A DNA stretch of 64,000 nt. It comes from Alphaproteobacteria bacterium (GTDB lineage: Bacteria; Pseudomonadota; Alphaproteobacteria; JAAXGF01). Made by a program: the position numbers and the translations under genes. This document shows, piece after piece, positions 1 through 64,000 of this stretch. The notes under the pieces were generated by a model. It worked only from the letters and a program-made list of their open reading frames with translations, had not been told where the DNA came from and did no database searches. Where the stretch lies: contig CAUVXB020000002.1 of NCBI GenBank assembly GCA_963555825.3, positions 3,328,001 to 3,392,000 of the forward strand. Reading direction: 5' to 3'. Each line of letters begins with the position of its first letter. The stretch's first letter is position 1.

Positions 1-1
1 G

Positions 2-312
2 TGGCTGGCAAGCGGCGCCCCGGTGGTCCGCCTCAACCTTCGGGGCGCGCCTCCAGGCCGGTCGGTTGCCCGCGGCCATTATCACATGGACCGGGTGCGG
101 GATCTCGCCGACGCCTGCTTGGCAGTGGCCGATCTCGACCCGGGCATCCGGGACCGGGGCATCGCCATCGTCGGCTTTTCCCTGGGCGGCGCCCTCGCCC
201 TCCGTCTTGCCTCGGCTCCCTACCTTCCCGCAATGGTGAAAACGGTGGTCGCGGTATCCGCGCCGCTCGATCTCGCGGCGGCGGCGGACCGGATCGCCCG
301 CCCCCGGAACCG
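2..312 (+). pseudogene. Alpha/beta hydrolase (YheT-like), starts before the window, 3' end cut off by IS
   Basis: Frame open from nt 2 with RLNLRG and the GFSLGG nucleophile elbow; breaks at the IS inverted repeat at 313. Confidence 0.75.
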
Positions 313-1654
313 CCTGTGGCTCCCATAAATCCTATCTGCCGCAGAAATCCTAGTATTCCCGGCTTGTGCCGGATAGCGTCTCCGACATGTGCACGACCAT
401 TCGAATTGTCCTTGCCATGGTCCGTGAGGCTTTCCTCAGCCGCGCGGCGTTGCATCTTGAGAACCTTGCCCTGCGACAGCAGCTTGCCGCCTTAGATCGG
501 AAAGGAGCCAGGCCATCGCTTCGGATGGCCGATCGCCTTTTCTGGGTCGTCCTGTCTCGGCTGTGGTCGGGTTGGAGGGAGATCCTGGTGATCGTCAAGC
601 CGGAGACGGTTATCGGCTGGCATCGAAAGGGCTTCCGACGTTTCTGGACCCGGAAGTCGCGACGGGGGAAGCCGGGACGACCGCCCGTGTCGAGCGAATT
701 CCGAGGGCTTATCCGCCGGATGTCTCGGGAGAATCCGTTGTGGGGCGCTCCCCGAATCCACGGTGAGCTCAGGATGCTCGGCTTCGAGGTCTCCGAGGCG
801 GCCGTGTCCAAGTACATGCCGCGCCATCCAAAGCCACCTTCGCAGACATGGCGGACGTTCCTCGAGAACCACGTCGGGTGCCTAGCGTCGACCGACTTCT
901 TCGTCGTACCCACCGCGACGTTCAGTCTTCTATTCGTGCTCGTTGTGCTGCGGCACGAGCGTCGGCGGATTGTTCACATCGGCACCACGGCACACCCGAC
1001 TGCGGCGTGGGTCGCGCAACAGATCCGGGAGGCCTTTCCGTGGGAGACAGCACCACGGTATATGATCCGAGATCGGGATCGTGTGTACGGTATTGCCTTT
1101 CGTTCGCGGATAAAGGCGATGGGCATCGAAGAGGTCGTGACGGCGCCGCGATCGCCGTGGCAGTCGCCGTACGTTGAGCGCGTGATCGGGTCCATCAGGC
1201 GAGAGTGTCTGGATCACGTGATCGTTCTAAACGAACGGCATCTGCGGGCGATACTCTTGTCGTACATCGACTACTACCAGCGATCCCGCACGCACCTGGC
1301 GCTAGGCAAGGATACCCCTGAACGGCGATCGGTTCAGCCGGCTGGCGCCGGGAAGATCGTGGCGTTTCCACAGGTCGGCGGGCTGCATCATCGGTACCAG
1401 CGGTTGGCGGCCTGACTGGCACCGGCTATCGTATAATCGGCTTGCGGCGATGATTCTGACGCCGTCGGGGTCGCCGTAACCTCAGCAATCCGTCTTACTA
1501 TGGCAAGGCCCCCCAAGCCGGTTGCCGATCGATGTGGGCGTCGTTTCCGAAGATGACTATGCCCGCCTCACAGCGAAGATGGTGCCATCACCAGTGCCGG
1601 CGGACCGGTCGGCGTTCTTGATGCACCCCGGATGAGATAAATGGGAGGCACAGG
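313..1654 (+). mobile_element. IS with integrase-core (rve) DDE transposase, IS481/IS3-like
   Basis: Imperfect IRs CCTGTGGCTCCCATAAAT (313) and ATAAATGGGAGGCACAGG (ends 1654). Flanks come from different genes and there is no TSD. Confidence 0.8.
366..1415 (+). CDS. Integrase-core transposase
   Basis: 349 aa with ENPLWGAPRIHGEL, DFF, IRDRD and PWQSPYVERVIGSIRRECLDH motifs. Confidence 0.9.
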   Translation: MPDSVSDMCTTIRIVLAMVREAFLSRAALHLENLALRQQLAALDRKGARPSLRMADRLFWVVLSRLWSGWREILVIVKPETVIGWHRKGFRRFWTRKSRRGKPGRPPVSSEFRGLIRRMSRENPLWGAPRIHGELRMLGFEVSEAAVSKYMPRHPKPPSQTWRTFLENHVGCLASTDFFVVPTATFSLLFVLVVLRHERRRIVHIGTTAHPTAAWVAQQIREAFPWETAPRYMIRDRDRVYGIAFRSRIKAMGIEEVVTAPRSPWQSPYVERVIGSIRRECLDHVIVLNERHLRAILLSYIDYYQRSRTHLALGKDTPERRSVQPAGAGKIVAFPQVGGLHHRYQRLAA

Positions 1655-1872
1655 CTCTTGACCACGGGGAAGCGCGCCGCCTTGATGCGCCGCTCGACCA
1701 TGCGGCGCTCGCGGTCGATCAGCTCGAGCTCGGCGAGTCTCAACAGGTAGCGGACGTGATCGACGCCTTCCGAGGCGCACTGCCGGGCGATCTTGTCGTA
1801 CTCGCGCAGGAAGGTCGGCAGCTTCAGCGTCTTGAGGTGGTGGGCGAGCAGCACTTGCGGTGTGTCGGTCAT
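1655..1872 (-). pseudogene. istB: IstB ATPase, truncated after ARFPVVKS
   Basis: Matches the 5' part of istB at 10428 and 50486; cut by the 313-1654 IS. Confidence 0.9.
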
Positions 1873-3368
1873 GCGCCGAGCCCCGACAGCAGGCTCATGT
1901 ACGACTTGGCGGACGTCATCGCGACCCGGGCGCGCGGCAGATACGGATAGACGTCGAGGTTGAGCCTGGGCGGCCGCCGCTCGATGCGGCACAGTACCAG
2001 GTGCTTCACCGCATCAAAGCCGATTGCGCCGAGCCGCAGGGCGTCGCCGACCGCACCCTCGACCTCCTCGAGCCGGAAGGTCTCCAGTAGACGGAGCACC
2101 TGGACGTACTCGCGCTTGCCTGCCTTGCCCATACGAGCTTCGAGGAGCCGCCGCAGAGTGATGAAGGCCTCGGGCAGGTCCCAGCCCGCCAATGGCGCGG
2201 CCTGGTCGAGGGCGCCGATCTTCTGCTCGATCAAGGGCAGGTAATGCAGCGGGTCGAAGATCAGGTCCTCGCTGTCGTAGGACCGGCGGTGCCGGGCGAT
2301 CACCTCGGCCCCGCAGCTGATCACCACCTCATCGACGTAGCCCCGGATGAGCACCTCACGGTGGCCGTAGGCCACGGGCACGGAATAGTCGTTGCTGCGG
2401 TAACGCACCAGCGACAGCGAACTCGCCCGTCCAGGGCGCTTATCGCAGGCATCATAGGGAGCAGGCGGCAATGGCAAGAGAACTTGACGATCCCGCTCGA
2501 GACGCTCGCCGATGGTCTCCTTGTGGCCCCGCAGCCGCGCCGCCTGGCGCCGGCGGCACTGTTCGGCGAGAGCATCGTTGAGGGCCGCGAAGCTCTCGGC
2601 ACGCGGGACGGGGACCAGGAAGTTCCGCCGGATGAAGCCGACCAGTCCCTCGACCTTGCCCTTGTCGTTGCCCTTGCCCGGCCGGCCGAACCTGTCCTCG
2701 AACAGATAGTGGGACTGAAGCTCCGTGAAGGCGCGCGTTCGCTGCCGCTTCCCATCGCCCAGGATCCGGGCAACCGCCAGCTTGGTGTTGTCGTACAGGA
2801 TGGATCGGGGGACGCCGCCGAAGAAGGCAAACGCCGCGTTGTGGCCATCGCAGAATGCTTCGGTCGTCTCCGCCGGATAGGCCTTCACGAAGCAGGCATC
2901 ACTGTGGGGAAGATCGAAGGCAAGGAAGTGGACCTTGCGCGCCACGCCGCCGATCACCGCCATCGCCTCGCCGAAGTCCGCCTGGGCGTGACCGGGGGAA
3001 TGGACGAGCGGCACGAACATCTCGCGCGACCGAAGCCGCCGCTCACGGACATAGTCCTTCACGATGGTGTAGCCGCCGGTGAACCCGTACTCGTCCCGGA
3101 GACGGTCGAAGATCCGCTTCGCCGTGTGCCGTTGCTTGTGGTGGCTGGTCCGATCGTCTTCCAGAATCCGATCGATGATCCCCGTGAACGGACCCAGCTT
3201 CGGCCGCCGTGGCGGCTTGCCGCGGCGATACCCCGGCGGCACCGAGAACGACAGCATCTTGCGTACCGTCTTGCGGTCCAGCCCGAACACCCGCGAGGCC
3301 TCGCGGGTGCTCATTCCCTCGACACGACACGCCCGCCGGACCCGCGCGTACATCTCCACCCGATACAT
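1869..3368 (-). CDS. istA: IS21 transposase IstA
   Basis: 499 aa with QADFGE, YDNTK and KGKVEGLVG motifs; ATGA overlap with istB. Confidence 0.95.
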   Translation of the reverse strand: MYRVEMYARVRRACRVEGMSTREASRVFGLDRKTVRKMLSFSVPPGYRRGKPPRRPKLGPFTGIIDRILEDDRTSHHKQRHTAKRIFDRLRDEYGFTGGYTIVKDYVRERRLRSREMFVPLVHSPGHAQADFGEAMAVIGGVARKVHFLAFDLPHSDACFVKAYPAETTEAFCDGHNAAFAFFGGVPRSILYDNTKLAVARILGDGKRQRTRAFTELQSHYLFEDRFGRPGKGNDKGKVEGLVGFIRRNFLVPVPRAESFAALNDALAEQCRRRQAARLRGHKETIGERLERDRQVLLPLPPAPYDACDKRPGRASSLSLVRYRSNDYSVPVAYGHREVLIRGYVDEVVISCGAEVIARHRRSYDSEDLIFDPLHYLPLIEQKIGALDQAAPLAGWDLPEAFITLRRLLEARMGKAGKREYVQVLRLLETFRLEEVEGAVGDALRLGAIGFDAVKHLVLCRIERRPPRLNLDVYPYLPRARVAMTSAKSYMSLLSGLGA

Positions 3369-3485
3369 CCCCCCGCCTTCCAGTCAGAGCAACCCTGACA
3401 GAAGGCTATACGCGGTCCCATTTTGGTCCGCCACAGCCGGATCAACCGGCCGCTTCAGTGGGGGATTATTGCGCCGCCGTTCTCA

Positions 3486-3627
3486 ACTCCTCCCGTGGAA
3501 CTGGCAAGACAGCCAGCGGCACGATCAGGCCGCATAGGCCGAGACCTCCGCCTAGCGCTTCCTCACCGGAAATGCGCCGCCACCAAACTCAGCCCCAAAT
3601 ACCCCGCAGCCTTCGGCGGATGCCTAC
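3486..3627 (+). mobile_element. IS66 right-end remnant
   Basis: TnpC C-terminus LLPWNW...AA* followed by IS66-type end GCCTTCGGCGGATGCCTAC. Confidence 0.7.
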
Positions 3628-3669
3628 CTCAGATCAACATCCCTTGCAACGGGAGAGCCGTCCATAGAT

Positions 3670-3855
3670 ATAGTAAGTGACCTCGCTGATCCCCAACTGC
3701 CGGATCGCATCCGCCATCGACATGCCCTGGCCGTGCAGAACCTCCGCCTGCCGCAGCAGGCTGACGATCTCCTCCGGCTTGTAACGCTTCCTTGCCATCG
3801 TTGATCCTCCTCATTCCCAAACCCAAGGATGGACCAATTCGATGGGGGAGGATCA
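3670..3855 (-). mobile_element. IS3-family left-end remnant (IRL plus partial orfA)
   Basis: IRL TGATCCTCCCCCATCGAATTGGTCC; from 3798 MARKRYKPEEIVSLLRQAEVLHGQGMSMADAIRQLGISEVTYY. Confidence 0.8.
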
Positions 3856-4229
3856 CCAGGAACCTGCGCCGTGCCCGTCTTCACCGGAGCCTCGACCTTG
3901 CCCTTGATGATTGCGACTGTCGGCTATTTCATGATCTTTACCACGCTGATCGCGCTGGTGCTCATCACAGCGGCATCGCCAGGCTGGAGCCAGCGCGGTC
4001 CGGTTCGCCGTGCAAGAAGGGGCGATGGGCCCGCCCTAGCAAAGCAGCGAGCGTCGCACCGCCGAGACCGAAGGGATCAGCGGGTACCGCCGAACCCGGC
4101 CGAGAGGTCCTCGCGCGCGATGACGCCGCCCATGTAGTTTCGACTCCCTTCAACGTAAAAACTCTCCACTTGGCATGCGGATTCATACGCGCTAGTGCAC
4201 CCGCATATCGCGAGGGTGCAGATCGGCGA

Positions 4230-4913
4230 TTAGCGGCAGAACGGCCAGACTTGATACCAGGAGTCGCACCGAAAGCTGGATTCACAGCGCACAAGCTGCG
4301 CTCTATAACGATCCGAGGTCGCAGCGACCCGCCGGGCGGCACGCTGCACCTTCGGCTTGTCCCTCCAGGTGCCCCGCCGATATCCGCCCTGCCCTTCGTG
4401 GTAGGCGAGGTAGAGGCGCTGCGCGTCGGTGAGGGGTATGCCGAGCTGACGTCTGGTTCGGTGGTTGTACCAGCCGATGAAGTCCAGGGCATCTTCCATG
4501 TCGCCGCGGCTGCGGAACAGACGTCCCCGTTCCGCTTGGTATTCGTTCCAGACCGGATCCTGTGCCTGCGCATAGCCCTTGGCAGAAGACGGACGGCCGA
4601 GCGGTATGAACCAGAGCCATTGGCGCGGCGGCCGGGCGTCGCCCCGATAACTCGATTCGTGGCGCACGAACGACATCTGCACGTGGATCGGTGTTCCCCA
4701 GCGGCTTGCGGACTTCCGGGCATAGTCATACCAGTCGGGGTACTGCCGGAACACCTCGCAGATATCCGCCTGTCGTGTCGGCGGCGATGCGGTGCCACAG
4801 CCGGCGAGCGGTATCAATGCGGCCAACAACACGGCCGCGACCAATTTGGGGGAATCGCAGACCGCTGTCCGCAAGTCGGACAGCCGGAAAGACAAGCGCA
4901 CTGGCTGCTGCAT
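4230..4913 (-). CDS. Lipoprotein with SLT-type lytic transglycosylase domain
   Basis: Lipobox LAGC, catalytic-like HESS, SSAKGYAQA, DFIGWY and LYLAYHEGQGGY motifs. Confidence 0.8.
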   Translation of the reverse strand: MQQPVRLSFRLSDLRTAVCDSPKLVAAVLLAALIPLAGCGTASPPTRQADICEVFRQYPDWYDYARKSASRWGTPIHVQMSFVRHESSYRGDARPPRQWLWFIPLGRPSSAKGYAQAQDPVWNEYQAERGRLFRSRGDMEDALDFIGWYNHRTRRQLGIPLTDAQRLYLAYHEGQGGYRRGTWRDKPKVQRAARRVAATSDRYRAQLVRCESSFRCDSWYQVWPFCR

Positions 4914-4992
4914 GCGGTCCTCTTACTGATTTCCTCCGCCTCAGATTCCTCCTCGGGGCCCGGGCGATCGCCCACACCGGCCAATCACAACA

Positions 4993-6141
4993 TTATTCTA
5001 TATTGGTGACGCGTGCATTGACTGAATCCCGCGCCAGATGCGCATACCGGGCGGTGGTCCGGATCTGGCTGTGCCCGAGCAGCTTGGCGATCACGGGCAG
5101 GCTCTCGCCCAGCGCCAGCGCCCTCGACGCGAAGGAATGCCGGCAGTCGTGAATCCTGACGTTCTCGACCCCCGCGCGCTCCCGCACGATCCGCCACGGG
5201 TCGTCCAGGTTGGTCATGTGCGTGTCCGGCTTCTGGCCGGGGATTACCCAGGGGTTGCCCGGAACCCGGGGCAGTTCCGCCAGCACCTTCGCCGCCGGCG
5301 GCGACAGCGGCACCGCGCGCGGGCCCGTCTTGCTTTCGCGGAGCCTAAATTCGCCGGCCTCGAGGTCGATGTCAGTCCATTGCAGGGACAGGATCTCGCT
5401 CTTGCGGCAGCCGGTCAGCATCAGCAGCCGGATCGCCGCCACGGCATGGACCGACACCCCGCCCTCGGTGGGGGCCTCGCCGAGAACCTCGCCGAAGCGG
5501 CGGAACTCGGTGTCGGTCAGGAACCGCTCGCGCCCGCGCGCCGGGTACTTGCGCACCGACCGGCAAGGGTTGGTGCCGTCGGGGACCATCTCCCAGTCCG
5601 CGGCCATCGCATACATGCGCGACATCAGCGCCACCGCCCGGTTCGCCGCGTAGGGAACCCCGTTCAGCCGGACGTGGAACGCCGCCACCCGCTCGCGCTC
5701 CACCGCGAGCAGCGGGAGTTTGCCGAACTCCGGCACGATGTACTTGCCGAGCAGCCCCCGGATGCCCTCCGCCGTGGACTGCTTGCAGCGCACCGCGACA
5801 TGCTTCTCCATGTAGCGCGCCGCCAAGCCGGCCACCGTCGGCCCGCCCGCGAGCCGGGCCGGCAGCGGTTCCGGTATCGGGTCTTCGCCCGCCTTGATCC
5901 GGTTGACGATCCGCGCCGCCCGGCGCCGCGCCTCGTCGGCGGAGATCACCCCGTGCCGGCCCACCGTCACCCGCACCGACTTTCCTTTCGTCCGGCTTTG
6001 CACGACGTACATCTTCGTGCCCGAGGCGTAGACCCTGATGCCGAACCCCGGCAGGTCCCGATCCCAGAACACCGTGTCCTTCTCGACCTTGAGCGCCTCG
6101 ACGGTGCGCCGGGAGATCGAACGCCGATTCAGCTTGGCCAT
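4993..6141 (-). CDS. Tyrosine recombinase with N-terminal arm-binding (DUF4102-like) domain
   Basis: WDRDLPGFGIRV N-terminus; TGCRKSE, K, HDCRH, LGH and RY catalytic set. Confidence 0.9.
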   Translation of the reverse strand: MAKLNRRSISRRTVEALKVEKDTVFWDRDLPGFGIRVYASGTKMYVVQSRTKGKSVRVTVGRHGVISADEARRRAARIVNRIKAGEDPIPEPLPARLAGGPTVAGLAARYMEKHVAVRCKQSTAEGIRGLLGKYIVPEFGKLPLLAVERERVAAFHVRLNGVPYAANRAVALMSRMYAMAADWEMVPDGTNPCRSVRKYPARGRERFLTDTEFRRFGEVLGEAPTEGGVSVHAVAAIRLLMLTGCRKSEILSLQWTDIDLEAGEFRLRESKTGPRAVPLSPPAAKVLAELPRVPGNPWVIPGQKPDTHMTNLDDPWRIVRERAGVENVRIHDCRHSFASRALALGESLPVIAKLLGHSQIRTTARYAHLARDSVNARVTNIE

Positions 6142-7328
6142 TACGCCGCCTCCGCGCCGTCCGCCGGCAGGATGTCGGCGCCGATGCTGCCGGCCACTTT
6201 GGCCGCCGAGGCCTTCTCGGTGTCGCGCGCGAGATGCGCATAGCGCGCGGTGGTCTCGATCCTGTTGTGGCCTAACAGCTTCCCGATCATGCTCAGGCTC
6301 TCGCCGAGCGCCAGCGCACGGCTCGCCCAGGAATGCCGCAGGTCATGGATGCGCACGTCGTCCAGCCTGGCCCGGGCACGTACGATCAGCCACGGATCGT
6401 TGACGTTGGTCATGCGCGCGCCCGGCTTCTGCCCGGCGATCACCCACGGGTTGTCCGGAACCCGGGGAATATCTTCCAGCACGCCGGCCACGGCGGGTGT
6501 CAGCGGCACCATGCGCGCGCCGGTCTTGCCGTCGCGCAGCCGTAGCTCCCCCACCGTCCGGTCGATGTCGTCCCACCTGAGCTCCAGCACCTCGTTGCGC
6601 CGGCACCCGGTCAGCACCAGCAGCCGGATCGCCGCCGCCGCATGGAGCGACACCGTCCGCTTCGCCTCCAGCTCATCGACCGCCCGGCCGAGCCGGCAAT
6701 ACTCCTCGTCGGTCAGGAACCGCTCACGCGGGTGCGTCCGGTACTTGCGCACCGCCCGGCATGGGTTCGGCCCGTGCTCCCGCAGGCCCCATTCGACGGC
6801 CAGCGACAGCACCTTGGCCACGATCTTCAGCACCGCGTTCGCCGCATGGGGCGCGCCGCGCATCGCGTAATGCAGTTCCATCACCTGCTCGCGCCCGACC
6901 TCGCCCACAGGCATCCCGCCCAGCGCCGGCAGGATGTGGTTGTCGAGCGCCCGCCGGTAGACCTCCGCGCTCGACGCCCTGCAGTGCGAGGGCACGTAGT
7001 CGCGCATGTAGCGCTCGGCGAGAACGGCCATCGTCGGCTCGGGCTCCGGCGGAGGGGGTATCGGGTCCTCGCCCCGCTTGATGCGGTCGATGGCCTCCGC
7101 CGCCTGGCGCCGCGCCTCGTCGGCGGTGAGTTTCCCGTGCCGTCCAAGCGTCGCCCTCTTCGACCCGCCGGGGCCGCGCGACTGGACGACGTATTTCTTT
7201 AGGCCAGAGGGATAGACCCTGATGCCGAAGCCGGGGAGGTCCCGGTCCCAGAACACGGCGTCGCGATGCTCGACCGACAACGCGTCGACGGTGCGTTTGG
7301 TGATAACCCGTTCCTGGCGTCTCGGCAT
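6141..7328 (-). CDS. Second tyrosine recombinase, translationally coupled to the first
   Basis: Start MPRRQ at 7328; TGCRRNE, HDLRH, LGH and RY; TAATG overlap at 6141. Confidence 0.9.
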   Translation of the reverse strand: MPRRQERVITKRTVDALSVEHRDAVFWDRDLPGFGIRVYPSGLKKYVVQSRGPGGSKRATLGRHGKLTADEARRQAAEAIDRIKRGEDPIPPPPEPEPTMAVLAERYMRDYVPSHCRASSAEVYRRALDNHILPALGGMPVGEVGREQVMELHYAMRGAPHAANAVLKIVAKVLSLAVEWGLREHGPNPCRAVRKYRTHPRERFLTDEEYCRLGRAVDELEAKRTVSLHAAAAIRLLVLTGCRRNEVLELRWDDIDRTVGELRLRDGKTGARMVPLTPAVAGVLEDIPRVPDNPWVIAGQKPGARMTNVNDPWLIVRARARLDDVRIHDLRHSWASRALALGESLSMIGKLLGHNRIETTARYAHLARDTEKASAAKVAGSIGADILPADGAEAA

Positions 7329-7536
7329 GGCGTTTCCGGCTATTCTCGTTCTGCCGCCCGGACGATCCGTAAGCACTATGCAAGCGACCGCCCTCAAACC
7401 GGGGCGCATCATGGCGCGTCCCTGACAGGGACGCAAGCGGGAAATGGCAGCGAAAATCTTCTAGAAACATAGGAGAACCGCTACTTTATCGCACTCCTGC
7501 GCATCTCTGCGCAGCCGTGGCGATGCGGGAGAATTA

Positions 7537-8397
7537 ATGCATCATGATATAAAGGGCTTCGGTGTCCGCGTCCGTCCCTCGGGACGCAAGACCTATATCG
7601 TCAAGTACCGCGACCGCGGGCGGGCCGTGAAAGTTACCATCGGGCCGCACGGAGCGATCTCACCGGCCGCCGCCAGGGCCAGGGCCGCCGAGATCGTCAC
7701 CGCCGCCAGGACCGGCAAGGACCTGTCGGGGCGCGACCTGCGGGACGCCAAGGCGCCGACCGTCGCCGAACTGGGGCGGCGCTTTCTCGACGAATACGTG
7801 ACCGACCACTGCAAGCCCAATACGAAGCGGCAATACCGCAAGATGGTCGAGGGCTACATCCTGCCCCGGCTGGGCACGCGCCGGGTACCGGACGTCCAGC
7901 GCATCGATGTGGTGTCCCTGCACCACGACATGCGTGCGACCCCGACGAACGCCAACCGGATGCTGGCGACGCTGTCGCGCATGTTCGCAGTGGCGGAACT
8001 CTGGCAGATGCGCCCGGACGCCTCCAACCCGTGCCGGAACATCAAGCATTTCCGGGAAGAGCGGCGCGAGCGGTTTCTCTCGGACGAGGAATACCGCCGC
8101 CTGGGCGAGGTGCTGAGGGAGGTCGAGCGGGAGGGATCGGAACGGCCGTCGGCCATTGCTGCGATCCGCCTGCTGATGCTGACGGGATGCCGGAAGGCAG
8201 AGATCCTGACACTGCGATGGGAATACGTCGATCTGGACCGGGGCGAATTGCGCCTGCCGGACAGCAAGACCGGGGCCAAGATCGTCCATCTGGGCGACCC
8301 GGCGATCGCGGTGCTGCAGGGCCTGGCGCGCGAGGACGGCAATTCGTGGGTGATAACGAGCCCGAAGCCCGGAGAGGCGCTGAGCGACGTCTACGAC
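7537..8397 (+). pseudogene. Third, divergent tyrosine recombinase truncated by IS21
   Basis: GFGVRV, TGCRKAE and DSKTG present; HxxR and Tyr region lost at the IS21 IRL (8398). Confidence 0.85.
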
Positions 8398-8515
8398 TGA
8401 GAACGGCAGAGCAATAATCCCCCACTGAAGCGGCCGGTCGATCCGGCTGCGGCGGACCAAAATGGGACCGCGTATAGCCTTCTGTCAGGGTTGCTCTGAC
8501 TGGAAGGCGGGGGGG

Positions 8516-10431
8516 ATGTATCGGGTGGAGTTGTACGCACGGGTTCGGCGGGCGTGTCATGTCGAGGGGATGAGCACCCGCGAGGCCTCGCGGGTGTTTG
8601 GTGTAGACCGCAAGACGGTCCGTAAGATGCTGTCGTTCTCGGTGCCGCCAGGGTATCGCCGAAGCGCGCCGCCGAGGCGGCCAAAGCTGGGTCCGTTCAC
8701 GGGAATCATCGATCGGATCTTGGAAGACGATCGGACCAGCCACCGCAAGCAACGGCACACTGCGAAGCGCATCTTCGACCGCCTCCGGGACGAGTACGGT
8801 TTCACGGGCGGCTACACCATCGTGAAGGACTACGTTCGTGAGCAGGGGCTTCGGTCGCGTGAGGTGTTCGTGCCACTCTCCCATTCCCCCGGTCACGCCC
8901 AGGCGGACTTCGGCGAAGCGATGGCGGTGATCGGCGGCGCGTTGGGAAGCGGCAGCGAACGCGCGACGGAGATCCACTATCTCGAGGACAGGTTCGGCCG
9001 GACCGGGCAAGGGCAACGACAAGGGCAAGGTCGAGGGACTGATGCTTCATCCGGCGGAACTTCCTGGTCCCCTTTCAACGATGCTCTGCGAACAGTGCCT
9101 AGGCGGCGCGGCTGCGGGGGATGACGAGGCTGAGCCTCAAGCATTTCTGCGATGGCACAGTTTCCGGTATCGATGAACACGCTATTTATGCGGCACTGGA
9201 GTTGACAAGAACAGCGATCCAGGCTCCGGGGCGGGCAATCCGAGCTTGCATCCGATCAAGGGCGGCGACGCTGAAGGACTGATGGCCAAGCTGGACGCGT
9301 GGTCAAGGTGACGGGTCGAACGCCGAGATAACGCTGTCTACGACGGCTTCCTCGAGCAGCGCGGCATCGAGTGTCTGGTCATGGAGCCGGCCAGCTTGCG
9401 GGTCAACCGCCGGGCGCGGCGTTTGCCTTCTTCGGCGGCGTCCCCCGATCCATCCTGTACGACAACACCAAGCTGGCGGTTGCCCGGATCCTGGGCGATG
9501 GGAAGCGGCAGCGAACGCGCGTCTTCACGGAGCTTCAGTCCCACTACGCTGCTGTTCGAGGACAGGTTCGGCCGGCCGGGCAAGGGCAACGACAAGGGCA
9601 AGGTCGAGGGACTGGTCGGCTTCATCCGGCGGAACTTCCTGGTCCCCGTCCCGCGTGCCGAGAGCTTCGCGGCCCTCAACGATGCTCTCGCCGCGAAGGT
9701 GCCGTCCACGGCGATTCTGTGATGGTCCATGTATACAGCAGTGCCGCCGGCGCCAGGCGGCGCGGCTGCGGGGCCACAAGGAGACCATCGGCGAGCGTCT
9801 CGAGCGGGATCGTCAAGTTCTCTTGCCATTGCCGCCTGCTCCCTATGATGCCTGCGATAAGCGCCCTGGACGGGCGAGTTCGCTGTCGCTGGTGCGTTAC
9901 CGCAGCAACGACTATTCCGTGCCCGTGGCCTACGGCCACCGTGAGGTGCTCATCCGGGGCTACGTCGATGAGGTGGTGATCAGCTGCGGGGCCGAGGTGA
10001 TCGCCCGGCACCGCCGGTCCTACGACAGCGAGGACCTGATCTTCGACCCGCTGCATTACCTGCCCTTGATCGAGCAGAAGATCGGCGCCCTCGACCAGGC
10101 CGCGCCATTGGCGGGCTGGGACCTGCCCGAGGCCTTCATCACTCTGCGGCGGCTCCTCGAAGCTCGTATGGGCAAGGCAGGCAAGCGCGAGTACGTCCAG
10201 GTGCTCCGTCTACTGGAGACCTTCCGGCTCGAGGAGGTCGAGGGTGCGGTCGGCGACGCCCTGCGGCTCGGCGCAATCGGCTTTGATGCGGTGAAGCACC
10301 TGGTACTGTGCCGCATCGAGCGGCGGCCGCCCAGGCTCAACCTCGACGTCTATCCGTATCTGCCGCGCGCCCGGGTCGCGATGACGTCCGCCAAGTCGTA
10401 CATGAGCCTGCTGTCGGGGCTCGGCGCATGA
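8516..10431 (+). pseudogene. istA: IstA, disrupted between ~8940 and ~9740
   Basis: 5' and 3' parts match the copy at 47532; the middle is duplicated, frameshifted and mixed with foreign sequence. Confidence 0.85.
9120..9415 (+). pseudogene. Degenerate IS110-family transposase N-terminal fragment
   Basis: Fragments AIYAALEL, IKGGDAEGLMAKLD and [27 protein letters not shown], with many small deletions. Confidence 0.6.
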
Positions 10432-11192
10432 CCGACACACCGCAAGTGCTGCTCGCCCACCACCTCAAGACGCTGAAGCTGCCGACCTTCCTGCGCGAGT
10501 ACGACAAGATCGCCCGGCAGTGCGCCTCGGAAGGCGTCGATCACGTCCGCTACCTGTTGAGACTCGCCGAGCTCGAGCTGATCGACCGCGAGCGCCGCAT
10601 GGTCGAGCGGCGCATCAAGGCGGCGCGCTTCCCCGTGGTCAAGAGCCTCGACAGCTTCGACTTCAAGGTCATCCCCTCGCTCAACAAGGCGCTGGTCCTG
10701 GAGCTGGCCCGCTGCGAGTACATCGAGCGCCGCGAGAACCTCATCGCGCTCGGCAACAGTGGGACCGGCAAGACCCACATCGCCCTCGGTCTCGGCCTGG
10801 CGGCCTGCCAGAAGGGCCTCTCGGTCGGCTTCATCACCGCCGCCGCGCTGGTCCACGAACTCATCGAGGCCCGCGATGACAAGCAGCTGCTGAGGTTCCA
10901 GAAGAAGCTCGCCACCTACAAGCTTCTGATCGTCGACGAACTCGGCTTCGTGCCGCTGTCGAAGACCGGCGCCGAGCTGTTGTTCGAGGTGTTCAGCCAA
11001 CGCTACGAGCGGGGCTCGACCCTGGTCACCACCAATCTGCCCTTCGACGAATGGACCGAGGTGTTCGGCTCCGAGCGCCTCACCGGCGCGCTCCTCGATC
11101 GCCTCACCCACCACGTCAACATCCTCGAGATGAACGGTGACAGCTACAGGCTCAACCAGAGCCGCAGGCGTCAAACCCCGACTGCTAACTGA
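10428..11192 (+). CDS. istB: IS21 helper ATPase IstB
   Basis: Walker A GNSGTGKT, Walker B LLIVDELG, LLDRLTHH. Confidence 0.95.
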   Translation: MTDTPQVLLAHHLKTLKLPTFLREYDKIARQCASEGVDHVRYLLRLAELELIDRERRMVERRIKAARFPVVKSLDSFDFKVIPSLNKALVLELARCEYIERRENLIALGNSGTGKTHIALGLGLAACQKGLSVGFITAAALVHELIEARDDKQLLRFQKKLATYKLLIVDELGFVPLSKTGAELLFEVFSQRYERGSTLVTTNLPFDEWTEVFGSERLTGALLDRLTHHVNILEMNGDSYRLNQSRRRQTPTAN

Positions 11193-11424
11193 ACCGACCA
11201 CCCAGCCCACGCTTGACCCCGTGGGCCCACAGGTCCCTCCCGCGCGCGCCGCCGCGTCAGCCTGTTGAGGGCACGCCGCGTCGCGCGCGGGGCCCTCCCG
11301 TGGACTACGGGGACAAGCCCGCAGCCGCCAAGCGGTCCCTTCTTACACCGCCGAGGTGGTCCCTTTTTGCTCCGCCATTGACATCCCTGGCCTCGCTTGT
11401 CCCTGATCCTTGGCCAGGCCCGTT

Positions 11425-11712
11425 TCACGACCCATTCCCGTCATTCACGGCATCCTTGAGGGCCTTGCCTGGCTTGAATGCCGGCGCCGTCGACGCCTGT
11501 ATTTCCAGGCTCTCGCCTGTCCGCGGATTGCGCCCGGTACGGGCGGGCCGGCTCTTCGTCGTGAACGTCCCGAATCCGACGATCCGCACTTCTTCGCCAT
11601 TTGCCAGGCTCTCGCTCACCGCCTCGAAGACGGCGTCTACCGCATCCCCGGCCGCTGACTGGTTCATTCCAATCCGATCTGCCACGCGGCCGACGATTTC
11701 CGACTTGTTCAT
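11425..11712 (-). CDS. hup: HU/IHF-family DNA-binding protein
   Basis: MNKSEIV...GFGTF...ARTGRNPRTGE...PAFKPGKALKDAV. Confidence 0.92.
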   Translation of the reverse strand: MNKSEIVGRVADRIGMNQSAAGDAVDAVFEAVSESLANGEEVRIVGFGTFTTKSRPARTGRNPRTGESLEIQASTAPAFKPGKALKDAVNDGNGS

Positions 11713-11864
11713 CCATGCGCTCCCGTTCTCGCTGAAATCCTGCGCTGTGCGGCGTGAGTATCACGTTGCGCCGTTCGGCGCGATATTCCGCAATCCAAAT
11801 CCTGTGCCGGATCATGCGCGCGCTGCCGCGCAACGCCCCGCTTCTGTACATTCGAGGAACCCGG

Positions 11865-12190
11865 TTACCGGCGACGCTGCTTCGCGGCGGCCACCACGCC
11901 GTCTACCTGGGCGCGCGACAGGCGAAACTCCCGGGCGATCGCCGCCGGCTTGAGGCCGGCTTCGAACGCCGCGAGGATCAGCCGCTCCTGGCCGGGCGTC
12001 ACCGGAGCGGGCTTTCCGCGCGTTCCCCCTCCAGCCGTCTTGCCGTCCAGCCTGCCGCGCCTGCGCGCCTCTGCGCCGGCCGGCCGCCTCCAGCAGCCGG
12101 TCCAGCTGAGCGTCGTCGAGATAGCGTAGCGAACGGCCCAGGTCGGCGGGCAGGGCAAGCGAGCCCGGCCGGTTACCGCCGGCTAAGGCA
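11865..12190 (-). pseudogene. Small hypothetical protein with C-terminal HTH, frameshifted
   Basis: LPADLGRSLRYLDDAQLDRLLEA in one frame, AAFEAGLKPAAIAREFRLSRAQV (HTH-like) in another. Confidence 0.5.
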
Positions 12191-12378
12191 TCCGAAACGT
12201 TTCCAGCCGACCGGTCCACACCGTACTTTGCCGGTTCGTCGCCGGACCGCCCGGATCTCCCCTTACGTTGCACCATCCCCGTCGTCCATCCGATCGGCGG
12301 TGAAGCCGTCCCGCGCCGGCCCGGCGGGTTGCAACTGCCGGCGCGCCGCTCCGCCCATTACAGCGCAAAACTCCCGAT

Positions 12379-12786
12379 GGTGCTGTCACGGTAACTGGCT
12401 GGTGTCAGCTGCGGGTGGCGAGTAGCTTCCTGTTATGAACAAGATCAGCTACCGCCGACATCGGTTTCCTGCAGAGATAATCCAGCGCGCCGTCTGGCTG
12501 TGTTTCCGGTTTCCGCTCAGTTACCGCGATGTGGAGGATCTGCTCGCTGAACGTGGTGTCGATGTTTCTTACGAGACGATACGGCGCTGGGCTTTAAAGT
12601 TTGGGCAGGCCTATGCCCGAAAACTGAGACAATCACGCCCTCGACCAGACGACCGGTGGCACCTTGATGAGGTGTTTTCCTCCATCAACGGAAAACGGAT
12701 GTATCTATGGCGGGCGGTGGACAGCGAGGGTGAGGTGCTGGATATCCTGGTTCAGTCCCGGAGGAACAAGAAAGCAGCACTCAAGC
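12379..12786 (+). mobile_element. IS6-family element, left half
   Basis: IR GGTGCTGTCACGGTAA; ORF from 12435 with YRRHRFP, WHLDE and YLWRAVDSEGEVLD, then cut. Confidence 0.85.
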
Positions 12787-12918
12787 GGCTTTGTCAAGTT
12801 AATCGGATTCACTCCGAAATCTCCGTAAATTGTCGATGGCTACTTTACGCAATTTCAATGGCTTAGTCTCGTGGAGAAATGCCGAAAACAGCCTGTAATC
12901 AGTTAACTTGACAATGCT
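12787..12918. mobile_element. 132-bp MITE with IS6-type inverted repeats
   Basis: GGCTTTGTCAAGTTAA ... TTAACTTGACAATGCT (14/16 match); no coding capacity. Confidence 0.65.
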
Positions 12919-13290
12919 GATGGCACGGCTACTTCGGCTTCTGCGAAACACCGTCCACGCTTCGAAGCCTTGACCAGTGGGTGCGGCGGCGGCTTCGTGC
13001 CGTCGTTTGGCAGCAATGGCGACGCGGGCCGAAGCGCTATGCGGAACTCCGCAGACGCGACGTCGGCCATGTGCTGGCCGCGCAGACCGCCGGGAGTGCC
13101 TGTGGCCCCTGGCGCCTGAGCAACAGCCCCGCGCTGTCCATCGCCATGTCAAACGCCTTCTTCAGCCAACTCGGTCTGCCGTCCCTCGTCCCCCAACCGA
13201 CCGCTTAATCCGCCGAACCGCCGTGGTACGTGACCCGTATGCCCGGTGGTGTGGGAGGGGTGGCGCCGTGAGGCGCCCCCCTATCCCGAT
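12919..13290 (+). mobile_element. Group II intron (class IIC) 3' remnant: maturase C-terminus, domains V and VI
   Basis: LDQWVRRRLRAVVWQQW...SPALSIAMSNAFF..GLPSL; DV GAACCGCCGTGGTACGTGACCCGTATGCCCGGTGGTGTGGGAGG at 13215; ends CTATCCCGAT. Confidence 0.88.
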
Positions 13291-14017
13291 CCATCACTTC
13301 TTCTCTCGTCAAGATGGCGATCGCGCGCCGCAGTCGCCTGACTCGCGCCTACTCGGCCGCCTGTCGGTACAACCTTTGAAAACGAACGTTGCCCTGCATT
13401 TCGTCGTCCGCCTCCCCCATCTCATCAAGAATTTCGCGAAGTGTGTATCGGTATTGCGGAGCAATCCCTTCGGGACCAATGACCCTGCTGAGGATCTCGA
13501 GTGTCGGTCCAGGGCGCGACGTCGCCTGTCCGCTCTCGCGAAGGCGAAACAAGTTCGTGTCGATGGGCTGCAGGTAGTCGAGGGCCCAGTCGGTGGCGTC
13601 GGGAAATGCGTCCCCGCACTCCGCAAGCAGGTCCACCATCGCCGTCGCTGTTCCCGGAGTGTTTCGGTCAGCTCGCGCAGGCCAGTACGCCCGAAGCCAC
13701 CGACCCACCTTCTCCCTCCAGACTTCCGCCCGCTCCGCGGCTTCGCCCTTCAGCCGCTCCTGCAGGCTGGCGAGAACCGTCGTCAAAGCGGCTTCCGACA
13801 TCACTCCCACTACAACGTGAACTTCTTCACCGGTCAGTTCGCCGGGAGCCTCAAGGCAGATCGTCATGAACAACAGAGTGAGATTGCGTTCGGTGCGGGC
13901 ATTCAGATTGCCCGCTCGGAAAAGGTCGATGAAGGCTTGCTTGAGAGCGAGGAGTAGGTCAGGTCCGATGGTCCGCGACCAGCCGTATGCGTACCAGAGA
14001 TTGTTCGCTTCCTCTGA

Positions 14018-15180
14018 TACCAACGGCGCAAAATTCTGACTCGCAAGGGATTCCCTTTTTGGGCTGGATGTGATTCAAGGCTGCGGCGAAGGAGATTCGC
14101 CATGTCAGTATGCATTGCTCTTCGGGACGACTACGACAGCATTGAGCTCCGGTGTTTGGCCAAGCACAGTCGCGATCCCCGCCAAGTTCGCCGGCTTTTG
14201 GCCTTGGCGGCGGTTTACGACGGCATGAGCCGAGCGGAAGCCGCTAAGGTCGGCGGCATGGATCGCCAGACGCTGAGAGACTGGGCGCACCGCTTCAACG
14301 ATGAAGGGGCAGACGGCTTGAAGAACCGTCCCGGTGCGGGCCGCCCCCGGCTCTTGACCGACGAGCAGATGGGCGAACTGTCGGTGATCGTCGAAACGGG
14401 CCCCGATCCAGAGATTGACGGTGTGGTTCGCTGGCGGCGGGTTGACCTGAAACGGGTGATCGAAGAACGCTTTGGCGTGATCTATAGCGAGCGGGCGATC
14501 TCCGACCTTCTCGTCGCGCTGTCCTTCTCCCACATCAGCGCCCGGCCGCAGCACCCCAAGCAGGACCAGCGGGTGATCGAGGCGTTCAAAAAAACTTCCC
14601 CCGCACGCTCGCTGCCCACCTAGCCGGTCTGCCCAAGACCAAGCGGGTCGAGATCTGGTTCCAAGACGAGGCCAGGCTGGGACAGAAGAACGGGCGTGTG
14701 CGCATTTGGGCGAAGAAGGGAACAAGGCCACGCCTGCCCGCCGATCAGCGCTACACGAACGCCTACCTCTTTGGCGCAATCTGTCCCATGGGAGCCAAGG
14801 GTGCCGCTCTCATGCTCCCCTTCGCCAACACAGCCGCCATGCAGATGCATCTCGACGAGATCAGCTGCAACGTCGCCGCCAAGGCCCATGGCGTCGTCCT
14901 GATGGACCGCGCCGGGTGGCACAGCACCGACCAGCTCAAGGTCCCCAAGAACCTCACCATCATCCTGCTGCCATCGCGCTCGCCCGAGCTGAACCCGGTC
15001 GAGAACATCTGGCAATACCTCCGCCAGAATTGGCTCTCTAACCGCGTCTTCGAAGATTACGACGCCATCATCGAGGCCGGTTGCCAAGCCTGGAACAAAC
15101 TAATCGACCAGCCCGAGACGATCATGTCCATCGGAATGAGAGATTGGGCGATTTCAGGTCAATAATTAGTGCCGTTGGTA
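14018..15180 (+). mobile_element. IS630-family element
   Basis: IRs TACCAACGGC...GCCGTTGGTA, with TGA on both sides. Confidence 0.9.
14102..15165 (+). CDS. IS630 transposase, probable programmed -1 frameshift
   Basis: HTH orfA, A7 slippery run at 14588-14594, then WFQDEAR, MDRAGWH and SPELNPVE. Confidence 0.88.
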
Positions 15181-16402
15181 TGACTCCCCCGGACGGAAGC
15201 GCGGAATCAGTCTCTCGCTCACCCAGTCCTGATCGACGGCGTACAGGTAGTGCAGCCTCGTAGCAATCATCACTCGGCCGAGGTGTCCGCTTGGCTCCTC
15301 GGTGATCGCGTTGAAGTATCCGCGCACGGGTTCCGGAAGGCGATTGCCGACTCTGGGCCGATGCTTCGATAGTCGAGCGAGTGCCGCGTCGGCGAGTTTC
15401 CCTGCTGCGTCGTTCAATGCATCGGTGAGTGGCTCGTCCAACGCGACGATTTGAGCGGGTGCCCGCCTACGGACGGCGTTCCAGCCCTTTTCCCACAGTT
15501 CGGCGATTTCTCCTTCGCGGTCCGTCCCGTAGGTCCTTGCCAGTTCCTTCACGAGTTCGGCGACCGCGTCTTCTACTTCGTCAAACAGCCAATCCGGAGC
15601 ATTCACAAGACATCGGGCGGCGCGTTCGTGAAGGCGGATGTCTGCCTCCTCTCCTTCCGGTGAGTTTGGAACGGACCACAGGAACCACTTCCAAAAATCT
15701 GCCCGCCACGTTCCTTCCGCCGCGAGTTCCTCCAGGGCCTCGATTGCCTTCTCGGGCTGTGCGCGGGCAAGACCGCGGAATTGGTCCTGGCTCGCGCTCT
15801 CGTCCCGGATTGCCCTCGCAACGTCCGCCACCGTTCCCTCGAGCAGGTCCTGGGGCGCGAACTCCTCATCGCCAATCCATCGTGCTTCGCCCCGCCAGCG
15901 TAGAAACTCGTCACGCTCCGCGTCAGCGTCCCGCTCTACTTCCAATCCTTCGGCGAGCTCTCTCGACTTCTTGTCGAGCCGCGCCCCGGAGACCGAGAGC
16001 TTGTGCAGGCGCAAGGCCTGCTCACGGCGGATCAATGCGGGGTAGTTCGGTGGCGGGTTCCTCGGTTTCGGCTTCGGCCCCTCGTGAATCGCACATACGA
16101 TTTCGACGCGCAGGTCCCGCGGCAGCCTTGCTCCGGCCTTGCGGAACAAGCGCAACACCTCCCGCTGGAGCTCCCAGTTCCAAACGCCACGCGGTCGGCG
16201 AGTGAGGAGAAGGGTCCTCGCCAGATTGATATCGGACTTCGGATCCTCGGTCAGGGCGTGAAGTGCAAGCCTTGTGAATAGTGGCTTGCGGGACAGCACC
16301 CAGCGACGGAGCAGGTTTTCCGCGCGTGCACGGTCGATTGCAGGTAAGCGTTCGTTCAGGCCGTGGAATCAGCGCGGGCGTTTCCATTCGCCCCGGCCGA
16401 TT

Positions 16403-17284
16403 TTAGCGATTGAGGGTGCGTTTCCAATCCCGTCGCAGGGGCCGGAGCCAGACATCCTTTTTAGGCTTGTCGGACTGCCTGTCCCGGTCGTAGCGCCCGC
16501 GCCCCTGGGTGGTCCCGACGCGGGTCCAGCCGGAGGCCCTGTAAACGGCGCCGGTGTAGCGCGGGGTCTCGACGAAGGTCTCGATGAGCACGGGCGTGGT
16601 GTTGTAGCGCTCGGTCCAGTCATCGGGCAGGCGCCGGCGGATGATGGCCAGGATGTGCGAACCCAGGTTGGGGATATTGATCCAGGGCAGGATCAGGAAT
16701 CTCGGGTTGTCGACCACGAAGGGAAGGTTCTTCTCGCGCAGTTGCCGTGTCCATCCGATGAAGTTGTCGCGCGGGGCGAGCTTCCACGCGGCGGTGGAGA
16801 AGCCGAGCATGGCGAGCGGCCAGCCGTCGCGGTCGTGGACGGCGTAGCGCATCTGGGCGCCGACCAGGGTCTTGTATCCGAGATAGTGGTAGCGGGCGAC
16901 GAACTCGTTCCAGAGCTTGCTCTCCCGGGTGCCGCGCACGACGGGGCGCAGGTCGAGCGGACGGACCTTGTCGAGGGTCGTCGGGGCCGGGAACAGCGGC
17001 GCTTCGGTGTCCGGCCCGAAGACGATCGGCCCGGGCCGGTTCTGCCGTCCCTGCGGCGCCGGCAGGGCGATCAGGCCGTCCCTGTGCATGGCCAGCATGG
17101 CGACCCTGGCCATCATGTCCTTGAGGCCGCCGTCGGGCTTGAACCAGCCGATGCGCCGGCAGAACTCCTTCGACAGCATATGGCGGTTCAACGGCGGCGG
17201 CCCGGCGATCAGCGCGCGCAGCAGCGCCATTTCCCCGGCGGTGAAGTCGCGGCCGTAATAACGGCACTCGATCGCGCCGGTCAC
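16403..17284 (-). CDS. DUF4338 (Druantia DruA-like) domain protein
   Basis: YHYLGY, AAWKLAPRDNFIGW, RFLILPW, NLGSHIL, ETFVE and YRASGW..VGTTQGRG motifs; GTGA overlap with the transposase stop. Confidence 0.85.
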   Translation of the reverse strand: MTGAIECRYYGRDFTAGEMALLRALIAGPPPLNRHMLSKEFCRRIGWFKPDGGLKDMMARVAMLAMHRDGLIALPAPQGRQNRPGPIVFGPDTEAPLFPAPTTLDKVRPLDLRPVVRGTRESKLWNEFVARYHYLGYKTLVGAQMRYAVHDRDGWPLAMLGFSTAAWKLAPRDNFIGWTRQLREKNLPFVVDNPRFLILPWINIPNLGSHILAIIRRRLPDDWTERYNTTPVLIETFVETPRYTGAVYRASGWTRVGTTQGRGRYDRDRQSDKPKKDVWLRPLRRDWKRTLNR

Positions 17285-19944
17285 GCCGGCGCCATGAGTT
17301 CGCGCCTGCGCTCCTCGCTCATCGACCATGGCAGCCACGGCGACAGGTCGTCCGGCGGTTTGCGATCGTTCTCCGCGCACGCTGCGAGCCACGTGTCCAG
17401 CCAGCTCAGGATGTCGATGCCATTCATCGAGAGCGTGCCCACCACCGAGTACATGATCGCCGTGAACCTGGCGCCGTCCTCGCTGTCGGAACCGAACGAC
17501 AGCCGTCGCCCTATGGCCGGACCTCGTAACAATCTTTCGGCGCGATTGTTATCCAGAGGCACCTGCGGGCGGTCGACGAACACGCTCAGCCCTTCGCGAT
17601 GGTTCAGCAGCGAGCGCAGCGCCCTGCCCTGGCGCGCCTGGTCCGGCAGGCCGGCCAACTCCCGGGCGGCCTCCGCGAACAGGCCGTCGAGCGCCGCCTT
17701 CAACGCGCCCTGCGCCGCGTCGAACGCCGGCGTCTGGCGCTTGATCACGGGGTCGTAATGAGCCAACCTCGCCTCGTTCAGGCGGTAGACCGACGCGATC
17801 CGCTCGATCCATCCCTGGCACCAGTCCGTCAGTCTCACCTGGCCGGCCGCGCACTCGACAAAATCGCGGCGCATATGGGACCAACAGAATGCAAGGGTCA
17901 CTTTGCCCTCGCGAAGGCGAGCGAGTCGCTTGTAGGCGCTATAGCGATCGCAGACGATGACCGTGTCGAGGAGAGCGTCGCCGAACAGCTTCTGCGCCGC
18001 CTCGGCGCTGCGCGAGGGGTCGATATGGAAAGAGACCGCGTCATTGCTGACCGAGACCCACAGCCAGGCGCGGCTCGAGCGGTCTTCCCCGCGAAGTTCC
18101 TGGACGCGCCAGCTGGTCTCGTCGGCATGGCGCAGCGCCGCCTTGTTCTGGTGCGCAAGGATCGCCTCGGCCAGCGGCTCGAGCAGCGGCACGAACCGCT
18201 TCAGGCTGTCGGCCAGCGTCCCCGGCGAGACCGTCAGCCCTTGGGCGGACATCCACGCGGCAACGCGGTGCACGGGGCGGAAGCAGGCACAGTGCTCGAA
18301 CAGGAAGCGTGCCCAGAAGCTGGTCCCGTAGAGCGTCCTGGGGAACAGCCGCGGCACCGGGGGCGCCGACACTTCCATGGGCGACGACGCGCACTCGCAG
18401 GTCCGGCGCCAGCGCGGACGGCGGATCACGCGCTTGTAGGCCTTGACCTCGATCTCGACGAGGGTGGATTCCTCGGCGCCGTTCGGCGCATAGGGCTGCC
18501 CGCACCGGCCGCAGACGCACGCATCCGGCGGCGGGTTGTGCTCTTCGGTGCGCTCATCGAGCCCGGGCCGCTGGGTGCGGCCGTGGCCGGGCGCGCCGCG
18601 CTGCTGGCCGCGCTTGTGTTCCGAGCCCGGCTTGTCCTGCTGCTCGCTCTTGCGGCCGTAGAGCGCCCTCGACAGCACCGCCCCGGTCGCACGAAGCCTC
18701 TCAAGCTGGACTTCCAGCGTCTCGATCCGGTTCCGCGACGTCTTCGCGCCCTTGCGCAGGCGGGCGTTCTCCCGGGACAGCGACTTGATCGTAGCCTTCT
18801 GGCGCCGCGACCTTCGCAGAGCCCTGCGGAGATCGGCGTCTGCAACGGACAGCGACTTCGACAACGTCTTCCTGACCGCTCGAAGCCCGGCAAGCTCGGC
18901 CTCGAGTGCCTTCCTGATCGCGCGAAGCTTGGCAGGCTGAACCTCCAGCGCCGCTTTCCGGGTCTCCAACTTCCGCATGGTCCTGCGCAGACGGCCGTTG
19001 TCCTTGCGCAGCGCCTCGATCGTCGTCTTCTGGCGCCGCGATCGCCTCAACGCCGCGCGCAGTTGAGCAGCCTCGTCGGACGGCAGCTTCGACAGCGTCG
19101 CCCCGGCCGCCCGAAGCTTGGCGAGCCGGGCCTTCAACTTCTCCTTACCGGCTTTGGACACCTCCAGGGCATGGCGCAGCCAGAAAACCTCGTCGGACAG
19201 CGACCGGGCGCGGGCCTCGGCGTCGCCCAGTATCCTCACCTCCCGGTGGAGCCGAAGGGACTCGCTGGACAGCTTCTTCGCGGTCTCCCTGATGCGCTCC
19301 GTCCTCTCCTTCTCCTGGTCGAGGCGCGTGTTCAGCCGGGCGTTCTCCTTGTCCCGCCGGACCACCTCCTTGTCGAGCCGGCGGAGTTCCGTGCGAAGCG
19401 ACCTGACGGTCTCCTTCTGGTCCGGGGAAGGCTCCAGGACGGTGCGCCGCCGGGGCGGAGCGGGCCACGGCCCGGTCGCGCCCTCACGGGCCTTCGATGC
19501 CGCCAGGGCCTTGCGCAGCCGGGCGTTCTCCTTGCGCAGCGCCCCGGCCGTATCGAAGGCCGACGCGATGCCGGCTTCAGAAAGGAGCGTCTCCAGGCGC
19601 GCCACTTCCGCCTGCAAGGACGGCACGTCCCTTGCCGTGCGGCGGGCTTCCTTCGTCTCTTCGACGGCCTCACTCAGCCTGCGCCGGCAGGCCTTGAACC
19701 GAGACTTCCACGAACCGCCATCGCTGCGGGCGGCCACTTCCGCCCAGCGCAGCTCTTCCGCCCGCGCTTCGGCCGCGTCCGCCCGCGCCCGTTCCCGCTC
19801 ACACTGTGACCGCCAGTCGCGCGGCGCGTGCTCCGGCACCGACACGGGGGACAACCGGACCCCGCCATTACCCTCGACCAGCGTCAGGTTGGTGCCAAAA
19901 TCCTCGTCCAGAACCACCATGCGCACGACGATAGCGCATGGCAA
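17281..19944 (-). CDS. tnpC: IS66 transposase TnpC with a very long coiled-coil N-terminus
   Basis: LYGRKSE, GQQRGAPGHGR, CVCGRCG zinc finger, HADET, VCDRYSAY, CWSHMRRDF, DNNRAERLLR; 887 aa. Confidence 0.92.
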   Translation of the reverse strand: MPCAIVVRMVVLDEDFGTNLTLVEGNGGVRLSPVSVPEHAPRDWRSQCERERARADAAEARAEELRWAEVAARSDGGSWKSRFKACRRRLSEAVEETKEARRTARDVPSLQAEVARLETLLSEAGIASAFDTAGALRKENARLRKALAASKAREGATGPWPAPPRRRTVLEPSPDQKETVRSLRTELRRLDKEVVRRDKENARLNTRLDQEKERTERIRETAKKLSSESLRLHREVRILGDAEARARSLSDEVFWLRHALEVSKAGKEKLKARLAKLRAAGATLSKLPSDEAAQLRAALRRSRRQKTTIEALRKDNGRLRRTMRKLETRKAALEVQPAKLRAIRKALEAELAGLRAVRKTLSKSLSVADADLRRALRRSRRQKATIKSLSRENARLRKGAKTSRNRIETLEVQLERLRATGAVLSRALYGRKSEQQDKPGSEHKRGQQRGAPGHGRTQRPGLDERTEEHNPPPDACVCGRCGQPYAPNGAEESTLVEIEVKAYKRVIRRPRWRRTCECASSPMEVSAPPVPRLFPRTLYGTSFWARFLFEHCACFRPVHRVAAWMSAQGLTVSPGTLADSLKRFVPLLEPLAEAILAHQNKAALRHADETSWRVQELRGEDRSSRAWLWVSVSNDAVSFHIDPSRSAEAAQKLFGDALLDTVIVCDRYSAYKRLARLREGKVTLAFCWSHMRRDFVECAAGQVRLTDWCQGWIERIASVYRLNEARLAHYDPVIKRQTPAFDAAQGALKAALDGLFAEAARELAGLPDQARQGRALRSLLNHREGLSVFVDRPQVPLDNNRAERLLRGPAIGRRLSFGSDSEDGARFTAIMYSVVGTLSMNGIDILSWLDTWLAACAENDRKPPDDLSPWLPWSMSEERRRELMAPA

Positions 19945-22010
19945 ATCGCGTTACCAGCAGAAAGACAGCACCTTGTGGGGCCTCGCCTCAACGTGGGAGA
20001 TGCGCTTGACGGGACCCATTCCACGGCCTGAACGAACGCTTACGATTGCAGCGACCTCAAGATAGGCATCCCGCACCAGGTCAATCAGATGGCCCAAGCC
20101 CCCAGTCTCGCGGTGCCGGTTCTGGTCATGTGCCTTGATCGAAGCCCGGCACAAAGATGAATCCGAATAGATCGCGTCGTCTTCCTCTGCAAGCGCGAGC
20201 GCCTGTTCGAGGTGGGTCGTCAGCCTCTCCGCGTGGCGCGCGAGTACGCCTTCCTTTCGGAGGATCCTCTCAACATAGAACTCGGTGTTCTCGCCTCCGA
20301 CCACCAGCTTCGGATGGCCGCACGCGTCGATGGGCGCGATGGGTTCCGTGTTTCCGTCGAAGTACCGTGCGAATTGGACGTGGGTGGTAGGCCCCGGGAC
20401 CACGATGAGTTCTGGTGCCAGATCCGCAATGACCTCATCCTCGACGCGGCGCCGTTCTGGGTCGGAGGCCGCTGCCAAGTAGTGCTTGGAGCTCCAGAGG
20501 ACTCCCCTGAGGTTTCTCGGTTCGTAGTTCGACAGGATCGTCCAAAGAAGCCTGAGTCGCGGCGGGATGGGTGACTTGGCGTCGCTGAGGTTCGCCTCAA
20601 CCATGTCCCGCAGAGCCGGGTGCATGCGTCCGCCGTTCTTCAACATCCAGGCGAGGACCTGCGGCACGTGCAGGTGACGAGCAATCCAGTACGCGAGGCA
20701 GCGCCTCGTAGTGTCCAACGTGTTGGGGTTCTGGGACTGATATCCGCTATCGACCAACCGCACGAACGCGGGGCCCTCAGCTCCTGCGCCCGGGTTCGCG
20801 TCAGCGGCATCGCACGACAGCAGGCCCGCCTCCTGGAACGCGTCGAGCCATCTCTCGATCTTGGGGAAGTCTCCTTCGTCAACGGTAGGCGGCGCTTCGG
20901 CAAGCGCCGCCGCAGCCACCGGATCTTCCAATGCCCAGACGACGCGTTCGACCACAGGGTCGTTCGGTCCCGCCGGGAGTATGCCGATGTCGTTGAGCGC
21001 AATCTGTGGACGGGCATGGAAGGGGTCGCTTCGGATCCGGGCCCACGCGATCAAGGTCTCGCTCAGGAGGCGGTGCCCCTCCCGGTCGTCGTACAGAACC
21101 GGCCTGACGTTCTTCGCATGCCAGCTGTCGCGTGCCCTGTTCTTGCCTTCGGGTGTGCCGTTGTGGGGTGCGAACGCATAGGCGTTTGCGAAGCGCGCGC
21201 CCTTGTCGCGCTCGGCGGCAAGAGCATCGACCAGGTAGCTCATGACCGGATCGGCCACGCTGTACCCGACGAAGACGACGGTGAACTCGCGGAAGAGTTC
21301 GGTGACGAACCGAGCCGCCCAGCGCTCGGTCAGGTATGCACGCCCGAAATCGGCCGCAGTGAGGACGAGGTTCGCTCCGCCCTCGTCGGGCACGATGCGT
21401 CCGTGCAGGTGCACGAGGCTTGACCAGTTGTACCGCGTTGGCACGGGCAATTTTGGGGCGGCATCGACGCTGAGATTCGCTTCTCCGGCTTCGACAAACC
21501 GGTTGTCGAAGTTCGTTGTAACGAGGCGCGTCCCTCCTTCGGTCCTCGACAGGGTGAGTAGCGCCTCATGGACCCGAAGGGGAGCCGTTGCAGGTCTTGA
21601 GAGCCGCTCGATGACAGTTCCACGCAGCGCCTCAGGTCCCAGCCGATCGCTTCGCTCCAGCAGACTGAGCGCCTTGTCGAATTGTGGTCTCCGGCGGCTT
21701 CGATCCGGTTCATTGCGGTGAAGTGCCTCGTGTTCGACTTCATCGGCCTCGATTCGGTTCGCTTCGTAGACGTGCTCCACCAGCTCCTCGAAGTTGGGGA
21801 GATTCGACCCATCCCCGACCGAAACCCCCGCACCGCAGAAGAACACCACCGAACCCTCATCGACCTCATTCATGAGGTGGACTGGGATCCTCGGGCCCTC
21901 GGGTACGAGTTCAGGCATGGCGGATCCTTGCTTGCTCTTCTCTCATCGTGCTCGTTCCGCGGAGTCGTGTAGCCGGTTCCAGGTCGATGCAACCCATCGC
22001 AGTTCACCCA

Positions 22011-22150
22011 TTAGGGCACGACAGGCGTGATGAGCGTACCGATGCTGTCTCCGACCCGAGAACCTGACGCCTTCACAGATTCGTTCGCCAGGTGCGCATA
22101 GCGAGCGGTAGTCTGAACCTGCGTGTGACCGAGGAGCTTGCCGATCATCG
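22011..22150 (-). pseudogene. Tyrosine recombinase C-terminal tail
   Basis: PMIGKLLGHTQVQTTARYAHLANESVKASGSRVGDSIG, same family as the genes at 4993-7328. Confidence 0.8.
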
Positions 22151-23525
22151 GAGCTATTGTCAAAAGTTGTGTATGGGCTGATCATGCGGCGGCGCGATCC
22201 TGGCGTTCTCCATCTACGAATTTGACGCCGCGAATGATCTCGGCGAGATGGTTCGATCCATCGAGTTTTCTCCATTTTCTCTGAGCGCACTGGCATAGTT
22301 TGAAGACCATGGCCATCGCCGTCTTGCGCGACAGGCAGCCCTTGGTCCGGTAGGTGCGCAGACGAACCGTGGCGAACGTGCTCTCGATGGGGTTGGTCGT
22401 GCGTACATGCTTCCAGTGCTCGGCGGGGAAGTCGTAGAACGTCAGCAGGACGTCGCGGTCCTTGGCCAGGCAGGCCGCGGCCTTGTCGTACTTCGGCCCG
22501 TAGGCTTCCAGGAAGAAGTCGAAGGCGCTCTCGGCATCCTTCCTGGTTTCGGCCATCCAGATGTCTTGCAGGCGCCCCTTGGCTTTCTTTTGCAGACCCT
22601 TGGGCAGCTTGTTCAAGACGTTGCCCGTCTTGTGAACCCAGCAGCGTTGCTCGCGGGCGCCTGGGTAGACTTGGCGGAGCGCCTTCCAGAAGCCGAGCGC
22701 GCCGTCGCCGAGCGCCAGTTGCGGACCCATTTCAAGGCCGCGCCGCTTGAGATCGAGCAGAACTTCGAGCCAGGACTGCTCACTTTCGCGATAGCCGTCG
22801 GCGATGGCGATCAGTTCCTTCTGTCCCTTGTCCGTGGCCCCGACGATCACCAGGATGCACTGCTTCTCTTCCTCCATGCGGGCGCTGAAATAGATGCCGT
22901 CCACCCAGAAATAGACGTAGCGCTTGGCCGTGAGGTCGCGCCGTTGCCAGCGCTCCGCCTCAACCCCCCAGACCTCTTTCAGCCGGGTGATCGTGGAGGC
23001 CGAAAGCCCCGGCGCGGAGCTCCCCAGGAGCGCCGCCAAGGCTTCCCCGAAGTCGCCGGTGGAAATGCCCTTCAGATACAGCCATGGCAAAAGGTCTTCC
23101 AGGCTCTTGGCGCGGCGCAGATAGCGCGGCAGGATCGCCGACGTGAAGCGGATGGCGCCGTCCCCCCGGTCCCGCACACGGGGTTGGCGCACGCTCACCG
23201 GGCCGATCCCGGTCTGGATGAAGCGTTCCGGCAGATATCCATTGCGGACAACCCGGCGGCGGCCGGCGGCGTCAACAAGCGCCGCATGGCTACCCAAAAA
23301 CACGGAGACCTCGGCCTCAACGGCTTGGGCCAACAACTCGCGAGCTCCAGCTTGTAGGACTTCCGTCAACGGATCTTTCTGAAAATCAGATGGGTTTTGA
23401 AAAGCAACAACGGTATTCTCTTTCATGGCGTATCCTTCCTTGGCTTAGCTCAAGTGGTGACATCAACAATCACCAGGATACGCCGCCTTCATTTCAACGC
23501 CGTACACAAGATTCGGTTATAGCTC
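22151..23525 (-). mobile_element. IS256-family element
   Basis: Ends GAGCTAT...ATAGCTC; 9-bp TSD CGATCATCG at 22142-22150 and 23526-23534. Confidence 0.9.
22182..23426 (-). CDS. IS256 (mutator) transposase
   Basis: RNGY, LYLKGISTGD, WVDG, GDGALGFW, QRCWVHK and RTTNPIES motifs. Confidence 0.95.
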   Translation of the reverse strand: MKENTVVAFQNPSDFQKDPLTEVLQAGARELLAQAVEAEVSVFLGSHAALVDAAGRRRVVRNGYLPERFIQTGIGPVSVRQPRVRDRGDGAIRFTSAILPRYLRRAKSLEDLLPWLYLKGISTGDFGEALAALLGSSAPGLSASTITRLKEVWGVEAERWQRRDLTAKRYVYFWVDGIYFSARMEEEKQCILVIVGATDKGQKELIAIADGYRESEQSWLEVLLDLKRRGLEMGPQLALGDGALGFWKALRQVYPGAREQRCWVHKTGNVLNKLPKGLQKKAKGRLQDIWMAETRKDAESAFDFFLEAYGPKYDKAAACLAKDRDVLLTFYDFPAEHWKHVRTTNPIESTFATVRLRTYRTKGCLSRKTAMAMVFKLCQCAQRKWRKLDGSNHLAEIIRGVKFVDGERQDRAAA

Positions 23526-23528
23526 CGA

Positions 23529-24437
23529 TCATCGGCACTCCACCTCAGTCCAGGGGCCTCCGGGAGGCCACGAGGCAACCTCTGTGCGGGCCAGCACGGG
23601 CTGCAGGAAGGTGCGCAGATCATTGTTGACCTGGACGAGTGAAGCGGACGCTATTGCGAGCCGGTCGCGCGCCAGGAAGGCCCGCCACTGGGCTTCCTTC
23701 TCAAGGGCAAAACTATCGCTGAGGCCGACAGGTACTTGTTCCGGCAAGGGGGTTCGGCGTCGCTCGAAGGTCCGACGGATGGCGTCCGCCAGGTTGTCGC
23801 CTTCGAACGCGAATGTCTGCGCGATCATCCAGAGGTCGTAGAAATCCTTCATGCGGCTGTTCGCGATACCGAGCGAGACGATCGCTTCAGTCTTCTCGGC
23901 GACGACCGTTTCAGGGGGATAAGCGCGTAGGACAGGCGCGGGCGCGTCGAGAAGGGCCGGGTATTCGATCTCGATTGGCTCAGGCGTGATCACGTCGCCA
24001 AAACCGACGTCGATCTGGATGGGCAGTCGCGCCCCGGCGATGGTTGCGCCGGTTCTGACGCGCACACCGGGATATTCGTCTTCGTCGCGGATTGGAGCGG
24101 CTTCGACGCCTGCAACGTCGAAGACGACCCCATCGTCGGGTACCTCCACAGAACAGATGGAGCGGATGCTTGCCGCAACCATTGCGGGATCGGGATCGCC
24201 ATGACCCAGCAGGTCAAGGTCACGGGTCGGTCGGAAGGGATCGTCCTGCCAGATTGCGAAGAGCATCGCACCCTTCAGGACAAACCGTTCGCGCTGGTCG
24301 GAGACGCTGAGTCGGTAGAGCAATCGCTCGAGCGCGTAACGGGTAAGGAGAATTTGAAAATCGGTCTGTTCGACGCGGGCGCGCGCGAGCAGTCGGGCGC
24401 GCACAGAGGCGCCGATATTGCGAAGCTCACGTGCCAT
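23529..24437 (-). CDS. abiEii: Type IV TA toxin AbiEii (nucleotidyltransferase)
   Basis: YALERLLYRL, FVLKGA, RPTRDLDLLG, IDVGFGD, AEK and NSRMKDFYD. Confidence 0.92.
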   Translation of the reverse strand: MARELRNIGASVRARLLARARVEQTDFQILLTRYALERLLYRLSVSDQRERFVLKGAMLFAIWQDDPFRPTRDLDLLGHGDPDPAMVAASIRSICSVEVPDDGVVFDVAGVEAAPIRDEDEYPGVRVRTGATIAGARLPIQIDVGFGDVITPEPIEIEYPALLDAPAPVLRAYPPETVVAEKTEAIVSLGIANSRMKDFYDLWMIAQTFAFEGDNLADAIRRTFERRRTPLPEQVPVGLSDSFALEKEAQWRAFLARDRLAIASASLVQVNNDLRTFLQPVLARTEVASWPPGGPWTEVECR

Positions 24438-25050
24438 CGGCGACCATCGCTTCGACATAGGGCCGCATCACGGACCAGACACGCGCCGTGCGAGCGAATT
24501 CCCAGAGCTGGTCGGGTGTGACGCGCCCGCTGCGGAGTCCTTCGCGGAGTCCTTCCAGCGCGATGTCGAGTCCGATCTTGTTGCGATACCGGAAGCAGTC
24601 GACGATCGACTTGGCGGGCTCGAATATTGGGACCTCAATACCCTCGATGAGATGCCGCTTCACCCCTCCCGCGAGGGCGTGGCCGCTGAATCGCACGAAG
24701 TGGACCGGGGGGTATTCGACGTTGGGCTTCCATCCGGTGCGGTCGATGGCGATCCAGACAGCGGAGGGCATTTGGAGTGTCAGTTCATGAAACTGGAGCG
24801 CGGATGTAAGGCAGATCACTCCCCTGGGTACGCGGGCTGAGGCTTCTGCAAGGCTGCGTCGGGGATCCGGAATCGCGTCGACGAACTGATAGAGGCCGCG
24901 CGCAACGCGCGCCACGACGCCCTCGCGAACCAGCCGGGCAACGGTCTCGGGCCCAACGCCAGCGTTGCGAAGATCGCGCATGCGGACTAGTCCCCTCTGG
25001 CGACAGAGACACAGGACCATGTCGCGCTGTTTCGTCGGATTAGGTGACAT
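24427..25050 (-). CDS. abiEi: Type IV TA antitoxin AbiEi
   Basis: N-terminal wHTH (RVARGLY), SALQFHELT, DCFRYRNKIGLD; overlaps the toxin start. Confidence 0.9.
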   Translation of the reverse strand: MSPNPTKQRDMVLCLCRQRGLVRMRDLRNAGVGPETVARLVREGVVARVARGLYQFVDAIPDPRRSLAEASARVPRGVICLTSALQFHELTLQMPSAVWIAIDRTGWKPNVEYPPVHFVRFSGHALAGGVKRHLIEGIEVPIFEPAKSIVDCFRYRNKIGLDIALEGLREGLRSGRVTPDQLWEFARTARVWSVMRPYVEAMVADGT

Positions 25051-25071
25051 TGGCTCTGCTACAATGAACAA

Positions 25072-25121
25072 GTGCAGAGGTTATATCACAACAGTGCTGT
25101 GGATCCCAATCCATTCTGCAC
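25072..25121. promoter_or_regulatory. Imperfect inverted repeat upstream of abiEi, candidate operator
   Basis: GTGCAGA-N36-TCTGCAC with central ACAGTGCTGT; AbiEi proteins are known to autorepress through promoter inverted repeats. Confidence 0.45.
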
Positions 25122-25184
25122 AAGGGGTCAGGTAGATCTCCGAAGGGCGCAACTGGAGCAGCTATTCCTCACGGCCTACTTGTC

Positions 25185-25296
25185 GTTGTCTTCAACGCTG
25201 ATCGCGATGAACTGCTCTTCACTGAACCTGGATTGCCGCATGTGCGTCTCGTCGGCGATGGACTTTCCGATCAGACGAGGGAGCCAAGGGGCTCAG
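25185..25296 (-). mobile_element. IS3-family left-end remnant
   Basis: MRQSRFSEEQFIAI after a TGAGCCCC-type end. Confidence 0.55.
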
Positions 25297-25676
25297 GTCT
25301 CGGGGATCAGTGCGTCTTTCGACGACAACACGTATGACGTGCGGGCTATGGACTGGCAAGGAGCGGCACAGATGATGAAGGTTACCGTGCGGTGAATTGT
25401 TCGGCTATGGCTTCGACTCCTTCAATACGCTGTCGACCACGCGATCTACCAAGGTCCTTTCTTGGACGAGGGGATGATCGTCGGGCGGCGGCGCGCCGAT
25501 GCGGATGTGTTCGCAAAGAATGTCGAAATCGAGCATCGCGCCAATCAACCAGCAGCACGAATACAGGCAGTTGTACAGGGCGAGAAACAGGCGGCCTTCG
25601 TTAGACGCGGAAGAAGGTGGATCAAATTTTCCATCCTGCAGGATACCGCCAAAGGACATCAGGGTTTCGCCATTAG

Positions 25677-26483
25677 GATGACAGTGGCGAAGGCCGTAAC
25701 AGCCGCGTGGTATTCGCGGCGGAGCAGAGCGGCGCGCACTACATCAGGGCTGGCGATTCCGATTACTTCAACGATAGCGGCACCTACACGTTGGAGGTGA
25801 CAGAGAACGCACCACCCGAAGCGCAGCAGCAAGTAGTCCCGCAGCCCCCAGTCTTCGGCACGCAGGGCTATGCCTTCGCGCTGGCGGAGAACGCCGACGG
25901 CAGCACCAATCGGGTGGCGGTCGGCACGGTCTCGGCGACGGACCCCGAGGGCGCGGCGCTCAGCTACAGCCTCGAGGGCGGCAATGCCTCGGGACTGTTC
26001 GAGATCGATGCCGCCAGCGGCGAGCTGTTCTACACGGGCTCGGGCGAGGACTTCGAGACCGGCTCCGGTTCGTTCGAGCTCACGGTGCGAGCAAGCGACG
26101 GCGACCTCTTCACCGATACGAGTGTTGTCGTCGGCGTCGCCGACGTGCAGGAGGTTCCGGCGTTCGGCCAGCAGGGCTACGCCTTCGACCTGACGGAGAA
26201 CAGCGATGGCGGTACGAACAGGGTGTCGCTCGGCACTGTCGCGGCGGCGGACCCGGACGGCGCGGCGCTCAGCTACAGCCTCGAGGGCGGCAACGCCTCG
26301 GGCCTGTTCGAGATCGACGCCGCCAGCGGCGAGCTGTTCTATGTGGGCGCGGGCGAGGACTTCGAGGCGGGCACGGGTTCGTTCGAGCTGACGGTGCGGG
26401 CGAGCGACGGCGACCTCTTCACCGATACGAGGGTTGTCGTCGGTGTCGCCGATGTGCAGGAGGCTCCGGCGTTCGGCCAGCAG
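25677..26483 (+). pseudogene. Internal fragment of a cadherin-repeat adhesin
   Basis: PPC-like tail (GTYTLEV), then two cadherin domains with AEN, ATDPEG, LFEIDAASGEL, DFE and VRASDG; no proper start or end. Confidence 0.8.
25848..26483 (+). repeat. 309-bp tandem repeat (two full units plus a stub)
   Basis: Units start at 25848, 26157 and 26466. Confidence 0.9.
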
Positions 26484-26490
26484 CGGTCCG

Positions 26491-27042
26491 ATGAAGGGCG
26501 CGGCGAGGAACGGAGCCGCGGACGCTCTACGCACGGCCGCCGTGGCGGCGTTCACGGTGGCTGCCCTACTGGCCGGGCCCGACGCGGCGCTTGCCACCAC
26601 CGACACCACCTTCGGGAGTCCGCTCGACACGGTGCAGGACATCGTCGGCGGCACCGGCGGGCAGCTCGCGGCGGCGCTCGCTGTCCCTCAACGCCTTGCC
26701 CGCTTTGAACGACGGCGCCTTCGAGGCCGGTATCGCGACCGCCTCCCCGGTTCCCGGATTTCTTCCGGTACGCGCCTCCCGGCTCCGCGTCGCGAATGTG
26801 CCGAACCCGGCGATCCGCACGGACTCTTCCCTGGCCAGGGATGCACCGATCGCCTCGAACACGGTGTCGACCGCCGCTTCCGCCTCGGCCTTGCCCAGCT
26901 TCAGCCTGACCGCCAATCGCCGTGCCGACCAGGCCGGTGACGATGCCGGTGCCGGCGCCTGCCGCGATGCCGACGCCGACCGCGCCCATGAGCTGCATCG
27001 CGTTGAAGCGCAGCACCGAGCCGACCAGCGCGGCGCCGACAG
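26491..27042. pseudogene. Conjugative pilin (TraA/VirB2-like) split by an inversion
   Basis: Signal peptide ...AALA-TTDTTFGSPLDTVQDIVGGTGGQLAAALAV on +; continuation GAALVGSVLRFNAMQLMGAVGVGIAAG on - from 27037. Confidence 0.65.
26686..26915 (-). pseudogene. hup: HU-family gene fragment inside the inverted segment
   Basis: AVDTVFEAI...GFGTF...ARTGRNPGTGE...PSFKAGKALRD; N-terminus missing. Confidence 0.85.
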
Positions 27043-27083
27043 GATGAAGCGCGGCCCGCAACCGGGTTCCAGGGGTCGTGGGG

Positions 27084-27357
27084 ATGAGCGACTCCTGTTA
27101 CGGCCGGTCGGACCTGACGGAAGAGGCGGAAGAGGAGCTCGGGCGGCTGGCGCCGGGGCTGATCCCGGAGTTCGTGCGCAACCTGAACGCATGGAGGAAG
27201 TCCCGGCAGGTCGGGAAACGCAACAGGGGGCCGGCGGGGTAGCCTGCGGGGTTGGATTTGAACGAACCGTCGGGGTCCGGGCGCAAGGTGGGGCGCAACG
27301 AGCCCTGCCCCTGCGGCTCGGGCCGGAAATACAAGAGCTGCTGCGGTGCGCACTGAC
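27084..27357 (+). pseudogene. UPF0149/YecA-like C-terminal fragment with SEC-C motif
   Basis: LAPGLIPEFVRNLNAW, in-frame TAG at 27240, then [21 protein letters not shown]. Confidence 0.65.
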
Positions 27358-27505
27358 CGGCGGATCGGCGACGACGGAACGGATGCGGCGAGGTGCTGCC
27401 GGGCGTCGCAGCAGGCGGGAATTCGTGGTAGTCGGTGTCTGGAACCGGGCGATGTGTCATCCTGGAATGGCGGAACGGCACAGCATCACGGTGGGAAGTG
27501 ACGAG

Positions 27506-27793
27506 ATGAACAAGACGGAGATGACCGACCGTTTGGCTGCCCGCACGGGGCTGAGCAAGGGCGCTGCAAGGGACGTGGTGGACGGTGTGTTCGCGATCAT
27601 CGGCGAAACTCTTGCCGATGGCGAGGAGGTCCGGCTGCCGGGGTTCGGAACCTTCGGCACCAGGAGCCGGCCGGCTCATACCGGACGCAACCCAAGGACC
27701 GGCGAGGCCGTTGCGATATCGGCGTCCACATCGCCGACGTTCAAGGCGGGGAAGACGCTGAAGGATACCGTGAATGCGGGTCCGGGGTCATGA
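27506..27793 (+). CDS. hup: HU/IHF-family DNA-binding protein
   Basis: MNKTEM...GFGTF...GRNPRTGE...PTFKAGKTLKD. Confidence 0.92.
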   Translation: MNKTEMTDRLAARTGLSKGAARDVVDGVFAIIGETLADGEEVRLPGFGTFGTRSRPAHTGRNPRTGEAVAISASTSPTFKAGKTLKDTVNAGPGS

Positions 27794-28098
27794 CGGTGCG
27801 ACGAGAGCAGACCGCGACTGGGAGCGCCATGAGCAATCTGCATATGGAACCCGGGCGATTTCTATACGATGACGGACACACTACGAACTGTCCGACCGGC
27901 GTCAGGAAAACCCAAGGCGTGCGCCGGGTTGGGGGTCGCGCCGCTACCAGCCAGGATGCCGGATCGCATAGGAGGCAAGAAGGTCATGCAGAGTAGAGTC
28001 GCTCCCTGACGGGCCTTCGCGAACTAAGAATTTGTAAGTCCAGACACCGAGGGGAATATGCCAAACAAGACTCGGCTAAGTATCTCAGTCGAAGAAAC

Positions 28099-29203
28099 CT
28101 TGCCTATCCGGTTTACACCCACACCCACTAGGGCTAGAATGGGCGCAAACCGGATATAGGGGAGCGCGCCATGGATGTTCTCGACCGCGCCGATCTCCCA
28201 TTCCCGCATTCGCTACCCGAGTTCCAGCGACTTTTCCCCGATGATGCGGCCTGCGCCGCCTACCTGGAGAAAGCCCGCTGGGGAGACGGCTTTGCCTGCC
28301 CGCACTGCGGCACGGCGGGAGAGCCGTTCCACTTTGAAAACCGCCCTGGCGTCCTGCGCTGCCGCAAGTGCCGCCAGAACACCGGGCTGACGGTGGGAAC
28401 AGTGATGGAGCGTAGCCACACTCCGCTGAACGTCTGGTTCTGGGCCGCTTATCTGGTCGCCAGTCAGACGCCCGGCATGTCCGCCGTGCAGTTTCAGCGG
28501 CAACTTGGTCTTTCGCGCTACGAGACGGCCTTTCAAATTCTCCACAAGCTCCGCTCGGGCATGGTGCGGCCCAACCAAGACAGGATCGGTGGACAGCCCA
28601 AGAACCATGTTGAGGTGGACGAAACCTGGGTTGGCGGGCGAACGCGTGGGGAAGGCCGTGGTGTTCACCACAAGGTTCTCGTCTCCTGTGCCATCGAGGT
28701 GCGTCATCGAAAGCCGGGCACCAAGCTCGACAACCGGAAAGACGGACGCTATGCCGGACGCGTTCGGCTCGCCGTCGTGCTCGACCGTAGCGCCGAGTCG
28801 CTCTGTGGGTTCGTCGAGAGCACCGTCGCGCCGGGATCGCTGATCGTTACTGACGATTGGAGCGGCTATGCTGGCCTCGGTAAGCGCGGCTATGAGCACT
28901 TCGCTGTTGCCGAGTGTGGTGATCCAGAGGTTGCCGAGCAATACCTGCCGATCATCCATCTGGTTTTCGCCAACCTGAAGACGTGGCTGATCGGTATCCA
29001 CCACGGCGTTAGCCACCAGCACCTACAAGCCTACCTCAACGAGTTCACCTTCCGCTTCAACAGGCGGTTCTACCCGTTCAACGCCTTCCGCTCATTGCTC
29101 GGCATCGCGGGCGACACCTCTGCTCCAACCTATGCCGAGCTTTACTCGGGAGAGTGGCGGCACCCTACATGTAGCGGTCATGGGCGTTAACCGGATAGGC
29201 AAG
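28099..29203 (+). mobile_element. IS1595-family element, copy 1
   Basis: IRs CTTGCCTATCCGGTT/AACCGGATAGGCAAG; 1105 bp; no TSD. Confidence 0.9.
28171..29190 (+). CDS. IS1595 transposase
   Basis: CPHCG...CRKC zinc ribbon, VEVDETW, TDDWSGY and YLNEFTFRFNRR. Confidence 0.93.
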   Translation: MDVLDRADLPFPHSLPEFQRLFPDDAACAAYLEKARWGDGFACPHCGTAGEPFHFENRPGVLRCRKCRQNTGLTVGTVMERSHTPLNVWFWAAYLVASQTPGMSAVQFQRQLGLSRYETAFQILHKLRSGMVRPNQDRIGGQPKNHVEVDETWVGGRTRGEGRGVHHKVLVSCAIEVRHRKPGTKLDNRKDGRYAGRVRLAVVLDRSAESLCGFVESTVAPGSLIVTDDWSGYAGLGKRGYEHFAVAECGDPEVAEQYLPIIHLVFANLKTWLIGIHHGVSHQHLQAYLNEFTFRFNRRFYPFNAFRSLLGIAGDTSAPTYAELYSGEWRHPTCSGHGR

Positions 29204-29210
29204 ATTCGTT

Positions 29211-31076
29211 CTACGGGATGATCAGCACCATCTTGGCGAAGATGAGATCGGGATCATCGCCGATGAGATGATGGTTCGCCTTCACTATTCTCGTCCACAG
29301 GTGGCCATTTCGATAGAAGAATACGGCGATCTTCGAGAGCGAGTCCCCTTCCTGGACGGTGTAGATGCCCCGCGCATTAGTGAGTCTCGCCACCCCGCTC
29401 TGGGCCACTTCGATCGCGAGACGGGCGCTTTCAAGCTGCTGGCGCTGAGATTCGTTGAGACGACTGACATTGGCGCTTTGCCTCAGCAGCAGATCGTACT
29501 CCTGGGTTAGATCCGCCGCCTTGGACCGGGCATGCTCAAGGTCTCCGCTCGTCAGCGCGAACTCGCGTTCGAGATCGGTCGCGGTGTCTTCCAGCTTGCT
29601 AAGCTCTTCACGAAGCCGATCACTTTCCACGGTCCTTGTCGACAGCTCTAGCCTGAGACGATCGCCATCCGACGTCGCCTGCGCGAGTGCGTGCTTGAGC
29701 TCGTCGTTGCGACGGGTCAACTCCTGATTCTGGGCTATCGCCTGATTGGTCTGGCTTAGCAATACGGCCAGCTCGTCCTCTTTCGCGCTGAGGGCATGGC
29801 GTTGTGTCTGCAGCTGGCGGCTGAGCTCGTCGCGTTCGCCGAGCACCCTCGATCGCTGCGTCTTTAGCTCGGCCACCTCGGATTCGGATCGTCGAGTCTC
29901 GGCAGTGAGCTGCTGGACGGAGCTTCGCGCACTGCCCAGGTGGTCCTCGAGCTGCGAGTTGAGAGCTTCGAGCTCCATCACTCGAGCGGTGGCCACCCCA
30001 AGCGTGGTTTCTAGCTCCTGCATCGACATTTCGGCAAACTCGAGCGAACGCGATTGTTCCGCCACCGAGGCGTTTCGAGCCGCGAGCAAGGACTGTGTTT
30101 CCGCTAGCTCGGAGCGCTGCTGTTCCAATGTCGAAAGCAGGTTCTCGACGTCCGCCACTTGTCGTCGAGCGTCGGCCCGAGCTTCCGCGAGCTCGGTCTG
30201 CAAAGCGGCTGTCGCGGCTTCGAGTGTCTGAATCTGACCGCGGGAGACTTCGAGCTCGCTCGCCAGCGACTCGACCGATGCCTTGGCGACGTCGCGCGTG
30301 CCGGTGAGCCTCGTCACCTTGGCCTCACGTTCGCGCAGCTGTGCCTCGAGCTCGGCGAAGGCAAGTCTGAGACCGTCGAGGTCACTCGACATTTGTGCAT
30401 TCGTTATGTTTTCTTGCTCGAGCTGACGCCGGAGGACCGAGTTCTTAGCCTCTAACTCGTCGCCTCGCGCCCTCGATGCGCTCAGTTCGCGGTTGAGCGC
30501 CTCGGATGCCGACTCGGCCTTGTCGAGCGCCTGTCGGGCCTGCAGCTGCGCAGCCCCGAGGGATAACAGCATCACAGCCTTCTCTTCGAGCCGCGCCGCG
30601 GTGCTTTCGAGATCAGACTCAACGGTCCGCAAATCGGTTTGCAGCCGCTCACGATCTGATTCGAGCTCGGTAATCCGGCCGCTTCGAGACTCGGCCACCT
30701 CATCGAGCTGTCGCCGGTCTTCTCCAGCACGGGCAAGCGTTTGCCGGGTCTCGGCAAGGGAAGCTTCGAGCTGTTCAATCTGTTTGCTTTTTTCCGACAG
30801 CTGCTGGCCTAGGCTATTGCTTGCGGTGGTGATGGTGGCGATCTGAGCGGCCAGACGATCGCGTTCTGCTGCTGCTTGCTCTGCACTTTGACGCGCCCGA
30901 TCCAGTTTTTCAGACGCCTCCTGCAGCTTGGCGTCGAACTGCTCTTTCGCCCTCTCGAGCGCTGCTTCCTGTACCGCCACGCCCTGGCTTAGCCGGTAAG
31001 CGTGCACAGACATGCCGATGAGCAAGGCCAGGGTCACAAGTGCTCCAGCTACGGTCCACGATCCGGATTTTTTCAT
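29211..31076 (-). CDS. Membrane-anchored long coiled-coil protein with C-terminal LysM
   Basis: Hydrophobic N-terminus, ~540 aa heptad-rich region, YTVQEGDSLSKIA...W..I..AN...DPDLI...LIIP. Confidence 0.85.
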   Translation of the reverse strand: MKKSGSWTVAGALVTLALLIGMSVHAYRLSQGVAVQEAALERAKEQFDAKLQEASEKLDRARQSAEQAAAERDRLAAQIATITTASNSLGQQLSEKSKQIEQLEASLAETRQTLARAGEDRRQLDEVAESRSGRITELESDRERLQTDLRTVESDLESTAARLEEKAVMLLSLGAAQLQARQALDKAESASEALNRELSASRARGDELEAKNSVLRRQLEQENITNAQMSSDLDGLRLAFAELEAQLREREAKVTRLTGTRDVAKASVESLASELEVSRGQIQTLEAATAALQTELAEARADARRQVADVENLLSTLEQQRSELAETQSLLAARNASVAEQSRSLEFAEMSMQELETTLGVATARVMELEALNSQLEDHLGSARSSVQQLTAETRRSESEVAELKTQRSRVLGERDELSRQLQTQRHALSAKEDELAVLLSQTNQAIAQNQELTRRNDELKHALAQATSDGDRLRLELSTRTVESDRLREELSKLEDTATDLEREFALTSGDLEHARSKAADLTQEYDLLLRQSANVSRLNESQRQQLESARLAIEVAQSGVARLTNARGIYTVQEGDSLSKIAVFFYRNGHLWTRIVKANHHLIGDDPDLIFAKMVLIIP

Positions 31077-31147
31077 TGTCGAGGTCCTCGTATGTCACGC
31101 TGCGGCTATTGGACCACACGAGATCAATTCACGTAAATTGCAAAGTT

Positions 31148-32178
31148 TGCCGGCTCTTGCCGAATCTCACGAAAGTAGCCACCCAATATCAGGCAAAGTA
31201 GCCACCGATTCTCACCAAAGTAGCCACCCCTTCGGGGCGGCCGATTTTGGTTCGACTCAGTGTGCCGTCCTACGTCTCGGATTTTCGCGAAGTGTCCGAG
31301 GGGGATGCGATGGCACGGGGAAGGTTGGCGATGAGAAAGGTGAAGAAGATTCTTGCGTTTCATTTCGACGAGGGCCGCAGCGCCCGCGCCATCGCGACCC
31401 ACTGCGGTCTTGCACGGCGCTCGGTGGCGCAGACCCTGGAGCGGTTCGCCGCCTCCGGGCTGAGCTGGCTGGAGGCCCGCGACCTGGACGAGGAGGTCCT
31501 GGAGGCGGCGCTCTATCGGATATCCCGGGCTTCGGATTGGCCGGAGGTGGACTGGGCGAAGGTCGAGAAAGACCTGTCCGGCCGTGGCATGACGCTGATG
31601 CTGCTGTGGGAGGAATGGCGCGAGACGCATCCCGACGGGATGAGCTATCCGACCTGGTGCCGCCGGTTCCGGGAATGGCGGCCGCGCCGGGACGTGACGA
31701 TGCGCCAGAACCGCCGCCCCGGCGAGCGTCTGTTCGTCGATTACGCCGGCATGACGGCTCCACTCCTGGTCGAGGGGGTCGAGCACGAGGCGCAGGTGTT
31801 CGTGGCCTCGATGGGGGTGTCGGGGCGGCTCTACGCCGAGGCGACGCTGACCCAGAAGATTGAGGACTGGTGCGCCTCGCACGTGCGCTGCTTCGAGGAC
31901 ATGGGCTGGGCGCCGCGGCTGGTGGTTCCGGACAACATCAAGCCGGCGGTGACACAGCCGTCGCGCTACGAGCCGGTCCTGAACGAGACCTATGCCGATC
32001 TGCTCGAACATTACGGCGTCCAGGGCCTGCCGGCGCGGGTCCGGCGCCCGCGCGACAAGGGACTCGTCGAACAAGGAGTGCTTCACGTTGAGCGTAGGGT
32101 CCTGGCGCCGCTGCGCAACCATGTCTTCCATGATTTGGCGTCGCTGAACCGCGCGACCGCCGCCCGGGTCCGGAAGAT
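31148..32178 (+). mobile_element. istA: Second IS21 type, left part; istA from 31310 truncated
   Basis: TG end with three AAAGTAGCCACC repeats; PGERLFVDYAG, VPDNIK and PRDKGLVE motifs. Confidence 0.88.
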
Positions 32179-32251
32179 GAGCTATAGCTGAATCTTGACG
32201 GGGCGGTAAAAAGTCGATTCCTCATGAGAGTCGGCTGGATTATAATTGTGC

Positions 32252-35200
32252 ATGTTTACTTTACGCGACCGACGGACTGGGGAATTGTTTGATCGCTGGT
32301 CCGATTTCGGGGACAAACGTCGGCGCCTGATGGAGCAATCCTGGGCCGGGGTTTTTCGGAACCATCTGCTTGTCGAACTTCCGGTTGACGATCTTTGCCG
32401 TCACCTTGATGAACGCATGGGCCGACCATCGAAGGATCTACACGTTGTCATCGGGGTCTTGCTTTTGCAGCAGCTGCACGATCTGAGCGATGCAGAGACC
32501 GTCGAGGCCCTGGCCTTCAATATGGCGTGGCACTATGCCTTGGACGTGCGCAGCGAAGCGGACAGCTATTTCTGTGAGAAAACCCTGCGCAACTATCGCC
32601 GTCTGTTTATCGAACAAGGTCTCGATGAATTGCTGTTCCGGTGTTTGACGGATCGGCTGGTGCAGGGGTTCTCTGTCGATACCAGCCACCAACGCATGGA
32701 TTCGACGGCCCTTCGTTCGGCAATGCGGGCGCTGACACGACTTGGTATCGTTGTTGAGAGCATCTCGAAGTTTGCCCGTGAGCTTGAGCGATATCATCCC
32801 GGTCTGCACGAGCAGATCAGCAAGGAGGTGATCCGCCGCTATGTCGATCGCGAGGGTAATGGCGCGTTCGCGAATACGGCGCCGAGTGTTTCAAAACGGC
32901 GCCTCGGCGAAGCGGGTCAGTATCTCCTAGCCCTGAGTCGGACCCGATTTCCTTGGACACAGAATTGGCTTAATCGAAGTGTCCAAGGAGGACCGGAACA
33001 TGACCGACAATTTTGAGAACAAAGTTGCTGTTGATGGGCCTGTGGTAAACGAGGGCGAGCTTGGCTCGTCCACGTTTTCCCCGGGCCAGGTTTCGCCGGC
33101 AGGCCCGCTGGGACTTGGCCAGCGGTGGACGGTGACGCGCAAGCGTGAGGTTGCCCTGCGGCTTTTGCGTGGCGAGCCGGTGGAACTTTTGTCGCGGCAG
33201 TTGGGCGTGGAGATTTTCCGGCTCGAGCAGTGGCGTGAGAAGGCGATCGCCGGGATCGATGCCTCGCTCAAGGAACGCAAGGGCGATCCGGTGAAGGCGG
33301 AACTGGACATCGCCATGAAGCGGATCGGGGAGTTGATCATGCAGGTGGAACTGCTGGAGGCCAAGACGGAGACGTCCGGCCCTTTGGGGCGGCGGAGGTC
33401 GCGACGATGAGTGCCGCCACCTCTCCCGGCACGGGTTTGGCCTACGGCCTCCAGCGGGTCTGTGCGGCCTGGGGTTTTGCCCGTTCCTCGTTCTACGCCA
33501 TGAAATCCCGGCAGCAGGCCACCGCTGAGCGCCCACCAGCAAAGCGCCGGGGACCGAAGCCCTCGATCTCGGACGAGGCTCTGCTGGTGGCCATCGAGGC
33601 CGACCTGGAGGCATCCCCCTGGGAGGGCGAGGGGCACCGCAAGGTCTGGGCTCGGCTTCGGGTCTGTCGTGGCATCCGTGTTTCCCGCAAGCGGGTGCTC
33701 CGGGTGATGCGCGAGAACAACCTGCTCTCGCCCCATCGCTGCCGCCGCCGTGGCGGAAATCCCCATGTCGGTGAGATCATCACCCATGCCCCCAACCTCA
33801 TGTGGGGCACGGACGGCGTTCGGGTGTTCACGGTGGACGACGGCTGGGGCTGGATATTCACCGCCATCGAGCATTGGAACGCCGAGTGCGTCGGCTGGCA
33901 TGTGTGCAAGCGAGGCGACCGCTTCGCCGCCCTTCAGCCGATCTCCATGGGGCTTGCGAGGCTGTATGCCTCGACCTCCGCCGGTGCGGCGCGGGGGCTG
34001 GCCTTGCGGATGGATCACGGCTCCCAGTATCTGTCGGACCACTTCACCAACCAGATCAAGTTCTGGGGCATCCAGCCGTCCTACGCCTTCGTCGAACAGC
34101 CCCAGACCAACGGCGTCGCCGAGAGGTTCAATCGCACGCTCAAGGAACAGATCATCCATGGCCGCATCTACCGCAACATCGCGGAGCTGCGGAACGCCGT
34201 CCGCGGGTTCGTCGAACAGTACAATGCCCAGTGGATCGTGGAGAAGAACGGCTACCTGAGCCCCGCTCAAGCTCGTCAGGCGTGGCACACCGCGATGTCA
34301 CTCAGGCCCGCCGCATGAGACAAACTTGTGTCCAAGGAACCGGGTGCGATACAGTATCTCCTAGCCCTGGTGCTGCAATTCCGTGACACGGCGGCGGCAA
34401 AGCTTTTCAGTTTTGCGATCCTGGAGAGGGTTCTGCGCGATCAGTTCGAGATCGTTGATGATGAGTATGGCGATCGTGACGCAACGCGCGCCGCGATTCG
34501 AGATCCAAAGGATGTGCCGTGCGATACCGTCGGCAATCCGGCCGACCCGGACGCGAGCTACAACGCGCACAAGGGTCAAGGATACATGGCGCAGATCGTC
34601 GAAACCTATTGTGAAGATGACAGTAACGAGGCGGTTGCCGCGACACCGGACCTCATCACCCACGTGGAGGTCCACAAGATGACGGTGCATGACGGCCATC
34701 GCTTGGCCGATGCGCTGGATGATCTGAGCGAGCGCGCGCTGACGCCGGCGGTGATGCTGGGTGATTCACATTACGGTTCCAGTGACAACATGGCTCTGAC
34801 GCGCGAACAGAACATCAATCTCGTGGCGCCCGCACGACCGCCGAAAGGCGCCGTCTCGGGACGGTTGACGTTGGAGGATTTCACTCTCAACGAAGAAGGC
34901 TTGGTCTTGCGCTGTCCCAATAACGTCGAACCGGTTTCAGCCTCGCTCGCCAAAGCCAAGCTGCAGGCCCGTTTCGACCTCTCCATCTGCCAAAAATGTC
35001 CCGATATACTGCGATGTCCCGTGCAGGCGGCCAAGCGTGACGGCCAATTTTCCCGCTTTCAATATACCCCGGCCAGGGCTGCCAACCAAAAGCGCCGGCT
35101 TTATGAACAAAGCGATGCCTTCCGCAACGTCTACAGATGGCGGGCCGGCATAGAAGCGACCATGTCGCGATTAAAGTACCAGATGAACCTGGCTCACCTA

Positions 35201-35290
35201 CGCATTCGCGGCATGCCGGCCATGCGCTACGTGGTCAATCTGCGTGCCCTCGGCCTCAATATCCGACGCTGCGCGGCAATCGCACCATAA
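32252..35290 (+). pseudogene. IS1182-like transposase, 534 aa when rebuilt
   Basis: GRPS, DLSDAE, QRMDST, DPDASY..HKGQGY, GDSHYGS, CQKCP and YRWRAGIEATMS; 32252-32933 plus 34368-35290 are in frame. Confidence 0.85.
32934..34353 (+). mobile_element. IS3/IS481-like element, copy A (orfA 33000-33410, orfB 33407-34318)
   Basis: TG...CA ends, 1420 bp, WGTD/DHGSQY/NGVAERF; 14-bp TSD GTATCTCCTAGCCC. Confidence 0.92.
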
Positions 35291-35504
35291 AAAACGAAGC
35301 CAAGGAGAAGCCAAGGGTAGGTAATATCAGGTTTTATCCACCAGCAACGCGGAGACAGGCAAATATTCTTCACCGAACCGCAAAGACCTGTACAAGCACG
35401 CCATCGGCCAACAACTTTTTACCGCCCCGTCAACTTTTGACAATAGCTCCGCAGTCGAGCTGTCCACTTATCCGCAGAGCGCCGGCCGGTCGCGTCGAAG
35501 CGGA

Positions 35505-36680
35505 TCACGCGGCCCGCCTTTCGCTGCTTTCGATCGGCGTGCCGTCTTTCTTGTAGCGGGCCAGGCAGCGCTGGCCATGGAAGACGGCAAGGTCGCCGTC
35601 GGGATATTCGTGCACACTCACTTTGGCCTTGACGTAGTGGTGGCGATGGCGGCCTGCCGGGATCTGCAGGCTCAAGTTCTTGTAGCGCACCGTGTTGTCA
35701 TTGCCGACCACACGGTCCTCCTGCACACAGAGGATGTCCGCCAGGTTGCCGGCGAACGGCACGAAGGCGGAGCCTGTGTCCTCGGCCGGCCGGGCGAAGC
35801 GGGCATTGTGGGCCGGCAGGAAGTCCTCTTTCAGGAACCGGTTGGCGGCCGCCATATCGGTGATGCCGGCGAGCTCGAGTTCCTGCGGCAGGCGTTTCTG
35901 CAGGGTGCCGAACATGCGCTCCGAGCGGCCCCGGGCCTCCGGCGAATAGGCCGGGATCAGCTCAATACCGAGTTGCTGCAGGGCACGTCCGACCTGGGTT
36001 GGATTGTCCTTGTCGACCTTGCCGCCGGCCTCCGGCGTGTGCCAATAGTGCGAGGCCCGGTCTGCATAAAGCGAGCAGAACAGCCCCATGGCCGACCCCA
36101 CCTCCAGCAGCGCCACAAAGCTCGACATGGTGCCCTCCTCGGCGACGAAGAAGGCGGAATAGATCTCCGAAGTGGCATCGTCCATGGTCACGATCAGGTC
36201 CCAGTACTGACCCGGCACCCATTGGTGCGCGGAGCCGTCCTGGTGCAACATCATGCCGACCATCGGCCGGCGCGGCCGCTTGCGGCGGTGCACGCCGCGC
36301 CGCGGCGCCGGCGCGATCCGGCCGTGCGCCTGGAGCGTCAGCCGCACCCAGTTGTAACTGCGCGTGACGTCGTGCTTTGCAACCAGCTTCTCCCAGAAGT
36401 GCCAGGCGGTGAAATGCCGGTACCTGGTATCGAACAGATCCAACAGTGCCACCACCTCGTCGACCCCGGCGCGGCGCGCGGAAACCCGACCCAGGCGGCG
36501 GTCGTAAAGACCCTCCGCGCCCTCGGCCTCAAAGCGATCGCGCCAGCGTCGGAACGTGCGCTCGGACATGCCCAGGATCTCGGCTGCCTCCAGCTGGCTC
36601 AACTCACCCCTGTAGGTGCGTCCGTAAACCTCATCGAACTTCATCAATCTCAACCCCTGTAACTGCTCTGTCCGGCGCAT
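35505..36680 (-). CDS. IS1202/ISNCY-type transposase
   Basis: HQDGS.HQW, TMDDATS, LYADRASHY and SPEARGRSERMF; IRL TGTCGATAACACG at 36762; right end cut at ~35450. Confidence 0.85.
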   Translation of the reverse strand: MRRTEQLQGLRLMKFDEVYGRTYRGELSQLEAAEILGMSERTFRRWRDRFEAEGAEGLYDRRLGRVSARRAGVDEVVALLDLFDTRYRHFTAWHFWEKLVAKHDVTRSYNWVRLTLQAHGRIAPAPRRGVHRRKRPRRPMVGMMLHQDGSAHQWVPGQYWDLIVTMDDATSEIYSAFFVAEEGTMSSFVALLEVGSAMGLFCSLYADRASHYWHTPEAGGKVDKDNPTQVGRALQQLGIELIPAYSPEARGRSERMFGTLQKRLPQELELAGITDMAAANRFLKEDFLPAHNARFARPAEDTGSAFVPFAGNLADILCVQEDRVVGNDNTVRYKNLSLQIPAGRHRHHYVKAKVSVHEYPDGDLAVFHGQRCLARYKKDGTPIESSERRAA

Positions 36681-36861
36681 CAGCTTCGCCACTTTCTGGA
36701 GGAGTTCTAATGCCGGACAGATCATTTGTTACATTGACCGGCCATATCACGTGTTATCGACAGGAGCCACATCCGGATTCGCGGTGGGACGCCCATAGTG
36801 CTACCATCGTCGGCAACTGGGGAAGTTATCAGCGGAATCCCAGTCAAACTAGGAGGAGGAC

Positions 36862-38422
36862 ATGGTTCACAGACGATACGCACTTCGATCAATCGTCATG
36901 GCGTCGGCCTTTGCCATGGCCGGCATTGGGCTTCAACAAATCACACCGGCTTGGGCGGGGGGCGATAGCGACATCATCGTGGCCGTCACCAAGCTCACGA
37001 CGCACCTCGATCCGATGGGATCGAATTCGAACGTGAATGAACGCGTTTCGAACAACCTCGTCGAGACACTGCTCGAGTATGACGACGACCGGTAAATTGA
37101 AGCCGGGCCTGGCCGAAACCTGGAGCGTTAACGACGACGGCTCGTTGATCGTGAACATCCGCAAAGGGGTGAAATGCCACAATGGCGAGGACTTCAATGC
37201 CGAAGACATCGAGTACATGCTCGGCGCGGCGCGCTACAATGCGGAAGACGCGCCCGGACACGGAAACGCTGTTCAGTATATGGGCTCGATCAAAGAGGTA
37301 AAGGCGGTCAGCAGCCATACCGCTCACATCATCCCGCATGAACCGGACCCGCTCCTCGCACTGCGTTTCGCGAACTGGATGGGCCAAGTCCCTTGCGCAG
37401 ACGCGTACAAGGCCTCGGAGAGTTGGGAACAATGGGGACAGACCGTGGTCGGCACGGGCCCCTACAAGCTCGTCGGGTTCACGGCGGACGAGTTTCAAAA
37501 GTTTGAACGCTTCGATGGTTACTGGGGCGAAAAGGCGCCGCTCAAGTCCTTCACCTTGAGGGTCGTTCCGGAATTGGCGGCACGCGTGGCCGGTCTCTTC
37601 ACCGGTGAATACGACATCATCACCGAGATCGGGCCGGATCAGTTCAAGACGATCGCCGACAATGCCGGGACCGGAATCGCCGGCGGTCCGATCAACAATA
37701 TCCGGATCATCCCCTATGACACGCGCCACCCGGCACTCAGTGATCCGCGCGTTCGCCAAGCCATGAACATGGCGATAGACCGGCAGTTGATCGTCGATAC
37801 GCTTTATAGCGGACGTACGGTGGTTCCGAACGGCATGCAAATGAAGAGCTTCGGGACGATGTACATCGCCGATCATGCCGGCGGCAAATTCGATCCGGAC
37901 GGGGCCAGGGCGCTCTTGAAAGAGGCCGGCTACAATGGCGAGGAGATCTCGTACCGCTACCTCCAGGATTACTACACCAACGAGGTTTCTACCGCCCAGG
38001 TCCTGGCGGCGATGTGGAAGGACGTCGGTCTCAACGTCAAGATCGAGCTGATGGAGAATTGGTCTCAGATCGAGGATGCGACCGCCGACGAAGGACGCGG
38101 CGTCATCAACTGGTCGAGCACCGCCGTTTATCCGGATCCGATCGGCCAGCTGCTTCGGATGTTTGGACCGAACGGGTTTTTCCAGCGCAACGATTTTTGG
38201 AAGAACGCGAGGTTCAACGAGCTGGGTGACGTGCTCATGACCGCAAATCAAGATGCGCGGCACGACGCCATGGCGGAGATGCTGGAAATATTCGAAAAAG
38301 ATCCTCCGGCGACCTATCTGCATGTCTTGCCGATGTATTACGGCAAGCAGGATGCTGTCAGCTGGGAACCGTACGGCACCGCGTTCATGGATTTTCGCGC
38401 GGGCTCTATCAGTATAGACTAG
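36862..38422 (+). pseudogene. ABC family-5 substrate-binding protein (AccA-like), frameshifted near 37085
   Basis: AGGAGG RBS, signal peptide, stop at 37095, second frame continues KPGLAETW, GTGPYK and RVAGLFTGEYDI. Confidence 0.8.
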
Positions 38423-38546
38423 GAGTCGCAGCACCTTAGGCAAGGCGTGGAGGCGGGACCAAAACCGCCTTCACTGCCTTACCGTCACGAGGCGCCGGAA
38501 GGCAGGCGCCTCGGCGGTTGAGGTCTGGGCAGCACACGGCGGACAG

Positions 38547-39539
38547 ATGCTACGGATCCACGACTTGACGGTTTCGTTCGGAATTCCGCCGACGCTCTTG
38601 CACGTCGTCCATGGCGTCGATCTGGAGGTTGGCGATGGCGAGATTCTCGGACTGGTCGGAGAGAGTGGCAGCGGCAAGAGCCTGACCTGCCTTTCGATCA
38701 TGCAGCTCCTCGGCCCCAACGCCGTGTTGGAGGGCCGCATAGAATTCAACGACCAGGATATGCTTCAACTCGACGAAGCAGGGATCACGCGGATACGCGG
38801 GCGCGAGATCGCAATGATCTTCCAGGACGCCATGGGCTCGCTCAATCCAGTGCAAACCATCGGAAAACAACTCCGCGAGGCGTTGCGGTTGGACGCTGCG
38901 CCCGCTGACGACGCCGCCTCGAACGACGAACGATCGAAGAGCGAATCGATCCGGCTTCTCGGCGAGGTCGGCATCCCCGAACCGGCCGAGCGGCTGCGCG
39001 AGTATCCGCACCAGCTCTCGGGCGGGATGAATCAACGTGCCCTGATCGCCATGATGCTCGCGCGCAATCCGAGCCTGTTGATCGCCGACGAGCCGACGAC
39101 GGCGCTCGATGTGACGATTCAAGCGCAGATCCTTCGTTTGCTCGGGGATCTGAGAGATCACCGCGGCATGTCGATTATTCTGGTCACTCACGATCTCGGC
39201 GTCGTGGCCGAGACCTGCGATCGCGTTGCGGTGATGTATTGCGGCCGCGTCGTCGAAACCGGAACCGTCGATGAGGTGTTCAAGGCACCGCGTCATCCCT
39301 ACACCCTGGGGCTTTTGAATTCGAGGCCACGGATAGATCGGGAGGTGAAAGCGCTGCAGCCGATCGAAGGCGTGGTGCCCTCGCCTTTCGCGATGCCCCC
39401 GGGCTGCGCGTTCCAGCCACGGTGCCCCCGGGCGACAGAGGCTTGCGGCCGCGAACAACCGAGCTTCGAGCGCGATACGATGGGGCATGGATTTATGTGC
39501 TTTCATCCCGCGACGAACAGCGCCGAGCGGTCCGGGTGA
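38547..39539 (+). CDS. ABC transporter ATP-binding protein (DppD-like)
   Basis: GESGSGKS, LSGGMNQR, DEPT and HPYT. Confidence 0.93.
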   Translation: MLRIHDLTVSFGIPPTLLHVVHGVDLEVGDGEILGLVGESGSGKSLTCLSIMQLLGPNAVLEGRIEFNDQDMLQLDEAGITRIRGREIAMIFQDAMGSLNPVQTIGKQLREALRLDAAPADDAASNDERSKSESIRLLGEVGIPEPAERLREYPHQLSGGMNQRALIAMMLARNPSLLIADEPTTALDVTIQAQILRLLGDLRDHRGMSIILVTHDLGVVAETCDRVAVMYCGRVVETGTVDEVFKAPRHPYTLGLLNSRPRIDREVKALQPIEGVVPSPFAMPPGCAFQPRCPRATEACGREQPSFERDTMGHGFMCFHPATNSAERSG

Positions 39540-40552
39540 CGAGCGTGACGGCCTCTTACATCGCCGATCCGAACGACATGCCGGTCCTCCAGGTCGAGAA
39601 CCTCACGCGTCATTTTAGTGCCGGCCGGCGCAGCCTTTTCGGCGAACGGCAAACCGTGAAGGCCGTGGACGGCATATCCTTCGAGGTGAAGCGGGGCGAA
39701 GTGTTCGGCATCGTGGGGGAGAGCGGATGCGGTAAGTCCACGGCATCCAAGGCCATCCTCAACATTCATCCTCCGCAAGCGGGCCACGTCAGGCTCAACG
39801 GCATCGACCTGACGGCGCTCTCCGAACGAGAATGGCGCGAGATGCGCCAGAGGATTCAGTATGTGTTCCAGGATCCTCTTGGCGCGCTCGATCCGCGTAT
39901 CAAGGTGATCGATCAGGTGATCGAGCCGCTGAAGATTCATCGCATGGGCACGCCATTGGAATGCAAGGAAACGGCCTTCAGGCTGCTTCATTCGGTCGGG
40001 CTGCTCGACGAGCAGCTGGCGAAGTACCCCCATGAGCTCAGCGGCGGCCAGCGCCAGCGTGTCGTGCTCGCCCGCGCGCTCATTCTCGAACCGGAGCTGT
40101 TGATCTGCGACGAACCGATCTCCGCGCTCGACGTCTCGATCCAGGCGCAGGTGGTCACCCTGCTGCAACGCCTGCGCGCCGAGCTTGGCCTAACGATTCT
40201 TTTTATCAGTCACGATCTCAGCATCGTGCGTTACCTCTGTGATCGTGTCGCGGTGATGTATCTCGGGCAGATCGTCGAGATGGCGTCCGTCACGGAGCTC
40301 TTCGAATCCCCCAAACACCCGTATACCCGGGCGCTGATCTCGGCGATCCCGATTCCGGAACCGGGGATGGAGCGTGAGCACATCTTCCTGGAGGGCGAAC
40401 CTCCGAGCCCGATCGATCCGCCGCCGGCCTGCCGGTTTCACGTGCGGTGTCCTTTCAGCGCTCCGTTGTGCGGCCAACGGGCGCCGGAAATGATCACCTA
40501 CCCCGGCGGTCGCATGGTCGCGTGTCACCTGGTCAGCGGGGAGATCGGCTGA
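39536..40552 (+). CDS. ABC transporter ATP-binding protein (DppF-like)
   Basis: GESGCGKS, LSGGQRQR, DEP and C-terminal Cys cluster; GTGA overlap with the previous gene. Confidence 0.92.
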   Translation: MTSVTASYIADPNDMPVLQVENLTRHFSAGRRSLFGERQTVKAVDGISFEVKRGEVFGIVGESGCGKSTASKAILNIHPPQAGHVRLNGIDLTALSEREWREMRQRIQYVFQDPLGALDPRIKVIDQVIEPLKIHRMGTPLECKETAFRLLHSVGLLDEQLAKYPHELSGGQRQRVVLARALILEPELLICDEPISALDVSIQAQVVTLLQRLRAELGLTILFISHDLSIVRYLCDRVAVMYLGQIVEMASVTELFESPKHPYTRALISAIPIPEPGMEREHIFLEGEPPSPIDPPPACRFHVRCPFSAPLCGQRAPEMITYPGGRMVACHLVSGEIG

Positions 40553-41484
40553 TGTCCCTGGTGTTCTATGCGCAGAAGATTTTCCGCGCACTGCTCACCG
40601 TGTGGGCCGTCGTCACCTTCGTTTTCATAATCCTTCGAATCTCGGGTGATGCGGCGATCGAAATCCTCGGCGTCGACATCGGCCCGGAGGCGATCGAAGC
40701 CTTCAGGCGGCGATGGGGGCTCGATCAACCGATATGGAAGCAATACCTGATCTATTTCGGCAATCTGCTCCAGGGCGATTTCGGCATCTCCTTGGTCGAC
40801 GGGCGGCCCGCATTGGAGGTCGTGCTCGATCGCGTCCCGAAGACCCTGGCCCTCATGGTGCCGACGACCATTCTCACCCTTGGGATCGGTATTCCCGCCG
40901 GCATTTACGCGGCCCTGCACCGCAACAGCTGGATCGACCGTGGCACCATGGCCGTCTCCGTCATGAGTTTCAGCCTGCCAAACTTCGTGGTCGGTATATT
41001 CCTCATCCTGCTGTTCTCGGTGACCTTGAGATTGCTGCCGACCGCGGGGAGCGAGACCTGGCTGCACTACATCATGCCGGTGATCACGATGTCGACCGCC
41101 GACGCGGCCATCTTCGCGCGCTTCAGTCGCTCGGCCATGCTCGAAGTCCTCAACCAGCCTTACATGCGAACCGCACTCGCCAAAGGCATCCCGTGGCCCA
41201 CCGCCGTGCGGCGGCACGCCGTGCCGAACACGGCGATTCCCACGGTCACCATCGCCGGCTTCTTCGTCGGCTCGATGATCGCGGGCGGCGTGATCACCGA
41301 GAACGTGTTCGCCTGGCCGGGTGTCGGGCGCTTGTTGGTTTCCGCCGTCGGCTACCGGGACACGGCGGTGGTCCAAGTCATCATGATCCTGATCGCGGTA
41401 TCGATGGTCACCACGAACCTCGTTATCGACATCATGTACGGCTGGCTCGACCCCAGGGTGCGCAGCCTGAGAACCGGTGATTAG
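40552..41484 (+). CDS. ABC transporter permease (DppB-like)
   Basis: GLDQPIWKQY, GDFGIS, YMRTALAKG and FAWPGVG. Confidence 0.92.
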   Translation: MSLVFYAQKIFRALLTVWAVVTFVFIILRISGDAAIEILGVDIGPEAIEAFRRRWGLDQPIWKQYLIYFGNLLQGDFGISLVDGRPALEVVLDRVPKTLALMVPTTILTLGIGIPAGIYAALHRNSWIDRGTMAVSVMSFSLPNFVVGIFLILLFSVTLRLLPTAGSETWLHYIMPVITMSTADAAIFARFSRSAMLEVLNQPYMRTALAKGIPWPTAVRRHAVPNTAIPTVTIAGFFVGSMIAGGVITENVFAWPGVGRLLVSAVGYRDTAVVQVIMILIAVSMVTTNLVIDIMYGWLDPRVRSLRTGD

Positions 41485-41495
41485 GAGGCGCGCGG

Positions 41496-42392
41496 ATGAC
41501 CGAACGGCCTGAAGCGACAGCAAGCGTCGAGATCGCGAAGCGCGGCGGGATCATCCGTTCGATCCGGAACCTTCCGTTCATGGTCGTGCTGTCCGCCATG
41601 TCTCTCTTCGGCCTGATCGTGGTGGCGCTCGGCGCCGACTGGATCGCGCCTTACGACTACCAGGCGATCGACCTACGCGGGCGCCTCGTCCCGCCGTTCT
41701 GGGCCGAAGGCGGCAGCGTGGTACACCTCCTGGGCACTGACGACCTGGGCCGCGACATGCTCAGCCGCCTGATCTCCTCCGTGCGCATGAGCCTGTTCGT
41801 TGCGCTGCTGGGCACGGTGATCGGCGCCATACTCGGCACCACCCTGGGTTTCATGGCGGCCCATTTCCGCGGTTGGGTGGATGACCTGGTGATGGCCGCC
41901 ATCGATTTTCAGGCGGCGCTTCCGTTCATGATCCTGGCGCTTGCGGTCGTGGCGACACTCGGCAACAGCCTCACGCTCTTCATCGGGCTTATGGGGATCT
42001 ACGGCTGGGAACGGTATGCGCGCCTGACGCGCGGTTTGACCCTGTCGGCGGTCACCCACGGATACGCCGTCGCCGTGCGGACACTGGGCGCCGGGCCCCT
42101 GCGGATTTACGGGCGGCACATCCTGCCGAATATAGCCAATGCCTTGATCGTCAACATGACGCTCAACTTCCCGCAGACCATTCTGTTGGAAACATCCCTC
42201 AGCTTCCTCGGCCTCGGCATACAGCCACCGCTGACGAGCCTCGGGAACATGGTGGGATTCGGTCGGGACTACCTGCTGACCGCGTGGTGGATCGCCGTCT
42301 TCCCCGCCCTCGCGATCTTCCTCGCGACGCTTGCAATGAGCATTTTGGGCGATTGGGTCCGCGACCGGCTCGACCCCACATTAAAGGACTAG
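41496..42392 (+). CDS. ABC transporter permease (DppC-like)
   Basis: HLLGTDDLGRD, HILPN and LSFLGLG. Confidence 0.92.
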   Translation: MTERPEATASVEIAKRGGIIRSIRNLPFMVVLSAMSLFGLIVVALGADWIAPYDYQAIDLRGRLVPPFWAEGGSVVHLLGTDDLGRDMLSRLISSVRMSLFVALLGTVIGAILGTTLGFMAAHFRGWVDDLVMAAIDFQAALPFMILALAVVATLGNSLTLFIGLMGIYGWERYARLTRGLTLSAVTHGYAVAVRTLGAGPLRIYGRHILPNIANALIVNMTLNFPQTILLETSLSFLGLGIQPPLTSLGNMVGFGRDYLLTAWWIAVFPALAIFLATLAMSILGDWVRDRLDPTLKD

Positions 42393-42405
42393 AGTAAATC
42401 CGGGC

Positions 42406-42565
42406 ATGGGATCTCGCCACCTCACTTCCGGTGACAATTTCACCGAGACCTATGTCAACCTGCCCTCGTTGGTGACCGGTTCCACGCCATCGCGGCACGG
42501 AATGATCGCCAACTACTACCTGGATCCGAATGTCGACCCGCGCGAGCGCTTCGAGGGCTCCAGCG
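42406..42565 (+). pseudogene. Alkaline-phosphatase/phosphodiesterase family fragment
   Basis: ETYVNLPSLVTGSTPSRHGMIAN nucleophile region; cut by IS6. Confidence 0.6.
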
Positions 42566-43371
42566 GGCGTTGTCACGTTAACCACCGTGTAACCAGCTTG
42601 TGGGCGCCGACGCCGGAGATTATGCAACGGTCGTCACTTGCCGCCACTGTCTCATCGCGTCGCCGCGGAATTGGCGGAGTGTTCGGCGGGAGACCAGATG
42701 GCGTTGGACGTTGAAGAGGTTGTAGACGGTCGCATGGACGGCGAGGAACCGCTGCGCGGACGCGGGCGATTTGAACCGCTGCATCTTTCGCTCTCGTCGT
42801 CGCACCGGCTGATGTGAATTTTCTGCCCGATTGTTCTTTCGCAGGCCTTGCTCATGCTGAGCCGAGAGGGCAAGCAAACGGATCGCGGCGCCGTAGGAGC
42901 GGAGTTTATCGGTTACAATCGTCGCCGGCGCGAAGCCCTGCTTCTTCAAGAGTTTCCGCATCAGCCGAATTGCCGCCCGAGCGTTCCTGCGGGATTGAAC
43001 CAGGAAATCCAGGACTTCGCCCTCACTGTCCACGGCACGCCAGAGATAGAACTGCCTCCCTCGAATTACGACGACCATCTCGTCCAGGTGCCAGCGTTCG
43101 GTCGGTCGTGGCCGCCGACGTTGAATCCGCCGCGCATAGGCCCGACCGAATTTCAAGACCCATCTTCGAACTGTCTCATACGAGATGTCGAGACCACGCT
43201 CGGCAAGCAGGTCCTCAACGTCCCGATAGCTCAGCGTGAAACGGCAATAGAGCCAGACGGCATGCTGGATGATGACCGGTGGAAAGCGGTGACGACGGTA
43301 GGATATCTTGCACATCCAGAGACGCTAAAGCACCGGCCGTGCCGAAGCCACGCTGTTAACGTGACAATGCC
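42566..43371 (-). mobile_element. IS6-family element (transposase 42620-43315)
   Basis: IRs GGCGTTGTCACGTTAA/TTAACGTGACAATGCC; 806 bp; WHLDE, VTDK and NNRAENSH. Confidence 0.93.
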
Positions 43372-44589
43372 CCTGGCGGCGTTTGGCGAGAGTTTCCTGC
43401 AGGTTCTGCTGCTGGCCAAGGAGTTGAAGCTTGTCAAGGTCGGGCTTGTCAGCGTCGACGGCAGCAAGTTCGAGGCCTCTGCGAGCAAGCACCGTTCGGT
43501 GACTTATGAGCGGGCGGGCGAGCTGATCGATCAGCTCAAGCTGGACATCACGGATCTGATGGAGCGTGCCGCGGCGGCCGACGGCGAGGGTGAGGACGAC
43601 CCCCAGGCGCTGCCCAAGGAGATCGCACGCAGGGAGGCCTTGTGCGATCGGCTGGATGCGGCGTGTCGGCGCCTCGAGGCTCGGGCCAAGGCGCGCGCCG
43701 AGGCCGAGCGGGCGGACTACGAGGCCAAGGTGGCGGCGCGCGAGACGCGCACCGGCCGGGCCAAGGGCAAGCACCCGAAGCCGCCAGACGAGACGCCGCG
43801 CGCCGACGAGCAGAGCAATCTGAGCGATCCAGACAGCCGGCTGATGCGCAAGAGCAAGCAGCACGAGTACCGCCAGGCCTATAACGCTCAAGCCGTGGTG
43901 GATGCCGGGGGCTCTCAGCTGATCGTGGGCGCCCGGGTCACCAACTGCGCCAGCGACCGCAATGAGCTGGTGGCGGACATCGCGGCGATCCCGGCCGTTC
44001 TCGGCCGGCCCGCGACGGTGCTGGCGGACAACGGCTATGCCAACGGCGACGAGGTCGCGGCGCTTGCCGAGAGTGGTATCGAAGCCCTGGTGTCGACAGC
44101 CGCCGAGGGCCGCCGACGGCGCCATGACTTCCGTCCGGCCAAGGCCGAGGCGCCGGTGAAGGAACCCAAGGCCGAATGGCTCCAGGTCATGACGGCGAAA
44201 CTCGCCAGCGAGGACGGCCGTGCGCTGTACCGGCTGCGCCAGCAGACCGTCGAGCCGGTCTACGGCATCATCATGGCGGTGCTCGGCTTCACCGGCTTCT
44301 CGCTGCGCGGCCTCGACAAGATGGCCGGCGAGTGGGACTTGGTGACGCTGGCCTACAACTGCAAGCGCCTGCACAAGCTCAAGCTGGAGATGGCCGTGTG
44401 ACGGCGCTGTTGGCCCGACAGGCCGATCCAAAAGCCCGGCCACAGCCCAGAAGCCTCGGAGATCCGCCGCCCCATCGCTCCGTCCGAACACATCCTCGCG
44501 GTTTCGCCGAACTTCGATCGCGCCTCTGACAGACGACAGCGAAATCACTCAACACCGAAATCCAACGCGCAAGTCCGACACACTGCTAG
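43372..44589 (+). mobile_element. IS1182 element, 5' truncated (ORF ends 44401)
   Basis: VDGSKFEASAS, SDPDSRLM, AYNAQ, LADNGY, RQQTVEP and AYNCKRL. Confidence 0.85.
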
Positions 44590-44598
44590 CGTCTAGAA

Positions 44599-44785
44599 AT
44601 GCAAAATCCCTTCCGATATTTCAACAGTTCACCCGAGATCATCCGGCTCGCTGTGATGATGTATGTTCGGTTCCCGCTGTCGCTGCGGCAGGTCGAGGAT
44701 CTGCTGTCTCAAATCGGCCACATGAAACCGTCCGACCCCAGGGGCCCACTCCAGGGATAGGTCAATATTGCACGCCGATTGACAC
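44599..44785 (+). mobile_element. IS6 N-terminal scrap followed by an IS21-like right-end scrap
   Basis: MQNPFRYFNSSPEIIRLAVMMYVRFPLSLRQVEDLL, then ...GCACGCCGATTGACA. Confidence 0.6.
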
Positions 44786-44815
44786 TTGCAGGCGGAAAGC
44801 AGGCCGTGACGCAAT

Positions 44816-45595
44816 CTATTCGATTGACACGACCGCTGCCGAGCAATCGGCATTGTTAATCGTCGCTATGGCGACACCACCGGACATGCCCCCAAAACCG
44901 TTTTTGGCCCGATATCTCATGATCAACGTGTGCTTTCCCGTTTCGTTGACCGGCGTAATCCGCGTCTCGATGTGTTCGATGCTGTCGGGTTCGCGCATCC
45001 GCTTCTCCACGTATGTTTGGACCTCTCTGTGGGAACCGTCCCAACTGCTGAGGCAGTGAAACCCATTACGCTTCTTTTCTGCTGCTGCTGCTGCTTCGGC
45101 GGCGACCTTCTTGGCCTTGGCGGCTTTCGCGGCGGCCGTCTTTTGTTCTCGGTAATAGGAGATCTTCTCGGCGTACCGATTGTTCTCCGGGTTCAGATTT
45201 TGCAACTCTTTGTACAAGCGGATGTTCTCATCGAATTCAGACGCTAGCACCTTCGCGACCTGAGCCTCAAGTGCATTTATCCTGTTCTGGTAAGCGGCCG
45301 GGTCAATCTCCTTGAGGTTTCTCAGGCGGTAGTCGCCGTAGATTCCTGATCCGATAAACAGGGCCGCCACGATCGTCGCGGCAAGGACCCAAAATAGCCG
45401 TTTCTTCCTTTTGGACCTTTTGAGAGTCACGGCGCCTTTTTCCTCGGCGAGCCTCGCCGCCTCCGCCGCCTGTCTGTTCCGCTCTCTAACCGCCTCCGCC
45501 CAGCCCGCACCTAATGGTTCGCCACACACCGGGCACTGGTGCGCGTTCTCTGACGTCTGGTTGCCGCAAGTTGGACAAGCTTCAAGATTTGCCAA
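44816..45595 (-). CDS. Zinc-ribbon single-pass membrane protein, unknown function
   Basis: CPTCG...CPVCG, one TM helix, C-terminal YRAKNGFGG. Confidence 0.7.
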   Translation of the reverse strand: MANLEACPTCGNQTSENAHQCPVCGEPLGAGWAEAVRERNRQAAEAARLAEEKGAVTLKRSKRKKRLFWVLAATIVAALFIGSGIYGDYRLRNLKEIDPAAYQNRINALEAQVAKVLASEFDENIRLYKELQNLNPENNRYAEKISYYREQKTAAAKAAKAKKVAAEAAAAAEKKRNGFHCLSSWDGSHREVQTYVEKRMREPDSIEHIETRITPVNETGKHTLIMRYRAKNGFGGMSGGVAIATINNADCSAAVVSIE

Positions 45596-45627
45596 GGTTA
45601 GCTCTCACAAAACCCAAACTATAGATC

Positions 45628-46209
45628 CGACATTCCCCAGATAGCCTCCAGGTTCGCCGAAATCGTACTACCGTGCCACCGTCGAGGGAATGGAATTATT
45701 TCCGCTGCCACCCGATGACCTGATTTCGCGATTTTCCTGTTTCCGGAAGCCCATTTGTCCATATTTTCCGGCATCCAGACGCACCTCCCGTGTCGCTTTC
45801 TCCGTGCCGTCAATTTCCTCGGCCTACGCCGGAACGGGTCTTCGTCGTAGATCATCAATCAGGCCCAAGATTTTCTGGAACAAGCTCCTCGGCACCGCCA
45901 CCTCGGCCAATTGGAACGTGACGTACCGGCCATGGCGGACAACTTTGGCCCCGATCTTGACCAGCTTCTCTCGTAGCGTGGTCAGAGAACAATGCTCCAC
46001 TTCCTTCGGCAAGGCCAACGTCCGCATGAAGTTGGCGAGATTGTAAGCCAGGGCGTGAAGCTGGAGCCGAACCTTGTTGTCGCGGAACTTGCGGCACGAC
46101 AGCCGCGTCCATTTGATCGCGTTCTTGCCTTCCTTGATGTACTGCTCCGCTTTGCTTCGCTGATTGTAGAAGGCCACCACCCGCTCGGCGAGGCGCGACA
46201 GGTTGGTGA
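45628..46209 (-). mobile_element. IS1380 element 3' remnant (ORF ends 45824)
   Basis: FYNQR..AEQYIKEGK, N.VRLQL.ALAYNL and LREKLVKIGAKVVRH. Confidence 0.85.
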
Positions 46210-47015
46210 GGCGTTGTCACGTTAACCGCCATTTGGCCAGCTTGTGGGCGCCGACGCCGGAGATTATGCAACGGTCGTCACTTGCCGCCACTGTCTCATC
46301 GCGTCGCCGCGGAATTGGCGGAGTGTTCGGCGGGAGACCAGATGGCGTTGGACGTTGAAGAGGTTGTAGACGGTCGCATGGACGACGAGGAACCGCTGCG
46401 CGGACGCGGGCGATTTGAACCGCTGCATCTTTCGCTCTCGTCGTCGCACCGGCTGATGTGAATTTTCTGCCCGATTGTTCTTTCGCAGGCCTTGCTCATG
46501 CTGAGCCGAGAGGGCAAGCAAACGGATCGCGGCGCCGTAGGAGCGGAGTTTATCGGTTACAATCGTCGCCGGCGCGAAGCCCTGCTTCTTCAAGAGTTTC
46601 CGCATCAGCCGAATTGCCGCCCGAGCGTTCCTGCGGGATTGAACCAGGAAATCCAGGACTTCGCCCTCACTGTCCACGGCACGCCAGAGATAGAACTGCC
46701 TCCCTCGAATTACGACGACCATCTCGTCCAGGTGCCAGCGTTCGGTCGGTCGTGGCCGCCGACGTTGAATCCGCCGCGCATAGGCCCGACCGAATTTCAA
46801 GACCCATCTTCGAACTGTCTCATACGAGATGTCGAGACCACGCTCGGCAAGCAGGTCCTCAACGTCCCGATAGCTCAGCGTGAAACGGCAATAGAGCCAG
46901 ACGGCATGCTGGATGATGACCGGTGGAAAGCGGTGACGACGGTAGGATATCTTGCACATCCAGAGACGCTAAAGCACCGGCCGTGCCGAAGCCACGCTGT
47001 TAACGTGACAATGCC
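46210..47015 (-). mobile_element. IS6-family element, second copy (transposase 46264-46959)
   Basis: Nearly identical to 42566-43371, same orientation. Confidence 0.93.
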
Positions 47016-47413
47016 CTTGGAAGCTCTGCACCAACATGACGGCGGACGATGTGACGGCAACACTGAAGTTGGCGCTAGAAGCCTCAGGCTGCAATCGCCC
47101 CAATGTCGTCCACAAGCCGAGGCTGCTCAGCGACAACGGCTCGTCCTATATCTCCGGCGATCTGGCTGAATGGCTCGAGGACCACGGTATGGATCACGTT
47201 CGGGGCGCACCGTATCACCCGCAAACCCAGGGCAAGATCGAGCGCTGGCATCAAACGCTGAAGAACCGGATCCTGCTTGAAAATTATTATCTACCCGGCG
47301 ATCTCGAAAACCAGATCAGCGCCTTCGTCGATCACTACAACAACCAACGCTACCACGAGAGCATCGGCAACGTAACTCCAGCCGACGCCTACTTTGGACG
47401 CCACACCGCCATC
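47016..47413 (+). pseudogene. IS3-family integrase-core fragment
   Basis: LLSDNGSSY, HPQTQGKIERWH and YNNQRYHESI. Confidence 0.85.
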
Positions 47414-47531
47414 TGAGAACGGCAGAGCAATAATCCCCCACTGAAGCGGCCGGTCGATCCGGCTGCGGCGGACCAAAATGGGACCGCGTATAGCCTTCTG
47501 TCAGGGTTGCTCTGACTGGAAGGCGGGGGGG

Positions 47532-50489
47532 ATGTATCGGGTGGAGTTGTACGCACGGGTTCGGCGGGCGTGTCATGTCGAGGGGATGAGCACCCGCGAG
47601 GCCTCGCGGGTGTTTGGTGTAGACCGCAAGACGGTCCGTAAGATGCTGTCGTTCTCGGTGCCGCCAGGGTATCGCCGAAGCGCGCCGCCGAGGCGGCCAA
47701 AGCTGGGTCCGTTCACGGGAATCATCGATCGGATCTTGGAAGACGATCGGACCAGCCACCGCAAGCAACGGCACACTGCGAAGCGCATCTTCGACCGCCT
47801 CCGGGACGAGTACGGTTTCACGGGCGGCTACACCATCGTGAAGGACTACGTTCGTGAGCAGGGGCTTCGGTCGCGTGAGGTGTTCGTGCCACTCTCCCAT
47901 TCCCCCGGTCACGCCCAGGCGGACTTCGGCGAAGCGATGGCGGTGATCGGCGGCGCGTTACGGAAGATCCACTTCCTTGCCTTCGACCTTCCCCACAGTG
48001 ATGGTTGCTTTGTTGCGGCCTATCCGGCGGAGACGACCGAAGCATTCTGCGATGGCCACAACGCGGCGTTTGCCTTCTTCGGCGGCGTCCCCCGATCCAT
48101 CCTGTACGACAACACCAAGCTGGCGGTTGCCCGGATCCTGGGCGATGGGAAGCGGCAGCGAACGCGCGTCTTCACGGAGCTTCAGTCCCACTATCTGTTC
48201 GAGGACAGGTTCGGCCGGCCGGGCAAGGGCAACGACAAGGGCAAGGTCGAGGGACTGGTCGGCTTCATCCGGCGGAACTTCCTGGTCCCCGTCCCGCGTG
48301 CCGAGAGCTTCGCGGCCCTCAACGATGCTCTCGCCGAACAGTGCCGCCGGCGCCAGGCGGCGCGGCTGCGGGGCCACAAGGAGACCATCGGCGAGCGTCT
48401 CGAGCGGGATCGTCAAGTTCTCTTGCCATTGCCGCCTGCTCCCTATGATGCCTGCGATAAGCGCCCTGGACGGGCGAGTTCGCTGTCGCTGGTGCGTTAC
48501 CGCAGCAACGACTATTCCGTGCCCGTGGCCTACGGCCACCGTGAGGTGCTCATCCGGGGCTACGTCGATGAGGTGGTGATCAGCTGCGGGGCCGAGGTGA
48601 TCGCCCGGCGATGTCCCTATCTCTGTTGAAATTCGTGGGGCAGGCGTCGCTGGTTGATGATGCTATGCTGCCTTCATGATGGTTTCAATGGCACTGTCGG
48701 CCTGAGCCTTTCTCAAGTGTTCCTGGAGAGCATTTCGGAGGATGGGCAGCTGACGATAGGCCTTGAGGCGACGGAAGGTTTTCTGGGCCTCCAGCAGGCC
48801 GGCGGCGGTCCATCTGAGCGCCATCTCGGCGTGTCTCCAGCGTTTGACGTTGCGGGTGACCTGGCGCACCGTGCCGAGCGCGTTCTCGACGATGTTGGTG
48901 CAGGCGAGCGAGCGCCGGAGTTCGTGCGGCAGGCCGAGGCGGATGACGGTGAGGATCTCGTCCAGCCCCTCCAGGATGCTGCCCGAGACGCCCGGTTCCT
49001 CATGCTCCAGACGCCGGGCCAGGTTGCGCAGCAGCCGTTCGGCCTTGTCTGCGTCGTCCTGGTCCCAGGCCTGACGGAGCGCCTTCTTGACGCTCGCATG
49101 CAAATGCAGGGGCAGGCGCTCGATGATGTTACGGCCCTTGTGGACCTGGCAGCGCTGGATGGCGGCGGCCACACCGAAGGTGTTGCGGATCGCTTTGCTG
49201 AGCGCCTTCGCGCCATCGACGATGAACAGCCGGGGCAGCGTCGGATCGAGCCCCCTGGCGAGGAGATTGTCGAGCAAGGCCTGGACGACGACAGTGTTCT
49301 CCGTCGCCCCCTCGACCACGGCCAGGACATGCTTGTCGCCGTTGCCATCGACGCCGATCGCCGCCACCAAGACATGGTCGCCGACATGCAGACCGTCGAT
49401 CTGGATGACCAGCAGGTCGAGCTCCGAGAGGTCCGAGGCGAGCCAGGCCTTCATCTTCTTGCGCGACAGCGCCACAAAGCGCCGGGAAACGGCCGACTTC
49501 GAGGTGCCGTCGCCACGCGCTTTCGCCAGGTCGCCCTCGGGCAGACGGACCGCGCGGTGGTACTTGCGGGTCGACACGTTCAGGACCATCAGGTTGAGCG
49601 CCCACTCGAGCAACAGGTTGCCGTCGCGCAGCACCTGCCAGCTCTCCAAACCCACCTCCTTGCCAGCATGGTCGCGAACCCGTGGCCGCTGCACTTTCAC
49701 GCGGCCGCCGTGGTAGCCGATCTCGCTCTGCGTATGGCCCCAGCGATAACCCCGACGGTTCCCATGGCGACGATGTCGGGCCCCGCACACGGTCGTGGCG
49801 TCCTCCTCCATCATCTCGGCCAAGGCCTCGACCCCGGCCAGGAGACAGAACCGATCCACGCTGAGACGGACTGCGTCCATCGCGTCTGCCAGCGGCGGCA
49901 TAGGAAACGAGGTGGCAAGGGCTTTCGGGCTACTGGAACTACGGATATCCTTTCCCATGGTGTCGTTCTCCCTCTTGGGTTTGCAGCACCCGGAGCCTAA
50001 CGGCTCCAGGAGAGCGACACCTACCTCAACTTTTCAACATCGACCGGGACATCTCCGATCGCCCGGCACCGCCGGTCCTACGACAGCGAGGACCTGATCT
50101 TCGACCCGCTGCATTACCTGCCCTTGATCGAGCAGAAGATCGGCGCCCTCGACCAGGCCGCGCCATTGGCGGGCTGGGACCTGCCCGAGGCCTTCATCAC
50201 TCTGCGGCGGCTCCTCGAAGCTCGTATGGGCAAGGCAGGCAAGCGCGAGTACGTCCAGGTGCTCCGTCTACTGGAGACCTTCCGGCTCGAGGAGGTCGAG
50301 GGTGCGGTCGGCGACGCCCTGCGGCTCGGCGCAATCGGCTTTGATGCGGTGAAGCACCTGGTACTGTGCCGCATCGAGCGGCGGCCGCCCAGGCTCAACC
50401 TCGACGTCTATCCGTATCTGCCGCGCGCCCGGGTCGCGATGACGTCCGCCAAGTCGTACATGAGCCTGCTGTCGGGGCTCGGCGCATGA
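47532..50489 (+). pseudogene. istA: IstA interrupted by IS256
   Basis: 47532-48606 plus 50065-50489 rebuild a full IstA. Confidence 0.92.
48607..50056 (-). mobile_element. IS256-family element (transposase 48663-49958)
   Basis: IRs GGCGATGTCCC/GGGACATCTCC; 8-bp TSD GATCGCCC; IDG, VDGAKAL, QRCQVHK and TNIVEN. Confidence 0.92.
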
Positions 50490-51250
50490 CCGACACACCG
50501 CAAGTGCTGCTCGCCCACCACCTCAAGACGCTGAAGCTGCCGACCTTCCTGCGCGAGTACGACAAGATCGCCCGGCAGTGCGCCTCGGAAGGCGTCGATC
50601 ACGTCCGCTACCTGTTGAGACTCGCCGAGCTCGAGCTGATCGACCGCGAGCGCCGCATGGTCGAGCGGCGCATCAAGGCGGCGCGCTTCCCCGTGGTCAA
50701 GAGCCTCGACAGCTTCGACTTCAAGGTCATCCCCTCGCTCAACAAGGCGCTGGTCCTGGAGCTGGCCCGCTGCGAGTACATCGAGCGCCGCGAGAACCTC
50801 ATCGCGCTCGGCAACAGTGGGACCGGCAAGACCCACATCGCCCTCGGTCTCGGCCTGGCGGCCTGCCAGAAGGGCCTCTCGGTCGGCTTCATCACCGCCG
50901 CCGCGCTGGTCCACGAACTCATCGAGGCCCGCGATGACAAGCAGCTGCTGAGGTTCCAGAAGAAGCTCGCCACCTACAAGCTTCTGATCGTCGACGAACT
51001 CGGCTTCGTGCCGCTGTCGAAGACCGGCGCCGAGCTGTTGTTCGAGGTGTTCAGCCAACGCTACGAGCGGGGCTCGACCCTGGTCACCACCAATCTGCCC
51101 TTCGACGAATGGACCGAGGTGTTCGGCTCCGAGCGCCTCACCGGCGCGCTCCTCGATCGCCTCACCCACCACGTCAACATCCTCGAGATGAACGGTGACA
51201 GCTACAGGCTCAACCAGAGCCGCAGGCGTCAAACCCCGACTGCTAACTGA
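50486..51250 (+). CDS. istB: IS21 helper ATPase IstB
   Basis: Identical protein to 10428-11192. Confidence 0.95.
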   Translation: MTDTPQVLLAHHLKTLKLPTFLREYDKIARQCASEGVDHVRYLLRLAELELIDRERRMVERRIKAARFPVVKSLDSFDFKVIPSLNKALVLELARCEYIERRENLIALGNSGTGKTHIALGLGLAACQKGLSVGFITAAALVHELIEARDDKQLLRFQKKLATYKLLIVDELGFVPLSKTGAELLFEVFSQRYERGSTLVTTNLPFDEWTEVFGSERLTGALLDRLTHHVNILEMNGDSYRLNQSRRRQTPTAN

Positions 51251-51441
51251 ACCGACCACCCAGCCCACGCTTGACCCCGTGGGCCCACAGGTCCCTCCCG
51301 CGCGCGCCGCCGCGTCAGCCTGTTGAGGGCACGCCGCGTCGCGCGCGGGGCCCTCCCGTGGACTACGGGGACAAGCCCGCAGCCGCCAAGCGGTCCCTTC
51401 TTACACCGCCGAGGTGGTCCCTTTTTGCTCCGCCATTGACA

Positions 51442-51855
51442 CAGGCAAGCGTTATCAGTTGGCTCAGTCTTTCGGATGCGGCTGTGCGTCAAAAGGCCCG
51501 ACACTTCCGCGGTGTCCTGGCAAAGGCCGAGGGTCAGTTGCCGCCCGATCGGCCAGGCGTGATCCATATTGGTGTTGAAAGCAACGCTGGCGCGAATGTC
51601 GATTCCCTGCGCCACATTCTCAACACTTTCCAGGCCCGCTCCTTCGCGCTACGGAATTCGCGACTGCGGTGGGTCTATGGGAACTATTTTGTGCCTGAGG
51701 CGACCACTCGAAAAGAAGAGAGTTGGGCGATCACAGAGACCATGGTGCCATATAAGATCGGATCCCACAGCACTCGCTGGCCCTTGCCTGGTCACATGCT
51801 GGTTTCACCCGAGGGCGACGGCAGGGAAGGTGTTCATTGGGATCCAGATTCCTAG
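51442..51855 (+). pseudogene. C-terminal fragment of an unknown protein
   Basis: Globular-looking open frame (KAEGQLPPDRPGVIHIGVES...) starting at the IS21 IRR. Confidence 0.5.
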
Positions 51856-51906
51856 TTACCGTGAAACGCCACGCTGGCTCAGCACGAACTGACGCTCTCA
51901 TGTTTG

Positions 51907-52962
51907 TCAAGCACTCGATGGGGCGGTGAGTACGCGGTAGATCTCGCGGGCCACGTAACGCTTCAGGCCGCGCATGATCTCGCGTTTGGACAGCCCCTCC
52001 AGGGTCCTGCGAGCGACATAGGCTCGGGTCCGCTCGTCGGTTCGCATTCGGCACACGACGACCATGTGCAGGGCGGAGTTGGCTTGGCGGTTGCCTCCGC
52101 GGTTGAGACGGTGGCGTTGCGTCTTCCCACTCGATGCGGGGATCGGGCAGACGCCGCACATCATGGCGAAGCTCGCCTCGGAGCGGAGCCGATCCGGGTT
52201 ATCCCCAACGGCGACCATTACTGCGCCTGCGTTCTCGGTGCCCACGCCTTCGAGCTCAAGCAGACTGGGGGCGAGCTCCTCGACCAAGGGGACGATGAAC
52301 CGGTCGAGTTCAGCGATCTCGTCGTTGATGTCGAGGATTCTGCGGGCGAGGGACTTCAGGGAGAGCTTGGTCGCGACCACCGGGTCTCGATAGCCGACCG
52401 TGTCCGGCCTCCAGGCCGCACAGGTACGCAGGCGCTGCATGCGGGTGAGGTTGCGGACCTGGTCACGCACTTCCTCCGGTGCGGCAACGATGGTGTTGTG
52501 GAGTTGCTGCAGGGCCGCGCGGCGGCACTTGATTGCCGTCTTTCGCGTTGTTCGCAGCACCCGCAGGGCTTCCACGGTGCCGGAACGGTCTTCGGCCACC
52601 TGGACCCGGCGTCTTGTGTGCGCCGCCTCGGCCGCGGAGATCGCATCCAGGGCGTCGTCCTTGCCCTTGGCTCTTCGGCTGGCTGGGTCCGGCCCGGTCA
52701 CCTCGAGCACGGGGATACCCGAGAGTGCCAGGTGCCGGGTGATGCCGGCTCCGTAGGTACCGGTGGATTCCACTCCTACACGAAGCAGCTCGCCATGAGA
52801 GCGGAACCAGCGAAGCATCGCCCGGTAGCCGGCTCGGGTGGTGGAGAACGATTCGGTACCAAGCACCGTTCCGTCGTGGCTCACGACGGCGGCGGTGTGC
52901 AGGTCCTGGTGGGTGTCGACGCCACCGATGATCTGGATGTTGTCGGCTGTTGTAGTCGCCAT
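51907..52962 (-). CDS. IS110-family DEDD recombinase
   Basis: GGVDTHQD, GVESTGTYG, KDDALDA, PASSGK and RLNRGGNRQANSAL. Confidence 0.93.
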   Translation of the reverse strand: MATTTADNIQIIGGVDTHQDLHTAAVVSHDGTVLGTESFSTTRAGYRAMLRWFRSHGELLRVGVESTGTYGAGITRHLALSGIPVLEVTGPDPASRRAKGKDDALDAISAAEAAHTRRRVQVAEDRSGTVEALRVLRTTRKTAIKCRRAALQQLHNTIVAAPEEVRDQVRNLTRMQRLRTCAAWRPDTVGYRDPVVATKLSLKSLARRILDINDEIAELDRFIVPLVEELAPSLLELEGVGTENAGAVMVAVGDNPDRLRSEASFAMMCGVCPIPASSGKTQRHRLNRGGNRQANSALHMVVVCRMRTDERTRAYVARRTLEGLSKREIMRGLKRYVAREIYRVLTAPSSA

Positions 52963-53190
52963 GTCCGCCCCCTGGTCTATGATGGGTGGAGGGGTTGGCT
53001 CCGAACTCAGCCGATGTCGGACACGACAGTGACGGGGCGCCCAAGGCCGGGCTCTCATCAGGTCACGATGTCGGTCGAGGTCGGAACCTCAACCGGTTGC
53101 CCCCGGGTGGCCGACATGTCCGGGGAATGACATCTCGGTCGATCTGAGTGTGGGTCAAGCCACCCAAGGGCGGCCGGCCCTATCAGTCTA
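52963..53190 (-). ncRNA. Candidate IS110 bridge RNA
   Basis: Structured non-coding leader (GGGTGGC/GCCACCC stem) with 8 nt identical to the element's right end. Confidence 0.55.
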
Positions 53191-53249
53191 GATGCGTCTA
53201 TCGCTGTGCGGGTCAGGTCACTCCGAGGGAACCGGCCCGCAGATACTCA

Positions 53250-54190
53250 CTATCGCTATGGTGGATCACACCGGCGCCAGGTTGGCGCAGCCCGATAGCA
53301 CGGTTAAGCGCCCTGAGCGGCAGGTCGCTGGTCATGCGAGCGCCCACGGCCCAGCCGATGACGCGCCGGGAGTAGAGGTCGAGCATGACGGCCAGGTACC
53401 GCCAGCCCTGTGCCGTCCAGATATAGCTGATGTCGGCAGCCCATTTCTCGTTGGGTGCCTCGGCGGAGAAGTTCTGGTCGAGAAGGTTCGATGCGACGGC
53501 CTTGTTGTGCTGGCTGTCCGTCGTCTTTTTGAACTTCTGTTTCCGTTTTGGAGACAACCCATTTCCCCGCATCAGCCGAGCCACCCTATGGCGTCCAACC
53601 TCGATCCCATTCTCGGCAAGCTCGTGATGGACCCGCTCTGCACCGTAGCTCTCGCGGCTGCGCCGAAAGGCTGCCCGGACATGGGCGAGTAGAACCATGT
53701 CATCGAGCTGTCGCTGGCTTGGGCCGCGATTGCGCCAAGCGTAGAAGCCTGAGACGCTGACCTGCAGCAGTCTGCACAGGCGGAATATCGGCATCGCCAA
53801 CCCGGCCCTCTCCGCGTCGATGAACCGGAACCTCATCGACTTTCCCTGGCGAAGAAGGCCAGCGCTTTTTTTAGCAGATCACGTTCCTGACGGGCCAGAT
53901 CACGCTCTCGGCGTAGGCGGGTAATCTCCTTCGCTGCATCCTCATGCGGACCGGAAAGCAAATCCTCCTCACGCAATTCTGCGACCCAGCGGCCGAGCGC
54001 GCTGACGCTGATCCCAAGATCTCCTGCTATCTGCCGCTGCCTGCGCCCGCTCGTCTGTAAAAGACGGACGGCTTCTTCCTTGAAGGCCCGATCAAACCGC
54101 CGGCCCTTGTTCCCATTCTGCTTCGACATTTGCACCTCCTGCGATCAAAATCCTATCGCAGGACGTCTCCACTTTCGTCAGCAGGGTCCA
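53250..54190 (-). mobile_element. IS3-family element, 3' truncated (orfA 53833-54129, orfB from 53836)
   Basis: IRL TGGACCCTGC; FKEEAVRL, WAADISY and LDLYSRRVIGW; breaks at HHSD. Confidence 0.88.
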
Positions 54191-55506
54191 TACCACCGTT
54201 CCACCGCCAAGGGAACGGTGGTATGATTTCCATGAATTTGAAGGGCATCTGGGGAATGTCGGATGAATCCGTAGTTTCCTCCGCACGGCAGGTGATGAAG
54301 CAGAAGATCCGATGCCGTCCGTCAGAAGATCGACAGCAGAGTGTACGGTGTTCCTTTGTTCCTTGCCTATCCGGTTTACACCCACACCCACTAGGGCTAG
54401 AATGGGCGCAAACCGGATATAGGGGAGCGCGCCATGGATGTTCTCGACCGCGCCGATCTCCCATTCCCGCATTCGCTACCCGAGTTCCAGCGACTTTTCC
54501 CCGATGATGCGGCCTGCGCCGCCTACCTGGAGAAAGCCCGCTGGGGAGACGGCTTTGCCTGCCCGCACTGCGGCACGGCGGGAGAGCCGTTCCACTTTGA
54601 AAACCGCCCTGGCGTCCTGCGCTGCCGCAAGTGCCGCCAGAACACCGGGCTGACGGTGGGAACAGTGATGGAGCGTAGCCACACTCCGCTGAACGTCTGG
54701 TTCTGGGCCGCTTATCTGGTCGCCAGTCAGACGCCCGGCATGTCCGCCGTGCAGTTTCAGCGGCAACTTGGTCTTTCGCGCTACGAGACGGCCTTTCAAA
54801 TTCTCCACAAGCTCCGCTCGGGCATGGTGCGGCCCAACCAAGACAGGATCGGTGGACAGCCCAAGAACCATGTTGAGGTGGACGAAACCTGGGTTGGCGG
54901 GCGAACGCGTGGGGAAGGCCGTGGTGTTCACCACAAGGTTCTCGTCTCCTGTGCCATCGAGGTGCGTCATCGAAAGCCGGGCACCAAGCTCGACAACCGG
55001 AAAGACGGACGCTATGCCGGACGCGTTCGGCTCGCCGTCGTGCTCGACCGTAGCGCCGAGTCGCTCTGTGGGTTCGTCGAGAGCACCGTCGCGCCGGGAT
55101 CGCTGATCGTTACTGACGATTGGAGCGGCTATGCTGGCCTCGGTAAGCGCGGCTATGAGCACTTCGCTGTTGCCGAGTGTGGTGATCCAGAGGTTGCCGA
55201 GCAATACCTGCCGATCATCCATCTGGTTTTCGCCAACCTGAAGACGTGGCTGATCGGTATCCACCACGGCGTTAGCCACCAGCACCTACAAGCCTACCTC
55301 AACGAGTTCACCTTCCGCTTCAACAGGCGGTTCTACCCGTTCAACGCCTTCCGCTCATTGCTCGGCATCGCGGGCGACACCTCTGCTCCAACCTATGCCG
55401 AGCTTTACTCGGGAGAGTGGCGGCACCCTACATGTAGCGGTCATGGGCGTTAACCGGATAGGCAAGCTTTGTTCATCTAGAATTTGATGATGATGAGAGT
55501 GTCTGA
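54191..55506 (+). pseudogene. 3' remnant of the gene upstream of the sacsin-like gene, split by IS1595
   Basis: Removing the IS gives ...SVRCSFVHLEFDDDESV*, whose stop overlaps the GTG at 55499. Confidence 0.5.
54362..55466 (+). mobile_element. IS1595-family element, copy 2 (transposase 54434-55453)
   Basis: Same IRs, length and protein as copy 1; 8-bp TSD CTTTGTTC. Confidence 0.93.
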
Positions 55507-58500
55507 TTCTGTGGAAATCTCTGCCGCTAGCATGCGCGCCAGCGATGCCGTGATGGGCGAGGAAGCGGCTCGGCTCATCTGGGATGACGCGCCCAGCGTG
55601 GATGAAATACACGATCCTCGTACGGGTGAATTTGCGGCGGCGGTCATCGATGGATTAACCGCGGCGCTCGCCAGTTCTCCCGGCGCGATCAAAAAGATGA
55701 TGCGCAGCGCCGCTACGGCTGCCGAGGATCTGAATGTCGCTCCGTTCCAGGGGCTAGTCGAAGTCATTCAGATTGCCGACGACGTCTGCGCCGACGAAGT
55801 TCGGTTTACGCTGCGGAAGAAAAACGGCAAGTCGCAACTCTTGGTGGTCCATGATGGTCAGCCGGTCACCTGCCAGCATGTGCTCGCCATGGCCCTTCCG
55901 TTCCTGACGACAAAGACGCACCGGGTCGATCAACGGGGACGGTTCGGGATCGGATTGAAGACGCTCAAGCGGATCGCCGATGCGATCGCCATTCACTCCG
56001 CTCCCTATCATTTTTCAGGCGACCAACTTTCGCTTAAACGGGTCGAGCAGGAGCCCGGCCTGCCGGGCTTCTACAGCCCCGCGAGGGACACGCTCCTAGT
56101 CCTGGATCTGCGCGAGAACTTCGCCGAAGAGGAATTGAGAAGCTGGTTCGAGGCATGGGAAGAAGATGGCCTCATCTTCCTGGGATTCGTCAGCCGGTTC
56201 CGCTGGTGTGCGGTCAAAGGCGAAGCGCTCCTTGACAGAGCGGTTGAGAAGGGCGGCTGGGAGCCGGCCTCGTTCGACCCGTTGCATGAGCCGGTTCTCG
56301 CAATCCGCCACCGCCATGTCCGCGGACGGGACCGCGAATGGCGAGTCTGGAACGCGACAGTTTCCGTTCCAGCTCATCTGAAACCCGCGCACAAGGCAAG
56401 AAGCGAGACCACGGAGATTTCGGTGGCGGTGCCAGATCAGCCGTCGCGAGGTAGTCTGTATATCGGACTCAAGACACGCGTTCCGGTCGCGTTGAACCTC
56501 TCGCTCGACGCCCAGTTCGACCCGAGCACCGCGCGAGAGAAACTTATTCAAAACGACTGGAATAACTGGCTGATAGACCGCTGCGCGGACCTGTTGGGGG
56601 ATGTCGCTGCCGGATTGCTTGTCCATGAACCGGTGACCGCATGGAAGCTCATCCCGCTTCAACGGGAGAAAGTCGGTGACGAGACGGATCGCTGGCTACG
56701 AGGTCATTTCGATGCCGCATTCGAGCGCGTTCGGAATGAGGTCGGTGCGACCGGGTTGGTCGCCGTCGTGCAGGAACATGTTCCGCTGTCCAATCTCGCC
56801 TACGAAGATGAATCGCTAAGTGGACTGCTGGCCGCAGCGGATATCGAATCGCTGGTCCAGGAGAGCCGCGCGCTGCCGACCGATGTTCGGGACGAGAGGG
56901 GCAGATGGCGGGAGGTCCTGCAGGAACTAGAGGTCGCCGCGAAGGTCGAGACAGCCGAACTGCTTGACGGGTTCACGCGTGGCTTGTTCGCAGGAAAGGA
57001 TCCGGTCTGGTGGGTCGAGGCTTCACAGCGCCTCACGGCCAATCATCCTGCCGACGATGAACTTTTCGGCATACCCTACTGGTTGACCGATGACGGCCGA
57101 CCGGTTCCGTGCCAGCGGGAGGCCGATACCGCCCGCCCGCTTGTTGTCGGCGATGCCATTTCGGACTTCTCTGCCCGTTGGAAGCTTCTGGACCGGCTCC
57201 ACGAGGCTTACGGGCGGAGCGTGGCCGGCAAGCAGGCCATCGAATGGCTGGACAAACACGCCGCTTTCACCGCGCATATCGATGCTGCGATCGAACTCGC
57301 CGCCCTTGCAGAGCGCTTCGTAGAGGAACCTGTAGACATCGGGGACGAGGAGCTCAGGGAAATCCGCGACCGCTTCGACGAACTCTCCGACCGGAGCGCA
57401 GCAGAAATCGGCTATAGTGTCGGCGCGGCTCTTTTGCTCGACGGCTATGTTTATATGGGTGGCAAGCGGCAGAAGCGAAAAGTCTCTCCGGTGAACGCCT
57501 ATCTGTGCCGGACGCTGGACAGCGACAATCCGAACTGGCCGACGGCGGCCGGCACGATTCCCGACATAGAATGGGTCGCAGCGCGCTACAACGATCAGCT
57601 CAAGACCGGCGCGACGAGAACCTCACGCCGCCGGGCGGACGGCACGATATCTCGTGGGCCGCGCAAATTCCTGATGCTGCTCGGGGTCGAGTGCACGCCT
57701 CGCCTGGTGAAAACCGACACCATTCGCTGGGGTCGACCGACGCGCGAAAAAGAACTTTGCTCGGCGGGTGCCGAGGAAGTCACGCATGATTTCACGTCAC
57801 CGGACCTGACACGGATCCTGGTGGCGCTGAAAAAGCTCCAGAAGAAGGAAGCCAGGGTCAGAAGTCCAGCCTTGCTTCGCGCACTTTCACGCAACTGGGA
57901 ACGCGTCTACGGTAAAAACAAAAAGGTCCCCTCCCGGCATCATGCCCGCGTCCATAGCTATGACAAGGCGCCCGTCACGGCTGACTGGCTGATCGATCTT
58001 CGCGAAGAGCCGTGGATCGCGGTCGGGCGTGGACAGCCGGTGCCGCCTGCATCGGCCGTCATCAAAACAGCCGAAACGCAGACGCTCTACCCAAGCAGCG
58101 CGTTTGCCGTCGGCGTCGAGCCCGGGGATATCGGGAACGACTTCGCCGCAGCACTCGGATTGATCACCGATGTTCGCCTCAGCGATCTGATCGAACATCT
58201 CGCCAGCATTCGCGACGGAGAGGAGCCCGTCGACGATGGGAATGTTCTTCAGATCTATCGAAACATCGCGAGGATCTGTCCGAAGTCCGCCTCCTGGAAT
58301 ACGCGGATCGGCGACATGACCGTGCAGGCGCTCCGTGCCCGGTTCTCGGAAGGGACGGGCCTGATCCACAGTGGCGGTGGTGTCTGGCACAGACCCGCCA
58401 ATCTGCTCAAGGGCAAGGACATTTTTCACGACCGGGGCAACTTTGTCCCTGGCGGCCCGGCCTGCTCCGATCTATGGTCGGTTCTGGACGTGCGCGAACC

Positions 58501-61393
58501 GTCACTGGACGACTGCATAGGATATTGCCGTTCGCTCGCAGCCCAAGCGTACACGGCATCGATGATCGCCATCCTCATCGACATATTCCGGTACATGGAG
58601 CCTTTGCTGCCTTCGGCCAGCCGTGGTCAGAAGAACCGTTTGAAAGAACTTCCCCTCGTCTGTTCTGAAAGCTGGGAAGTAGAGCGGCCGATCTATTTCG
58701 CAGACGATCCGGAGTTACGAGGCGAGCTTGCGAAGACCCTGCCCGGACGCCGCTTCTGGACGCCGCCATGCGACGTGCGTGACCTACCGAATCTCGTTGA
58801 GATGACCCGGGTAACGAAACTGCATCCTACCTTGCAGGTCGTTGACGACACGGCTCGGGCGCAGGAACAGGGTGAAGCTATGCGCGCCCGGTTCGGGCAG
58901 GCGGTCGAGCATCTGTCCGATGAACTGGCGCGTAACGATCCTGCCACGCGCGCGAAAATTGCGATTAGCTGGGACCAGCTTAAGGTGTATCGCACCCGGT
59001 TCCTTGGACACAAGTTTGTCTCATGCGGCGGGCCTGAGTGACATCGCGGTGTGCCACGCCTGACGAGCTTGAGCGGGGCTCAGGTAGCCGTTCTTCTCCA
59101 CGATCCACTGGGCATTGTACTGTTCGACGAACCCGCGGACGGCGTTCCGCAGCTCCGCGATGTTGCGGTAGATGCGGCCATGGATGATCTGTTCCTTGAG
59201 CGTGCGATTGAACCTCTCGGCGACGCCGTTGGTCTGGGGCTGTTCGACGAAGGCGTAGGACGGCTGGATGCCCCAGAACTTGATCTGGTTGGTGAAGTGG
59301 TCCGACAGATACTGGGAGCCGTGATCCATCCGCAAGGCCAGCCCCCGCGCCGCACCGGCGGAGGTCGAGGCATACAGCCTCGCAAGCCCCATGGAGATCG
59401 GCTGAAGGGCGGCGAAGCGGTCGCCTCGCTTGCACACATGCCAGCCGACGCACTCGGCGTTCCAATGCTCGATGGCGGTGAATATCCAGCCCCAGCCGTC
59501 GTCCACCGTGAACACCCGAACGCCGTCCGTGCCCCACATGAGGTTGGGGGCATGGGTGATGATCTCACCGACATGGGGATTTCCGCCACGGCGGCGGCAG
59601 CGATGGGGCGAGAGCAGGTTGTTCTCGCGCATCACCCGGAGCCCCCGCTTGCGGGAAACACGGATGCCACGACAGACCCGAAGCCGAGCCCAGACCTTGC
59701 GGTGTCCCTCGCCCTCCCAGGGGGATGCCTCCAGGTCGGCCTCGATGGCCACCAGCAGAGCCTCGTCCGAGATCGAGGGCTTCGGTCCCCGGCGCTTTGC
59801 TGGTGGGCGCTCAGCGGTGGCCTGCTGCCGGGATTTCATGGCGTAGAACGAGGAACGGGCAAAACCCCAGGCCGCACAGACCCGCTGGAGGCCGTAGGCC
59901 AAACCCGTGCCGGGAGAGGTGGCGGCACTCATCGCCGCGACCTCCGCCGCCCCAAAGGGCCGGACGTCTCCGTCTTGGCCTCCAGCAGTTCCACCTGCAT
60001 GATCAACTCCCCGATCCGCTTCATGGCGATGTCCAGTTCCGCCTTCACCGGATCGCCCTTGCGTTCCTTGAGCGAGGCATCGATCCCGGCGATCGCCTTC
60101 TCACGCCACTGCTCGAGCCGGAAAATCTCCACGCCCAACTGCCGCGACAAAAGTTCCACCGGCTCGCCACGCAAAAGCCGCAGGGCAACCTCACGCTTGC
60201 GCGTCACCGTCCACCGCTGGCCAAGTCCCAGCGGGCCTGCCGGCGAAACCTGGCCCGGGGAAAACGTGGACGAGCCAAGCTCGCCCTCGTTTACCACAGG
60301 CCCATCAACAGCAACTTTGTTCTCAAAATTGTCGGTCATGTTCCGGTCCTCCTTGGACACTTCGATTAAGCCAATTCTGTGTCCAAGGAAATCGGGTCCG
60401 ACTCAGGACCAGCTTAAGGCTATACCGCTGTTTGTCTATGATCAGCCGATAGCGGTGGAGGCGAAAGACGAAGCGTTATCAGCGAAGCCCGTGCGGATTG
60501 AACGGCGGGCCTTGTTGACCGGCCATCCTGCCGAACTTCACGTCTGGGTGGATGCGCTGCCGAAGCGAGAAAATGGCGGCCGCGCCATTGCGTCCCTTTT
60601 CCCGGCGGATATCAGCCGGAGCATCGAAGCCGAATGGTTCGTCTCCTGGCAGGAGAGCATGGAGTTCAGGACGGAGGGCATTCGCCTCGCTTCTGATGAG
60701 ACCCTGAACGAGGCACTCGAGGAGCAGGCGGAGAAGATCAATACTGCCCCCAAGGTCAGGATAAAGGTGAGCGCCCCCGCAAGTCGGTCCCCGGGCAGCA
60801 AGCCCCGAACCTTGAAGGAGTCCATCGGAGCGATTGCAGGTGCGAAGGTCAATCCCGGCAGTCCGCCCAAGCCTGCCAGGTCAGGTAAGCAACGGCCCTT
60901 GAGCTCTACGGCGCCTGAAGCAAGTCGGCCCTCGTCGACACAGTCGTCCTCGTTCGTCGCCTACACCAATGCGGATCTGGAGCAGCGCGGGTGGGAAATA
61001 CTGGAGCAGGCGCTGAACACCTCTCAAGATGAGCGCCTAGTGGATTTCAGGAAGAGACACGGCGTCGGCGCAGACGGTGCGATCAACTGGAAAACGTTCG
61101 TGGAGCTGAAGGCGACCGGTCGCGGCCCGCAATCCTCGATTGAGATGTCGAATTCGGAATACGAGCGGGCGAAGGAGCGCGGGAAGGACTTTATCCTTGC
61201 CCTCGTTTCCGGGCTTGAGGCGGAACAAACTGACGAGGTTCGTCTGATCATCGATCCCGCCAATTGCGTTTCCACACGTCCGGTCAACGGCATTCGCATG
61301 CTCGGGCTGCTGGAGGCTCCGGCCGTCGTCGTACAGTTTGAGGACGTGGCCGCGGGAAACGTAGACAGAGAGAAGGAAACGCGGCCACGCTAG
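55499..61393 (+). pseudogene. Sacsin-like GHKL ATPase with C-terminal DUF3883/NO VEIN nuclease domain, ~1486 aa, interrupted by IS
   Basis: EVIQIADD, HDGQP, GRFGIGLKT, DAQFD..TARE; C-terminal GADG..VELKATGR..MSNSEYERA; 55499-58985 plus 60420-61393 are in frame. Confidence 0.8.
58986..60405 (-). mobile_element. IS3/IS481-like element, copy B (orfA 59929-60339, orfB 59021-59932)
   Basis: 1420 bp, nearly identical to copy A; 14-bp TSD GGACCAGCTTAAGG. Confidence 0.92.
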
Positions 61394-61738
61394 CCTGCCG
61401 GCGGCTCTTCGGACGATTCGACCGCCACGGTGAGTGTCACTGGAGGGGACGTATACTCGCAGCATGAAATCGAGATCGACTCACCATCTGACGGTTAGCT
61501 CATTTGGTAAGGTTTTGCTCCGTTCAAGGAGTATGGGGAAAAATCACCACTAATCTACGGACCTCACTGGAGGCCGCAATATGCGAGTACAGGATTGCCC
61601 GTGAAGCCGGAAGAACGTGTGGATTTAGATATCGCAGCAAAATTATTGCAGTCACATGGACTGACACCGAAGCGGTTCACCAAAGCAGAGAGACGAAAAG
61701 GAAAGGGAATTATATACGTGTTTACCCAAGAGGCCGCG

Positions 61739-62080
61739 TCAACGCTGCTTATCTGACCGCCTTGGCAGACTGATACGACTGTAAGTCCGCTCCAATAGGA
61801 CAGCGACGGCATCAACGCCAAGCCATTTCGCCATACCAATTAGTCCAATGATCTCCAAAAGGAAAACTAAAATAGAGGGCACCCAATCCAAGTGCTGGAA
61901 TGCAGCGATATCAATGACAACTATAAGAGCCAAAATCCAGTAGAAGCGTTCCTCCCGGCGGCTGTCTCGTTCGGACTCAATGGCTTTCTCGAGCGCGCCT
62001 GCCCCTTCGTCACTCTTTGTAGCGACTACCGAACGGTAGAACTCTTCATGCAGATTTTTGGGCCGATTTTCGTCGCTCAT
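61739..62080 (-). CDS. Small two-TM membrane protein, candidate toxin
   Basis: Two hydrophobic helices; overlaps the Panacea gene by 35 nt. Confidence 0.65.
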   Translation of the reverse strand: MSDENRPKNLHEEFYRSVVATKSDEGAGALEKAIESERDSRREERFYWILALIVVIDIAAFQHLDWVPSILVFLLEIIGLIGMAKWLGVDAVAVLLERTYSRISLPRRSDKQR

Positions 62081-62498
62081 ATTCCGCCTTAATAGATTTG
62101 TTTGGGATGACTACTCCTCGCAACCCAGGCACGTAGTGCTCAGCCCAAGCCCCTTCTTCCCAGTGGGTAATTGCGACTAGCTTGCTGGTCCGCTCTCTCC
62201 CCAATCCAGCGACCACATCCGCAAGTAGATTCCCCTCGTAGCTGTCAGAAATATTATCTTCGGACCAAAACACATTCTGCACTGGTCTGCTCCCGAATGC
62301 CTTTACTTTGTGATAAAGGACGGGAACTACGGGGCCAAAATCCCACGCTTCAAAATTCTCGCAGATTAAGGGCTCGTCTCTTTCGCCCAACCGCCACATA
62401 TGAGCGATGTAGAGAAGTTTTTGAATTGCCAAGTTGGAGAATTCCCAGTCTCCAGCTTCGCAGATTTTCCGACCAGCCTGTAGGGCGGTGACTTCCAT
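62046..62498 (-). CDS. Panacea (DUF4065/GepA/SocA-like) antitoxin
   Basis: NLAIQKLLY, FEAWDFGPVVPVLY and LVAITH..GAW. Confidence 0.88.
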   Translation of the reverse strand: MEVTALQAGRKICEAGDWEFSNLAIQKLLYIAHMWRLGERDEPLICENFEAWDFGPVVPVLYHKVKAFGSRPVQNVFWSEDNISDSYEGNLLADVVAGLGRERTSKLVAITHWEEGAWAEHYVPGLRGVVIPNKSIKAEYERRKSAQKSA

Positions 62499-62637
62499 GA
62501 TGTGAATTTGATCACATCTTCCTTAACGATTCAATACAAATTGTGCCACTGCTCGGCCTACGGCTTTGCCGATATGACCGCCTAGGCGGCAATCCTACCT
62601 TTTGCCTACCTTTTGGTAATTTCCTGCCCGGAACGGC

Positions 62638-62665
62638 TTGACATCATCCTGAATATGGGTAAACT
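62638..62665 (+). promoter_or_regulatory. Sigma70-type promoter for the IS1595 transposase
   Basis: TTGACA-N16-TAAACT, then AAGGGA RBS before ATG 62690. Confidence 0.6.
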
Positions 62666-62689
62666 GTTTCTATAAAAGGAGACAGAGAA

Positions 62690-63633
62690 ATGGCACACAA
62701 CGCCCCCGGCAGCACTACCGCAAAGGTCTCGCGCTGATCGAGCTCGCGCATATGTTCCCTGATGACACGACAGCCGAGCGCTGGTTTGTCAAAACGCGCT
62801 GGCCGGATGGCGTGCACTGCCCATGCTGTGGCTCACTGAACGTGCAGGAACGCGAAACACGGAAGCCGCAGCCCTATCGTTGCCGGGACTGCCGCAAGGA
62901 TTTCTCGGTCAAGCTCGGTACGCTCATGGAAGGGTCCAAGCTCGGTTTTCAGAAATGGGCCATGGCGATCTATCTGATGATGACGGGCATCAAGGGCACG
63001 TCCAGCATGAAGCTTCACCGCGACTTGGGCATCACACAGAAAACCGCTTGGCACCTAGCGCACCGGATCAGAGAGTCGTGGAGCGACCCGGAGTCGCTCT
63101 TCTCTGGCCCGGTTGAGGTCGACGAAACCTTCATCGGTGGCAAGGAAAAGAACAAGCACGCCAACAAGAAGCTGCACGCGGGCCGTGGTGGCGTCGGCAA
63201 GGCCATCGTCGTCGGAGCCAAGGATCGCGCGACCAACGCAGTGAGCGCCACTGTGGTTGGCAACACGGACGCCAAGACGCTTCAGGGCTTCGTCGGCGAG
63301 CGCGCTGCCAAGGGAGCTACTGTCTATACGGACGATCACGGTGGGTATCAGGGAATGCCGTTTGAGCATGAAACCGTGAAGCACAGCGTCAGCGAGTATG
63401 TGAACGGGATGGCTCACACTCAAGGAATCGAGTCGTTTTGGGCGCTTCTAAAGCGCGGCTATCATGGAACCTACCATCACATGAGCGAGAAGCACCTGGA
63501 TCGCTACGTAAGCGAATTCGCTGGGCGGCACAATGACCGGCGCGCCGATACCATCGAGCAAATGCAGGCGGTGGTTGCCGGGATGGTAGGAAAGCGGCTA
63601 ATGTATCGGGACTTGGTGGCTAACATTCAATAG
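62690..63633 (+). pseudogene. IS1595 transposase with an apparent 1-nt deletion near codon 8 (in-frame ATG at 62752)
   Basis: MAHNAPG then (K)HYRKGLALIEL changes frame; CPCCG, VEVDETF, YTDD, HTQGIESFW and YVSEFAGRHN. Confidence 0.85.
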
Positions 63634-63674
63634 CACTAAATCGGCACTTATCGAAGGCGTGGTGGAGGAAGAAC

Positions 63675-63734
63675 AGGGTGTCGAGGGCGCCTCAACACAC
63701 CACATATAGTGTGTTGAGGCGCCCTCGACACCCT
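63675..63734. repeat. Perfect 26-bp inverted repeat with 8-nt loop
   Basis: AGGGTGTCGAGGGCGCCTCAACACAC-cacatata-GTGTGTTGAGGCGCCCTCGACACCCT. Confidence 0.95.
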
Positions 63735-63743
63735 ACATATAGC

Positions 63744-64000
63744 ATGACAGAGCCCGCGCAATTAAACCTCCCGCTTTCGGGCCCCCCCCCCCCCCAGACG
63801 TTCTTCTAAAGCTCGGAACGCCACGAGATATATGGCTTCAGATGAACTCTGGGCTTGTTTCGCGTCTAGTCGAGAATAGGCGCGTTGAGTTCAAGTCGTT
63901 GTCAAGAATCGACTTCAACAGAATCACAGAATATCTAAGCATGTATAGCAACACTTCAGACGGTGGGGTCTTACTGCTTGGTGTTGAAAATGATGGAACC
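63744..64000 (+). CDS. AlbA_2/Schlafen-domain protein, 5' part; ATG 63744 is out of frame across a C14 tract (alternative ATG 63842)
   Basis: ENRRVEFKS...LSMYSNTSDGGVLLLGVENDGT; runs off the window. Confidence 0.75.

Follow-up and report, generated by a model that had tools for sequence, protein, structure and literature searches.

Canonical members of the IS66 family of insertion sequences, such as IS66, IS679 and ISRm14, carry the three genes tnpA, tnpB and tnpC, and the ISBst12-type group of the family has tnpC alone. The terminal inverted repeats (IRs) of the family are about 20-30 bp long and begin with GTAAGC, and the canonical TnpC has an N-terminal leucine zipper and a zinc finger; these family features are reportedly those set out by Gourbeyre et al. 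in 2010 and in ISfinder. The other described protein that invites comparison is Mom, whose known role, according to PMC13219725 and PMC7261163, is anti-restriction. PMC13219725 further gives a charged tRNA as the donor used by Mom and states that GNAT toxins bind aminoacyl-tRNA. Here we describe, in a window of 64,000 nucleotides (the whole stretch of DNA that was analysed), an IS66-family element which has neither tnpA nor tnpB and carries a second gene for a Mom-like protein.

Structure and mobility of the element

The features of the locus are collected in Table 1. The IR pair is the longest and sole perfect inverted repeat reported between positions 15800 and 20600, where the next-best inverted repeats are 29-31 nt long and 70-83% complementary. 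The IRs begin with GTAAGCG, which fits the IS66 family consensus, and the 8-bp target site duplication (TSD) around them is a feature of the same family. The element has exactly two genes within its IRs, tnpC and the gene of the 293-aa protein, which has the Pfam domain PF14236 (DruA, DUF4338); each is encoded on the minus strand. The GTG start of the latter overlaps the TGA stop of tnpC as GTGA, an overlap of 4 nt. Non-coding stretches of just 59 and 99 nt separate the genes from the element ends, which leaves no room for tnpA or tnpB; neither was found within the IRs. The probable start of tnpC is the ATG at 19920, giving 879 aa; gene callers begin the relatives at MVVLDEDFG.

The same genome has eight full-length copies of the element, 99-100% identical, together with one interrupted copy and fragments. 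The element ends are identical in all copies, and 8-bp TSDs were found at six of the eight intact copies and at the interrupted one. A contig from a public DNA run joins position 16334 to 20043, skipping 3708 nt which correspond to the IS and one TSD, and in this way presents the empty site. The element is a real, recently active insertion sequence. Full copies, TSDs and the empty site agree with the preliminary description, which had held that both genes moved as one unit and had given the perfect 26-bp IRs, the 8-bp TSD, the 887-aa TnpC and the 293-aa DUF4338 protein with a GTG overlapping the TnpC stop, all of which were recovered by our IR, TSD and open reading frame analysis. RNA-library contigs cover the IS and leave its flanks uncovered; since DNA coverage of the IS exceeds that of its flanks about 60-100 times, carry-over of DNA could account for this coverage, and it was not counted as proof of transcription.

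The gene hit by the element is, as had been proposed, an anti-phage gene, a Dsr1-like sirtuin gene whose three pieces all match NF041818. Without the IS and one copy of the TSD the gene regains an open frame of 1014 aa, and it bears a second insertion, of an IS630-like element. The island within the window also has the toxin-antitoxin genes AbiE and SocA.

Table 1. Coordinates of the element, its genes and the interrupted target gene within the window.
Feature	Positions	Strand	Basis
Dsr1-like gene, C-terminal piece	13349..14023	-	NF041818 positions 1043-1259 of 1263
IS630-like element, HTH and DDE_3 in two frames, ends unmapped	14102..15165	+	
Dsr1-like gene, middle piece; continues the frame of the N-terminal piece when the IS is taken out	15166..16343	-	NF041818 positions 668-1038
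Left TSD copy, 8 bp, GATTGCAG	16336..16343	.	TSD comparison and empty-site contig
Terminal IR, end beside the Mom-like gene, GTAAGCG...	16344..16369	.	26 nt, 100% complementary to 20018-20043
PF14236 (Mom-like) gene, 293 aa	16403..17284	-	ORF and Pfam
tnpC, IS66-family DDE transposase, 887 aa from first TTG	17281..19944	-	ORF and Pfam/NCBIfam
Part of tnpC encoding the long N-terminal coiled coil with internal repeats (about residues 45-440)	18624..19809	-	
Terminal IR at the tnpC end	20018..20043	.	26 nt, 100% complementary to 16344-16369
Right TSD copy, GATTGCAG	20044..20051	.	TSD comparison
Interrupted Dsr1-like SIR2 gene (IS target), N-terminal piece	20044..21918	-	SIR2_2; NF041818 positions 3-454

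Position of TnpC within the IS66 family

TnpC is an IS66-family DDE transposase by both Pfam (DDE_Tnp_IS66, PF03050, E 2.1e-58, with the DDE domain at residues 537-826) and NCBIfam (NF033517, E 8e-82, 275 bits against a cut-off of 180). The Pfam models LZ_Tnp_IS66, zf-IS66 and IS66_C had no matches in it; it has four invariant cysteines (C478, C481, C516 and C518) and a coiled coil of about 400 aa, the length of which differs among relatives, whose TnpC open frames span 540-891 aa. The element has in common with canonical IS66 the DDE_Tnp_IS66 transposase, the 8-bp TSD and IRs beginning with GTAAGC, but differs in the lack of tnpA and tnpB, in the long coiled coil and in the Mom-like gene downstream. 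Like the ISBst12-type group, as that group is defined, it works without tnpA and tnpB; unlike that single-gene group, it has a second gene, which is translationally coupled to tnpC and diverges in step with it.

In the same genome TnpB_IS66 and HTH_Tnp_1 were found only in a separate canonical copy (L110), and in the TnpC tree such canonical tnpA-tnpB-tnpC copies form an outgroup. The nearest TnpCs without the second gene belong to elements that have TnpC alone (554-574 aa) and branch within the sister clade. The idea that the DUF4338 gene replaced tnpA and tnpB is therefore not the evolutionary picture that emerges. We also rejected a necessary supply of TnpB in trans, since TnpC-only relatives exist.

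The second gene product: GNAT fold and likeness to Mom

The 293-aa protein consists of an N-terminal winged-helix-like domain (about residues 1-78), a linker and a Mom-like GNAT domain (about residues 104-293), the latter overlapping the PF14236 match (E 2.6e-39, residues 104-267); NCBIfam has no model for it. It has a GNAT fold, and in the structure comparison suggested by the preliminary description, which had mentioned a link to Mom-like GNAT enzymes, Mom was the best solved match, first by 1.5 Z units. In comparison with Mom of phage Mu (PDB 8bv8; PMC13219725), identity is about 13%, HMM comparison gives no significant match, and the winged-helix-like domain is additional. With E values up to 1 allowed, the Pfam Mom model PF25680 did not match the 293-aa protein, but it matched 14 of 36 relatives weakly (best E 0.0023), the top relative scoring 26.1 bits where the cut-off is 27.1. 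When the 36-member alignment was searched as a profile against PDB sequences, it returned two rows only, both at chance level (E 0.84 and 1.6).

For the comparison of active sites we used the Mom residues needed for activity, H58, Y59, R111, S124, D149, R151 and Y159. Both hhalign and MAFFT place equivalents opposite the S, D, R and Y residues, and these equivalents are nearly invariant; the short hhalign alignment to Mu Mom, with a probability of only 2.5%, served for residue register only. Equivalents of the H, the other Y and R111 come from motif comparison by eye. That the Mom-like protein is catalytically active is likely. Acylation of a protein or small molecule (the transposase, a nucleoid protein, a polyamine), or a non-catalytic DNA-binding adaptor, either of which would regulate the transposase without touching bases, is quite improbable: Mom is the first structural match and has both the S/D/Y motifs and the G-x-x-Y-x-A-x-N-W/F signature in common with the protein, and a purely structural role is hard to reconcile with putative catalytic residues that hardly vary.

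The name "DruA-like", used in the preliminary description, holds as far as the PF14236 domain, which the protein has in common with DruA of Druantia type I (PADLOC PDLC00001/00002), and no further. The PADLOC DruA model gives 25 bits over residues 140-235, whereas true DruAs of the phylum sample match along their entire length, with 369-967 bits; the protein has 293 aa and DruA about 680 aa, and true DruAs lack the Mom-type residues in our alignment. Neither within the IRs, where tnpC is the only partner, nor in the Pfam scan of window open reading frames were druB-druE or other Druantia partners found. When one phylum was sampled evenly, 26 PF14236 genes were obtained, of which 14 were transposase-linked and only four were true DruA. 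The Pfam name "DruA" makes such genes resemble defence genes, which matters for annotation.

Co-inheritance, loss and transfer

The PF14236 family comprises 8310 representative clusters at 50% identity, and its members are associated with at least five transposase families, to which relatives are coupled or fused. Related loci were searched with a 14-member alignment. A candidate TnpC-DruA fusion in G003 was rejected, since its 973-aa "open frame" is just a long one in a different reading frame.

The count of TnpC relatives and the paired comparison foreseen in the preliminary description gave two results. The second gene co-diverges with TnpC and is under stronger constraint than TnpC, and it is absent in 22 of the 59 assessable relatives of the TnpC-first sample. 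Sublineages without it branch from within the carriers (AU test p 1.2e-5). The gene has therefore been repeatedly lost and is dispensable for transposition, a new finding of this analysis. The view of it as a dedicated accessory of the lineage thus stands in so far as it is a co-inherited partner, and fails in so far as indispensability is meant. The repeated loss limits what can be claimed: the gene would help the element but is not required for its moving.

The same loss without loss of the IS would also suit cargo with an anti-restriction or defence role, in which the enzyme would modify DNA across the genome or along the carrier replicon, the IS being no more than its vehicle. The anti-restriction role of Mom mentioned above and the naming of the Pfam family after a defence protein point in this direction, selection on the host or the carrier could explain the strong constraint, and near-identical elements (more than 80% protein identity) in seven phyla indicate frequent transfer. 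However, fusion to several transposase families and translational coupling of its level to the transposase are unexpected for cargo, Druantia partner genes are absent within the IRs, the match to true DruA is weak, and it was found on only two of 72,556 records in the plasmid collection. We regard cargo as unlikely. Of the three functions in the preliminary description (control of transposition by DNA modification, evasion of restriction, stand-alone defence), the last is the least supported, since relatives occur as fusions with transposases from other families.

A toxin-like GNAT of the AtaT/TacT type, acylating charged tRNA and stabilising the element by growth arrest or addiction, is very improbable. 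The charged-tRNA donor of Mom, the binding of aminoacyl-tRNA by GNAT toxins (both from PMC13219725) and the AbiE and SocA genes of the island are in its favour, but the element has no antitoxin gene, eight intact copies coexist in one genome, and fusion to transposases is unlike a free toxin.

A possible role in transposition

The reading we favour, with some reserve, is that of an active IS66-family element without tnpA and tnpB whose second gene is an integral part and encodes a putative Mom-type enzyme tuning or protecting transposition. This branch of IS66 functions without tnpA and tnpB, with the second gene as a vertically co-inherited part of the element, and the product is a small winged-helix-like domain joined to a putative Mom-type GNAT enzyme. 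The enzyme would be made together with the transposase, here through the 4-nt stop/start overlap and in other IS families through fusion, and would act in the transposition complex or close to it. That it works directly with the transposase is fairly probable; a prediction of the complex between the catalytic part of TnpC and the Mom-like protein, run with no controls, scored 0.00 and is uninformative on binding. The protein is probably a transposase-coupled acyl or aminoacyl transferase, putatively on DNA. DNA as the substrate is a tentative assignment; an acyl or aminoacyl group would most likely be placed on it, in the way that Mom uses Gly-tRNA to modify adenine at N6. The mark, on the element ends, the donor or the target, may tune or protect transposition, and the enzyme is not needed for the chemistry of transposition itself.

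IS10 and IS50 are controlled by Dam methylation, and Dam is a methylase of the host. As a functional analogy only, a self-encoded base mark at the ends could likewise gate transposase binding and expression; the putative modifier is here encoded by the element, or fused to the transposase, whereas in IS10 and IS50 it is a host enzyme.

In the papers searched we found no description of such an element, and the partnership of a Mom-like gene with a transposase, which recurs with several unrelated transposases, seems undescribed. It is speculative, and in its full extent doubtful, that the DUF4338 proteins are Mom-type enzymes tethered to transposases, forming a large class that has been overlooked and chemically marks DNA, possibly via charged tRNA, in at least five IS families, as a self-encoded layer of epigenetic control or protection from which Mom of Mu and the apparently inactivated DruA of Druantia would be offshoots. 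Insertion sequences have few accessory proteins, and how IS66-family elements transpose is poorly understood. A probable enzyme which is more conserved than the transposase and is coupled or fused to several unrelated transposase families points to an unrecognised step, or control, of transposition.

Anatomy, copies and insertion site of the element

The IS66 element at 16344..20043 is a mobile unit of two genes. A search of 15800-20600 returned its 26-nt terminal repeats as the longest and the sole perfect inverted repeat, flanked on both sides by the direct repeat GATTGCAG; the GTG start of the 293-aa gene overlaps the TGA of tnpC as GTGA, and the gene-to-end spacing is only 59 and 99 nt. 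Eight copies of the 3700-bp element, with 99-100% identity, are present in the 6.04-Mb genome, alongside several fragments and one more copy that a 1.46-kb insertion has divided. Duplications of 8 bp, unrelated in sequence, border this divided copy and six of the eight intact ones. In a public DNA run, one contig passes straight from 16334 to 20043, skipping 3708 nt, i.e. the element and one copy of the duplication, and therefore represents the unoccupied site; in the same run the depth of the element is about 60-100 times that of its flanks. The repeats, duplication and overlap of the preliminary description are in this way confirmed in full. The true TnpC is probably 879 and not 887 aa long, because gene callers place the start of near-identical TnpCs at MVVLDEDFG.

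Some copies and contigs deviate from this structure. The copy at C2:2488608-2492308 of the same genome (G000) carries one additional base and a second gene that is divided between two frames (matches to 1-184 and to 181-293); no other copy of intact length has a broken second gene. Two full copies (C1:1317492-1321322 and C2:3230706-3234760) are arranged head to tail, with 9 and 7 bp separating them from the end of a truncated copy, which is reminiscent of the IR-IR junctions or tandem dimers seen with copy-out-paste-in elements. An RNA-library contig (run X17) joins 16640 to 19871 with three other letters between; this single contig, with 30 letters on its shorter side, is possibly an internally deleted miniature derivative.

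The interrupted anti-phage gene could be named: it is a Dsr1-like sirtuin gene, in which a 1014-aa frame reappears once the element is removed in silico. A second break is due to an IS630-like element, whose HTH domains and DDE_3 lie in two frames, and the gene is thus left in three pieces (NF041818 positions 3-454, 668-1038 and 1043-1259). The whole window (1-64000) is an island riddled with IS elements, where two large adjoining genes, with no other family match than those tabulated, are possibly an undescribed defence pair.

Features of the element and the surrounding island
Feature	Position	Strand	Matches
Terminal inverted repeats	16344-16369, 20018-20043		
Direct repeat	16336-16343, 20044-20051		
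tnpC	17281..19944	minus	PF03050 E 2.1e-58; NF033517 275 bits
TnpC N-terminal coiled coil	18624-19809		
Second gene, 293 aa	16403..17284	minus	PF14236 'DruA' E 2.6e-39
Tyrosine integrase	6144-7436		
IS630-like element	~14102-15165		
IS256-type	22185-23426		
AbiEii/AbiEi pair	23532-25071		
Oligopeptide ABC transporter	38547-42389		
Large gene pair, 1185 aa and 780 aa	55484-61390		sacsin-like P-loop domain only; NOV_C only
SocA/Panacea antitoxin	62049-62498		
IS21-like istA/istB sets, IS6-type, three IS1595-type, IS5/IS1182-like genes			

Association of the second gene with transposases

The family of the 293-aa protein comprises 8310 representative clusters (E up to 1e-3). We compared the genome loci closest to the window protein: 79 loci with 46-95% identity, from 53 isolates in seven named phyla. 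In 72 of them an IS66 TnpC match on the same strand ends no more than 200 nt upstream; two of the 72 are internal-deletion derivatives. On inspection L078 and L083 also have an upstream TnpC, two loci end at a contig edge and three are without TnpC. By our own count 60 of the 72 junctions overlap as ATGA, GTGA or TTGA. When three genomes were searched with the transposase model alone, the second gene adjoined all 24 TnpCs of this type and no IS66 copy of the canonical or the DUF6444 type. One DUF6444 element (L111:2138-4338; G000 C2, about 3293600-3295800) has a 512-aa TnpC that shares 4 nt at its start with a 221-aa ORF upstream, for which Pfam has no family; L114, in a genome (G018) of another family, has the same layout.

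The two proteins have diverged together. Over 48 unique pairs, which are not independent and come from the protein-chosen sample, their divergences correlate with r 0.94, and in 98.8% of 1128 comparisons the Mom-like protein has changed less than TnpC. Trees of 40 such pairs, likewise not independent, have 15 of 37 splits in common, against a mean of 0.24 (maximum 3) in 200 label shuffles. The tree of the Mom-like protein is the shorter, with a total length of 16.8 against 24.4 for TnpC. The Mom-like protein is under strong purifying selection. In TnpC the N-terminal coiled coil contains internal repeats and differs much in length between relatives; open frames are 540-891 aa among linked TnpCs and 520-963 aa in database relatives.

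In a sample drawn by TnpC instead (80 metagenome loci, 28-45% identity), the second gene lies downstream in 36 (35 by script, L218 by eye) and upstream in one; 22 lack it although at least 500 nt were available, and 21 were not assessable. In the tree, gene-less elements consist of TnpC only (554-574 aa) and fall among the carriers in four or more well-supported subclades; making all 18 a single clade cost 463 log-likelihood units (p-AU 1.2e-5). Since position and overlap of the gene are the same in both deep clades and the proteins co-diverge, the simplest reading would be that the gene was acquired once, long ago, and then lost repeatedly, although the tree is not securely rooted and gains are also conceivable. 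Either way the second gene is dispensable and not required for transposition.

The same domain accompanies other transposases. In a related genome (G003) it is fused at the N-terminus of ISAs1-like (610 aa; dozens of copies, e.g. L023:1596-3425 and on many other contigs), IS4-type (775 aa) and Tn5-like (623 aa) transposases, and in fusions among database representatives the whole 290-aa module precedes Tn5-like and IS4 transposases or follows IS66 TnpC. An even sample of 300 genomes from the phylum contains 19 with PF14236, the window's own not counted. Of 26 distinct genes, fourteen adjoin transposases or are fused to them (ISLre2/UPF0236 two, Tn5-like two, ISAs1-like five, IS4-like two, DUF6444-type IS66 three with the gene upstream), four are true DruAs or DruA-DndF/SspF fusions, and eight are fragments or on contigs too short to judge. 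Co-expression of transposase and Mom-like protein is by design, via overlap or fusion. RefSeq names these proteins 'DUF4338 domain-containing protein' or hides them within 'ISAs1 family transposase'. In the literature searched, which covers subscription journals only in part, we found no paper on the arrangement of TnpC with a Mom-like gene.

Fold and relatives of the second protein

An AlphaFold2 model from 36 homologues (pLDDT 90.9) places a GNAT fold at residues ~104-293. Foldseek matched it to GNATs (E 2e-6 or lower); phage Mu Mom (8bv8) ranks fourth and has the top query TM-score among the matches listed, and a Salmonella-phage Mom was rank 8 among viral models. DUF4338 was earlier named a GNAT domain by the Aravind laboratory (PMC10853773). 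Mom uses Gly-tRNA as donor to place glycine on N6 of adenine in duplex DNA, with H58, Y59, R111, S124, D149, R151 and Y159 important for activity (PMC13219725, 2026; GenBank numbering is 10 lower). Both hhalign, with a probability of only 2.5%, and MAFFT pair PNLGS209 with RNSES(S124), E239 with D149, Y248 with Y159 and the signature G-x-x-Y-R-A-A/S-N-W with G-V-V-Y-Q-A-S-N-F, and put R242 one or two positions off the place of R151. By eye, YHYLG (H133, Y134) resembles KHYS (H58, Y59) and N-x-R195-F-L-I-L resembles L-N-R(111)-M-W-L. These putative catalytic positions are nearly invariant among 55 transposase-linked members: R195 and E235 are kept in all 55, H133 and S209 in 54, R/K242 in 52, E/D239 and Y248 in 51. 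Pfam Mom matches 14 of 36 relatives weakly, and one relative is matched at E 7.7e-6. The fold is a GNAT of Mom type with putative equivalents of Mom's key residues. The N-terminal 78 residues are conserved family-wide and confidently folded (pLDDT 87), and match almost only winged-helix domains, weakly (Z <=5.2). The GNAT model also resembles several phage proteins of BFVD (E 1e-6 to 1e-5), which are 500-700 aa long and annotated homing endonuclease or endonuclease-like, a hint that the same fold is joined to another kind of mobile-DNA nuclease.

The protein had been called DruA-like, but it is not a Druantia DruA. PADLOC DruA models give it 25 bits over 96 residues, against 369-967 bits over the entire 680+ aa of true DruAs in the phylum-wide sample, and no dru partner gene lies inside the inverted repeats. 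In the alignment that was used for the 55 members, less certain for DruAs, the four true DruAs (L130, L132, L131 and L141: Druantia-type DruA proteins and DruA-DndF/SspF fusions) are without the Mom-type catalytic residues. Because of this absence DruA may descend from the transposon-borne enzyme and have lost its activity.

A possible role in transposition

We infer that the Mom-like protein would be an active transferase working with the transposase. Anti-restriction or defence cargo is an unlikely alternative, since fusion to unrelated DDE transposases speaks against free cargo and for action at the transposition complex. It is very doubtful that the protein is an acyltransferase on protein or small molecule, or an adaptor, and a tRNA-directed toxin is highly improbable. 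As acceptor of the putative transferase we tentatively favour DNA, because of the analogy with Mom and the DNA-binding-like N-terminal domain; acyl-CoA or charged tRNA are candidate donors. Such an enzyme might mark the element ends, the donor or the target, which would be comparable to the Dam control under which IS10 and IS50 stand.
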